Of a stretch of 64,000 nt of DNA, positions 1-64,000 are shown piece after piece (the first letter of the stretch is position 1; each line of letters begins with the position of its first letter). The DNA comes from Oopsacas minuta (lineage: Eukaryota > Animalia > Porifera). The stretch is taken from assembly GCA_024704765.1 (NCBI GenBank), contig JAKMXF010000144.1:496001-560000 (forward strand), read 5' to 3'. The notes beneath the pieces were generated by a model, which was not told the DNA's origin, did not search any database, and saw only the letters and a list, made by a program, of their open reading frames with translations. The translations under genes and the position numbers were made by a program.

Positions 1-738
1 CATCTCATCTGCTATGTCCTGAGGGATCTCGCCAGTGAGAGGATTAAACACAGGCTCAAATTGCTTGAGTAGGACAGTAGAAAGAGGTTCTCTATCGCTT
101 ATCCTCAAGCTTGTAACCTCAAGGATCGGCTTACCAGGTAGCTCAATGAGAATAGTTCCAGGTTGTTCAAGAGTACATTCTTTATTGATAGGATCAGTTC
201 CTAGTGTAGGATTTGACCATTCTATCTGTGTTGTTTTAGTTTTTGTTTGTGATTTAACATCCATGTCTCCTGGTGGTGGGGGAGACAATCTTGACAGAGA
301 TGGAGTATAGGTAGAACAATATCTGTTAGTATTCTCGTATTTGGGAGGGAATAGTAACATCTGTGGAGCAGAATCCTGTAGATAACTATCAATAAGAGCT
401 ACTGTATGCTCGTCTTTCTTCAATTGATCATCCTTACTGTGAGTATCTGAAATAAATCAAATATATTTTATAAGTAGAATGTATTGTCAGATTATTGACT
501 ATTACTTCTTAGAGAACTCACCTTCAACATCTTCAAAATTAATCTTAGACCGTTTCCCCGTAGAAATAAAACCACATAACAGTGGAGGTAGTTCCTCCTC
601 CTCTCTTACACTATCTCCCTCTACCTCAGGATCAATCTGTCCCTGTAGATGGAGAGCTCTTAAGGAGGTGTAATTCAAGAGGTTATTGTGTACACCTCCT
701 GATATTAAGTCAACATCACTTTTAGATACAGGGTTCAG

Positions 739-837
<99 letters not shown>

Positions 838-2007
838 GTCGTCATTATCATCATCATCATCCTCATCATCATCCTCATCATCATCCTCATCATCATCCTC
901 AGTATTCCTAAAAATAAATATTCAATTCTAGCTAGCGATTAAAATAGAAGTATTTATACTTTTCTATTTGTGTCTTGGGTATGGGGTAGGTTTGTGCTTT
1001 GTGAATTGGCATAATTGTATCAAGATTGTGTATAGATGATAATTGTTGAGGATTGAATTTAGGTACAATTACGTCAGAGAGGAGAGATCCAAATTGTAAC
1101 TTTGGCTTGGCACCTATTTCTAAATCATTTTTAGATATCCAGGTGGAGTCAGACGTTTCATAAATTAGCGTAGAAAATGAGTGTCTTTCTGAGGAAAACC
1201 TCTCAAGAATACTCTGTCTGTCTGCACGCGTCTAGAATAAGAAAAATATACTTATATGTGAATAAATAATAAATATTAAGTCGTATGTACCACATTGAAG
1301 TTATCCTTAAGAAGTTTGGGTTTTGCCTGTGGTTTAGGCTCTATCTTTTTGGCAGGCTGTAGAGTTATACCAGTTAGTTCTTTCAGATCGTATCCACTCC
1401 CATAGTTGGATCTAGTATTTATAGAATCGTTATTTTTGTCTCGCATAGATTTAACCTTTTCAATTAATTCAAATCTGAGTCTCTGAATAGAAATAGCTTC
1501 AGAGATATTCCATACCAGCTGTGCTCTCAATCTGCTCATGTTAGCTGCTATACTGAATAGTTGAGAGTCTGTATTTGCATCCTATAACCCAAAAAAATAA
1601 AAATATAAATACAGTGAACCAAGAGCACTGTACTTATTATATGAAATTACCTCTTCACTTCTATGCAGAGCACTAACAGCATGGGATATAGTATTCATGA
1701 ACAGACCCTGTGATCTCTTAACTATCTCCACAGCAACTAATCGCTTAACTTCCTGGTTCTCACGAGGAGACAGGAAAGGATCATTTATCTGCATTTTGAA
1801 ATCACTCCATTTCACAGCTAGTTCTCCTAAAATTATATTCGCAAAATTTTTCTGTTCCTCTACTGCTACTTCTGTCACTTCCTTGATAGGTTGTAGTCTT
1901 GCTAGTAGCAGTGTATATATCTCCTCTAGCGACGTAGGAGATACAGGGATAGCACGATCAGCTGGTATGTCACGTGGATGTACTACCTTCTCCACTGATG
2001 TGTGCAT
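1..2007 (-). CDS. Multi-exon coiled-coil protein, CCDC87-like; 3' part runs off the window start; contains a 54-codon poly-Asp/Glu tract
   Basis: ORF 1582-2007 splices (GAAGAG|GTAATT ... GGTTATAG|GAT) into the frame of ORF 1276-1539, giving DPFLSPRENQEVKRLVAVEIV...FSIAANMSRLRAQL, which resembles the N-terminus of invertebrate CCDC87-like proteins from memory. Further exons are seen at about 930-1227 and 523-908. The family call is an inference. Confidence 0.5.
739..900. repeat. (ATC)n microsatellite: 33 perfect units then interrupted units; codes for poly-Asp/Glu on the - strand
   Basis: Directly visible. The - strand reads TTTTTAG|G AAT ACT GAG GAT GAT GAT GAG ... GAT CTG AAC CCT, in an open frame continuing to a GTGAGT donor near 522. 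Confidence 0.95.
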
Positions 2008-2540
2008 CTAACCATAATACAGTTTGCTTTCATATTGTACAGTATTTATTACATAATTACCAACTTTTACAAAATTTCCGGTATTTTCAAAAGTTCCCCT
2101 TGGATATAAAGTGATATCCCAGGCATGTTTGTTAACCCCTCCCATGGGGGTCAGTTATAACAAGTACCAGTGAAATAAAGTTATAAAGGATGGGAAGTCG
2201 TTCTGTACCAGGCAGTTCATAATCACGCCTGTAGATAAATCACCTACCTAAATATTTGATTTGATGTCTTAAAATGTAAATCGATATCTTTTAGCCATAA
2301 CTAATATGGATAATTGATTTATATGAGTGTTTGTTGAAGTTTGGGCTGAATATGATATTTATGGAAATAATACCTGTAGCTAATGAGTTGAGATAATAAC
2401 GCTCTCTTTTCGTTACTACTACCATCTATACCATCCTAAATGTGGTCTCATTTCCCAGCAGTGATAGGCATGGAGTAAGATTTGGAACTATAAATGGAAT
2501 TTTGAAACTTTCGAGATATTTCGGTAAAGTTGGCTAAAGG

Positions 2541-3281
2541 ATGTTACGTATATTTATTTGTTTATCAGCGCTATATTTTGTGTATGTGTTATCTGCAGCG
2601 AGCCATGACATAAATGGTAGGATTAAAACTGACGCAACTCAACAGACAAAATTCACCCCTATAGTTACAGATCCTATCAATGAGAAAACAACAAGTACAC
2701 TATCAATTCAAAATACTACAGCCAGTAGCATTCCATCTTCTACCACCCTAGCAACTCAAACAACAACTTTTAACATTTCATTATCAACCACCATAGCAAC
2801 ACAAACAAACTCTACATTACCACTGAAAGACATAGTAGAAATGTATGTGTATTTGGGAGTAGGAATTATAGCAGCTATTTTATTACCATTTTTAATGTGT
2901 GTTACATTTGTGATAGTATTTTGCATACATTTCTTTAACAGAAAGAAGCAACAACACAGCATTAAATCGTACGAGTTTCCTTGGGGAAATTGTCAGATCT
3001 ACGGGATACAACAGACACCAGAGAATACACCAGAGCATGACTTATTTAAGAAAGTTATCGTCGACAATAAAGTTATCTATGTCAGGAATTCAGAGGGTAT
3101 GCAACAGTATCCTGATAAGCTAGCTAATCCAGTCTATGAGATAGTAGATGACAACTTTAAGGAGTTTAAGTTATGTGAAAATTCCTCTGGAAAAGCTAGT
3201 TCCTCTCTTGCTAGTACTAACCTCTCAGAAGTTACAGCAATTGAGAACAATAACTCACTGCTTTATGAAGTAATAACTTAA
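2541..3281 (+). CDS. Intronless single-pass type I membrane protein: signal peptide, Thr/Ser-rich stalk, TM, Tyr-motif tail (NPVY)
   Basis: 246-aa ORF with a hydrophobic N-terminus, T/S-rich mucin-like region, TM (VYLGVGIIAAILLPFLMCVTFVIVFCIHFF) followed by RKK, and tail motifs ANPVYEIV and LLYEVIT. No family recognised. Confidence 0.7.
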   Translation: MLRIFICLSALYFVYVLSAASHDINGRIKTDATQQTKFTPIVTDPINEKTTSTLSIQNTTASSIPSSTTLATQTTTFNISLSTTIATQTNSTLPLKDIVEMYVYLGVGIIAAILLPFLMCVTFVIVFCIHFFNRKKQQHSIKSYEFPWGNCQIYGIQQTPENTPEHDLFKKVIVDNKVIYVRNSEGMQQYPDKLANPVYEIVDDNFKEFKLCENSSGKASSSLASTNLSEVTAIENNNSLLYEVIT

Positions 3282-3356
3282 TTAATATATGCAATAAGTG
3301 TGGAGTATTAAGTATGTGCTTTATTAATAATATCATATAATATATTCTGGGTTATT

Positions 3357-4763
3357 TTAAGGTTCAATCGTATTTTGTAATTGTGTTAATAACTGATCCT
3401 CCTCCTTTTGGGAAACAGAAGAATCATTGAGTATTAGTCTCTGTTTAAGATATTTTTCTTCATCCCTACTCTCTAAATTATGTCTATCCGGGACACTTTG
3501 TTGCCTAGAAAACTTGTCTTGTTCAATCCGTCTTTTCATAATATTCTGGTTGGTACTACGCATAATATCGTACATTCTATCTCTCCTAGCTTGTGATCGT
3601 TTATTATAACGTTTTAGGAAATCATAGTACGTTACGTTAGTCGTGTTTGGAGGGATGTGTGCATGTGAGTGTTGCAGTAGAATTGAGTTGGTGGGATTAT
3701 GCACTATATCTCTACAGCTGAGGTAATATTCCATTAAAGGACTGTGGCCTGTTGTTCTGAGGAGGGTGCGCTCTAATAAATAAGATGGACCATGGATAGG
3801 ATTAGACTCTGGTTTCTTTGTGAAAACGAATTTCTTGAGTTTGGATTTATCATATTCTTGTTCCTGAGGTTTACTTAATTTTAAGCTAATCTTATCTTCA
3901 GCTGGTGTCTTGACATCATTAGAGTTGTGATGAAGAATAACTCCCTGAATTAGTTTATCAATCGGCCAGTTTTTCCATGAATTAGGGAAGGGGGGTAATC
4001 CTGTAAACCAATAGTGAATCAGGTTGCATATCTTTGACTTAAAATTATCATCAAATTGATTTGATGACGTAGGGTATGCACGGATATAAGTTGTAAATAT
4101 AGTTTGACATAAAATTTCTAGCTGAATGTGTAAAAATTTATCTTTGAATTTATTTCTGCTATCAAGCAATGCAAAGAAATCTCCAAAAGAATTCGCAGTT
4201 CGAATAAATAAATATTCTTGAATTATTTTATTCGGATTATAAGAATCTAGAAATACCCACCAAAACAGGTCCAGTACAATTGTATGTATTTTCTCATCCA
4301 TCATTTTATTTCTAGAATATTCTTTAAAACCTGGTTTCTTCTGGAGATAAGCTTGTGCGTTTATGACGTCAGTTATAATATCAGTAACACTCAAATTGAA
4401 TGGTAGAGGTGTAGCTTCATGCTGTGTGTATCCAGGGTATGTTGCTAGCTCGATAAGTCGCGGTTTTTGTAGAATAGAATTCCGAGCTTCTGTAGATTTA
4501 GAAGATGCGTTAGGTACTCGTTTTCGCGTTCTTACAGCTGATATTTCTTCCCAGTTATCAATCAGGGGCCCGAAATTACATGGCACTACTTGAGAACATG
4601 GATTCGAGAGGATTCTGTTAACTTCAAAGATGCTTCCCATTTCTTCTAGGGATAAGACCTTAGGAGGAGGTTTACCAGTAACTATTGCTTGTCTTCCTAT
4701 AGGACTCTTGTCACATTCAACTACTATAGTATGATGTCCGTCATATACGGTTAGATGGGACAT
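3357..4763 (-). CDS. FAM227: FAM227 family protein (FWWh domain)
   Basis: 468-aa ORF containing IVLDLFWWVFLDSY...LFIRTANSFGDFF...ILCQTIFTTYIRAYP...FKSKICNLIHYWFTGLPP, the FWWh signature. Confidence 0.8.
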   Translation of the reverse strand: MSHLTVYDGHHTIVVECDKSPIGRQAIVTGKPPPKVLSLEEMGSIFEVNRILSNPCSQVVPCNFGPLIDNWEEISAVRTRKRVPNASSKSTEARNSILQKPRLIELATYPGYTQHEATPLPFNLSVTDIITDVINAQAYLQKKPGFKEYSRNKMMDEKIHTIVLDLFWWVFLDSYNPNKIIQEYLFIRTANSFGDFFALLDSRNKFKDKFLHIQLEILCQTIFTTYIRAYPTSSNQFDDNFKSKICNLIHYWFTGLPPFPNSWKNWPIDKLIQGVILHHNSNDVKTPAEDKISLKLSKPQEQEYDKSKLKKFVFTKKPESNPIHGPSYLLERTLLRTTGHSPLMEYYLSCRDIVHNPTNSILLQHSHAHIPPNTTNVTYYDFLKRYNKRSQARRDRMYDIMRSTNQNIMKRRIEQDKFSRQQSVPDRHNLESRDEEKYLKQRLILNDSSVSQKEEDQLLTQLQNTIEP

Positions 4764-4934
4764 TCTAGAATACTAGTAATATAACTTAAAATCTGCTAAT
4801 ATGTAAGAATAATTAATATTCGACCGAATTACCTCGGAGTGCGGCAGTTCAGGTAGTTTTGGCCAAAATATATGTACCAAGGTTAGGCACTCAACTCTAT
4901 AGTTTATAATTTACAAACTTACTATTTTCATATA

Positions 4935-5477
4935 TTAAAAAGTATTCAGAGGATGCCCGTCTCCACTCAGAGCATGCTCTATCTTGACAATTGAATAACG
5001 GTATTAAATATATGGCTTGGCTGTTTCTAGGCATTTTTAGACACTCCTAGCTTGTTGGAGTGGGTATTTCCCCTGTATTAATGGCTACCTGCTTAGATGT
5101 TGTTTTGGGGAATTTTGAGGCGCGTGTATGCTCTGAGTACAAATGGAGCATGCTCTGAGTACAGATAGATTATGCCCTGAGTGCAGATAGAGCATGCTCT
5201 GAGTGCAGATAGAGCATGCTCTGAGTACAGATAGATTATGCCCTGAGTGCAGATAGAGCATGCTCTGAGTGCAGATAGAGCATGCTCTGAGTGCAGATAG
5301 AGCATGCTCTGAGTGCAGATAGATTATGCCCTGAGTGCAGATAGAGCATGCTCTGAGTACAGATAGATTATGCCCTGAGTGCAGATAGAGCATGCTCTGA
5401 GTACAGATAGATTATGCCCTGAGTGCAGATAGAGCATGCTCTGAGTACAGATAGAGCATGCTCTGAGTACTTTTCAA
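4935..5477. mobile_element. Foldback/MITE-like element whose inverted ends are built from a 22-bp repeat unit; right arm expanded into a minisatellite
   Basis: Left end TTAAAAAGTATTCAGAGGATGC (4935-4956) versus reverse complement of the right end TTGAAAAGTACTCAGAGCATGC. A second inverted unit lies at 4964-4984. TA flanks both ends. Confidence 0.65.
5128..5470. repeat. 22-bp minisatellite: 15 full units plus a partial unit, consensus AGATAGAGCATGCTCTGAGTRC with variant AGATAGATTATGCCCTGAGTGC
   Basis: Units counted directly from 5141 to 5470; 5 are the variant type. The core AGAGCATGCTCT is a perfect palindrome. Confidence 0.97.
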
Positions 5478-5532
5478 TACCTCCAAATTTAGTTTCTACT
5501 TTGAATGATTTTTCCGATTGTAAAAGCTACCA

Positions 5533-6137
5533 ATGCGGCTGATTAGAAAATGGCCTAAATTACGACGTAGAGTTATCATATTTAGGAGGATACGTGATAA
5601 AGTATATTGGTATTGTCGTGATTTCAAGGAGGAATTTATAACCGAATTAGAGGTAAATAAGGAGGAGAAGGTGGTACATCTCGCGGAGGAACCTCTCTAC
5701 TACAGAGCATATCTATACATTCTAGTAGGTTGACACTACTACGATAATAATTGATAAATTATTGGTTTACAATTTACTAATTTTAGGCAATCCCTCCAGG
5801 TCTAAGAGATGCAGCAATATCTTGGAAAACTGATTATGAAGAGTGGGCTACGTTTCGAGACAAAAAACAATTGGAATTCACAAATTTTCGCAAAGAGATA
5901 CAAGATCTACACACAGACAATAAACAGGACTATAATATGTCGTTATCTGTTGTAGTCAGAATGATAAGAGATTCTATAAAATCTTTTTTACAAGGTTACA
6001 ATGAAGCAATCGCTGGAAAACCTTTTCCTTATGAAGAGGTGATAAAATCCGAACAAGTAAAAGAAAAGAAAAATTTCCCTCCAGTAGATGAGAAAGATAG
6101 AAATTCCCAGAAAACAATCAATGATAAAATTCCTTGA
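5533..6137 (+). CDS. Two-exon hypothetical protein (180 aa) with a basic N-terminus, possibly mitochondrial
   Basis: Exon 1 5533-5724, intron GTAGGT...TTTTAG 5725-5786, exon 2 5787-6137 in frame (AIPPGLRDAAISWKTDYEEW...RDSIKSFLQGYNEAIAG). Confidence 0.65.
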
Positions 6138-6326
6138 TTCCGAAAATTATTACTATGACATAATTGTAATATCCATGAGCACATTTAATATCATACTAGG
6201 AACTATTGAAATACTTTTTGTTTTTCCCGATATTATCACTCCATATATGGTAATTTTCCCGTACATTAATAATATGTATTCGCATTTACTCTTATAAAAT
6301 GCTAAATTTGTAGTAATTAGTATGAA

Positions 6327-7691
6327 ATGTCTTCTTCACGACCAGATGATATTTTCGCAGCTATCAAGGTAGATGATGACAGTTATGTGTTGGAATGGCT
6401 GTCACGCCCCGGGACTCTAGACTTGAACCAAGGAGACGGTCACGGCTTTACTCCTCTCATATGGGGCTCGTACTATGGACGTGTCAACATGGTAGACAAG
6501 TTTCTATCTAAGGGGGCTATACCTGATGTACCTAACATGGGAGGAGATACTGCTTTACATCAGGCTGCTTCCTGTAACCATTACGAGATAGTATTACGGC
6601 TATTGAATAACGGAGCTAATGTGAATGCAACTAACGAGCATGGTAACACACCGTTACATTACGCATGTTTCTGGAATCATATCAGAGTATGTCAACTGCT
6701 TGTTAAGCAAGGAGCTTTGGTAATGAAAGCTAATAAATTTGGAGATAGTCCCTTGTCCAGAGCTAGAGGAGAACTTGCTGTTGGACTGCAGCAATTCGCG
6801 AAAGATTGTGGACAAGATCTCAGTACTATACCGTATAACGCAAAGATGGAACAACGAACAAAAGCAGACATGCAAATGAAAGATAAAAACATGGAAGTAG
6901 AGCTATCTTCCATTGCAAAATCTCTTAAGTTAGGTAGTACACCCTCTGGAGAGACTTGGAAAGCCTCTTGGAGCGGACACACTGTCATCACGAAGAAACT
7001 CAAAATCTTGGAAGTGAACAAAGACAAATTCCGATATTTTCTTCAAGAAGCAGGCCGTCTCCGCGTGTTTGGCCACCAGCACATCTTACCAGTAGTAGGC
7101 ATAGTTAACGACATACATAATCCTCATATCCTGTCTCCTTTCTGTTCAAGAGGCTCTCTATTCGAAGTGTTACACCCTAAAGGACACAAGTTAAGTGACC
7201 TAGTGCGATTGAATATAATCAAAGGCATAAGTCGCGGCATGCAGTATCTACACGGTTTAGACCCTATCATACCGAGACTTGCTCTGAACTCACATCATGT
7301 TATCATTGACGATTCATTCAATCCAATGATTAGTCTAGGTGATGCTAGATTCTCATTTCAAGACAATCAACGTGTGTACTACCCGCATTGGATTGCTCCA
7401 GAGGTTCTAAGGCTAGGTTGGGATAATATTAACCACAGACTAGCTGATATGTACAGTTTTGCTATTATTATGTGGGAGTGTGCTACTGCTCAGATACCCT
7501 TTATAGATATACCACATCAAGATCCTATTGTAATTGGACGTACAATTGTTATCAAAGAGCTGCGACCTGATTTATCAATTGTTACTAATCTACATCTGGG
7601 TAAACTGATAGATATCGCATGGAACTTTGTACCCGCGAAACGACCCCCTTTCGATAGAGTATCTCCCATTATTGAGAAACTTAAACACTAG
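6327..7691 (+). CDS. ILK: Integrin-linked kinase (ankyrin repeats plus pseudokinase), intronless
   Basis: DLNQGDGHGFTPLIW, NMGGDTALH, NEHGNTPLHYACFW ankyrin repeats; GETWKASW, LNSHHVIID, YYPHWIAPE, ADMYSFAI kinase-like domain lacking HRD. Confidence 0.96.
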   Translation: MSSSRPDDIFAAIKVDDDSYVLEWLSRPGTLDLNQGDGHGFTPLIWGSYYGRVNMVDKFLSKGAIPDVPNMGGDTALHQAASCNHYEIVLRLLNNGANVNATNEHGNTPLHYACFWNHIRVCQLLVKQGALVMKANKFGDSPLSRARGELAVGLQQFAKDCGQDLSTIPYNAKMEQRTKADMQMKDKNMEVELSSIAKSLKLGSTPSGETWKASWSGHTVITKKLKILEVNKDKFRYFLQEAGRLRVFGHQHILPVVGIVNDIHNPHILSPFCSRGSLFEVLHPKGHKLSDLVRLNIIKGISRGMQYLHGLDPIIPRLALNSHHVIIDDSFNPMISLGDARFSFQDNQRVYYPHWIAPEVLRLGWDNINHRLADMYSFAIIMWECATAQIPFIDIPHQDPIVIGRTIVIKELRPDLSIVTNLHLGKLIDIAWNFVPAKRPPFDRVSPIIEKLKH

Positions 7692-8231
7692 TGTATATTG
7701 TTATATTTGTCACATAAATAAATATAATTTCATTTCTATTATCTTATATTGTACTCTGTATCAAAGGATTATTGTGATTATATTTGTGAATTTTATTGAT
7801 AATGGTGACGTGAACTGCCAGGCCATACCCTTGTTAATTATTATAGAAAATAAACAATAGTCTTATTAACTTCATTAATAGTTAAGTCAATTACTACAAC
7901 CACATTCACGTAATTAATAATTATACTCTGAAGTATCTGTTAAATATGAATAGTGTTACGATCAAGAAATGAAGTATCAAATTTAATTGGTGTATATTCA
8001 GATTTTCCCTGTGGACTGTGGCATAACAGATAATTCTTTGGCTGCTATAAATGGATAAATGAATTCCTTCAAGACTTTATTCTACCCTTTAGCTGTACTT
8101 TAACAAATACGTTTATACATATGTATCATCTAATATTTTAATTTCTGAACAGTTTTGATCATATTTATCAATTATTTCTTTATATTTACCTTCAGTGAGA
8201 CCAGTGGATAGCTATACAGATAGATAAGGCT

Positions 8232-8799
8232 ATGAACCACGAATTGATAGAGTCTCCTGTTGCCATCACTAACCACGGCACTATTCAAGCTAACAGACAG
8301 GACATATTGACACAACATGAATTCTCTGATATCCCTATGCACTCTCTTCCTAAGAAACCAATCGACTGGTCTCAGACTCCTCAACAACCTACGATAGCCT
8401 TGTCTACTCCAATCCATCTATCTGCTATAGATTCAGATAATATACAGGAGGGAGAAGTAGTGATGTAAGTATAATTCTTACGTAATACTTGTATTTAGTG
8501 TAGTATTATTAATTATCATAATCTATCAGAATAGAGGAATCCAATAATAATACAAAAGAAGAAGAAATCGATGCCGTGGCTCAAGTATTAGATGATTGGG
8601 ATCCTATGGCAGAGGAACATTCTAAGGAGAAAAGGTATTTGAATTCTTGATTTGAGTACACTTGTTTGTTGTATATGGATTATTTATGTGTTTATACCTT
8701 CTACATAGAAAGCTTAAAGAGATAACTCCAGAAACAGGAAATTCATTAACTATACATTTCCAGAATCTTCCACTTTCTCTAAGCAAGGTACTTCCATAA
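8232..8799 (+). CDS. Putative small three-exon hypothetical protein
   Basis: Exons 8232-8464, 8530-8634 and 8709-8799 join in frame through GTAAGT...TATCAG and GTATTT...ACATAG introns. No homology recognised; the start is uncertain. Confidence 0.4.
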
Positions 8800-9023
8800 A
8801 ATTACCCAACTATCTATCCTTACTTTATGCTATTCTATCAGGAATCTTTTTGTAATATGCTAAAGCGAGCTGGAAATCCTACGAACTTATTCTTAGCTCG
8901 ACACAAACAGAAACAAGGAAATTTCGCGTATGTTTACATGATGTCATAGTTTGTTTAGTAAAAGTATATACGTATACTACAGTTATATATTTTCTAATTA
9001 AAACACAGTGAAGATAATCTAAT

Positions 9024-10214
9024 TCACATAAATTCAATTCCCTCGTACTTCTCATTCCCTATTCTTACATCTGGTAATAATACATTTCCTAATAAGTCAA
9101 ACACAGTTATATACGTAGCTATTTGTCCGTTGTCTTCTTCTGATTTCAGAGCTACGATAATCCGTTCATCTGTCCCAGGTAAGAACTTAAAAGATGAGAA
9201 TCCACGTGTAGGTATGATAACCCCTACTTTCCTAATATTACAATGTTTGAAATCTTCTGTACATATCATAATGATATTAGACCCCCGCTTCTCGTCATCT
9301 ATATCATTATATTTTTCTTGTGATACTCTCCGTGGCAGTATTACCCATCTTTGTGTGTATTCTGACCACATTACTGCCTCATGTATTATATATCCAGGTG
9401 TAGATATGTTTAAATGTTCACGTAGTTTAAGATACACATCTCTCCATGAGATATGTAGTGTGCTACCTGTTGGTGAGATTATCTTGATATGCATAGGATT
9501 ATCATTGATGTATTCTCCCTGTATAGAAGTCCATTCCTTTCCTAATCCTCCTACATACAGTGTATTGTCTTTTATAGTCATCCATTCTGCTTTGAATCCC
9601 TTCTTATCATTACCATCCCCATCAGTTAACAGCACCCAGGGTATAACATTCCAATCTCCATCTACGGTATCTACCACCAGTTTATATACTATCCCAGTCC
9701 TGTCATCCACTGACAACATCTCCCCATTGAATACGATTAATTCTGACAGCTCCATTCCTCTTCCGCCCCTAGAGTAGTCCCCTCTTAAGCTCATAGGTGC
9801 CCTGTTAAACTCAGCTTTGAACCGGCTAGCTCCATCCCAGCTGAGAGTTCCTTCAAGTAAGAAACTCTGCCATTCTTCCTTCCCTGCCTCAACTCTTGAT
9901 CTGTCATCTAAATCAGCTACTAGTGCCAGCTGATAGATCTTAGAGTTACCATCTCCCTTTATAACGTGAGGTTGATGTGACGGTACTGTGAATAGCGTGG
10001 ATTGTTGTACTTTTCCATTACACTGTGTGTCGTAAGGACATATACTCCCCCATGTCATTAGTACAGTAGACATAATTATAACAGCACAAACCATGACTCC
10101 CATTTTAATCAAAGTTCTGTGATTATTGCGTCTCGGTAGAATGCAGCCTAGTTTTGTAAGATGAGGTCTGTTTGAGGAAATTCTGATGCTGTCATCTATT
10201 GAGCATACATTCAT
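9024..10214 (-). CDS. CANT1: Calcium-activated nucleotidase / apyrase (type II membrane), intronless
   Basis: ADLD, GRGMELSELIVFNG, DDRTG, GFKAEW, YVGGLGKEWT, GYIIHEA, RGFSSFKFLPGT and KYEGIEF motifs; N-terminal TM anchor. Confidence 0.95.
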   Translation of the reverse strand: MNVCSIDDSIRISSNRPHLTKLGCILPRRNNHRTLIKMGVMVCAVIIMSTVLMTWGSICPYDTQCNGKVQQSTLFTVPSHQPHVIKGDGNSKIYQLALVADLDDRSRVEAGKEEWQSFLLEGTLSWDGASRFKAEFNRAPMSLRGDYSRGGRGMELSELIVFNGEMLSVDDRTGIVYKLVVDTVDGDWNVIPWVLLTDGDGNDKKGFKAEWMTIKDNTLYVGGLGKEWTSIQGEYINDNPMHIKIISPTGSTLHISWRDVYLKLREHLNISTPGYIIHEAVMWSEYTQRWVILPRRVSQEKYNDIDDEKRGSNIIMICTEDFKHCNIRKVGVIIPTRGFSSFKFLPGTDERIIVALKSEEDNGQIATYITVFDLLGNVLLPDVRIGNEKYEGIEFM

Positions 10215-10620
10215 TTTTGTGAAGGGGTTTGCTAATAATTCATTGTATTTATACTAAGCTATTGCTTTGTTTCTATACCTAACTAATGTATTGCGATAAT
10301 ATAGACCCTCAGGGCAACTTTGGAAGAGATTTATCATAGTTTCATCCTCAAGCTTGAAATGATAATCTATAAGTTATTGTATTAGAATTTTACAGAAATT
10401 AAGTGTGATAATTATTGTATAAATTATTCTGATAGTAATTGTATGCTACTTTCAATTAGCTATTCGTATAATCCTGACTTCCTCTACAACAAATGACATA
10501 ACTTAGCTAATCAGTCACATACTCTCTCTGCAATAATTAGGAGTGTGTAGCATGTAGCCATCTAAAAAGCCAGTATTGAAATGAGATTGTAATATCGAAT
10601 GGAGGAAAGAATATTATTAG

Positions 10621-10827
10621 CATACTTGCAACTGTCCCGTTTTTGGCAGGACGTCCCACGTTTTCGGACATGTGTTGCGGGTAATGTCCCGCCAAAACTT
10701 GCCAATAACCTTAACTGTCCCGCATTTTTGTAGTCCAGTCTAATACAAATATGCTACGTCCCGCGATGTCCCGCTAAAGTAGTACCTTACGTCCCACGTT
10801 TTCCTTCACTCAGATTTGGCAAGCATG
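10621..10827. mobile_element. 207-bp MITE with imperfect TIRs, a 6-bp target-site duplication and internal GTCCC repeats
   Basis: Left CATACTTGCAA versus reverse complement of right end CATGCTTGCCAA; TATTAG at both 10615-10620 and 10828-10833; about 7 internal (C/A/T)TGTCCCG or ACGTCCC motifs; GC-rich relative to flanks. Confidence 0.8.
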
Positions 10828-11028
10828 TATTAGGCCCAGCATAGCTAATATTATAAGACAGATATCTAATAATTATGGAACTATTAGAAGTAATTAATTA
10901 CTACCAGTTCCACTTTCATCTTATGATTAATTTCTAACACCTAATCTGTTCGTTGGTGTTTTATTCTGTATTGGGTGATTTCTGTAGCTTTATTTTCGTG
11001 TAATGTCATTCTAATTCTACCATGACAA

Positions 11029-14000
11029 ATGACAAACATTTTCATTTGTAGTATAAAATGCATTACTTTATACTATTGTTCTATTAGTAACGCATCATTT
11101 GCTACACATCAAGAATACGATCGTGCTTTTGTGGAATTCAACAATTTCACCATAGAAGGTAATAAAATCAGACTCTCTCCAGGTCGACCAATTGGATTAG
11201 ATTTAACACGAATTTCTCTCTTTCCCGAAAAGATGTCATCCTTTTCTCCAAATCAAAATGATGAATTCCCTCCTCTACCTCCATCTACTAATGCCTCACC
11301 CTCTCCAGATGTAGATCCCAATCTTGTACCCAATAATCTGAATTTGAACCCCACACAGTCTGTCCCACCCCAAGTACTTATTCCTACACAGGCCCAACAG
11401 ATGCGACCTCAAATCCACCTCCTTCCAAATCCTGGTGTTTCCTCTAGATTCCGTATGCCTAATAATCCTAACTTTCACCCTCCCAATCCCCCTCCAATCT
11501 TACCAGATAATCCTCTTATCATGCCAACCAATCCTCCTACCATATCAGCTGATCCTACTACCATTCCAGATCCCTCCACTACAACTACACATGATACACC
11601 TTCTGCAGAAGCAGCCCTGTATTCACCTGAATCTACTGATGCTAACAATCTGTATTGTGATGGTCCACTAAAGATAGCTGAGCATAGTGGTGATGAAGGA
11701 TTTGAAGTGACAGTTGATGACGTAAGCCCTACTGTCCTAGCTCCATTAGCCTCCTCGATTATTGGTATGTCTGGTGGTAACCTAGACCAGCCTACACAGC
11801 CCAATCTAGACGGTACCCCTACCATTCCTGCACCCCCTCTGGTGAACAAATCCCCTGAAAAAGACCTCAAGCAGAATCAAACTATAAATCCAGAAATCAA
11901 ATCTGATGAACCAGTAATTAAACAAGACACACATCCCAATGAATTCCCTACAGCTGTGAATGGCTATGCCAATGGGATAGATGGACTTGAACATACCTCT
12001 TCTTTCTCATCTGAAGTAAACCGGGCTAATCTAGCTGGACGCTACATGTTTTCTGATAACACCGATCCCAGAAAAATCAACAAGGAGTTCCCTTTCAAGG
12101 TGACATACGTACCTGACTTCATGAATGTTTATGGTATAATTGGTTACCATGACGACTTACAACAATTCGATGCAATGAAAGCTGAAATGAAGGAAATATG
12201 CGATAAAGCAAAGAACCCACTTTCTGTTAGTGCACTATTCCCTAACAATATGTACATATATCTGGACCCTCAAGGTGAAGCATTTCGCGTGCTCTTCAAA
12301 TCTAAACATGAGAAGAATGAATCTTCTCTCCTACTAATTGATATAGGAAGGTTTCTACCCACTGGTCACGAATCTCTCTATCCTATTCCGGAAGAATTAG
12401 CAGAAATACCCTATCTCTGTATCAGACTCAAACTCAATAACGTTAGAACACCTCATTTTCTCACTAAGTCCGAAATGTTTGAGATTGGAAAGATGTTCAT
12501 AAAAGCATTCCATATTTATACAGCTTATAAACATGGTTTGGATAAACATGGATGTCTATATATTGATCTTGTTGAAAATGACATTATAGTCAACAAGAAA
12601 ATCATGGATTATCTGGCCACTTATAATCCCAATTTCCCTCTAACATCCCCTGGTTTTACTCGCTCCCAGTTTTCATTTCCACCCTTCAATCCTGCACCCC
12701 CTAGCTCCACCCAACAAGTCCCTACCCAGACACAACAAGAGCTCATATACTGTAACGATATACCATTTCATTTTCTATCTCCACGGACTACCTGTACAAT
12801 AACCACACTCAATATAACTTCACCAGTACGTATATACGCTACGGAATATCATCCAGAAGCAATATCCAAACTAGACACCTTACAGACAGATCTGAATACA
12901 CAAGCTCCTACATTTAATCCTGTTACTCATCCTGAATTGGGATTATTCGTCACTGCCTATAGAACAGTGATTGGAGCATGGTGTCGTGCCGAAATTGTCC
13001 AGATACTCAATGAATCTTTATGTTCCATATTTTATATTGATCATGGTTGTCATGAAGCGATTGTTCATGACAAACTGAGACTGCCTAGTCCAATTTTCAA
13101 GACACTACCCAAACAAGCATTGACTCTCTCACTGGACAATGTATTATCTATAAATCCGACTGGAGAGTGGGATCAAATTGCTACTGACTTTGTTAAGACT
13201 CATTGCATTAACAAGAAGAGAGTTATTAAGGTAGTGGATAAAGTTAAAGATTTATTTCAAGTGATTCTATTTGAAGATGATTCTTGTCAAAATACGATAA
13301 ATCAGAAATTAGTTGAACTTGGACTATGTACCACTATAAACTCTGCACCCTATACTTACCCCAAGCAGTTTCCCCTCTCTGGTCCTGTTCCTGATAAATT
13401 TCGTTCCTCTACTGAGGATAGACCGTATACTGCTCAGCCTAAGAAGAAATGGGTACCTGATAATCCTATATACGCTCCTGGACAGCCAACTAAACAACAA
13501 CTAGAAGTGGGACAGAATACTTCCACTGATAAAAATCGTGCATATCCTCAGTCTAGAAATGATACCAGTTCACATTCAGGTTTTAACATGCACCAGCAAC
13601 AATCATCAGTACGAAATATGTTTGTTCCGCGGCAAATTTCGAATTTTAGTCAAGATTCTCAGAGTTGCTGTGGACGACAATCTTACCAAAGCAACAAATC
13701 TCCTCATCGTAATAATAACAAATTCAATCAGGGCCAAAGTTCAAATCGATACAACAATAATACAAACACGAATCAAGCATCCAACAGACACAATAATAAT
13801 AATAATCAAGGATACCATAATACATATCCAAATAGAAATTATAACCGTAACTACTTTGATAATCAACAACAAAACTATTTCCAAAATAGCCAACGATCAC
13901 AGAGTAATAATTTCGGACATGCTACTAAAGTGTCACCTCGTAAATCTAAACCGCAAGTTATTGAGACGAAATTAGGAGAACAGACGCCGATATTCTTCCC

Positions 14001-17000
14001 ATCATCCACATTAGAGGCCTACTGTCCGGCATTTGAAAAGGCATGTAAAGATAAGATACCTGTAGAAATATCTCACATTGGAAGTCCAAATGATTTTTCT
14101 GTCATTCCTGTCATGGAGAAGGAGCGTTTCAAAGCTTTTATTACCAGACTGAACGATGCCAGTACTAACAAACCTATGCTTACTGCTCCTATTCTAGGCC
14201 AGTTGTGTCTGTATAGAGATGAATCTAACGGTTTGTACCGTGCTGAGGTGACTTCAGCTAAGGAAGATGATAAAATATCGATTTATTTGATTGATTATGG
14301 TTCGATGGCTGAAACTAATCTCTGTAATCTCCAAGCACCCCCATATGAAGTTTTAGAATACAATTCCCCTCTCGCTCTCAACTGCTCCCTAAGGGATATC
14401 CGTCCAAAGGCTGGTGCTTGGTCTAACAGTGAGACTGAAATATTCAAATCCCTTACTCTGAACAAAATATTCAATATGTCATCAGCTGATCTGAAACATG
14501 TAGATTTATGGGATCCTAAACACAAGATTTCTGTTAACACACAGTTTGATGCGATACGTAATCGTACACCCACTACTCCTATCCCCTTTGACAACTCATA
14601 CGCCTTGAAGTATGCCCCCAGTATATTTCCTAGCTCCGGGCAACAGCCAATAATAATTACAGACTACTTAACCAATAAAGTTATTTGTGTTCAGATAGTT
14701 CGTGATGTTGCTAACAATATGCGAGGAATAGAGTCTAAACTAAGATCTCTGCAGTTTAAATGCGCAGAACAGCTTAACCCCAGCGTACCTTGTGTAGCTC
14801 AGTTCTCAGAGGACAATGATTGGTACAGGGCTAGAGTGTTAAGTGTTCAAGAATCAGGTCTGTTAGTGGAATTTGTGGATTTCGGGAATAAGGAAGAGAA
14901 ACATACAAACCAAGTACGTGCCTTACCCCCAGAGCTTGTAGAACCTGCTCCCCTCGCTCACCACTGTTTGATATATCAGGTGTCAGAACTGGGAGAGAAC
15001 TGGTCAGTTGATATCAAACAGAAACTCAGTCAATATATAAATGAAAAAGCTACAGCTTTATGGAGAGGAGAATCTAACCGTATGCCTATTATTGAGTTAT
15101 TCAGAGATGATCCTCCTAATTTGACCTCTATGACAAGAGATCTCCAGCTGATCTTGAACTCGTGTAAACCAGAAGTACCCCCCTCACCCCAAAGATCAAG
15201 ATTTGCAGACATACAGCCTCAAGTCTTGGAGGCAGGTCGATCCTACCCCTCTATGCTCCTCTGTTGTCAGAATCCACACAGCATCTGGATAATACGTACA
15301 GCTGATATAGAGAAACTAAGTAGTTTATCTAATCAGCTGATCCAGCATTTCTCCCAGACCCCTCACTTAACACAGTTTATGCCTACCCCTCAAGAGGTAT
15401 GTGCATTCCATAGTGCTTCTGATGGTAAGATGTATCGGTGTATAGTGGAAGCTATAGATGATGGTAGAACTAAGGCTTATATAAATCTATTTGATATGGT
15501 GGATATCAGATGGGTGGAGCTCTGTCACGTTCAGCCGCTAGACCCTTCCTTCCTTGTACTGCCTCCTTTAGCGTTTCACTGCAAACTCGCTAACATAGCA
15601 CCTCTGGAATCTGACTGGCCTCCTAACTTGTTAGAAGAGCTAGTAACGACTTTAAAAGATAAAGAAATGTCAGTAATTGCTAAAGATAAAATTGACAATC
15701 TCTTCTCTATTGATATTTCTACAGACATGTGTATTTCTCTGTCTGAAGACTTAATATTCCGTGGCCTAGCTAGGAACACAACAGCCACATTCTTAAACGC
15801 TACTAATCTCTTCGTTCAGCCTCTACCAATTCCAATGCAGAATGAATATATTCAAGTATTTATTCTGGAGGTTAAGTCCCCAGCAGAATTCTATGTCTCT
15901 ATAGTTGATAAAACAGTACAGGAAAATCAAGGAGATATGATGAGCAGATTGAATACGTATTGTAGTACAGCTAAGTTTATCTCATTCAAGCCATTCATTG
16001 GTATGCTATGTGCAGCTCGTTTTGAGAATATATGGTATAGAGCAAAAATTACAACAATCGATGTTACGTCAATAACCATACATTTCATTGATTTCGGTAA
16101 CTACAGTGAATGTGCTATTGATGAGGTTATTCCATTGACTGATGTATCTTATCTCCATTTCCCAGCACAAGCAATACATTGCAGTCTAGCGAATGTCCAG
16201 CCAATAGAATCCACTTGGTCAAAACAAGCCATAAATATGTTGGGCTCTCTAATATATGACAGATTATTCAACGCTAAAATACTCGGTACAGAAGGGAACG
16301 TATTCTTGTTAGAGCTTATTGATACTTCATCAGCTCAGGATATCAATATAGCTCATGAATTGATAAAAGCACAACACGCTATATCTCCTTATACACAGCC
16401 AGTACCTGCTCCTCAGGGGGCCATTAGCCAACCTACAAATCCTGTCTACACCACACAACATCCTATCATCAGTGCCACACAGCAAGCTCCAGTACCCCAG
16501 AGTATTCAACAACCAAATTCATTGCAGTACTCTGTTCCTCCCACACCCTTACAGCCTGTATACGTAGTCCCCCAACACCCAGCTCCTATACAACCCACTG
16601 TACAAGTCCCTATGATACCTCAGCCTACTCCTTCTATTATGCATCAAACATCATTACCAATACAGTCTGTACCCTATTGTCCTCAGGTAGCGCCTCAGCC
16701 TTACTCTAACAATGTTCCGGTTCAGACCTTTCAGAATGTTCCTCAACAAACTCCTATCCTTCCTCAAGTCTCAAATGCACATATACAATCCCAGGTCCTT
16801 CTTCAAGCGTTTCAAAATGTATCTCTAAATGCACCTCAACCTCCAATCAGTATACCTCCTCAAATCATCCAAAATGTGCCTCAACAACCTCAGGCTCCTC
16901 TTCGACCCCCTCCACTGGCCCCAGTTACCCCACAGGTCCCTATCCCTCCTGCACCCACCTACCCTGCCACTCCTGTATCCACTACCCAGATCCCTCATGG

Positions 17001-18090
17001 CTCTCTCCCTAAAGATAAGGTTTTCCAATGTGTAATATGTATGGTGCTAAGTCCTATTGAACTGGTAATACAGTGTATGGATGATTCTGTTATCTCTGGT
17101 TTGAAGAAAACTAATGAAATCATATCGTCTCAAATAGAATACACTCCTCCTCTCTCCTCCCCTGTACCGGGCTGTTATTGCCTAGCCTGTTTTAGAGAAG
17201 ACAAAACATGGTATAGAGCTAAAGTAGTCAATGTTAACGGAGCTGCAGTTAGAGTAGAGTTTCTGGATTACGGAAATTTCGAGGAACAATCCATGATTGA
17301 GCTTAGACAAATGCCAGAGCAACTCAAGACTATCCCACGTTTGTGTTGTAGTGTCAATTTCCACGGAGTAAAAGCGAATAATGATAGTTTGTGTGTGGAA
17401 TACTTGAAAAGTTTCCAATTAGCATATACTACACTGACAGGAGAGATAATTGACAGATCCTCAAACTCTATCGAGCTGTATCAAAATGATAAGAACATAA
17501 TTGATAATCTTATACTTAGCAATTCTTTCACGGTTTCTGCTATACCTTTCAAACGTGAGCCATTGAAATCAGATTCTTATATGAGGGCAATGGTTCTGGA
17601 AATTAAAGGATTAGACAACTTCTATTTGAACTGTGGAGAACACGAGCAAGAGTTGAACACAGTGATTCAAGAAATAATGAATTTCTGTTCCCAGGAAGAT
17701 GCTGATCCTGAGTTTATTCCCATCCGTGGTGCAACCTGTGTAGCTCTATACTCTGTAGATAATACATGGTACAGAGCTAGTATCATATCACTACCAAACC
17801 CGGACAATGTAATTGTTCAGTTTATTGATTACGGGAACACAGAATTGGTACCTCGTATCAATATCAGATCTCTTCCTAGTCAGTTCCTAACTCTCCCTGC
17901 TCAGTCTATTCACTGTACATTATCCCTGACACAACTTAGCCAGGAACAAGCCGAAATGAATGAGAAATTCCGTGCAGCAGTAGGTAGCAAAGTTGTTTTT
18001 GCTCGATCTCTTGCTGAGAATACTGATCCCACTTATGTTGAGATTCTCAACGAACAGCATCAAAATATACTGACTAGTTTATCTCACTAG
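11029..18090 (+). CDS. Giant multi-Tudor (TDRD6/TDRD15-like) protein with about 8 extended Tudor domains and N/Q- and P/Q-rich spacers; true 5' end unresolved
   Basis: 7-kb uninterrupted ORF. Tudor cores: WCRAEI..FYIDHG, LYRAEV..LIDYG, WYRARV..FVDFG, WYRAKI..FIDFG, WYRAKV..FLDYG, WYRASI..FIDYG, plus two degenerate ones. RRM-tail-like ASFATHQEYDRAFVEFNNFTIEGNKIRL follows an acceptor at 11087. Confidence 0.9.
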   Translation: MTNIFICSIKCITLYYCSISNASFATHQEYDRAFVEFNNFTIEGNKIRLSPGRPIGLDLTRISLFPEKMSSFSPNQNDEFPPLPPSTNASPSPDVDPNLVPNNLNLNPTQSVPPQVLIPTQAQQMRPQIHLLPNPGVSSRFRMPNNPNFHPPNPPPILPDNPLIMPTNPPTISADPTTIPDPSTTTTHDTPSAEAALYSPESTDANNLYCDGPLKIAEHSGDEGFEVTVDDVSPTVLAPLASSIIGMSGGNLDQPTQPNLDGTPTIPAPPLVNKSPEKDLKQNQTINPEIKSDEPVIKQDTHPNEFPTAVNGYANGIDGLEHTSSFSSEVNRANLAGRYMFSDNTDPRKINKEFPFKVTYVPDFMNVYGIIGYHDDLQQFDAMKAEMKEICDKAKNPLSVSALFPNNMYIYLDPQGEAFRVLFKSKHEKNESSLLLIDIGRFLPTGHESLYPIPEELAEIPYLCIRLKLNNVRTPHFLTKSEMFEIGKMFIKAFHIYTAYKHGLDKHGCLYIDLVENDIIVNKKIMDYLATYNPNFPLTSPGFTRSQFSFPPFNPAPPSSTQQVPTQTQQELIYCNDIPFHFLSPRTTCTITTLNITSPVRIYATEYHPEAISKLDTLQTDLNTQAPTFNPVTHPELGLFVTAYRTVIGAWCRAEIVQILNESLCSIFYIDHGCHEAIVHDKLRLPSPIFKTLPKQALTLSLDNVLSINPTGEWDQIATDFVKTHCINKKRVIKVVDKVKDLFQVILFEDDSCQNTINQKLVELGLCTTINSAPYTYPKQFPLSGPVPDKFRSSTEDRPYTAQPKKKWVPDNPIYAPGQPTKQQLEVGQNTSTDKNRAYPQSRNDTSSHSGFNMHQQQSSVRNMFVPRQISNFSQDSQSCCGRQSYQSNKSPHRNNNKFNQGQSSNRYNNNTNTNQASNRHNNNNNQGYHNTYPNRNYNRNYFDNQQQNYFQNSQRSQSNNFGHATKVSPRKSKPQVIETKLGEQTPIFFPSSTLEAYCPAFEKACKDKIPVEISHIGSPNDFSVIPVMEKERFKAFITRLNDASTNKPMLTAPILGQLCLYRDESNGLYRAEVTSAKEDDKISIYLIDYGSMAETNLCNLQAPPYEVLEYNSPLALNCSLRDIRPKAGAWSNSETEIFKSLTLNKIFNMSSADLKHVDLWDPKHKISVNTQFDAIRNRTPTTPIPFDNSYALKYAPSIFPSSGQQPIIITDYLTNKVICVQIVRDVANNMRGIESKLRSLQFKCAEQLNPSVPCVAQFSEDNDWYRARVLSVQESGLLVEFVDFGNKEEKHTNQVRALPPELVEPAPLAHHCLIYQVSELGENWSVDIKQKLSQYINEKATALWRGESNRMPIIELFRDDPPNLTSMTRDLQLILNSCKPEVPPSPQRSRFADIQPQVLEAGRSYPSMLLCCQNPHSIWIIRTADIEKLSSLSNQLIQHFSQTPHLTQFMPTPQEVCAFHSASDGKMYRCIVEAIDDGRTKAYINLFDMVDIRWVELCHVQPLDPSFLVLPPLAFHCKLANIAPLESDWPPNLLEELVTTLKDKEMSVIAKDKIDNLFSIDISTDMCISLSEDLIFRGLARNTTATFLNATNLFVQPLPIPMQNEYIQVFILEVKSPAEFYVSIVDKTVQENQGDMMSRLNTYCSTAKFISFKPFIGMLCAARFENIWYRAKITTIDVTSITIHFIDFGNYSECAIDEVIPLTDVSYLHFPAQAIHCSLANVQPIESTWSKQAINMLGSLIYDRLFNAKILGTEGNVFLLELIDTSSAQDINIAHELIKAQHAISPYTQPVPAPQGAISQPTNPVYTTQHPIISATQQAPVPQSIQQPNSLQYSVPPTPLQPVYVVPQHPAPIQPTVQVPMIPQPTPSIMHQTSLPIQSVPYCPQVAPQPYSNNVPVQTFQNVPQQTPILPQVSNAHIQSQVLLQAFQNVSLNAPQPPISIPPQIIQNVPQQPQAPLRPPPLAPVTPQVPIPPAPTYPATPVSTTQIPHGSLPKDKVFQCVICMVLSPIELVIQCMDDSVISGLKKTNEIISSQIEYTPPLSSPVPGCYCLACFREDKTWYRAKVVNVNGAAVRVEFLDYGNFEEQSMIELRQMPEQLKTIPRLCCSVNFHGVKANNDSLCVEYLKSFQLAYTTLTGEIIDRSSNSIELYQNDKNIIDNLILSNSFTVSAIPFKREPLKSDSYMRAMVLEIKGLDNFYLNCGEHEQELNTVIQEIMNFCSQEDADPEFIPIRGATCVALYSVDNTWYRASIISLPNPDNVIVQFIDYGNTELVPRINIRSLPSQFLTLPAQSIHCTLSLTQLSQEQAEMNEKFRAAVGSKVVFARSLAENTDPTYVEILNEQHQNILTSLSH

Positions 18091-18654
18091 AGTTCCAAGT
18101 TATCGTTAGGTCTTTTTTGATTTGTTGCAAAGTTCGAGTTCTTTATATTTAGTTTGAAGATCAACTCTAGCGAGTATGGAATATACACACAAGCATTATT
18201 CCCGTCGTATTTTATTTCTATACCATGGCTATTATTAATGCATTTAATTTTCTCTAATAACTAGATTATTGATATATGATTCTGGGATATATTGTGTTAC
18301 GTGTAATAGAGTAGATGCATAACCATCCTCTAGAAAACGGTTATGATATATCTGTATATTTTATGGCGGTTATAAGAACATGTACTGCTACTTCCAAGGG
18401 TATACTAATATTCGGGATTCACTGAATTTCAAACATGTTAGCCATCTGGGAAGGAATTTTCATTGCTGAATACTATGAAAATGCTTTTTGTGGGGAAAAA
18501 TCCATTCATCCATGTGGGTTAATGGTTTAGTAAATGGACTCGAAACTGAGTCTCAGACAATATATTAATATTATCTACAAGTTTATCATATTATTTTCCT
18601 CATTTTATACGTATGTAGATTCTAGTAGATAATCTAGTTTGCTAGTTTGTTAAT

Positions 18655-19741
18655 ATGATCAAAAGTTCACAAGGTTCATCTGCTCGCATCGTAGCAGCTA
18701 TTCTCTGCTCTATGGTAGTAATATTACTTGTTCTATACATCCGTCAAACTAATCAATACAGTACACTCCTCCGTATTCATCATCAGTCACAGAACTCTAT
18801 GCAAGAGAAGACGATAGATATTGCAAAACTTAAGAATGAGCTCAAAGTTAAAGATTCTCAATGCACAGCCGAATTGGAAACTCTGGATAATGAAGCTACT
18901 GAGTGCGATATTAAATCACAGGCTTTGGATAAGGAACTCGAAAATATCAAGAAGAAAGTGGTAATAATTCTATTTAAAATCCTACTTATGAATATTTATT
19001 CTTTTTTCTATTTTAGTCTGCAGCACAAGACGATAAAGCTTCTTACGATTGTAAGCTATATTATTTGTATTTAGTTTTCTTATAATACATCTAATATTAT
19101 TTGTTATATAATTAATAGCAATAATTGCTGCTGAAAAGGAAAGGTTCTTACACATGCAGCAACAGCTCCAGAAGGAGGCAGAGACTTGTGTAGTAGAAGG
19201 GTGAGTTGAATGTCATCAGATTAATGTTACTAAGAGAAATTTCAAATCGACTATTCACTTTGAACAATTCAATTTTAGGAAAGAACTAGAAACCAAGTTG
19301 AAAGAATGTGAAGCAAGTAAAGGTGATATACCGCAATTTATTCTAATCTCAATGGAATTACTAATAACCTAACTATTTTTTCTTTACTTTAGCTCTTCCA
19401 CCCCCCAATCCAGTTGCTCCTAAGGTTTGTTCTGTCATTCATGGTGTATCCACTATTTCGGAGTGTCTCACATTTCCAAATAAGCATGTCATCTACCTAA
19501 ATCAGGGCATATTAGTTTACATTATGCTAGTTATCATTTTACACAGACAAAAGGAATTAATGATTTCAAATCCAAATGCTTGTCTGTTAATTTCTGATAA
19601 TATCAAGAGATCTTGAAACCCAAATTTAATGTATTAATTGCCTTATAGATTAATGACTTGAACCCAATGGAAATAGCTCCAGAAATGAAACAAGAAGGCC
19701 TTACGGACGAAAACACAGAATCTGTCCAAATTACTCCATGA
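18655..19741 (+). CDS. Multi-exon type II membrane coiled-coil protein (GOLM1/CASC4-like topology)
   Basis: Short N-tail, TM (IVAAILCSMVVILLVLYI), coiled coil; small in-frame exons follow (SAAQDDKASYD; IIAAEKERFLHMQQQL; KELETKLKECEASK; LPPPNPVAPK; last exon 19649-19741). The family call rests on topology only. Confidence 0.6.
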
Positions 19742-19999
19742 TTACAGTTACTTATCTTCTTATGGATTGTTATTAGAATTTAGGATATAATGTCTTGGAT
19801 CTCATTTGTGTGATTGAGAATTATTTTACAATAATTATATCTAAACCCAATTGAATTCAATACAAACTTTATTAACTCAGGAGTTCTGAATTGATACCAT
19901 ATTTTGCACGTACGTATTTTCAATTTGATTTTCCAAATAACGTATTGATGTATAGCCCGAGTGTATATCAAAATATTTAATTTGTAATTAGTTGTACGA

Positions 20000-20809
20000 A
20001 TGACTCGAGGTCCCAAAAAACATTTGAAGCGATTGCAAGCTCCCAGACGTTGGATGTTAGACAAACTAAGCGGGAACTTTGCACCCAAGCCATCCAGTGG
20101 CCCGCACAAAACTCGCGAATGTCTCCCCCTTGTGATCCTATTGAGGAACAGACTCAAGTACGCCCTCACCTACACTGAGGCTAAGAAAATCCTCAAATCC
20201 AGGAATATCAAAGTAGACGGGAAAGTACGAACTGAAGTGAAGTACCCTACAGGCCTAATGGATGTCATTAGCATACCAAAAACTAAACAAATGTTCCGTC
20301 TCCTCTATGACGTAAAGGGACGGTACATTCTTCACCAGATAGGTGATGAGGAGAGTAGATACAAACTGGGGCGTGTCAAGAAGGTAGGAACAGGTCCTAA
20401 AGGGATCCACTATGTCGTTACTCATGACGGTCGTACTTTCAGGTATCCTAATCCAGATATAAAACAAAGTGATACGGTTAAGATTGACCTCAAAGACTAT
20501 AAGATTACTGATCATATCAAGTTTGATATCGGTGCGTTAGTAATGGTAACAGGTGGACGTAATTTAGGGCGAATTGGTATAATTACTAACCGTGAGAGGC
20601 ATCAGGGATCATTCGAAATTATCCACGTGAAGGACTTTACTCAGCAAACATTTGCTACACGTATGGCTAATGTGTTTGTGATTGGTAAGGAGAAGAACCC
20701 TTGGGTGTCTTTACCTAAGGGTAAGGGAGTACGTCTGACAATCATTGAAGAGAGGAACAGACGTCTTGCTGAGAAGGCTAAAGCAACTTCTATATCAGTG
20801 AGTAGCTAA
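20000..20809 (+). CDS. RPS4: 40S ribosomal protein S4 (eS4), intronless
   Basis: [23 protein letters not shown]...[35 protein letters not shown]. Confidence 0.98.
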
Positions 20810-21124
20810 ATTATCACGGATTACTTAGGATAATGTATTAGTATATGTAGTGTATTGTAGTGATATTCTATTAGTGGACGTATGTCCTATTCATGAAGGT
20901 AGATTACATTCAATACATTAGTATTGTTATATGGTGAGTTAGCTAACCACTGTGAACCGAATTATAGTTAATTAGGCGCTTAGATTTCAATCTTGTTTAG
21001 CATATTTAACAGAATTTAAAAGTGTGAATTGTCTCAATTTCTTTTGTTTACTATTTTAATATATCTTCCCTAATTTCCATTGAGTAAGTATCACAATAAT
21101 TATACTGTAATTACATAAGTTGGA

Positions 21125-22267
21125 ATGTTCCGACGTATAAGCAGACTATTATTTACTGAATCACCTCGATCGTTCCGTCTCCAGAAGAACATAACTTTCC
21201 CCTCTATAGCTCTAAGCCTTGCTTCATTTTACTACTGGTACTACCACTACCATACAAGACACATAACCACGACGTCTCCCATAATATCAACAGCTTCATG
21301 TCTTGATAAGCCAAATAGCCTTAGGAATAAGATGAACTTCCTAGCTGATGTATGTGATAAGGTACTCCCTAGTGTAGTATACATTGAGTCATCAGGAGGC
21401 GGTAAACTGTTTCATATGGGATCAGGAGGGTCTGGATTTATCATACAGACAAACGGACTGGTACTTACTAACGCACATGTAACAGCTGGAGCTAAATCCG
21501 TCACTGTGCGTCTACACGACAACAAGACACTGAAAGGCCTGGTAGTTGCTATTGATCAATTCAAAGACTTAGCCCTGATACAATTAAATGTTGTTTCTCC
21601 TCTCCCAGCACTCAAACTAGTATCCACAGAGGATCTGAGGGCTGGGGAGATGGTGCTAGCCCTGGGTTCCCCTCTCAGATTGGCTAACACAATTACCTCG
21701 GGGATTGTAAGTCAAGCAAATAGACGTAGTGATGAATTGGGGCTGAGAGGAGAGATGAGTTATATACAAACTGACGCTACTATTATCTCTGGCAATTCAG
21801 GAGGTCCTCTGGTTAATCTAGACGGTGAAGTTATTGGGATTAATACATTGACAGCAGGCCCTGGCGTATCGTTTGCTATTCCATCAGATTACGCAATCAA
21901 AATGATACAAAAACTAACTTCGAATAATACAGTGCTTAAACCTAATTACTACTTAGGTGTTCAGATGTTATCTCTTACTCCACAACTTGTTCACTCGTTG
22001 TTAGAACGTACAACCGATTCTTATCCAGATGACGTCAGAGAAGGAGTCCTAATCGCTACAGTTAATACGCACAGTCCTGCTAATACAGCAGGACTGCGGA
22101 AGGGAGATATTGTAACGCAAGTTAATGGTAAACCTATAAAAACTGCTAGTGAAATTCTCAAGAATATCCCAGAAGGAAAATCCATGAAACTTAGAATTAT
22201 TCGTAGGAACACCAGCTCGCCAATTCTAATTACTGTCACACCCGAATTAGTAGAATGGATTGACTAA
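21125..22267 (+). CDS. HTRA2: Mitochondrial HtrA2/Omi-type serine protease (transit peptide, TM, trypsin domain, PDZ), intronless
   Basis: Arg-rich presequence, TM, catalytic triad motifs TNAHV, DLALI and GNSGGPL, YIQTDA, C-terminal PDZ (YYLGVQM, SPANTAGLRKGDIV). Confidence 0.9.
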   Translation: MFRRISRLLFTESPRSFRLQKNITFPSIALSLASFYYWYYHYHTRHITTTSPIISTASCLDKPNSLRNKMNFLADVCDKVLPSVVYIESSGGGKLFHMGSGGSGFIIQTNGLVLTNAHVTAGAKSVTVRLHDNKTLKGLVVAIDQFKDLALIQLNVVSPLPALKLVSTEDLRAGEMVLALGSPLRLANTITSGIVSQANRRSDELGLRGEMSYIQTDATIISGNSGGPLVNLDGEVIGINTLTAGPGVSFAIPSDYAIKMIQKLTSNNTVLKPNYYLGVQMLSLTPQLVHSLLERTTDSYPDDVREGVLIATVNTHSPANTAGLRKGDIVTQVNGKPIKTASEILKNIPEGKSMKLRIIRRNTSSPILITVTPELVEWID

Positions 22268-22733
22268 TTATTTTAATTTCCGTTTAAACCTTGCAATACA
22301 AGGCGGTACCATTTAATTTCCCGGAACTAATCTAATTTCTATTTTGGCACACATAATTATATCAAACTAATAAAGCGATATAATTGTTGTATTAATGGAA
22401 TTTGATGTAATAATTACAAATTAACCGATGTATGATGTCGGTGTTATCCTTTAAAATGCTGAATATCATTTGCTATAATTAATCAAATTCTTTGTGTAAT
22501 TCATATAGAAATTACTGTTTACATTGACATACGGCAAATCTGGTGAGCATACCATGTGCACAGTTTCTAGTAACCTATATTTATTTATAAAGATTGTTTA
22601 CATATAGACTTTTTTTGCTTGATAAGGTTATTAAAAGTATTTCTGGCATATAATAAATATTTGCAAGATCCAATTATGACAATAAACTCTTTCATTTACT
22701 ATATATTCCAGCATATACACTTACTAGATTAAA

Positions 22734-25700
22734 ATGGAATTTCACCACAGTCGTTCCTCGCTCAGTTTTATCCTCCTTCTATTCCTCTCTATCCATCAGT
22801 TTTCTTACTCCACACTTCAATTCACATTTATTTCTGAAACGGCAACAAAGAATGCTACATACCAGTACAATTCCACAAATAAAAACGCAAACCAACTCTA
22901 TATTAGCAATGAGACCAGTTTTCTACAGATAGAATGTATGGGAGATGCCAATACAACATCTTTATATTGTCAAAACAACACTTGTCCTACAACAGTTATT
23001 AATATGTCTACGAATCTTAGAATCTTACAATTAAACTCTTCCCATCAATATCAATCAAATTACACATGTAGATCTGGTGTGAATAATATCACTGTAGAGG
23101 TTTTGATTGGCAGAATACCTGTTATAAGCATAGCAAATCAATCTACAATATTTGTTCCAAAAAACGGATCGTTTGTCTTACAAACTAAAGTTAATTCTTT
23201 ACCGGAAGCAGCTATACAATGGTATTTAAATTCACAGAAAAATTTTACTACTACAAATACAACATTTCCATTGTTACAAATAGACTCATTCAATAGTGAT
23301 CTAGTTGGTAATTATACTCTTGTGGCTAGTAACAAACTCGGTTCATCTTCCATAACTTTTGTTGTCAATCTTGTGATTGCTCCTGCGATAATATCACATA
23401 ATGTATCTAGGTCGTATCCAATTGAATATTCAAATGTAACTCTGTTAATAGAACTGGATAACACACCTATACCATCTCCTACAGTTAATTGGTTGTTTAA
23501 CTCCAATCAGCTGATGAGCTCAGCTGATTATATACTTTCTAATTATACTGAAGATGGTAAGCAGTATTACTCACTTAAGATTGTGTCTATTACGCGGAAT
23601 TTGGCAGGCAATTACACTGTTGAAGTGATGAACATATTTTGCACGAGGAGTAGCTCATTTGTTCTCACTATTGGAAGTATACCTGTTAATCGTGTTTTGA
23701 ATGGAGACCTAACTTACCTCATCAACTCTACAGCCACCTTATGTTGTGCTAATACAGCTGATCCACCTGTAGAGAATATAATGTGGCAGTTCAATAACGA
23801 ATCATTGTCTGATCTGGATAATGGCGTAAATGAAACTCTAATTATCCCACGGGTCCAGCTATCAGATGCAGGTCAGTACACCTGTACACCATCTAATGTA
23901 TATGGGAGTATTACCATTCCATTCAACCTTATCATACACTCACCTCCTGTATTCAATCACACCAAAGATCTTACAAATATTGTTATAAACACGATTGATG
24001 AATTAAACCTAACATGTTATGCTCTTGGCATTCCTATCCCCCAGATAGAATGGTCACATGACAACGAAGTTTTGACAGATGTTATGTTCACGACAAGCGG
24101 GGCTACACAAATAATGAGTACCCTGACAGTTTATGTTATAGAAAATGCTACATACACCTGTCGTGCTTTCTCCAATATAACAAGTTCTCCTGGCATGACT
24201 CAAACATTCTCTATAACAGCTAACTATACAGTATACGTCATACTGCCTACACCCACCACTCCTGTAATACCTCCCGTATCTCCCGTAATACCATTCATAC
24301 AGGATAGCTTAGTATTCACTGCTTTGTTCTGTGTAGCTATTTTGTTCATGATGTGTCTAGCAATTGCTCTAGCCATTGTGTGTCTCCTGCAGCAGAGATT
24401 ACGTACAATGAAGATAATTGAGCTGAACTCTCCTCAAGAGTTATCACATAATCTAGAAATGACTATAATACATCCTAACGATAAATTTCAAACACTAGTG
24501 CCTAAAGAATATGCAATGCTAGACTCTCTGAGTGAATCTGGTATTGTCATTGATGTCAAGGTGTCAGAAATCGCGAAATATATCGAAAACTTAAAAGCTA
24601 ACGATAAACTAGGATTCTCTGAACAATATGATATTCTAAGACAAAAAGCTCCTGAACACGACTCAACTGTAGGAGACCTACAAGATAATATTAGTAAGAA
24701 CAGATACAAGAATATTTACTGCTACGACCATAGTAGAGTTAAGCTAACACCTCTGGACGATACTCATAACGATTTCATTCATGCTAATTTTGTAGGAGGA
24801 TATAACCATGAGAAGGAGTACATTGCTACACAGGGCCCCCTAGAGAATACAGTAGATGATATGTGGAGGATGGTGTGGGAGTATAAATGTAGTAGTATAG
24901 TAATGCTGACCAAATGTATGGAAAATCTTAAGAGAAAATGTGCTCTCTATTGGGTGGAGGAAGGTAGGACTGTTTTCTTCCAAATCGCGGTTACTCATAT
25001 CTCTAGCTTGCATCTAGTGGACTATTCAATCATTAAACTTAGTTTACAGCCAGTAGACTACACCGGAGAGAAATTACAGGTCTCTTTGTTTCAGTTTATC
25101 TCATGGCCTGATTTTGGTACTCCAGACAGTCCAGCAGCACTTCTACACTTCAGGAACAAGGTTAGAGATTACCATCCTTACAATTCTATCAATCCTATGG
25201 TAGTGCATTGTAGCGCCGGTGTAGGGAGATCTGGCACATTCATAGCTCTTGATATTGAGCTGCAGAAAGCCTCAATGGAAGACAAAATAAATCCATTTAC
25301 TCGTGTTCTTGAGATGAGAGATTCTCGGAATTATTTAGTTCAAACAGAGAGCCAGTTCATCTTCCTACATGACGCTATATTAGAAGGGATATTATTCGGC
25401 TATGAAGATACAACAGTAACTGAACTTCCCATACTTATAGATAATCTACTCAAGATAGATCCTGATGTTAAAAAAACTGGATTTGAGTTAGATTTCAAAG
25501 CACTCACTTCTGGGAAGATTGACACGCGACAGTTTTCTGACGGCAATCTACCTGTAAATATCGGGAAAAATCGTAGCACACATATTTTGCCATTCAACAA
25601 AAACCGCGTTAAATTAACTATGATGCCTGGTGTAGATGGATCAGACTATATCAATGCGAGTATAATCGATAGCTACGCTTTTAAACATGTTTTCATTTCC

Positions 25701-26297
25701 ACACAAGCACCAATGGATTCCACTATCTGTGATTTCTGGAGAATGATATTCGAACGTAATGTTCATACAGTAATAATGCTATGTAACTTGATTGAGCATA
25801 AAACTGAAGTATGTGCCAAGTATTGGCCTGAGATTGGAGATGAATTAGATCTGGATGCAGTAACTATAACAAATCAAGGAGAGGAGCAGAACGATGATCT
25901 AAAAATACTTGAACGTGATTTAAAAGTTGAATACAAGAAACTGAAGTCATCTCGTGTTATAAAGCACTATAACTTTCAAGGTTGGTATGATAATAGATTT
26001 CCTGAGGATTTAAATGGGCTGATAGAGCTGTTAGATATCGCGAATGAATGTAACAACGAGGATAAGAGAGCTCCTATTCTCGTACATTGTAGTACGGGAG
26101 TAGGACGTACTGGTGTATTCTGTTCACTATACAACTCTATTGAACAAGCCACGTTTGAAGAATGTGTTAACTTATTCTACGTCATCAAAAAACTCAGGTT
26201 ACAGAGAATACACACTATTCAGTCGTTACAACAATACCAATTCTGCTACCAGGCTTTAGCAGAGTGTTTGAGAGCAATCGAAGAGAAAGACAGTTAA
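22734..26297 (+). CDS. Receptor protein tyrosine phosphatase: signal peptide, about 5 Ig-like domains, TM, tandem D1/D2 PTP domains; intronless
   Basis: Ig motifs (DAGQYTC, GNYTLVASN, LTCYALGIPIPQIEW); D1 KNRY, WPDFG, VHCSAGVGRSG; D2 KNRS, GWYD, VHCSTGVGRTG. Confidence 0.95.
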   Translation: MEFHHSRSSLSFILLLFLSIHQFSYSTLQFTFISETATKNATYQYNSTNKNANQLYISNETSFLQIECMGDANTTSLYCQNNTCPTTVINMSTNLRILQLNSSHQYQSNYTCRSGVNNITVEVLIGRIPVISIANQSTIFVPKNGSFVLQTKVNSLPEAAIQWYLNSQKNFTTTNTTFPLLQIDSFNSDLVGNYTLVASNKLGSSSITFVVNLVIAPAIISHNVSRSYPIEYSNVTLLIELDNTPIPSPTVNWLFNSNQLMSSADYILSNYTEDGKQYYSLKIVSITRNLAGNYTVEVMNIFCTRSSSFVLTIGSIPVNRVLNGDLTYLINSTATLCCANTADPPVENIMWQFNNESLSDLDNGVNETLIIPRVQLSDAGQYTCTPSNVYGSITIPFNLIIHSPPVFNHTKDLTNIVINTIDELNLTCYALGIPIPQIEWSHDNEVLTDVMFTTSGATQIMSTLTVYVIENATYTCRAFSNITSSPGMTQTFSITANYTVYVILPTPTTPVIPPVSPVIPFIQDSLVFTALFCVAILFMMCLAIALAIVCLLQQRLRTMKIIELNSPQELSHNLEMTIIHPNDKFQTLVPKEYAMLDSLSESGIVIDVKVSEIAKYIENLKANDKLGFSEQYDILRQKAPEHDSTVGDLQDNISKNRYKNIYCYDHSRVKLTPLDDTHNDFIHANFVGGYNHEKEYIATQGPLENTVDDMWRMVWEYKCSSIVMLTKCMENLKRKCALYWVEEGRTVFFQIAVTHISSLHLVDYSIIKLSLQPVDYTGEKLQVSLFQFISWPDFGTPDSPAALLHFRNKVRDYHPYNSINPMVVHCSAGVGRSGTFIALDIELQKASMEDKINPFTRVLEMRDSRNYLVQTESQFIFLHDAILEGILFGYEDTTVTELPILIDNLLKIDPDVKKTGFELDFKALTSGKIDTRQFSDGNLPVNIGKNRSTHILPFNKNRVKLTMMPGVDGSDYINASIIDSYAFKHVFISTQAPMDSTICDFWRMIFERNVHTVIMLCNLIEHKTEVCAKYWPEIGDELDLDAVTITNQGEEQNDDLKILERDLKVEYKKLKSSRVIKHYNFQGWYDNRFPEDLNGLIELLDIANECNNEDKRAPILVHCSTGVGRTGVFCSLYNSIEQATFEECVNLFYVIKKLRLQRIHTIQSLQQYQFCYQALAECLRAIEEKDS

Positions 26298-26578
26298 CTT
26301 TGTTATGTCACATCCAGAAATTTCTTTATTTTTATGCCAATTCTGTGGTTTGTTTAAAGAAAAGGCGATTTCGCCAAACTTCTCAATTTGGTCTTATTTT
26401 TATTCAAAGTATTCATTTAAACTGCGGATTGATTTTGCACCGTATATACTACAGCAATTCCATGTTCTTAGCCAACAAATTAAATATCTAACTATTTACG
26501 TATTTCTAATATTAATAGATTACAAATTCCCATTAACTTTTAATAACTGCCAACATTCACTAATTTAGCTATAATTTA

Positions 26579-29299
26579 ATGATCAGTCTAATTACATTCC
26601 TCCTAATCTTATTTATTACACATCCATGCAGGCCAGATTGCTATGGAAACGTTACTGATAGTATAATACAAGTTCATATTTTATCTATTATTGATATACC
26701 GCCTGAATCAGGGGATCCCCCTCAGGTAACATTACTCGCGGTTTATTACAACTGTCGTGCTCACTCCCCTTCCCCAGATCTCTTCTCCTCCCTCACTCTT
26801 ACAGTAGATTTCCAAGTATCCATTCCAGATCCTTCTGTTATACAATATACCCAAATTGATTTTGAGTGTAAGAGTGATAGTTGGGTTAATATAATTTCTG
26901 CTACTCCAGTATATAACTCGTCTCAACCAGAAGAGTATAGGTCACATTCATTCTATAAAGACAACTGTACACAATGTCATATATCAGCTAGCAACCCGTA
27001 TCACTGTATAGAATGTGATGAAATGTGTAGTGAGAGTTATTTCGGTTACTGCACGTCTCTAGGTGCTTCTGAATGTTGTGATTACTTATGGCAAGATATT
27101 TGCTACACTTCATGTCCTCTAAGAACTGTATCGGATTTAAATCACACTTGTAAATGCTCTAATTTCGTATCTGGTATTAATTGTGACGTATGCCATTATC
27201 CCTGTGAAAATAATGGAACAACAAATGCGGAATGTAACGGCTGTGTGTGTCCACAAGGTTACACTGATGTTAACTGTAGCACAGAGATAAATTACTGTCT
27301 TAACACTCCCTGTCCTGAAAACGCGATTTGCAACACTTCACCACTAGGGTTTATTTGTACATGTATACAAGGTTATACAGGTGTAGATTGTGAGTCAGAA
27401 ATAAACTATTGTATAACTCAACCTTGTCATAACGAAGCTGTATGCAGATACAATACATCTGGATACACTTGTATATGCCATGCAGGTACTACCGGATTTG
27501 ATTGTAGTTCTATAATAGACTCTTGCTCTATACAGAATCCTTGTGTTAACAATGCTACATGTGTGAATGGTATAAGAGGAGCTGAGTGTGTATGTACTTA
27601 TGAGTACACAGGTCAGTTGTGTGAGTCTGTAATTGATTTCTGTGATTATTCTCCGTGTGAAAATAACGGTTCATGTACACCTATACTCGGTAACTATACC
27701 TGTTCTTGTGATTTCCCATACACAGGCTTACAATGTCAGGACACTATAGACTACTGTATGCCTAATCCCTGTGTAGTTAATAGCACTATAGGCTGTGTGA
27801 ATGTAGAACAAGGTCCTGTTTGTGTTTGTGAGGGAGGCTATACAGGAGAGTTGTGTGGAGATAATATCAATGACTGTATAGACGTAGATTGTAACGGAGG
27901 TATGTGTATTGATGAGGTGTTGGGATATATATGTCAATGTCCGCTAGGTGTTACTGGAGATAATTGTGAGTTGAATGATGTGGAGGTGTTGTGTAGTGAA
28001 ATTATGTGTCAAAATAACGGTAGTTGTAGTCATGAATATTTTATGAATGCGAATAGAGATGAAGTGATATTAGTCGCGAGTGGGAATTTCACATACAAAT
28101 CTGATTATTGTAATTGTAGTAATGCATGGGGTGGAGTATTGTGTATAGAGTGTTTGTTAGCTTGTGGTGATAACCAGGTGCAAGATTTCGCGTGTTTCCA
28201 ATGTATGTGTGAGGGTCTATGGAGTGGAGAGGAATGCTTAGAGTGTGAATATTTTCGCGAGGCTGGTGTGTGTGTTGAGAACTGTACTCTAGAAAGCTAT
28301 CAAGTTTCTGCTAATAGAACTTGTTTTGCTTGTGGATTACCGAATTGTATACTTTGCAACCAATCCCGACCTCAGGAATGTATGGAATGTGAATCTAATT
28401 ACACTCTAAATGTGGATACTGGTGAGTGTGAAGAAACTCCAATGCACATCACTACAATTTCCATGACAACGTCTTCCCCTACCCAACCATCCACTGACCC
28501 TCCTTTTGAATTTCCTACTTTGAACTTTTCCCTTCCTCTCGGATTCCTGCTTCTTCTCCTGATAATAATCGCGATTATTATAGCTGTATACTGCTTGTGG
28601 AAGTTCAAGTGTTGTGGATGCGGGGGCTGTGGGGGCGGGGGGAACAGTAGAGGGGGTCCTAGCTGGTGGGGATGGGGATCTGGGAGGAAACAAAAGATGA
28701 ATATTAAAGTTAGAAGAAAAGGCTTAGATGATAATGATGATGTAGTTGTTAGATCTGGTAAGAAAAGGAAAGTTGTTAAAAAACGCGTGAACAAGAAGAA
28801 AATTGATAAATACAAAAATCTTGAGAATAATAGGAAAAGTTTTGAATTCCTGCCTCCAACAGCTGATCTAAAGCCTACACATTCTGAAGCAATAGAACTC
28901 AATGATAATCCTGAATACAGCCCTTTGAGACACACAACACCATATACAGATGATTATGAGTTTATATTTGAGCGTCAGCTGAAACAGGGGGGCCCCACCT
29001 CAACCCCTCTACACCCCCCTACCCATACAGTCAGTACCATACTGACACCAGCAGGTGAGTCACAGATTGGTGACTATCATTCATATCAAGATTCTTTCAC
29101 CTCAGAATCTGTGTACTTTCCTCCTTCTGTATTACAGCAATACGAGAATGTTAATAATGATAATTCCCCCCAACGCAATACCCCAGAGTATGACGCTAAT
29201 TATTATATTTGGATGTCAACTGACAATTATCAGGAATACACACAAGCTACACAGTCAGGTATCTCACAGAACTCTCCACACAGTCACACAACCCTCTAG
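26579..29299 (+). CDS. Single-pass EGF-repeat receptor-like protein with a Cys-rich N-terminal module and furin-like repeats; intronless
   Basis: Signal peptide; multiple CxCxxGYTGxxC EGF repeats, several of Ca-binding type; TM (LPLGFLLLLLIIIAIIIAVYCLW); Cys/Gly juxtamembrane segment; basic stretch; NPEY motif. Confidence 0.9.
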   Translation: MISLITFLLILFITHPCRPDCYGNVTDSIIQVHILSIIDIPPESGDPPQVTLLAVYYNCRAHSPSPDLFSSLTLTVDFQVSIPDPSVIQYTQIDFECKSDSWVNIISATPVYNSSQPEEYRSHSFYKDNCTQCHISASNPYHCIECDEMCSESYFGYCTSLGASECCDYLWQDICYTSCPLRTVSDLNHTCKCSNFVSGINCDVCHYPCENNGTTNAECNGCVCPQGYTDVNCSTEINYCLNTPCPENAICNTSPLGFICTCIQGYTGVDCESEINYCITQPCHNEAVCRYNTSGYTCICHAGTTGFDCSSIIDSCSIQNPCVNNATCVNGIRGAECVCTYEYTGQLCESVIDFCDYSPCENNGSCTPILGNYTCSCDFPYTGLQCQDTIDYCMPNPCVVNSTIGCVNVEQGPVCVCEGGYTGELCGDNINDCIDVDCNGGMCIDEVLGYICQCPLGVTGDNCELNDVEVLCSEIMCQNNGSCSHEYFMNANRDEVILVASGNFTYKSDYCNCSNAWGGVLCIECLLACGDNQVQDFACFQCMCEGLWSGEECLECEYFREAGVCVENCTLESYQVSANRTCFACGLPNCILCNQSRPQECMECESNYTLNVDTGECEETPMHITTISMTTSSPTQPSTDPPFEFPTLNFSLPLGFLLLLLIIIAIIIAVYCLWKFKCCGCGGCGGGGNSRGGPSWWGWGSGRKQKMNIKVRRKGLDDNDDVVVRSGKKRKVVKKRVNKKKIDKYKNLENNRKSFEFLPPTADLKPTHSEAIELNDNPEYSPLRHTTPYTDDYEFIFERQLKQGGPTSTPLHPPTHTVSTILTPAGESQIGDYHSYQDSFTSESVYFPPSVLQQYENVNNDNSPQRNTPEYDANYYIWMSTDNYQEYTQATQSGISQNSPHSHTTL

Positions 29300-29437
29300 A
29301 GTATCACTTTATTTTATACTTTTATATCTTTTTATTCCTAAGGGAAAGTTCGTATAATAATTAGATTATATTTCATAAATCTTTGCTAGGAATATCACTA
29401 ATGTTTTGTACATTGATTTCTTGTATAGAGACATAAA

Positions 29438-30733
29438 ATGCGAGAAATTCTCTTCTTCTTCGACATTGTATGTCCATATGCTTACACTGCTACTACACTC
29501 ATCAATGAGTTATCTCTCAAACTAAATGTCCGCTTTATTTGGCGTCCAGTTCTTCTAGGTGGTCTCTACCAGGCCACAGAGGCTCCTCAGGGTGCAGCAG
29601 GTTCTGCTACTGATCCCATGTCAAACTCTAAACGTATGTACTCTGCACTTGACCTTGCAAGAACCCTGAAACGCTATAGAGTGCCTTATAAAGAAGGGGT
29701 TGGTCCTACCCAGAGAACACTCAATGCAATGAGACTGTTAACATCTATACCTGACCAAAATACAATGATACTATTAGCACATAGATTATTCAATATGTAT
29801 TGGTACGAGGGTAGAGATATGACGTCAATAGCTAACCTCCAGGAGGCAACTAATGACCAACAAATACCTATAGATGTTATCTCAAACATTGAGCAAGATA
29901 GGGTGAAGGAAGAATTGAAAACTAACACTAATTCTGCTGCAGAAATGGGTGTGTTTGGCGTGCCTACATTCCAGTTAGATGGAAAATTGTTTTTCGGAGT
30001 TGACAGTATTCCTAGGTTAGCTGCCAAATTAGGATCTACTTATGTGCAGCCTTTGAGATTGTGTACACATACCACAATAACCAGGAGAGTTAGACTCACA
30101 TTTTTCTATGATTATGCTAGTCCATGGTCTTTCTTTGCATTCTCACAACTAGACAAAGTTCTCAAAAGTGTGTCTCCTATACAAGTGAATGTAGAATTTG
30201 TCCCAGTATTGACTGGTGGGATATTTCGCACTTTGAATGCTCCTACTGTCCCTGTGACAGTTATGCCTAAAGCTAAGGTATCTTACTATATGGGAAATAT
30301 GATGGACACCTCGGAGTATCTGAAACTACCTTATACTTATTCATCTCATTTCCCTCTCAGAAGCCTGCTAGCTCTCAGAGCTGATATCGTTTCTGGTCAT
30401 AATATCAAACTTATGACATCACTATTCTCAGCTGCATGGCAAAGAGATTTGGATATTTCTAAGCAAGAGATAGTTTCTGATCTCGTGGAAGAAGCTGGGC
30501 TAAACAGTAGTAATATACTTACTTCTGCACAGACAGATTCTGTTAAGTCACAGCTAAGAGCTAACAACGAGAGAGCTGTTGCATGTGGTGCTTTTGGTGT
30601 ACCTACTTTCCAGGTGGATAACGGTAGAATAGTATGGGGACAAGATAGATTGAATATAGTAGAGGATCTATTGTGTGGATGGACTGATGTAGATGGTGAT
30701 GATAATAGTAGAAGTGTGAAAAGTAAACTGTGA
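29438..30733 (+). CDS. Tandem kappa-class GST / 2-hydroxychromene-2-carboxylate isomerase (DsbA-like) fusion with C-terminal SKL; intronless
   Basis: Two homologous halves: FFFDIVCPYAY...WRPVLLGG...GVFGVPTF and FFYDYASPWSF...FVPVLTGG...GAFGVPTF..WGQDR; ends VKSKL. Confidence 0.88.
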   Translation: MREILFFFDIVCPYAYTATTLINELSLKLNVRFIWRPVLLGGLYQATEAPQGAAGSATDPMSNSKRMYSALDLARTLKRYRVPYKEGVGPTQRTLNAMRLLTSIPDQNTMILLAHRLFNMYWYEGRDMTSIANLQEATNDQQIPIDVISNIEQDRVKEELKTNTNSAAEMGVFGVPTFQLDGKLFFGVDSIPRLAAKLGSTYVQPLRLCTHTTITRRVRLTFFYDYASPWSFFAFSQLDKVLKSVSPIQVNVEFVPVLTGGIFRTLNAPTVPVTVMPKAKVSYYMGNMMDTSEYLKLPYTYSSHFPLRSLLALRADIVSGHNIKLMTSLFSAAWQRDLDISKQEIVSDLVEEAGLNSSNILTSAQTDSVKSQLRANNERAVACGAFGVPTFQVDNGRIVWGQDRLNIVEDLLCGWTDVDGDDNSRSVKSKL

Positions 30734-31350
30734 TTTGTTAATAATATTTGGATCGATTGTATTTGATAGTTTTGATATTATTATGAAGTGTATTTTAAAA
30801 TTATATCATTATCTGCTAATTCTGTAGTCGTATGTAAATACAAACTTTGCACTCATGTAGTATTCTACAATAGTATACATCTCAGGCTGACGTCTGTTTA
30901 GTTCGTTGACATTTAGTGGTGTCATGCTGTGGAAGCACGTGGGAGCGCCCCTCCCATTTCCTATACCTTCTTGCATTGACACGTTATAAATCCTGCATAA
31001 TTTTGAAATTTTTTACTTTATTCTAATCTCCCTTGTTTATCTTTCTTTGATTAACGCGATGAATACACTCTATATAACAACTAGAAATGCTAATGACACG
31101 CAGACAGATAAACAATAATTTATGTCCTTTTCTTTGTATATTTTCCTTGTTTAATTTCATGGATGAATTGGGTTTCTAAATATACATTAGGTGATTTCAG
31201 TATTTTTTGCTGATACAATAGGTTCTGAACTGTTCTTACATTAATTATTTGGACCTCCATTATCAGAATATGTACAAGAGAATACAATAATATCACATTA
31301 CGTATAGCAGTAATAATATAACTTGATGTTATTTTGATTTCATATATAAC

Positions 31351-31412
31351 TAGCGCGCTTTGCATGCTGCGCGCTACGTGGTTGCGAACTCGAGAGCCGT
31401 AGGCTCTCGAGT
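31351..31412. other. Pair of GC-rich DNA hairpins, possibly a rolling-circle (Helitron-like) element terminus
   Basis: TAGCGCGC/GCGCGCTA stem (31351-31376) next to CTAG, and a perfect 11-bp stem ACTCGAGAGCC-GTA-GGCTCTCGAGT (31388-31412). The element class is an inference. Confidence 0.5.
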
Positions 31413-31803
31413 ACATAAACTCACAATCTTAACCGTAGCAAACATGATTCTGCGATAATTGTTAAACCTGCTTACTTTATGTACCCAAAAGTGAACAAAT
31501 ATTTGAGAAATGTTGTTTACAATATCATATTTGGACTCAGCGTACTCGATTACCCTAAGATAGTCGTTGAAAGTATGATTCTACCTCAATTTTGAAATTT
31601 GTTTACTTTATATTCATAAAAACAACAATAAATTTACATATGAGAAACTTGAAAATGCGAAATTCGGGATCAGCGTACTTGATTACCCCTATATGTCTGT
31701 TGAGAGCAAGTCTCTAAGTATATTTCGAGATTTTAACTAATTGTTTACTTTATATTCACAAAAACAACAATAAATTTACATATGAGAAACTTGAAAATGC
31801 GAC

Positions 31804-31963
31804 CAACCGGCTAAACCTGCTAAACCGGCTAAACCGGTTAAACCTGCTAAACCGGTTAAACCTGCTAAACCGGTTAAACCTGCTAAACCGGCTAAACCGG
31901 CTAAACCTGCTAAACCGGTTAAACCGGCTAAACCTGCTAAACCTGTTCAACCTGCTAAACCTG
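31804..31963. repeat. 9-bp minisatellite (AAACC[G/T]G[C/T]T), about 17 units
   Basis: Directly visible; it produces the spurious RFS-repeat ORF at 31756-31950. Confidence 0.95.
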
Positions 31964-32074
31964 ATCTAGCATCATCTAGAAGCCGAATTTATCAGAAAAT
32001 TGCCATACAAATACTTTTTAGGTCTGAGATTGCACCTCGGGTTAGAATTTTGAATATTTCACACCTTTTTTCGT

Positions 32075-32645
32075 GATTAATCATATTTTCACACCTTTTC
32101 GCGTATTATTCAAAATCATGCTAGAGATTTTGTTTTAACTGCTAGTAATGGGTAATCAAGTATGTAGATTCCAATTTTGATATTTTCAAGTCTCTATCTA
32201 AATGATTTATCATATGATTAATCATATTTCACACCTTTTTGCTTATTATTCAAAATCATGCTAGAGATTTTGTTTTAACTGCTAGTAATGGGTAATCAAG
32301 TATGTAGATTTCAATTTTGATATTTTCAAGTCTCTATCTAAATGATTTATCATATGATTAATCATATTTCACACCTTTTTGCTTATTATTCAAAATCATG
32401 CTAGAGATTTTGTTTTAACTGCTAGTAATGGGTAATCAAGTATGTAGATTTCAATTTTGATATTTTCAAGTCTCTATCTAAATGATTTATCATATGATTA
32501 ATCATATTTCACACCTTTTGGCGTATTATTCAAAATCATGCTAGAGATTTTGTTTTAACTGCTAGTAATGGGTAATCAAGTATGTAGATTCCAATTTTGA
32601 TATTTTCAAACCTATACATACAGATACAGGATTTATCATATGATT
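32075..32645. repeat. 140-bp tandem repeat, about 4 near-identical copies
   Basis: ATTATTCAAAATCATG recurs at 32105, 32245, 32385 and 32525. Confidence 0.96.
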
Positions 32646-32937
32646 GATTTTACTTCATCCCACTTAATGTGGTTGTCGGAGCGGAAGCAAGTGCCCTACA
32701 AACATTTGACCCAAAGGAAAATCATTTTGCACAGATTGCGATTTGAGAATTTTTTCAGGGCAAAATTTCGGGATATCCTGTCATGGGCATGGCAACAACA
32801 GGATTTTTGAGGGGCCTACTGTATATTTTGGGAGGCACAGAAACCCAAAATTCTGAGTGTTTTTCATGTAGATATAGAATATTTTGGGGGGTTGTGATTT
32901 TATATGTCCGTGATTATGGTGGTACGCGGTGTTAAAA

Positions 32938-32960
32938 GTTTAAGAACCGCTGGCCTAGAG
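32938..32960. mobile_element. Solo hAT-like terminal inverted repeat remnant
   Basis: GTTTAAGAACCGCTG (reverse complement CAGCGGTTCTTAAAC, typical of hAT/Charlie ends) followed by GCCTAGAG, which resembles the hAT NTCTAGAN target. The partner end was not found. Confidence 0.4.
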
Positions 32961-33419
32961 TGTTAATTAATTAACAAATTCAGATTCTAACTTATAGTAC
33001 TGGTGAAACTTGGGAGAAACATGAATTTGCGTCATGGTTGCAGGGCGTTTAGTAGTTCGCTACTAATCAAAATCAAGCATTTCTTCTGATGGAAATAATC
33101 ATTTCACAGATATAAAAAATGTTCAAGCAACAGACTGGTAGTGCAGCTCAGGTTTATGTATTTTGTTCTTTTCAGGCCGCGGGGATGGACCTAAGGACGT
33201 ATGGACGTCGCACATCATCCATGTCATTAGGGCATCTCCTTATAGGAGCTGCACTAAAATTAGAAAAATCTCAAAGTACTCATTACAACACGTTGGGGAC
33301 TGGGGCAGCACAGTACACTCAATCCGAATTTCGCCTTTCAAGTTTCTCATAAATAGATTTATTGATGATTTCATGATCTGATGGATTATGTAATATTATG
33401 AATTATGGTCCTAAATAGG

Positions 33420-33495
33420 TCGTCAATTCGGATAATAAATAACAACTCGAGGCGCAAAACGCCTAGCCCATTGTGAAGGAATGAGTCAAGCATAG
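33420..33495. repeat. Dispersed hairpin-rich repeat, copy 1 (homologous to 56350-56435)
   Basis: CGTCAATTCGGATAATA...CTCGAGGCGCAAAACGCCTAGCCCATTGTGAAGGAATGAGTCAA aligns with CATCGATTTGGAGAATA...CTCGAGGCGCAATGCGCCGAGTTCATCGCGAAGCGACGAGCCAA. Confidence 0.65.
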
Positions 33496-34212
33496 TATAG
33501 TAGAATATATGAAAATTATAGGGGATTATTAAGTAACAACTTTACTATACCACCTGGCTTATCTATATGATTTATAGATTGGAGATATTTGTCATATGCA
33601 TTCTATGTCCTTTAAAAGAGATATATTTACGTGTTCTCCAATAATATTCTTGTCTAATCAGTTTATTCAACCTGTATATACACAAGAACTCTGTCAGTAC
33701 TTGCTCTCTGTCTCAAGAGGCAGAAATGAAGCTTCTTATCCTGTTGTACGTCGTACACAAACTTTTCAAAAGTCTATTATGTATAGAATTACATTTTGGC
33801 TATATCCATGTATGTATTCGGACTACCTCTTAAGCTCTTATCCCAGGTATAATATTAACAGAGTTCATTGTATTCAATTCTTTTACAAAATTACCTGAAC
33901 TAACAAGCTCAAAACTATATTTTGAAACCTACACAAAGCGTTTATTCTATCCAAGGACAATAATTACATTAGCCTACATACAGGTTACATTACCTCTAAA
34001 TTATGATAATACTTATCTTAGAAATTATACATTATTGTAATAACTTATCGTAATATTTAAACAAATATAACTAAGCCAGTTTCTTACAATTATATTACCT
34101 CACCTTTGATATATTTGTCACAATATTACGTAATATATTTAGTCACTAGCTAGCAATTCGGTAGGTACATTTCCTACTCTCATTTCTCATACAACTCGTG
34201 CTCGTATAATAA

Positions 34213-36837
<2,625 letters not shown>

Positions 36838-37442
36838 TAGCACTGCTCTCCTGCCTCTCTGTCTCTGTCTCTCTCCCCTGCACCTACTTTGTAGTAAATT
36901 TTGTTGTTTTATATATATTGTGCAGCAGAGAGCGCTTGTAACATATAATAATCAATGATACTTCGCTAGAGCATGGATATAGTGTCCATATCTAGGTTTT
37001 ATTGTAGTTTTACGTATTATCGTATGCTTGTGAGATGTAGTCTCAATCTCTAGATATAACATCTATCTGTATTTATTAATTAAAAACACTGTAACTAAAT
37101 GAAATAATTGTTTGTTGTTTGTTGTGTTGGTGAGTAATTACGTATGATTATTTATTGTTTAATTAGTTCGAAAAAATCCACCTCAAATACAGTAGAATTC
37201 GGATAGTACGTACTTATTTTTTCCCCGAGGTGTTACGTCTTATCCGAGCTCTACTGCATGCCATGAGATAGATTGGCTACACCTTTAGCTATAGATGATC
37301 AAGCCCATTTCGATGGTTTGTTGGTGATCAGGTTTGACCGAATTCAAACCTATTCTGCGAATATACTGCGGATATTTGTCCTCTCATTTATACATTACTC
37401 ATTTTCCCTGTTTATTTTCTTGATTAGCTATATACTGAGAAG

Positions 37443-38001
37443 ATGGATAGTATTTCAGGATTCTTAGTCAAGTCTAAGATAACAGGTGAAGTTAAGAATA
37501 TCACTAAAGAGTTAGGTCTAGATGATGATGATCAAGGAGCTGATGAAGCGAGGAGGAAGAGAGAAGCAGAAGCTAACTATAGGAAGCAGGAGGCTAAAAA
37601 TCAGGAGAAAATGAGAGAGATAGAAGCTGGTATAGATTTATAAATACAGTGGAGTTCGCCTATTAGCAAGTCGTGTTTTTCCCTTGCTAATACTCGAACT
37701 TGCTATTAGAGGAATTATTTTTCAATACAAAATGAATAAATGGACTCTAAGTTCTTGAAAATACTCGCTAAAGGCGAACACCATTGTACATTTTCTGATT
37801 TCACAATTCAAATATATTTTGTTTACTTTAGAACACATGAAGAAACAAGAGGTTAGAGAGAAAAAGCGTGAAGAAATGCGAAACAAATATGGCATTGGAG
37901 ATAATAAATCTTCCTCTAGCTCCAGCGCCAGCTCAGGAACGAAACCGCCTATCTCGAAAACTGGCAAAAGCCAGAGTGGAGACAAGTGTAAAGTTTCCTG
38001 A
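37443..38001 (+). CDS. CPLX: Complexin with C-terminal CAAX box (118 aa, two exons)
   Basis: Exons 37443-37629 and 37832-38001 (GTATAG...CTTTAG). The central helix HMKKQEVREKKREEMRNKYGI aligns without gaps to vertebrate YAKMEAEREAVRQGIRDKYGI; ends GDKCKVS. Confidence 0.85.
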
Positions 38002-38200
38002 ATACGTTAGAATTCTAATGTATAGAACTGTACATAATACTCATAATTGTTTTCCCTGCTGCCTGTCCATAAAATCATTAAAACCCAACATTTTAATTTT
38101 TAACTATAGCTCGTATAATTAACTCTTGTATTCTTTCTATAATATCTAGTTGTCTGTTATCAATATCCTGCTTGTGATACTTATAGCTGGTTAGAGAGAG

Positions 38201-39217
38201 ATGGCGTCTTTTCTTTTGTGAGTTATTTGAATCTTTCGTTACTGTTGAGTTGTAATTTAAATTTAACGACACTTTCTCCATTCAAACAAATTCAAGTTTC
38301 AAAATTAGACAAATATACAAACAAACAAACAAACAGACATCAATTTTACTTATAGATTATTCTATTCAGCCCAAGCCGAGGGGCCCGTACATTCAAACCT
38401 AAGAAAGAGATGAAAGAATCTTTCGTGAAGACAGATGACTTTATCAAGAAAGCATCTGCTACATTAGGATCTGGTAACCTCAAACAAGCAGTCAGATTAC
38501 CTGAAGGGCAAGATCTGTGTGAATGGGTCGCTGTCCATAGTTAGTTTAAATTTATACCGTAATCGATATATCCTATACATTCTCTTTCCTATTCATTTAG
38601 CCATAGACTTCTTCAACCAGATAGACATGCTGTATGGTACTGTGACTGATTATTGTACCCAACAACAGTGTCCTGTTATGTCTGCTGGACCAAAGTAAGT
38701 ATGCACACTTATAATATCCTCATTTCAGTCCTATTTATAGATGTCTATCGTAACAGGTACGAGTACCACTGGGCAGACGGGAAGGAGATCAAAAAGCCAG
38801 TTAAATGCTCAGCTCCTAAATACATTGACTATCTAATGACCTGGGCATCTGATATGATTGATGACGAAGCTATTTTCCCAAACCAAATAGGTGAGTAATA
38901 TTACTAATACGATTATCCATTATATTAACTCTCGTCTATATGTAGGTGTACCTTTCCCTAAGAACTTCCTTGGCACAGCTAAGACAATCTATAAACGTTT
39001 CTTTCGTGTCTATGCTCATATATATCACTCGCATTTTGACTCTATTGTAGAGTCAGGAGAGGAAGCACATCTAAATTCTTCATTTAAACATTTCATGTAT
39101 TTCGTTATGGAATTTGAACTTATCGATAAGAAGGAGCTCGCCCCATTACAAGAGCTCATTGACAAATACTGCTACTCAGGTTCACCTAAGGAAGGTTACA
39201 AGGGAGCTGCTTACTAA
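38201..39217 (+). CDS. MOB1: MOB kinase activator 1 (Hippo pathway), 5 exons
   Basis: MASFLF|PSRGARTFKPKK...ATLGSGNLKQAVRLPEGQDLCEWVAVH|TIDFFNQI...CPVMSAGP|KYEYHWADG...YIDYLMTW...|GVPFPKNF...YAHIYHSHF...ELAPLQELI. Confidence 0.96.
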
Positions 39218-39546
39218 ATACAACTACTGACAGACCTCAGTACTTGCAGCACATAGTCTATATAGCATTCCCTCGCCAGCTCTAATTTCATAAATAAGAT
39301 GTTCATTATTATTTAAATAGTTAGTTTTGTATTATTACTGTAATTTTAACAGAGTTTTCTGATTCACAAGGATCTGTGTTAGTAGTACATATCAGGATAT
39401 GTGTTTTGAACTGAAAACTGTTATTTAATTTCTTGTAAACACAATACGTATGCTGTCTATCCCATTATTATTTCATCTATGATAATTGGTTTACAAAATA
39501 CGAACATTTATAAATGCCAAGTTTTGGGAATTCGAATCAAACCTTG

Positions 39547-39574
39547 GGGGCTGTTCAAACGTTTGAACGTCCCC
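39547..39574. repeat. 28-bp palindrome matching the two TIRs of the MITE at 44736-44893 joined head to head
   Basis: GGGGCTGTTCAAAC|GTTTGAACGTCCCC (12 of 14 positions pair); compare the MITE right TIR CGTTTGAACGGCCC. Confidence 0.6.
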
Positions 39575-39738
39575 TTTGGGAAATGTGTCCATCAAATTTT
39601 TGGGTAAATATATAATATGGGTCTTGCATAGGGGCGCGGATCCACTATTGTCCAAAGGATGGAGGCTTAGCTTGATCCTTGCGAGCGCTTTTGGGCGTTT
39701 CGGTGTTTGTCTCATAAACTTTTACAATTATTTCAAAG

Positions 39739-39927
39739 ATGATTTTAGCCCTAAAGCAAGTCAAACTAATCCAATGGAAGAGGAAATATCTTGCTAAGAT
39801 AGCATTTGGTGGCAAGATGTATGATGCAATATTAGCAGCTCGCAGGAGACCTAGTGAATTCAAATATCCTAAAATATCATTTGACAGAACTTTATTATAT
39901 GTTCCAGATGAAAAACCTAAAAAGTAA
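39739..39927 (+). CDS. Candidate small basic protein (62 aa)
   Basis: ATG-initiated ORF MILALKQVKLIQWKRKYLAKIAFGGKMYDAILAARRRPSEFKYPK..., co-oriented in a gap between genes and preceded by TTTCAAAG. No homology recognised. Confidence 0.3.
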   Translation: MILALKQVKLIQWKRKYLAKIAFGGKMYDAILAARRRPSEFKYPKISFDRTLLYVPDEKPKK

Positions 39928-40444
39928 TTTATCACTAATAATATTTCTATTGCTTATAATTACGGAATTTGATATTTCCCCTTACTAAATTCATTTTCAA
40001 AAATCAGTGCTTCATTTCCTTCACTACGAAAATGCGCGTAAGGAACTCAAGTATATTCCAAGTATAATTCTGGCAGCAATACCATATAATTGCTGCAAAA
40101 AACACAATTCCATTACTACCTATCTTTGTGATGATTTTAGTTTCTACCTTACATTTCGTACTGGAATTAATTCTAGCGCGAAACATTGCGATAATGTGAT
40201 CATTCTTCGAGTTACTATAGGCGTTCTTTTTTCGCGAGATAACAAGTCAAATATTCTTTTGTTCACAAATCGCGTTTATTTCTTATCAGTAATTATCCAT
40301 AGTAGAAATTCTATAGACTTTACAATAGTATATTGCTCATATAAAAGCCTTGCAATAATTAGCTTGCCCAAGTTTTCGCCTCATCAACATATCTGGTTTC
40401 TCATTTCTATCAAATCATTTCTTTTCATAAAGTTTTTGATTTCA

Positions 40445-42691
<2,247 letters not shown>

Positions 42692-43549
42692 GTCCTCGCT
42701 ACTTAAAGGGGCGAGAGGAATGCATATTATTTCACTCGTCTCTTACCTTGTGAAGGTAACAACGGTCTGTCTAGTCTAGCTGTTGTAAGTATTTTATCTT
42801 GTTTTTATTTTTGTATCTCCAACTTCGTTCTGTTTATCTCTCTGCATAAGAATTCCCATATACTCTCTAGCTATAGATGTCTCTAGTAGGTACCCGTTAG
42901 ATTTGTACATATTGCTCCTTTTTCCAGTTTTGCTACACAAATAGTTTGCCTGGAATGTGATCGATTTTCTCTCAGCAATATTCTGATGGTGTTTTTTCTA
43001 CTTTCGCTCTATTTCCCTGTTCCCAGCTTAGATTTGGTTCATTTATATTATATATGTCTTTATTATTTTGTGTTGGAAGTTATTACTTATCGATTCTATA
43101 GATTCAGTACTATTGGTATTTTGAATTATTCGTGCAATTTCTTATATATTCTCGTAGTGACAGGCTGAGCGTTGAACTTCATTTGTTATTGATATTACTT
43201 GTTTTGTCTCTTTTCTTATCTGCGTTTGGATTAGTTTATATGAATAAGAATATATACGTTATGAATATTTCTATAATTATGGGAGGGTTAAATACGGGCA
43301 TTGGTTATGTTATATATTTAATTTTATTGGAAATATTGCCATGAACCATGTCCATACTTACTCGCACCTTATAATAATACCCCAGGATTTTCGACAAATT
43401 CTATGGATTTCCAAGTTTTTATATCTCTAAATAGAAAAGAGGATACAATCTCGAAAATTCGTATTCCACTTATCTTTTGATTAATGAATTCTCCCATAAT
43501 CTGTTACATATAATCTGATAAAATAATTATTTGGGACCACTACAGTTTA

Positions 43550-44317
43550 ATGAGTTCTATTGGCACTGGTTATGACGTATCAGCTGGCCAGTTCTCTCCA
43601 GACGGCCGTGTGTTTCAGGTAGAATATGCTCACAAAGCTGTGGAGAACAGTGGTAATGTAATAGCTATGAGATGCTCAGAAGGGGTAGTATTCGGGGTAG
43701 AAAAGTTAGTCACCTCTAAACTGTATGAAAAAGGTGCTAACACGCGTTTATTCGCGATAGACGAACACATAGGCATGGCAGTAGGAGGCGTATTAGCGGA
43801 TGGTAGACGAGTGGTACAAATCGCAAGAGACGAAGCTTCTAATTACCGTTCCAGCTATGGTATGCCTTGTCCATTACATGTACTAAGTGATCGTGTAGCT
43901 AGTTACCTTCATGTATACACGCTGTATGGATTCACAAGGCCATTAGGATGTAGTGTAATATTAGGGAGTTATGACGTCAAATCTGATAAACCTGAACTCT
44001 TCATGATAGAGCCCTCCGGGACCAACTGGGGGTACATGGGATGTGCTGTTGGGAAAGCTAGACAAGGTGCGAAAACCGCAATTGAGAAAGTAATAGTCAA
44101 CAAAGACTTGACTCTTGAAGATTTAGCCAAAGAAACTGCTAAAATTGTGTATATGGTTCATGACGAAATGAAAGACAAACATTTCGAGTTGGAGTTAGGT
44201 TGGGTGGGAAAAAATTCAAATGGTTTCTACCAAAGACTTCCTGAAAAGTTATTCACAGAAGCAGAGAAGTTCGGTAAAGATGCTCTTGTTGAATCTGATT
44301 CAGATGATGACATATAG
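43550..44317 (+). CDS. PSMA3: 20S proteasome subunit alpha type-3 (alpha7), intronless
   Basis: [71 protein letters not shown]. Confidence 0.98.
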
Positions 44318-44735
44318 ACTTTAGTTAGATCTTAGTAACTCAATTATTGTGTTCATATAGTGCTATTATTGAGTATAGTTTATGAGTGTCACAATTGATA
44401 AAATTGGTTGAGATGAATACATTGGGTTTATTGTGTAGGGTGTGTGATAGCTTAGACTACTTGTCTGTTATGCGTATGTTGATTGGTGAGCTCATTAGTG
44501 TCTTGTCAGAAGTCCTGTTGCTGTTTCAGTCTTATTTTTGAATATAGTATTTGGTATGGTGTATGGTTATATTAAGGCTCGATATACCCATATAGACCTG
44601 CTCCAATGGAATAATTAACTGATCATGTGCGGAGTGTTATGAGTCGACAGATTTAGGTTTCTGTATATTCTATTGAATATGCAATTGTCAGGTTGAACTA
44701 TTTTCTGTAGACAACTCTGGTAAGTTCCTTCTTGA

Positions 44736-44893
44736 GGGCCATTAACGTTACGTAACGCTACCAAAGTGAGGGTGGTATGCAAAATGTGACAGCTCCACTC
44801 TGTTTGTATTACAAAACGGTCAAAAGCTTGACATACGGAGGGGAAGGGTTCAGAATTTAGGGAATTTTGCCTTACGTAACGTTTGAACGGCCC
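44736..44893. mobile_element. 158-bp MITE with about 25-bp TIRs and TTGA flanking direct repeats
   Basis: Left GGGCCATT--AACGTTACGTAACGC versus reverse complement of right end GGGCCGTTCAAACGTTACGTAAGGC; TTGA at 44732-44735 and 44894-44897. Confidence 0.85.
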
Positions 44894-45613
44894 TTGAATG
44901 TAGTATTTAAGGGGTTTACTTATACGGCGATCATCGCGTTGGTGGACCTATTAAATCCCAAGCTAACATCCACCAATAATCATCGCTAGATTCGACCTAT
45001 GTATCCGTCAATACCAGAAGACATGATTGAGACTTATCATCAGTGATACTAGTGATCTCTATGGAAAAGTGATTTCTTATTTTATACCGTTTAATACGTC
45101 ATATATCATATCTGTATTACAAACATAATACGAAGTAATCATTAGATTGGATCTTGTGATACTAAAGTTTCTAATCTCCAGAATATTACGTATGTCGTAA
45201 ATCAGATCATTGATTTCATTTTTAACTTATCTAATGCGTAGTATATTAGATAACAGATAATACACCTCATTGTGTTGATTCTAACTTAGGCTCATATGTA
45301 GCTAAACTATCAGAACATATCTGTAATTGGTAAAATCATAAATATTTCTACAGAATTAATGTAATAATTGTCAGTTGTGAGTCATATAAATAATGTGAAA
45401 TTTGTAAATTGGGACAGATGATATCAACTTCCTGTCCCAATCCATAATATTCATAGGAACAAACACTAACGCTATCTGTTTTTGTAGGAGCATATTCAAC
45501 TGCATGTCTAAATAGATGTCTGTACTAGTAGTGCATGCGTGTGTTGTTTAGCACACACTAGGTGCCTAAGATGGTTACTTAGTAGTGTATTTTGGTAGAA
45601 GCGAGTTTCCGCT

Positions 45614-47287
45614 ATGGCTCAGAACGGCGGGATTCAGTATATTAACAGGAAAGAGAGCTGGTACTTCACTAAGGAGGAGCTAAGCAGGACCCCTTCAACC
45701 AAACACATGGACAAGTCTAAAGAGCTTGCAGCTAGACAGCATGCAGCTAGCTTCATTCAGGACATGGGACTTAGATTGAAAGTGAGTCAAGTGATCATCA
45801 ACACTAGCGTAGTCTACATGCACAGGTTCTACATGCATCACTCGTTCAAGGTGTATAATCGCAATCACATAGCCACTGCTTGTATCTTCCTTGCTTGTAA
45901 GATAGAGGAGCAACCTATCCGAATATATGAGATTGTTAAAGTATTCCTGCTTTCCAAAGGCCAGTCTGTTCTAGACAGGAAAAGGTAAACAGATAATATT
46001 TAGATAATTCGCTATTAGTTTATGAATTTATGCCATTCAGTACTTCTCCATGAATGATACATTATACTCTATTACTGTAGTCCTGACTATCTCCAGCTAG
46101 AAGAACGAATAAAGAATAATGAAATACTGCTGCTACAAACTTTAGGGTTTGAAGTAGCAATAGATCATCCTCACCACTACCTTCTCAAATGTGCCGAACT
46201 GATGAAAATAACTCGTGATATAGCTAAGATATCATATTTCATGGCTCATAACAGTTTACTACTAACTACAATGTGCCTTGAGTATAAGCCACAGACAGTT
46301 GCCTGTGTGTGTATTAATCTGTCATGTAAATGGAAGAATATTATAATACCACTTAGCTCTGAGAACAAAGATTGGTGGAATTACATAGACCCTAATCTAA
46401 CACAAGATGAATTGACTAAGCTTACATATGAATTTATTGGCATAATTGGTTCATGTCCTAGTCGTCTTAAAATCAGGATTGAGGAGTATTGTAAGAACAG
46501 GACCGCTTCCTCTGTTCCCCCTACCCCTCCCAATTCTACACCTTCAAGTTTCTCTACTGTTGTACAGAGCAGTACGAGAAGTAGTGGTCTCCCTGATGCT
46601 AAGAGAGTGCGATATTCAGGACAAGAAACAGCTGATACTACTACACCAGACAAACACTACTCTAATTCTCAACCACGTATATACCCTCATGCCGCACTCT
46701 CAAATCCTAACTCAGGTAATATTATATCATGATATTCATAATACAATCACACACCCGTTAAATCGTTCAATATACCGATGAAACATACTATGTTACGGCT
46801 TGGGACCATATTTATACAATTTCAAACTTCTATATACGCGGGTATTCTATATAACGGGCGTTGACTGTATTCCAAATTCTTGTCTATTATAGATCAGCTA
46901 ATAATTACGGAGTCATATTGGACCATGGATTGAGGATACACTATACGATTTTCTCTTGTTATATTTCATTATCTATCTTCTAGATTAAATTTATTAATGA
47001 AATGAGTAATACAAATCTATACCGAATAGATATTATACTCATATTTCGTTAATTACTACAAATACTTAAGTAGATAAGTAATTACTTACTGCTTCTCAAA
47101 ACAAATCTCTCCAGGGTACCAACACCCCTCACACCAAGGATCTGTCCCTCCCTCCAAGAGAGACTCCGCTAACCAGATGAAAGAGCATGATTACAGACAG
47201 GAGAGACAGAAGAAGGACACACAACAACAACGACACTCAATGTCCTCCTATAAAATACCACATCGTGACGACACCAAAAGAATCTGA
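45614..47287 (+). CDS. CCNT: Cyclin T (P-TEFb subunit), 3 exons
   Basis: WYFTKEEL, ARQHAASFIQDMGLRL, INTSVVYMHRFYM, FLACKIEEQP, LLQTLGFEVAIDHPH, AHNSLLLTTMCLEYKP; exons 45614-45984, 46081-46715 and 47115-47287. Confidence 0.93.
46744..46867. mobile_element. Tc1/pogo-type MITE in cyclin T intron 2
   Basis: TA|CAATCACACACCCGTTAAAT versus reverse complement of right end TA|CAGTCAACGCCCGTTATAT. Confidence 0.65.
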
Positions 47288-47801
47288 CCCCTCTAGTCAA
47301 TTCGGCTCACTCGCCCACTCAACTAGGTAAACCTATTTACAATTATTTAAGAAGACTCAATGTATTTCTAGCAGACCTGACCTGATGAGAAGGACTGCTT
47401 TATTAGTGTGGTCAGTTGGTTGGTTTGTGAGATTTGACCTGAACAATGAATAGATACTAACTCGTTAACTTGTTAACTGCTACTTGCTATCATATTCTGT
47501 TGCTCTTCTAAAGTTGTGACTTAGACTATATAGGGAAAGTTGAATTATACAAATTTAATACTTGTGTGTAATGCTAAGATTATTTACATATACAATTTTC
47601 TAAAAATTGTAATTGAAAACTCATTAAATATGGGGAAAGTATAAACAAATTTTTTTCCTTCGAATAAATATATTTAATGATTTTTGCAACCAAGAAATTT
47701 ACTCAATATTGCATATATCCATGGTACAGACAAATTGCTAATATAGTTCGTTGATAAATTAAGTGGGGTCCATTGTGTTCATACAACCTAGCCAATTTTT
47801 A

Positions 47802-50800
47802 ATGTGTGCCAACCAGACTACAAATGGGAGAGATAGCGATAAGAATATTCTACCAGGTCTCAATACGGATGAGAAAGAAGGAGGCCTGTATGTGAGAAAG
47901 AGAGCTAACAAACAAGAATCTAATTCACCATCTCAACCTAAGAGATCTTTGCTAGGATTAGATCAGCTAGCTGAAGAGAGACGGAAAATCCAAACAGAAA
48001 ATATTTTTAAAATTCCTCAAAAATTAAGAACTGCTCCCTCATTGAGAGAGCATAAGGGTGATGAGGCTCTGTATACATTCTCAAATTCCTGGAAGAAGAG
48101 AGGTGATAAAAACCGCGATAAAAGGGCTGTAGACAGACGCTATCGGTCTCAAGAGGATGATACACCTGGGTCTCTGCATGGGGTTAAGTGGCGTGATAGA
48201 TGGCGTGATCAAGTGAGGGAACGTGATAAGCGACATCCCCTATACGCTACGTCATGTCACCCTAGAAAAGAGAGGAAGAGCACTCATTCTAGGAGAGAGA
48301 GCTCTAGAAGGGAAGAGGGAGAGTACACACCTACGCCTGATCAGAGAATGTTAAAACAAATGTTGACTCCTTCTAGAGCTGCGTGGGATGAAAATGATTT
48401 GGTAAATATATTACGTCATAATATCTGTATTACGTGTACGTATTTCTATATTTAGCATTTATACAGGTTTCTGGTAGTAATCATCCATGGGACAGTCCAA
48501 CTTCTAACCGACCCAATTCTCCCGACCTCTCCCCCTCACAGGTATCTCCCTCCAGACGGGAGTGGGCAGAGGAGCAGAGACGATTGGATCGTGCCTGGTA
48601 TGACCAGGAGGAGACCGGGGATATGTTCGATGAGACACACAATGACATGGCTAACCTCCGTATAGACTATGTGGAGAAGAAGGAAGAGCAGGTGAGATCT
48701 AGAGAGACAGCTAGACAGAGAGAGAGGAGGAGAGATACTGAGTTATGGGAGGAGAATAGACTGTTTGTCAGTGGAGTTATTAAGAGGGATAATTCTATGT
48801 TATTTGATGAAGAGGAAGAAATAGGGCGTACTCACCTATTGGTCAGTTAATATTCAATCTTAGATTATGTATTTATGTGTTTAATATATGGACCATATCG
48901 ACCATTGATATTTTGATATTCGTAGGTATCAAATCCTGTTCCTCCTTTCTTGGATGGGAGAGCAATATTTTCACGTCAACCAGAGCCAGTCATCCCTATT
49001 AAAGACCCTACTTCTGATCTCGCGGTTCTTAGTAAGAAAGGCTCTAAGCTAGTCAGATATCATCGCGATGAGAAAGAGCGTAAGAAAGCGCAGAAAAAGG
49101 AGCTTTCTCTAGCTGGCAGCAGAATGGGAGATATCCTTGGTGTGAAATCTGAAATCAAAGATGAAGACGAAATAGAAGATGATTCTAACTACAAGAGCAG
49201 TCACCAGTTTGCTAAATACATTAGTCAAACCAAGGATGAGGGAAGTAGTAACTTCTCTCGTACAAAGACAATACAACAACAGAGACAGTATCTTCCTATA
49301 TACGCTTCAAGAGAAGAGCTAATGCGATTAATCAGGCAGAATCGTGTTATTATAATTGTGGGAGAAACTGGTTCAGGAAAAACTACACAACTTACTCAGT
49401 ACTTATATGAAGAAGGTATGAGTCATTACGGTATGATAGGTTGTACTCAGCCTAGAAGAGTAGCAGCTATGAGTGTAGCTAAACGGGTATCTCAGGAGAT
49501 GGGAACAGAGTTAGGATGTGTAGTAGGGTACTCTATAAGGTTTGAAGATATTACTTCTAGTGATACTAAGATTAAGTATATGACTGATGGAATTCTATTG
49601 AGGTGAGCAGTATATGAAATTAATATTGTTAATACGTATACAAAGTGCTTGCGAATTTCTTTAAGCCCTCCACCAGTAGCTCGGTAAAAGGATCGGGGCA
49701 TAGCCGTGGTGTTCATATTAACTTTAATTTCTATAGAGAATCGCTACGAGATCCAGACTTAGACATGTACTCAGCTATTATAATGGATGAAGCTCACGAG
49801 CGATCACTCAACACAGATGTATTATTTGGTTTGTTACGAGAAGTTGTAGCCAGGAGACGTGATCTTAAACTTATTGTTACTTCTGCAACCATGGATGCTG
49901 AGAAGTTCTCAGACTTCTTCGGTAATATTCCTATCTTCCACATTCCTGGTAGAACATTTCCTGTTGACGTCATGTTTAATAGAGATAATGTTGAAGATTA
50001 TGTAGAGGCAGCAGTTAAGCAGGTGATTCAATTATTTATAAGAATTTCCATAGAGTTTTTGACTTATATATTCTTATTAGATAATCACTATCCACTTATC
50101 TTCCCCGAGGGGAGATATCCTTGTATTCATGCCAGGACAAGAAGAGATAGAGGTAACCTGTGACGTAGTAACAGATCGTCTCCAACAGCTGGATGAGTGT
50201 CCTCCCCTCGCAGTGCTGCCTATATTCTCACAACTTCCATCTGATCTCCAAGCTAAGATATTCCAGAGAGCTCCAGAAGGTGTACGCAAGTGTATAGTAG
50301 CAACGAATATAGCAGAGACATCTCTCACTGTAGACGGAATTATGTATGTAGTTGATACTGGATACTGTAAACTGAAAGTATTCAATCCTAAGATAGGCAT
50401 GGACGCTCTACAGTTATACCCAGTCAGTCAGGCTAATGCTAGACAGAGGTCAGGACGAGCTGGGAGAACAGGAGCAGGACAGTGTTTTAGACTGTACACA
50501 GAGAATTCTTTTGGGTAAGAAATAGTCTTTCAATATTTTAAGTATTTTAATTATTTAAGTATTGAGGCTGAATTACAGTGCTGATTGTATCTTGTTCAGC
50601 TCCACGTGACATTGATTTAAGCATGCGTACTAAAGTCAATCAGGGTCGCCGTGGGAATGGGAATGGAAATTGAAATTCCGTTCCCACGGCAACCGTGACG
50701 TCCATTCATTATAATCATGCAAGTATGTATCATAATTTTGACTTTGAGAAAATTATCACTTAGCAAATTTATTCGGACTATGGAACTAAAATACGTTTCT

Positions 50801-53800
50801 AAACAATACAGTATAATATATAAATACGTATAACTATTCTAAATTGGATTTCTATCCTCTAATAAAACCATAAATTCTCATACTTTTGGAGGTACTAGCC
50901 TGACCTCTCGTGCTGGGAACCAATGCTTGGATATCTCCTCAATGAAAGCAGGTCCTACTCCACAGCAACCTCCTACTACGTTACATCCCTTATCTACCCA
51001 TCCTTTGATAGTATCTCTGTAATTTGTTACATCAAGATTATGAGGCTTAGCGGGGAACCCACTTGGGCCATCAAATCTCTCCCATAGCTTATTTACAGCC
51101 TCTTTATCAGGTATTGGATTGAGATCGTTAGCATAAGCTGCAATGTATTTAATATTCTTCCTTCCCTTCACTACTTCCATAACCGTGTCTAGTCCTTTCG
51201 TTATTGTGTAATGATTTGAACAGTTGAGTGATACAGCTAGCAATTTGGGGAATCTATCTAGTATAATGGGCAATACTTCTTTCAAAGGCTCTTCACTGTG
51301 AAGCACACACTTATCATTATCCTGTAAAGATAGAGATATCCATATAGGTTTGTCTGATACTCTTGTTACACCTGTGAGAGACGCTATAGCCTCATCCAGA
51401 CTAGACATAGTCTCGCATAAGTAGAAATGCACGGATGGTTTCAATGCATTTGCTATTTTCTCATAGAGTAGACTAGCTTCTTCCATTTTCTCAATTTTCT
51501 CTCCTTGGAAACTGTAGTTTAGCGGAGGAATGCAACCAGCAATTAGAATAGGACGCTTAGTGGTAGGACGCATGGTGTCTACAGCCTTCACTGCTAGCTC
51601 ACCTGACAGTTTAACCAACTCCTCCATCCTGTCTAGCATACCGACGTTATTCAGAAATCTCGGTACAGTACTGTAGTTGTTAGTTGTTATGACGTCAGCA
51701 CCTGCTTGTATGTATCTCTTATGCAAATCTACTATGTATTCTGGTTTATGTATGAGGTATGCTGTGCTCCATAGCTTGTAGAAATCTGGTACTTTTGGGT
51801 ACGTATCATGCAGTTCTGACCCCATTGATCCATCTAGTATCAATCGTAGCTCAGGTTTGAATGTTTCTACTTCAGCTGTTGCCATTTCCTTAAATGTTTC
51901 AAAATGTTAATACACATCCTGTGTATATTTGCAATAAGTATTTCTATTGTGGTTACTGTATATCAACAAGTGAAACTATTATTTCTTATATTCATTATTT
52001 ATTTCATAGACAAAACTGAAATTAATACGTATTAAAGCTGGGAAATATCTACTGGAGCAATATACTAATGATACTAATTAGCTTGATTCTGATATCTTTT
52101 TCAATCTCTCTTGTACTTCTTTTCTATTTTGTCCACGTTCAAATAAGGTTGGTTTAGACCTCCTCACTCCTTTTGACTTATTACCGAATTTGCTGATGTA
52201 TTTATCCCTCTTGATTTGATTCTGAATAGTTTCTGGTATGTCTGGTACAATGTATGCAACTATTGCGACGATTAGAAACACGAAATGCTACAAGAAATAT
52301 AATAAAGTAGTACTGGTTAGTCGTTACTATATAGTTGCTTTGGATTCGATTCATGGGGCAAACTGTTCTATTTCTTGTTTATTAATTATTGAACTTACCT
52401 CAAACATGACTGCAAACATTAGCTTGTATAACATAGTTTTGTAGAAGAACTCCCTCTGTTCTTCTGTCATGTACTCTATTATCTCATAACCAGGGTCAAA
52501 CCTATCAGAACCTTGTTAACATACTCTATGTATACAATTTTATTTCTATTATTGACTCATACCTGCATACTGCAGAACTATTGACGAATTTAACATTACA
52601 CCCACTGTAGAACTTTCCTTCATATTGTGGGTTGCTTGGATCCTGTATAGCCCCTCCATCTCTGTAGTATAATGTTCTAGAATCCTCTGATCCTGTTCTG
52701 TTAGTGAAGAACCTCTCTACTACAATATCGCAGCAATTAGAGGCATTCTTATCCCCCGTGTACGTCTGTGTATCCAGGTATTGTGTATTATTTCTTTTCC
52801 CATCTATGCAGCAGAATCTAGTCCCTGTGATTGCATAAAATGTATCTCATGAATCTTGTTGATTTATTATTCTAAGGCTTACCATTAGTTAGTGTACATT
52901 CACTTGCTACTGTACTATTCTCCCTTATTCCAAGAAAGTCACAACAGTTATTAGAACTAGTGTTATCACCAGTCACTAGCTTCTCAGTGCAGTTACTTTT
53001 GCCTCCATCTTTACAATAGAAAGTACTTGGAAACAGAATCAGATCATCGAAACTAGTCACTACGTTGTCTTCCATAATCCTAATTTCCATAAATATAAAA
53101 AACTGCAACATAGATCTCTATAATCATAATAATAATCTTACTCGAGCGTTCTAGATCTGTAATCAGGGAATGTATCTGCGTATATGAAATCTCTGATAGG
53201 GATTGTAGCTAGTGTTGTGTTAAGATAACCTACTTGTCCTGGATACGTAGCTCTGTAACCCCATAGATTTACTGTACTGCCCAAGAATGGAATTAGAAGT
53301 GACTAAAAGGTACAAAGATATAATAACTTTCCATAAAATATTGTTTTATACTGCTACTATATTAATCTTACATTTGTTATAACTGCGAATTTCGCGATAC
53401 CATCCAAGATGCTATACCAAGGCCCAATGTCTTGTACCCTCTCTGGTACTTGTCGCCTGGTTAGACGGAGATATTTAATGGCGTCTAATCGTATCTCGAA
53501 ATAGTTGTTGATTAACGCGAGTAGAGGAGCGAGAGGAAATGCTGTCGCGAATATTGTCACAAATCCAAATTGAATAACTAAACATTTTCTGTTAAAAATA
53601 AAATTTTGCCTTATACAATAAACTTACCTAATTCCAGATATTCTTCAAACATTCCCGTAGCTGCTCCTGGTTCTAGCTTCAAGTCTCTCTGCCAGGGCGG
53701 CTGACATACTTTACTCACTTCTTTCTCTTTCTTCAACAAAGTGGAGAACTTCCTAATACCAATCTTGACCAGTGGAATACCGAGCTCTTTGATATTATTG

Positions 53801-56800
53801 ATGGTTTGCTTGAGAGCAAATACCACGACAAGTTGGATGGTTAGCTCCAAAAGACATCCATATTGAGCACACTATCAAAAGATTTGTGTTACAGGAAACA
53901 TGTAAATTTGTATTTTTAATTCAGTAAAGATAACTCACATGCTCTAGACCTGTTATCCCTGGTAGTATCAGGTCTCTCCCCGGATAAACTACTAGTATTC
54001 TACCCTTAATGAAAGCAATGTACATTGGTGAAGCGTAGAAATTAACAATTTGGAATAATGCCATCTTAACTGTGAAGGAATCATCATGCTCACTCTGAAT
54101 TCTGTTCAATTCCCATTTTGTTAGAACTATTGCCAATCGTCGGTAAATCTATTTTTAAGTAAAATTCTTTCTTTAAATTGCAACACCTCCGTAATAATTT
54201 CTGTAAATACCTTAAACTTACCGCATTCATAACAAAAATGAATATTAGTTGTAGAATACCAGCTGTTAATGAGATCACCATTGCTCCTGCTAGACTACAG
54301 ATTGCTGCTAGTGTAGGATTATCATGTACACTAATTTGCAGTAATGCTAGTCCAATTATTGGAGCTATTCCTGCTCGGTAGAATATTACACCTATTAGAA
54401 TTGCTATTACAGCCAATACTAAAGTAAGAGTGACGGAGAGACCAGCTAAAATCTTCAGTTTTATCTGTGTTGGCTCTTGGAAAAATTCTGTTTTCTATTT
54501 GCAAGGAATCCAATAATCCCATATCTTATTCCATACTATATTTGGCAAATATTTATTGTGTTTACCCCTGTAATAGGATTGACTTTCCAAATTTGTTTCT
54601 TATATGACTCGTTTTTAGCATTCTTATATCTGTTCCTCATAGTAGTTACAAATTCTGGCCTCGGACTTTCTTCTAGTGCCTCGTAGTCTAGTAGATCCCA
54701 CTCATACTGCAGATAGAATTGATATCTTTTCCAGAACTCCAGGAATAGGATAGCCCAGAAAGACATGAATGCTGCGTATAGTACTGTTCCTTCGTTATCC
54801 AATATGCTTGATATCTTAAAAATAATGTGCAGTTGATTTGGAAATATCAGTCAGTCCCGATCCAACCGCACTATTTACTGATTTTTTTGTAACCTACCTT
54901 CACAAGAAATTGTGATTCGTGAAGTGCTTTGAAGTCACATCTATGACTACAACTAGGACACAGAATTAGAGAATCTCCAGCTTGACTCACCTCTTGTCTA
55001 GGTTTTAACACAGATATATACATTTTGTATGGTTTAAATTAATGCAACAAGTCACTATAACTTACGCTATAATGTTAAACCCTAGAGTATAGGGGCCCAG
55101 TATGAATATGATGAGCCCAAGTAGAGTAGAGCAATGAAGCCATTTGGTATAGAAACCTATTACGTATATAGATATATCATTACGTATAAGTACAATGACC
55201 TTGTCTTTCATTGTACTTACCTAACCAAGCAAAGTATATAGCAACTTTCTCTCCCAAATAGTGTCTAATCTGTGGAATAGGCTGTGTTTTGAAGAATGCT
55301 CTCGGCTTGAAAGAAGCCCAATATAGCTTCAGGAATTGTCTCTCTGTTAGCGGCTTACCCATGTCCTCTTTTTCCTGGTTTTCATTGCCCTATATCATTG
55401 CAAACAAATAAATATTATCGAGAATTTATCTCCAAAACTCACTTCATGCAAAGGGTATGCATCTGTGAATAGCTTTTTCTTGATGAGTTTGTCTATACCA
55501 GTTTTCAATCCATATGGATCATGTCCATAAGATGTAGTTTTGAGTATGTACTCTACAATGCCACATCTCTGTCCACTTGAGAAGAACATATCTTCATCCT
55601 CTATCCCATGGTATCTAGGGTGTAGACTTATTAAAATTAACGTGTTTTGTGTGACGTATTACGAATTAACTCACTTGTAAAGGTTTTTATTTACAAATAT
55701 TTTAGTGCGATACTTTGATTGTTCGAGGTAAAATGGAATTTTTGGCATGAGAAAATGGAATCCTAGTTTCTCAATCAAAGTTTTGTTTAGATTTTGTTTG
55801 AATTGATATTCTGGAAACTCGTCAAGTCCATTAAGATCCTACAAATATTTCATGTTGTAACAAATATCCTACTAGCTAACAGAAATCTAATAGAATTATA
55901 CTTACTTCATAAGGCATAGCATAATTCAACTTCTCAGCATACTTACAGAGGATTTCAAACGGAGCATGTAGTTTGATAAAGTGTATTTCTATCTTCTCTT
56001 TCTCTTTAGAATTCTTGTTCATCAGTTTACGTAACTTACCAAACCTTTTGTCCACTATTCTAGACACCTAAATCTATATTATTAAATCTCAATTGTTGTC
56101 TGTTTGCCTGTTTGTCTGTCTGTTTGTTTGTCTGTCTGTTTGTTTGTCCGTTGTCAAGGAAAGGATTTACGGTATGCACTTTTGAAATTGTCGCGTAACT
56201 ATGTATTTATCGTGTTTATCAAGGAAGTAAATAGTACTGAGGTAATCGAGTATGCTGAGTCCGAATATGATATTGCAAACAACATAATGTGAATATCTGT
56301 TTACTTTTAGGTACATAAATATGTCTATATTATAATACTCACGGGGGCCATCGATTTGGAGAATAATGGATACCTCGAGGCGCAATGCGCCGAGTTCATC
56401 GCGAAGCGACGAGCCAAAGAGTCGTTATTATATTATTTTATAATTAACATGCTATTGCAAAAATTTGTGTATAAGAACCTCTAAGGTTTCTTCTTCCATC
56501 TCTAATCCAACATTTTCGAGTTCTTCCAGGAAATACTCTCTCCTTCTACGTTTATCCTCCAGGTTGTTACCATTTTCAAATTTGTCCACCTGTTCTAGCT
56601 CGATTTGATCTAAATTTACTTCTACTTCTACTTGTGTTTCTTTCTGATACACCAAAATGAAATCTGTGTAAAGAAATGATTATTCTTCGAATTATTATAC
56701 TATTTGACCGTTTGAATAGCACGAGAGTTTAACCAATCTATCTACTATTCCAGTATAATGAAACCAATTAGAAGGTTTACATACACATGTTATGAGGGAA

Positions 56801-59339
56801 ATACTTGCGTAAGGAGAGGATTATTTTCTATAGAATTCAAGATACAGTTTTCCAATGCTCTTCTAATGTTTTATATAAACCTTCAAATCTCTCTGGATTC
56901 TGTCATTCTCGATTTGAATAAACTTATTAATTATGACATTACTGCTTACCAATTCTTCTCTTTCCATCTTTGAATACTTCTTTTATTGGATATCTAAATG
57001 ACTGAAATTTTGTGAAACTTATTGACAAATTCGCGTTTACAATATTTACCTCGTCATCTTCAGTTTCTCCACACTCACTTTGACTAGATGCTATGTGCCA
57101 CAGTTCCTTTGGTTCTAAGAAATGTAAATTTTAATTTATAGCTGAACTTTGTTACATACAGTAGAACCTCGTTAATACGTACACCAAGGGACCGTCGAGA
57201 TCTATACTCCTTATCCGGTGTGCGTGTTAACCGGAGTAAAAACAATTGAATAACCATTGTACGGACTAAAATTGTGTAAATTGTGTTCGTATTAACGAGG
57301 TTTCACTGTATGTGATATAAAGCTATAAATCTTACAAATTGTTGATTCTTCATATAATTGTTTCTATTTTTGCTATTTAACAATATTACTTTACACCACC
57401 TTCCAGTAAGATATTTACTACTTCATTTCAGTGAGTGGAAGATGGGTTCTTATAAAACGCGAGACGCTAGCAAGAACTGCCCGGCTTAAAAGTGAAAACC
57501 TTAACAATTTGCAAACCTTCATAACAATATATCTCAGGTTTCTCATCGAACTCCACCATATTTACTTATTATAACACTCACGGACATATCATTCACATTT
57601 ACTTATATTATACATACCCTCAGCACTCAGGGTATTGTCAACAATATGAATGTGCATACAATAGCCCGTGATTCTAAGAGAATGAGTATACTAACCGTCA
57701 CAACTATTGTTTTATTGAGCTCATGGTTTTTCTATTGTTTATAAATAATTTTCCGATTATGTGTGTGTGTATACGATGGAATATCTCATTTACGGGAAAT
57801 ATTTGTGGTATGTATTTGGTATTTTAGTCTTTTAACTACACACAATTATACTCTAGACTCCGAAAATACGCTTTTTACAATATGTTTTTTACAATATGTT
57901 GTTTACAATACCATTTTCGGCTCAGTATACTCGATTACCCCAGTATGGTCGTTGAAAAAGGAAACAGTTTCTAGCAGTTTCCAGTAGTTTCCAGCAGTTT
58001 CCAGCAGTTTCCAGCAGTTTCCAGCAGTTTCCAGCAGTTTCTAGCAATTTCCAGTAGTTTCCACCATGTTCTACTAGTAACAAGTTATGTTGTTGTTAGG
58101 CAGAATGACTATTACCGATTCTCAGTATTATTTAAGAAACATTTTATTACATGATTAGTAGTATATATTCTACATGATCAGCTAGATTATACACTTCTGC
58201 ATAAGTAAAACTCACATTTTATTGACTACTCATTTCTATTAGTAACGAGATGCTGATGGCAACAGTCCCAGAGATACAACGTACAAATCTATCTAATGTC
58301 GTACTTCTATTGAAATCCCTCGGAGTAAAAGATCTGCTACAATTTCATTTTATGGATCCTCCTCCTCAAGATAACATCCTCAGTTCCATGTACCAACTCT
58401 GGGTTTTAGGTGCTCTGGATAACACAGGGGAGCTAACTGACCTCGGAAGACAGATGGTAGAGTTCCCTCTTGACCCTGCCCTCTCAAAGCTACTGATAGT
58501 ATCTTCAGAAATGGGTTGCTCCGAGGAGGCATTGACTATAGTTTCTATGCTATCAGTACCAGCTATATTCTACCGGCCAAAAGGCAGAGAAGAAGAGAGT
58601 GATCAAGTGAGGGAGAAGTTTGCAGTCCCAGAGTCTGACCACTTGACGTACATGTTTGTATACCAGCAGTGGAAGAAGCAGAACTGTTCATCTGCTTGGT
58701 GTCACGAAAACTTTATTCAGCCCAAATCACTTAAAAAAGTTTGTTGAATATTACATAACAATAATAATTTGATTACCTGACTTAACTCTGTAGGTTAGAG
58801 AGGTGAGAGCCCAGCTTAAAGAAATCCTCCTCCAGCAGAAACTCCCTCTAACTTCGTGTAGCTTTGAATGGGATATAATACGTAAATGTATATGTGCTGC
58901 ATATTTCCATCAAGCTGCTCGTATCAAGGGAGTAGGCGAATATGTTAACATGAGAACAGGTATGCCATGTCATCTACACCCAACTAGTTCTCTATATGGC
59001 ATGGGATATACACCTGATTACGTCATATATCACGAGCTATTGTTAACGTCTAAGGAGTACATGCAGTGTGTAACATCAGTTGATGGTAACTGGTTAGCTG
59101 AATTAGGAGCAATATTCTATACAGTAAAGCAGTCTAGTTGGACTAGAATACAACAGCAGGAAGAGAGTAAGCGTAAGAAAGGAGAAATGGAGAGTGAGAT
59201 GAAGCGAGCTAGGGATAAATTAAATGTTGATAAAGAAAGAGAAGAAAACAAAACGAAAACCACTAGTGATAGATTCAAAATTGCTACCCCGGGACTCATA
59301 AACACTCCCATACAAACGAGGCCACATCACACGTATTGA
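47802..59339 (+). CDS. DHX38: DEAH-box splicing helicase PRP16, 7 exons; intron 5 (50515-58242) is 7728 nt
   Basis: Exons 47802-48401, 48467-48841, 48926-49602, 49737-50022, 50081-50514, 58243-58738 and 58794-59339. Motifs: [51 protein letters not shown]|[24 protein letters not shown]. The ATG at 47802 is inferred. Confidence 0.95.
50641..50697. mobile_element. 57-bp hAT-type mini-MITE consisting almost entirely of TIRs
   Basis: CAGGGTCGCCGTGGGAA...TTCCCACGGCAACCGTG; flanking 8-mers AAGTCAAT and ACGTCCAT match at 6 of 8 positions, consistent with a decayed 8-bp TSD. Confidence 0.7.
50878..51885 (-). CDS. Homocysteine S-methyltransferase family protein, intronless, nested in the DHX38 intron
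   Basis: [36 protein letters not shown]; Zn-ligand motifs LNCS and GGCCG. Confidence 0.92.
   Translation of the reverse strand: MATAEVETFKPELRLILDGSMGSELHDTYPKVPDFYKLWSTAYLIHKPEYIVDLHKRYIQAGADVITTNNYSTVPRFLNNVGMLDRMEELVKLSGELAVKAVDTMRPTTKRPILIAGCIPPLNYSFQGEKIEKMEEASLLYEKIANALKPSVHFYLCETMSSLDEAIASLTGVTRVSDKPIWISLSLQDNDKCVLHSEEPLKEVLPIILDRFPKLLAVSLNCSNHYTITKGLDTVMEVVKGRKNIKYIAAYANDLNPIPDKEAVNKLWERFDGPSGFPAKPHNLDVTNYRDTIKGWVDKGCNVVGGCCGVGPAFIEEISKHWFPAREVRLVPPKV
52078..57559 (-). CDS. ANO: Anoctamin/TMEM16 family channel or scramblase, many exons, nested in the DHX38 intron; first exon tentative
   Basis: FKDGKRRI|[118 protein letters not shown]. Tentative exon 1 57517-57559 ([14 protein letters not shown]) is phase-compatible with the next exon. 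Confidence 0.9.
56100..56147. repeat. TGTT/TGTC tetranucleotide microsatellite in an anoctamin intron
   Basis: Directly visible. Confidence 0.85.
56350..56435. repeat. Dispersed hairpin-rich repeat, copy 2 (CpG-intact)
   Basis: CTCGAGGCGCAATGCGCCGAG and TCGC-GAA-GCGA hairpins; homologous to 33420-33495. Confidence 0.65.
57159..57308. mobile_element. 150-bp Tc1/pogo (Tigger-like) MITE with TA TSD
   Basis: TA|CAGTAGAACCTCGTTAATACG ... CGTATTAACGAGGTTTCACTG|TA; 21-bp TIRs with 2 mismatches. Confidence 0.9.
57896..58063. repeat. Copy of the foldback left-arm module followed by a 10-bp minisatellite (GCAGTTTCCA, about 10 units)
   Basis: 57896-57958 aligns with 31510-31572 (TGTTGTTTACAATA.CAT.TT...CTCAG..TACTCGATTACCC...T.GTCGTTGAAA); the minisatellite spans 57965-58063. 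Confidence 0.8.
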
Positions 59340-59508
59340 TACCTTATCACAATTCTGTATTATTTAGATGTTAATTTCATTCAACACACTTAGTTTATAC
59401 AAATAAATCAGGAATTTTCTGAAAACGAATTTGATAGAAATTTTATATTTGGGGAATTTGGCTCAGAATTATTAGTGGAATTGAATTTGTTTTTAGCTTT
59501 AAAATTGC

Positions 59509-60508
59509 ATGAGTTACGAAGAGAATATAAACTCTTGGTATCAGAATGAAGATGCCATCATTGAAATGTCAGACCTAGCCGATTTTGGATCTACAGTACA
59601 ACAATTTCAAAACCCCTGTCCGTCTGGAGATAATTTTCAACAATTAAAGAGAGATGTTATCGATGCTAAACTTCTTGAAAAGTATGCTGAACCCTTCCAA
59701 AATATGTTCACTGAATCTCCTAGTTCTAAAACGGAACACAAACCTTCTATTTTTAAACCCCAGAGTCCCTGGGAAGGTGAAAGCTACCATTTGGAAAATT
59801 TTATACCATTTTTAACAAAGCCGAAGAAACAAAAATTATATAATATTCCTGGTCAAATTTACCCTACAAATTCCGATTCAATGGACACGCAAACTGATAG
59901 TGATATGTTAGATAGAGATTCTAATGTTAATACAGAGCATCAACAAATATTAAATTCACAAAATGAGCCAGATTTTGTTTGTGAGGAACAACAAACTCTC
60001 TCTCCTTTAGAGAAAGCAAATTTTGATTTTCTAAAAGAGTCACTCACTGCAAAAAATGAAGAACTGGAAGAACTAGCTAGAAATGAGATGTTGATTGGAG
60101 AAGAACCGATTCGACGAAAACCACAGCTATATCCAGGTTATAAACCTGAAATTAGCTTCTTGGATAAGATTACTAACAAAGATGGAGAAATAAAGAAATT
60201 GCCAGAAACTGATCTTACATCATCTCAGAGCTACAACAGGATACATACACAGTTATTAGTTCAACAATTTTGCGACTTGGCTAAAGGAGAAAGAGAAAAC
60301 AACAAACAAATACTAGATTTACAAAAATATTGTGAAGATAATTATTCAAAATCTCACCCCTTCCATAAAGATTTGACTTCTACAATAACTCATAGTGTAA
60401 ATATATTAGCAAAGTGTCGTAATGCTATTGCTAATACTCTAGCGATAGAAAAGCATGGTTTGATGATAGAACAAATGCTGGAAGATAAAGGGATTATAAA
60501 GCCTGATA

Positions 60509-60513
<5 letters not shown>
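59509..60513 (+). CDS. Intronless hypothetical protein (334 aa), acidic N-half and predicted helical C-half
   Basis: 1-kb ATG-initiated ORF in AT-rich DNA, preceded by TTTGTTTTTAG; no family recognised. Confidence 0.7.

Positions 60514-60549
<36 letters not shown>
60511..60549. repeat. (TAA)13 microsatellite beginning at the stop codon
   Basis: Directly visible. Confidence 0.95.
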
Positions 60550-60550
<1 letters not shown>

Positions 60551-61022
60551 TTGTAAAAATGAATATTTCTGTTTGTTTTGAATCAATTATTAAGTAATGC
60601 ATTATTAAGAGTGTTAAGTGGTGTTTTCAGATAAAGTTGGCTCTCACTGTAAATGATCACATTTCCTTAGAAAACTTGGTGAAAATGACTTAGTAAAAGA
60701 AGAAAGAAAGCGCCCTCCAAAATACCACTGAATGTACAACTATAAACCAATACTTTTTCCAAGGTGATTTGAGACCTTTAGGTCCTAGATTATTTAAATT
60801 CAAAGTTTGCAAATAAAGCAAATTTTAACATTTAACCCAATTCTAATACTCTGCTTATATCAGCTGGAGAGAATCACACCTCAATGACCATGTTTAACCA
60901 CATGAATACCTAAAACCATTAAGCAGATAGGGATTATAATATTCAAATAGGAATTATCTTTAAAACCAATATTAGTACATTAATATTATTGCAGTTACAA
61001 TAAAACATCTCGTAATTAAGAA

Positions 61023-64000
61023 TTACAGACGACAAGGCAGTTTATCAGGAGTAAGCATCATGTAACAACCTTCTAATAGAGTCAGTAGAAACCCGAATTC
61101 TCCTTGTGATAATCGCGGATCCATGAATGTGTAGATGTAATGCAGTTCTGTACTCATTTTCTGTACCCGCGCGTATACAATTACAATTTGGAAGTAAGGT
61201 ATAATTACATCTGTAGTCAGCTCACTGCTGCAATCTTTTAGACTTGCTAACATAGTGTTTACTGACCTTTTCAGGATATTGAGTTTTCCTTCTATTGTGT
61301 ATTCGTGTGTGATTGTAGATAGAATTTGAGAAGCTCGGTTGTACCAGTCTAGATCAGATGGAACATTTTGTATCCCAAACAGAAGCATTAGATCGCTACA
61401 ACGCATATGAGAGAGAATAGATACTGCTATTTCGTATTGTGAATCGTTCTTGGCCTGGAACAAGGAGAAAAGCGTGAATAGTGTATGGTAGATACGAGAA
61501 ATAAAAAGATCTGAGAGAAAATAGGAATCAAGCATATGGATATTTTCCTCGATTATTTCAACTTGATCGTCCATCATAAATGGTGCAAATTTCTGAACAA
61601 TTTCTGCTAATTTTTTAAGGAAAATCTTCGTATCTTGAATAGCATGTGGTAACAAGTACTGAGATGCTCCAATGCCAGCATAGCTCTCAAGTATGACGTC
61701 ACTCAGATCTTTCACTAGTTTACCGAGAGCATGTGTGTTAGAGGAGAAGTAAGTATTTAGCTTGTCGAATAATGTCTTCTTTATTTGATTAATTACTTTT
61801 GTATCTGTGGTACCTCCCCAATCTAGTGATTGGAACATTAAACCTTGAGTTGTTTGGGGTGATGACTGATTTAAAGAATTAAATTCTGAAAATAACTCCG
61901 GCTCGCTATCAAAATTTGGAGAACATCTTTTCGAGTTAGGAGTTTGAGAAAGAGGAGGCATAGATTCTAATTCAGACTTTCTGAACTCATCATTATATAT
62001 ATTTACAGAATACCGCCTCTCTACAGGCTTATTTTCTTCCTGTGCATACTCCTCAGGGTTAGATAAAGACCTGGATCTTCTGAAAACTGTTTTCAAATCT
62101 AGCTGTAAATCTTTCTTCATCTCTTCTATATCAGGAGTAGATGATAAGGGAGAGGTTACGGATCCAACTGTTATATCAAATGAGTTCACAGATCCAACTG
62201 TTATATCAAATGAGTTTACAGGTGAAGAAATTACATTAGTGTGTCCGTTGATGCCTACCATTGTACCAGACTTTTTTATCGGATGAGGTTTCCCGTTATT
62301 TATAGTATTCGCCCTGTGGCAGCCAGATATAGTCTGTTCTTGATCCGCACTTTTCCCTCTATACGATTTACTGCGAGAATAAGACGAATGAGGATCTGGT
62401 TCCTTTTCCACTAGATGTAAAACTATTTTACACTTTTCGAATAAACTACACCATTTCATGTCTGAACAAACTGAATATTTCAATGCTTTCTCTTCCCAAT
62501 TTATGAAATCAAATCTTTGTGATTTTCTCGTTACTTCCTGTTTAGTAATGAACCCAGTTGTTACTTTAAGTTCGGTACCAATCCCAATCCAATCACTCCA
62601 CTTCCCATTAAATGCACCATTTATTACAGTATTATCTTCTAACCTGAGTTCACCACTGCCGTTTATCCCCATTTCACCATTCAACCATCCTTCATAAGAT
62701 CTCCCCGTCCCGTTAATAATGAATCCTCTCCCTGCAAGCAAATTCTCTCTGAATCGGCAGGAACAATACAGATCTCCAGTAGTGATTGTAAATCCCTGAC
62801 CTTCTCTTATATCATCTTTCCACATACCGTGATAGCTCTTTTCAGCATCGGTTGCATTCTCAACACCAAAACCATTGCGTTTCCCATTCGCCCATTCACC
62901 AATATACATGCTGTATTGATTATTCCGTGTCAGACTGAACTTTCCATATCCTTGTCTCTGACCTTTGGACCATTCTCCCTCGTAACGATCTCCATTAGCG
63001 TAACTTAGTATACCTTGTCCGTGGTATAGCCCTTCTTTAAAATTCCCGTCATAAACTTCCATCCGCTTACCTTCATTTTCAATTACGTGAGGTATTTTGA
63101 GCGATCCTGTTCCATGAAATAAACCTTTCCTAAAATAGCCTACATATAATTTCCCATCTGGCCAATTGCATGTTCCTCTCCCATTCTGTTTACCGTCTAC
63201 CCAAAACCCTATGTACTTAGCTCCCTGGTACTGCCCTAATTGGAAAACATACGCGGTTTTCCGTACTGGAGGAGGCCATAGCAAGCTAGAGGTAGATTCT
63301 ATACGTTTGTTAGTAATCTCTTGTCTTGGTGCACCAAGATAATCTATTGTAGCCTCGTTTATGGCTTTCACCCAGTAATCTCTATCATCTTGACTGTTAC
63401 ATTGTAGCACAAGGTGAGCTTCAGGTGAGATTAGTTGGATCTGTAGACGAGATTCAGGTTTTGACTTTCCTGCATACACCCACAGTAGTGTTAATGGAAG
63501 AGTTTGGGCGTCGTAGTTGCCCATAAAATCTATCGTGTATTTTAGAAGAGAGTCTTGGAACAATACAAATCCTATTGTATGACTAGACCATTTGACGTAG
63601 TTCAGTTTCCTATCTTTGCTTGTGAGAATTATTAACTTTTTAATACTTTTAACTTCCAAACAGTTTAAAAGTTTAGGATGTTCATTCCAGAACTTTCTGG
63701 TCACTTCAACTTGATTATGGAGGTTTCTTTTCCGCTCAGTGAGTCTAGCAAGTTTATCACAACTCATCTTGAAGTCTGACTCATTTTTTTCCGTGTGTGT
63801 ACCCATAGAAACGTAGAGTTCATTGGATAGGACAACGATTGAGGCTCGCTCCTCGTGGAATATCAATAATAGACTGGAGAGTTTTAGAGAAAGTTTAGCG
63901 TTCGAACTTTCCTTGTGTGATGAACCTTCTAATGAGTGGTTACAGAACTCTGCAAATTCTGTGTAACCTCTTTCAATAATTTCATGTGCACTTGGCAGTT
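61023..64000 (-). CDS. ALS2: Alsin/ALS2-like Rab5 GEF (PH domain, MORN repeats, VPS9 domain); 5' part runs off the window
   Basis: The frame stays open to position 64000. PH-like FVLFQDSLL...LISPEAHLVLQCNSQDDRDYWVKAINEA; MORN repeats (YIGFWVDGKQNGRG, YEGEWSKGQRQGYG); VPS9-like TTDVIIPYFQIVIV...GEFGFLLTLLEGCY. Confidence 0.85.
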   Translation of the reverse strand, partial: LPSAHEIIERGYTEFAEFCNHSLEGSSHKESSNAKLSLKLSSLLLIFHEERASIVVLSNELYVSMGTHTEKNESDFKMSCDKLARLTERKRNLHNQVEVTRKFWNEHPKLLNCLEVKSIKKLIILTSKDRKLNYVKWSSHTIGFVLFQDSLLKYTIDFMGNYDAQTLPLTLLWVYAGKSKPESRLQIQLISPEAHLVLQCNSQDDRDYWVKAINEATIDYLGAPRQEITNKRIESTSSLLWPPPVRKTAYVFQLGQYQGAKYIGFWVDGKQNGRGTCNWPDGKLYVGYFRKGLFHGTGSLKIPHVIENEGKRMEVYDGNFKEGLYHGQGILSYANGDRYEGEWSKGQRQGYGKFSLTRNNQYSMYIGEWANGKRNGFGVENATDAEKSYHGMWKDDIREGQGFTITTGDLYCSCRFRENLLAGRGFIINGTGRSYEGWLNGEMGINGSGELRLEDNTVINGAFNGKWSDWIGIGTELKVTTGFITKQEVTRKSQRFDFINWEEKALKYSVCSDMKWCSLFEKCKIVLHLVEKEPDPHSSYSRSKSYRGKSADQEQTISGCHRANTINNGKPHPIKKSGTMVGINGHTNVISSPVNSFDITVGSVNSFDITVGSVTSPLSSTPDIEEMKKDLQLDLKTVFRRSRSLSNPEEYAQEENKPVERRYSVNIYNDEFRKSELESMPPLSQTPNSKRCSPNFDSEPELFSEFNSLNQSSPQTTQGLMFQSLDWGGTTDTKVINQIKKTLFDKLNTYFSSNTHALGKLVKDLSDVILESYAGIGASQYLLPHAIQDTKIFLKKLAEIVQKFAPFMMDDQVEIIEENIHMLDSYFLSDLFISRIYHTLFTLFSLFQAKNDSQYEIAVSILSHMRCSDLMLLFGIQNVPSDLDWYNRASQILSTITHEYTIEGKLNILKRSVNTMLASLKDCSSELTTDVIIPYFQIVIVYARVQKMSTELHYIYTFMDPRLSQGEFGFLLTLLEGCYMMLTPDKLPCRL

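Follow-up and report, generated by a model that had tools for sequence, protein, structure and literature searches.

Two antisense genes within a predicted 7.7-kb intron of the spliceosomal helicase gene PRP16/DHX38 of the glass sponge Oopsacas minuta

Nested genes are a well-described feature of glass-sponge genomes: 2432 of them, or 12.4% of genes, have been reported in Aphrocallistes vastus, and 83 were counted in Oopsacas minuta, a low number that was ascribed to annotation settings (PMC10282587). The two species share synteny for nearly half of their genes, with extensive microsynteny (PMC10282587). Nests being very common in glass sponges, as already reported, the one described here in the PRP16/DHX38 gene of O. 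minuta is not rare in kind. It shares with the published glass-sponge cases, such as glassin within another gene, the presence of a whole gene in an intron of a compact genome with otherwise tiny introns, a layout apparently conserved between hexactinellids, and an O. minuta annotation that misses or breaks the hosts (PMC10282587). Unlike in those nests, and without any difference in kind, the host is a core spliceosomal helicase and a single intron holds two guests, one of them itself interrupted by about 18 introns. In Drosophila and mammals, nested genes likewise lie within a single long intron and fall under the same hypotheses of interference; fly guests, however, are typically short young duplicates inserted in long introns (PMC5174743, PMC3192792), whereas the O. 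minuta guests include a large multi-exon anoctamin and the PRP16 intron owes its length to its guests alone. The locus thus represents a further example of a known, common glass-sponge feature rather than a new kind of genome organisation, and provides a clean, probably conserved case for testing, in an early-branching animal, whether an essential host suffers interference from antisense genes nested in it.

PRP16/DHX38 lies on the plus strand of the window (the whole 64-kb stretch of DNA analysed, whose numbering is used throughout) and is the sole orthologue in the O. minuta genome (61,460,524 b in 365 contigs). Its model comprises seven coding exons and about 1137 aa, with a local count giving 1137 codons without a stop and every helicase motif, including the GETGSGKT, DEAH, SAT and QRSGRAGR motifs read in the exons. 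Exons were searched singly, with PDB 5yzg chain Z as the human reference, and their coordinates were joined only locally for counting length, stops and motifs; the short introns were placed at GT-AG pairs restoring the PRP16 alignment, and the KKV/REVRAQL junction between the last two exons is confirmed by the public protein P0241. The first in-frame ATG, at 47802, is a candidate start only. The Pfam domains follow one another in the order RecA1-RecA2-WH-ratchet-OB, and the best match is PRP16 rather than DHX8, DHX16 or DHX15, with 225-288 bits for PRP16 chains versus 155-199 bits for DHX8. Compared with human PRP16/DHX38, the sponge protein has the same domain order, all helicase motifs and approximately 78-83% identity over the intron-flanking exons, although its N-terminal region is shorter (~1137 aa in total versus 1227). 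The 3' half of the gene is single-copy in the 61.5-Mb genome, where the runner-up match is a 58% paralogue, and no second DNA copy of the region was found in the O. minuta genome. The next plus-strand gene (ORF from 59509) begins just 170 nt past the PRP16 stop, with positions 59340-59508 in between, an indication of tight gene packing.

The host coding sequence breaks at TTT GG/GTAAGA (50515) and resumes behind the acceptor TTTCTATTAG/T AAC GAG ATG (58242/58243). The exons on either side align to human PRP16 with no gap except at the split codon GG/T, which corresponds to residue 875, so that nothing is missing between the two halves, and the in-frame break and resumption reported in the earlier note stand as described. 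That note had also given 55-135 nt for the other introns and a more than 50-fold excess for this one; they measure 65, 84, 134, 58 and 55 nt, which makes the 7728-nt intron 58 to 140 times longer. GC content is even over the locus, and the 64-kb window contains no N. Contiguous alignment and single copy identify the flanking exons as parts of one host gene, and the complete coding sequence of each guest, including a putative first anoctamin exon and accompanied by putative UTRs, lies between the host donor and acceptor. In all, the intron contains two minus-strand guests, four repeat or MITE elements and one microsatellite (Table 1). Splicing is predicted to join 50514 to 58243; among matches of 91-289 aa, no RNA-derived protein spanning this junction was found with high identity. 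The sequence supports a single PRP16 gene in which the codon at the RecA2/winged-helix junction would be split by one giant intron carrying two antisense guests, a reading strengthened by the acceptor and the gene linkage that related glass sponges have kept.

Table 1. Features of the PRP16/DHX38 locus and of its guest-bearing intron (positions in the window)
Feature	Position	Strand	Details
PRP16/DHX38 exon 1 (first identified coding exon)	47802..48401	+	ORF; frame check; following intron predicted at 48402-48466
PRP16/DHX38 exon 2	48467..48841	+	Junction after THLL restores alignment beginning at human PRP16 residue 417
PRP16/DHX38 exon 3 (RecA1, GETGSGKT)	48926..49602	+	Human PRP16 417-635, E 5e-85
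PRP16/DHX38 exon 4 (DEAH, SAT)	49737..50022	+	Human PRP16 634-736
PRP16/DHX38 exon 5 (RecA2, QRSGRAGR; Helicase_C)	50081..50514	+	Human PRP16 747-874, E 2e-66; last letters are GG of the split codon
PRP16/DHX38 intron 5 (host intron)	50515..58242	+	7728 nt, GTAAGA...TATTAG, phase 2, no N
Palindromic mini-MITE	50640..50698	.	59 nt; 21-nt TIR, 86% complementary; flanks AAGTCAAT / ACGTCCAT
Likely poly(A) signal of the methyltransferase (putative)	50768..50773	-	AATAAA ~105 nt past the stop
Guest 1, intronless, homocysteine S-methyltransferase family	50878..51885	-	335 aa, stop codon included; PF02574 E 1e-49
Likely poly(A) signal of the anoctamin (putative)	51998..52003	-	AATAAA ~75 nt past the stop, ~110 nt before the methyltransferase ATG
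Guest 2, anoctamin (TMEM16)	52078 to at least 57114	-	~18-19 exons (about 18 coding)
Two adjoining dispersed-repeat segments	56070-56234 and 56235-56430	.	Within the 411-nt anoctamin intron; dozens of copies at 84-95%
(TGTC)n run	56093-56152	.	Inside the dispersed-repeat segments of 56070-56430
MITE with 31-nt terminal inverted repeats	57154..57313	.	160 nt; at least 12 copies at 85-92%; putative anoctamin first intron or 5' region
Candidate anoctamin first coding exon (putative)	57517..57559	-	ATG + 43 nt, donor GTTTGC, phase 1, acceptor AG 57116-57115
Foldback arm, isolated inverted copy of the first part of the 56235-56430 family	57888..57957	.	Multi-copy
Tandem repeat (CAGTTTCCAG) x 9.9	57965..58063	.	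180 nt upstream of the host acceptor; presumed anoctamin promoter region
PRP16/DHX38 exon 6 (winged helix and ratchet; HA2_N, HA2_C)	58243..58738	+	Human PRP16 876-1041, E 3e-85; first letter is T of the split codon
PRP16/DHX38 last exon (OB fold, stop codon)	58794..59339	+	Human PRP16 1044-1209

The larger guest is a whole multi-exon antisense anoctamin with its own introns and repeats, as the earlier note had proposed. Its open minus-strand pieces, spanning 56679 to 52081, match in colinear order Anoct_dimer positions 10-221 and Anoctamin positions 1-460, and among solved structures anoctamin-6 and anoctamin-1 come closest. The motifs NNIKE (NN..E), FEEYLE and NNYFEIRLD, read in the exon pieces, correspond to the acidic calcium site on helices 6-8 of TMEM16A; both Pfam domains together with these motifs place the protein among the anoctamins (TMEM16). 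Introns are 50-111 nt long, apart from two of 286 and 411 nt, and carry canonical splice pairs; exon ends are uncertain in the loop region 53141-52500. The exon 57114-56950 carries the conserved N-terminal FKDGKRRI motif and lacks an ATG (ORF 56942-57130), so a further exon upstream is required. A candidate for it is located beyond the 160-nt MITE, which would accordingly fall in the first anoctamin intron. The anoctamin stop and the methyltransferase ATG are separated by 192 nt (51886-52077), making the guests a tight head-to-tail pair, and the AATAAA inside this gap would leave about 110 nt for a methyltransferase promoter.

The smaller guest, also whole and antisense and intronless as previously claimed, matches PF02574 over profile positions 1-281 of 283, i.e., along its full length. 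Cysteines of its LNC and GGCCG motifs align with the matching cysteines of E. coli MmuM (5dml), which accounts for the zinc-binding Cys triad, and its scores fall under the NCBIfam equivalog cut-offs, which places it at the family level. Six orthologue clusters at 65-72% identity were found in other glass-sponge assemblies; beyond these, its nearest relatives are marine proteobacterial proteins with at most 36% identity. A quick tree did not resolve the position of the sponge clade, which has a long stem and joins bacterial and algal sequences in a polytomy; an ancient horizontal transfer of the gene from bacteria is possible. A metagenome scan with the methyltransferase returned no match. For two contigs of relatives, of 1,220,174 b (P0257/P0259) and 1,155,672 b (P0123/P0258), a pair of methyltransferase-type proteins is listed on each, which may represent a tandem duplication or alternative calls of one gene in the sponge concerned.

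Repeats are found close to both ends of the intron. The mini-MITE near the donor, at 50640-50698, is indeed a multi-copy palindromic element, with at least 18 genomic copies; its earlier attribution to the hAT type is consistent with the 21-nt TIR and with 8-bp flanks identical at six of eight positions, and goes no further than that. The foldback-arm repeat reported near the acceptor was found as described: it is multi-copy in the genome, and genomic sites that match 57888-57957 also match 56235-56430, on the opposite strand.

Comparison with other glass sponges points to an old arrangement. In other assemblies, a word search with PRP16 exon 6 retrieved ORF-type calls that are 85-97% identical to it and that all overrun the KSLKKV donor into unrelated sequence. 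Four relatives' calls also extend upstream, reading MSYS/NEMLMATV or ...FCFS/NEMLIATV. The S before NE, seen at the protein level, can be read as a codon made of the acceptor AG and the following T, as in O. minuta; what precedes it is not PRP16 sequence but a stretch with many F, C, S and Y residues, as expected of a translated pyrimidine tract. This reading together with the tract-like residues suggests that the PRP16 intron border is conserved in relatives. Exon 6 and methyltransferase orthologues share ten contigs, recognised by the matching sizes listed for each cluster member and ranging from 67 kb to 1.22 Mb (67,494; 96,047; 324,920; 711,367; 846,678; 927,430; 984,920; 1,026,804; 1,155,672 and 1,220,174 b). 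An anoctamin exon at 84-87% identity is present on five of the ten, and methyltransferase and anoctamin exon also occur together on a 13,716-b contig. Linkage of the trio is therefore conserved in several glass-sponge assemblies, in the sense of co-occurrence on a contig and not of order or strand. The synteny question raised in the earlier note is answered to this extent: the acceptor and the contig linkage are kept. The nest is probably ancient and probably common to related sponges.

It is very probable that the locus is an ordinary glass-sponge nest, composed of a PRP16 host and two antisense guests and expressed by normal cis-splicing. PRP16/DHX38 would be transcribed on the plus strand across 11.5 kb, and its fifth intron, lying in phase 2 in the codon that joins the RecA2 and winged-helix domains, would be removed in the usual way, with the gene's best donor (GTAAGA) and an acceptor rich in T. 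The guests would be independent opposite-strand units arranged head to tail, anoctamin first and homocysteine S-methyltransferase behind it, each with its own short putative promoter region and its own putative AATAAA signal. The host pre-mRNA would not expose their splice and poly(A) signals, which lie on the opposite strand. The arrangement would be old, because relatives keep the same acceptor and have the three genes on one contig, and no special regulatory role would be needed to account for it.

The public annotation presents the host differently. KAI6656541.1 (P0241, LOD99_1336, 344 aa, “hypothetical protein”) corresponds to the last two PRP16 exons, 58250-59339, with an internal Met as its start at ATG 58250. 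Such a model is what would be expected if the gene had undergone fission into two separate genes, encoding a RecA1-RecA2 protein ending in ENSFG and a WH-ratchet-OB protein starting with MLMATV; the break at a domain boundary and the immediate stop met on donor read-through (TAA within GTAAGA) are also compatible with fission. This explanation is nevertheless highly improbable, as the codon is split at a canonical GT-AG intron, the PRP16 alignment loses no residue and the genome has no other PRP16, while the supposed start Met is variable, some relatives' ORF calls beginning two residues later at MATV. We also know of no split DEAH-box spliceosomal helicase. The annotation itself is blind to introns over 5 kb: for O. 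minuta, RNA was mapped by TopHat with -I 5000, i.e., with a maximum intron of 5000 nt (PMC10280926), and an intron of 7728 nt could therefore not be detected. This mapping limit, and not biology, is the best account of the split public model. The deposited gene set thus apparently holds PRP16/DHX38, a core splicing factor, in pieces, and surveys of “missing” or “truncated” core genes should allow for giant guest-bearing introns.

An assembly chimera, in which the 7.7-kb guest segment would have been misplaced into a short PRP16 intron, is conceivable for an assembly whose scaffolding and gap filling used PacBio and Illumina reads (PMC10280926) and with dispersed repeats close to both intron ends; yet the absence of N from the window, the uniform composition of the locus and the linkage on contigs from several relatives' independent assemblies, among them contigs of 13.7 kb (methyltransferase and anoctamin), 67 kb and 96 kb, render it extremely improbable. 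A functional nest, in which transcriptional interference from antisense transcription of the guests would tune PRP16 output, or the host that of the guests, would fit the linkage of the trio across several glass-sponge assemblies, which is compatible with an old nest, and nested-gene interference is known from both flies and mammals (PMC5174743, PMC3192792). The high microsynteny of glass sponges would, however, lead one to expect retention just as well, and we regard such a function as very unlikely. Sense-strand AATAAA is not depleted in the host intron (6 observed versus 6.0 expected from composition), and a count that composition predicts gives no sign of selection on host read-through. 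Regulation by interference has, moreover, been discussed before as a general hypothesis on nested genes (PMC5174743, PMC3192792). A bolder reading, which we also hold to be very unlikely, is that the nest has been kept because this one giant intron acts as a timing or interference device, coupling the dosage of PRP16, a helicase of the second splicing step, to antisense guest transcription; separately, the methyltransferase may be an ancient bacterial acquisition fixed in the intron.

Outside sponges, the position of the intron can be compared at a wider evolutionary scale. A metagenome scan with PRP16 exon 6 yielded 80 eukaryotic loci, with no sponge contig among them. Sixty-nine loci were examined, those left out being possibly vertebrate (L016, L026-L029, L033, L034, L046, L066, L068 and L077); L025, L031 and L032 were set aside after showing a vertebrate-type peptide. 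The two exons run on without an intron at the O. minuta position in about 30 protist-like loci, and in worm-like or other animal-like loci introns are located five to nine codons upstream of it. An ancestral origin of the intron position is not borne out at this breadth, since only four of the 69 loci (L041-L044) have a phase-2 intron in the same PRP16 codon; it is 58 nt long and lies at about 9937-9997 in L041.
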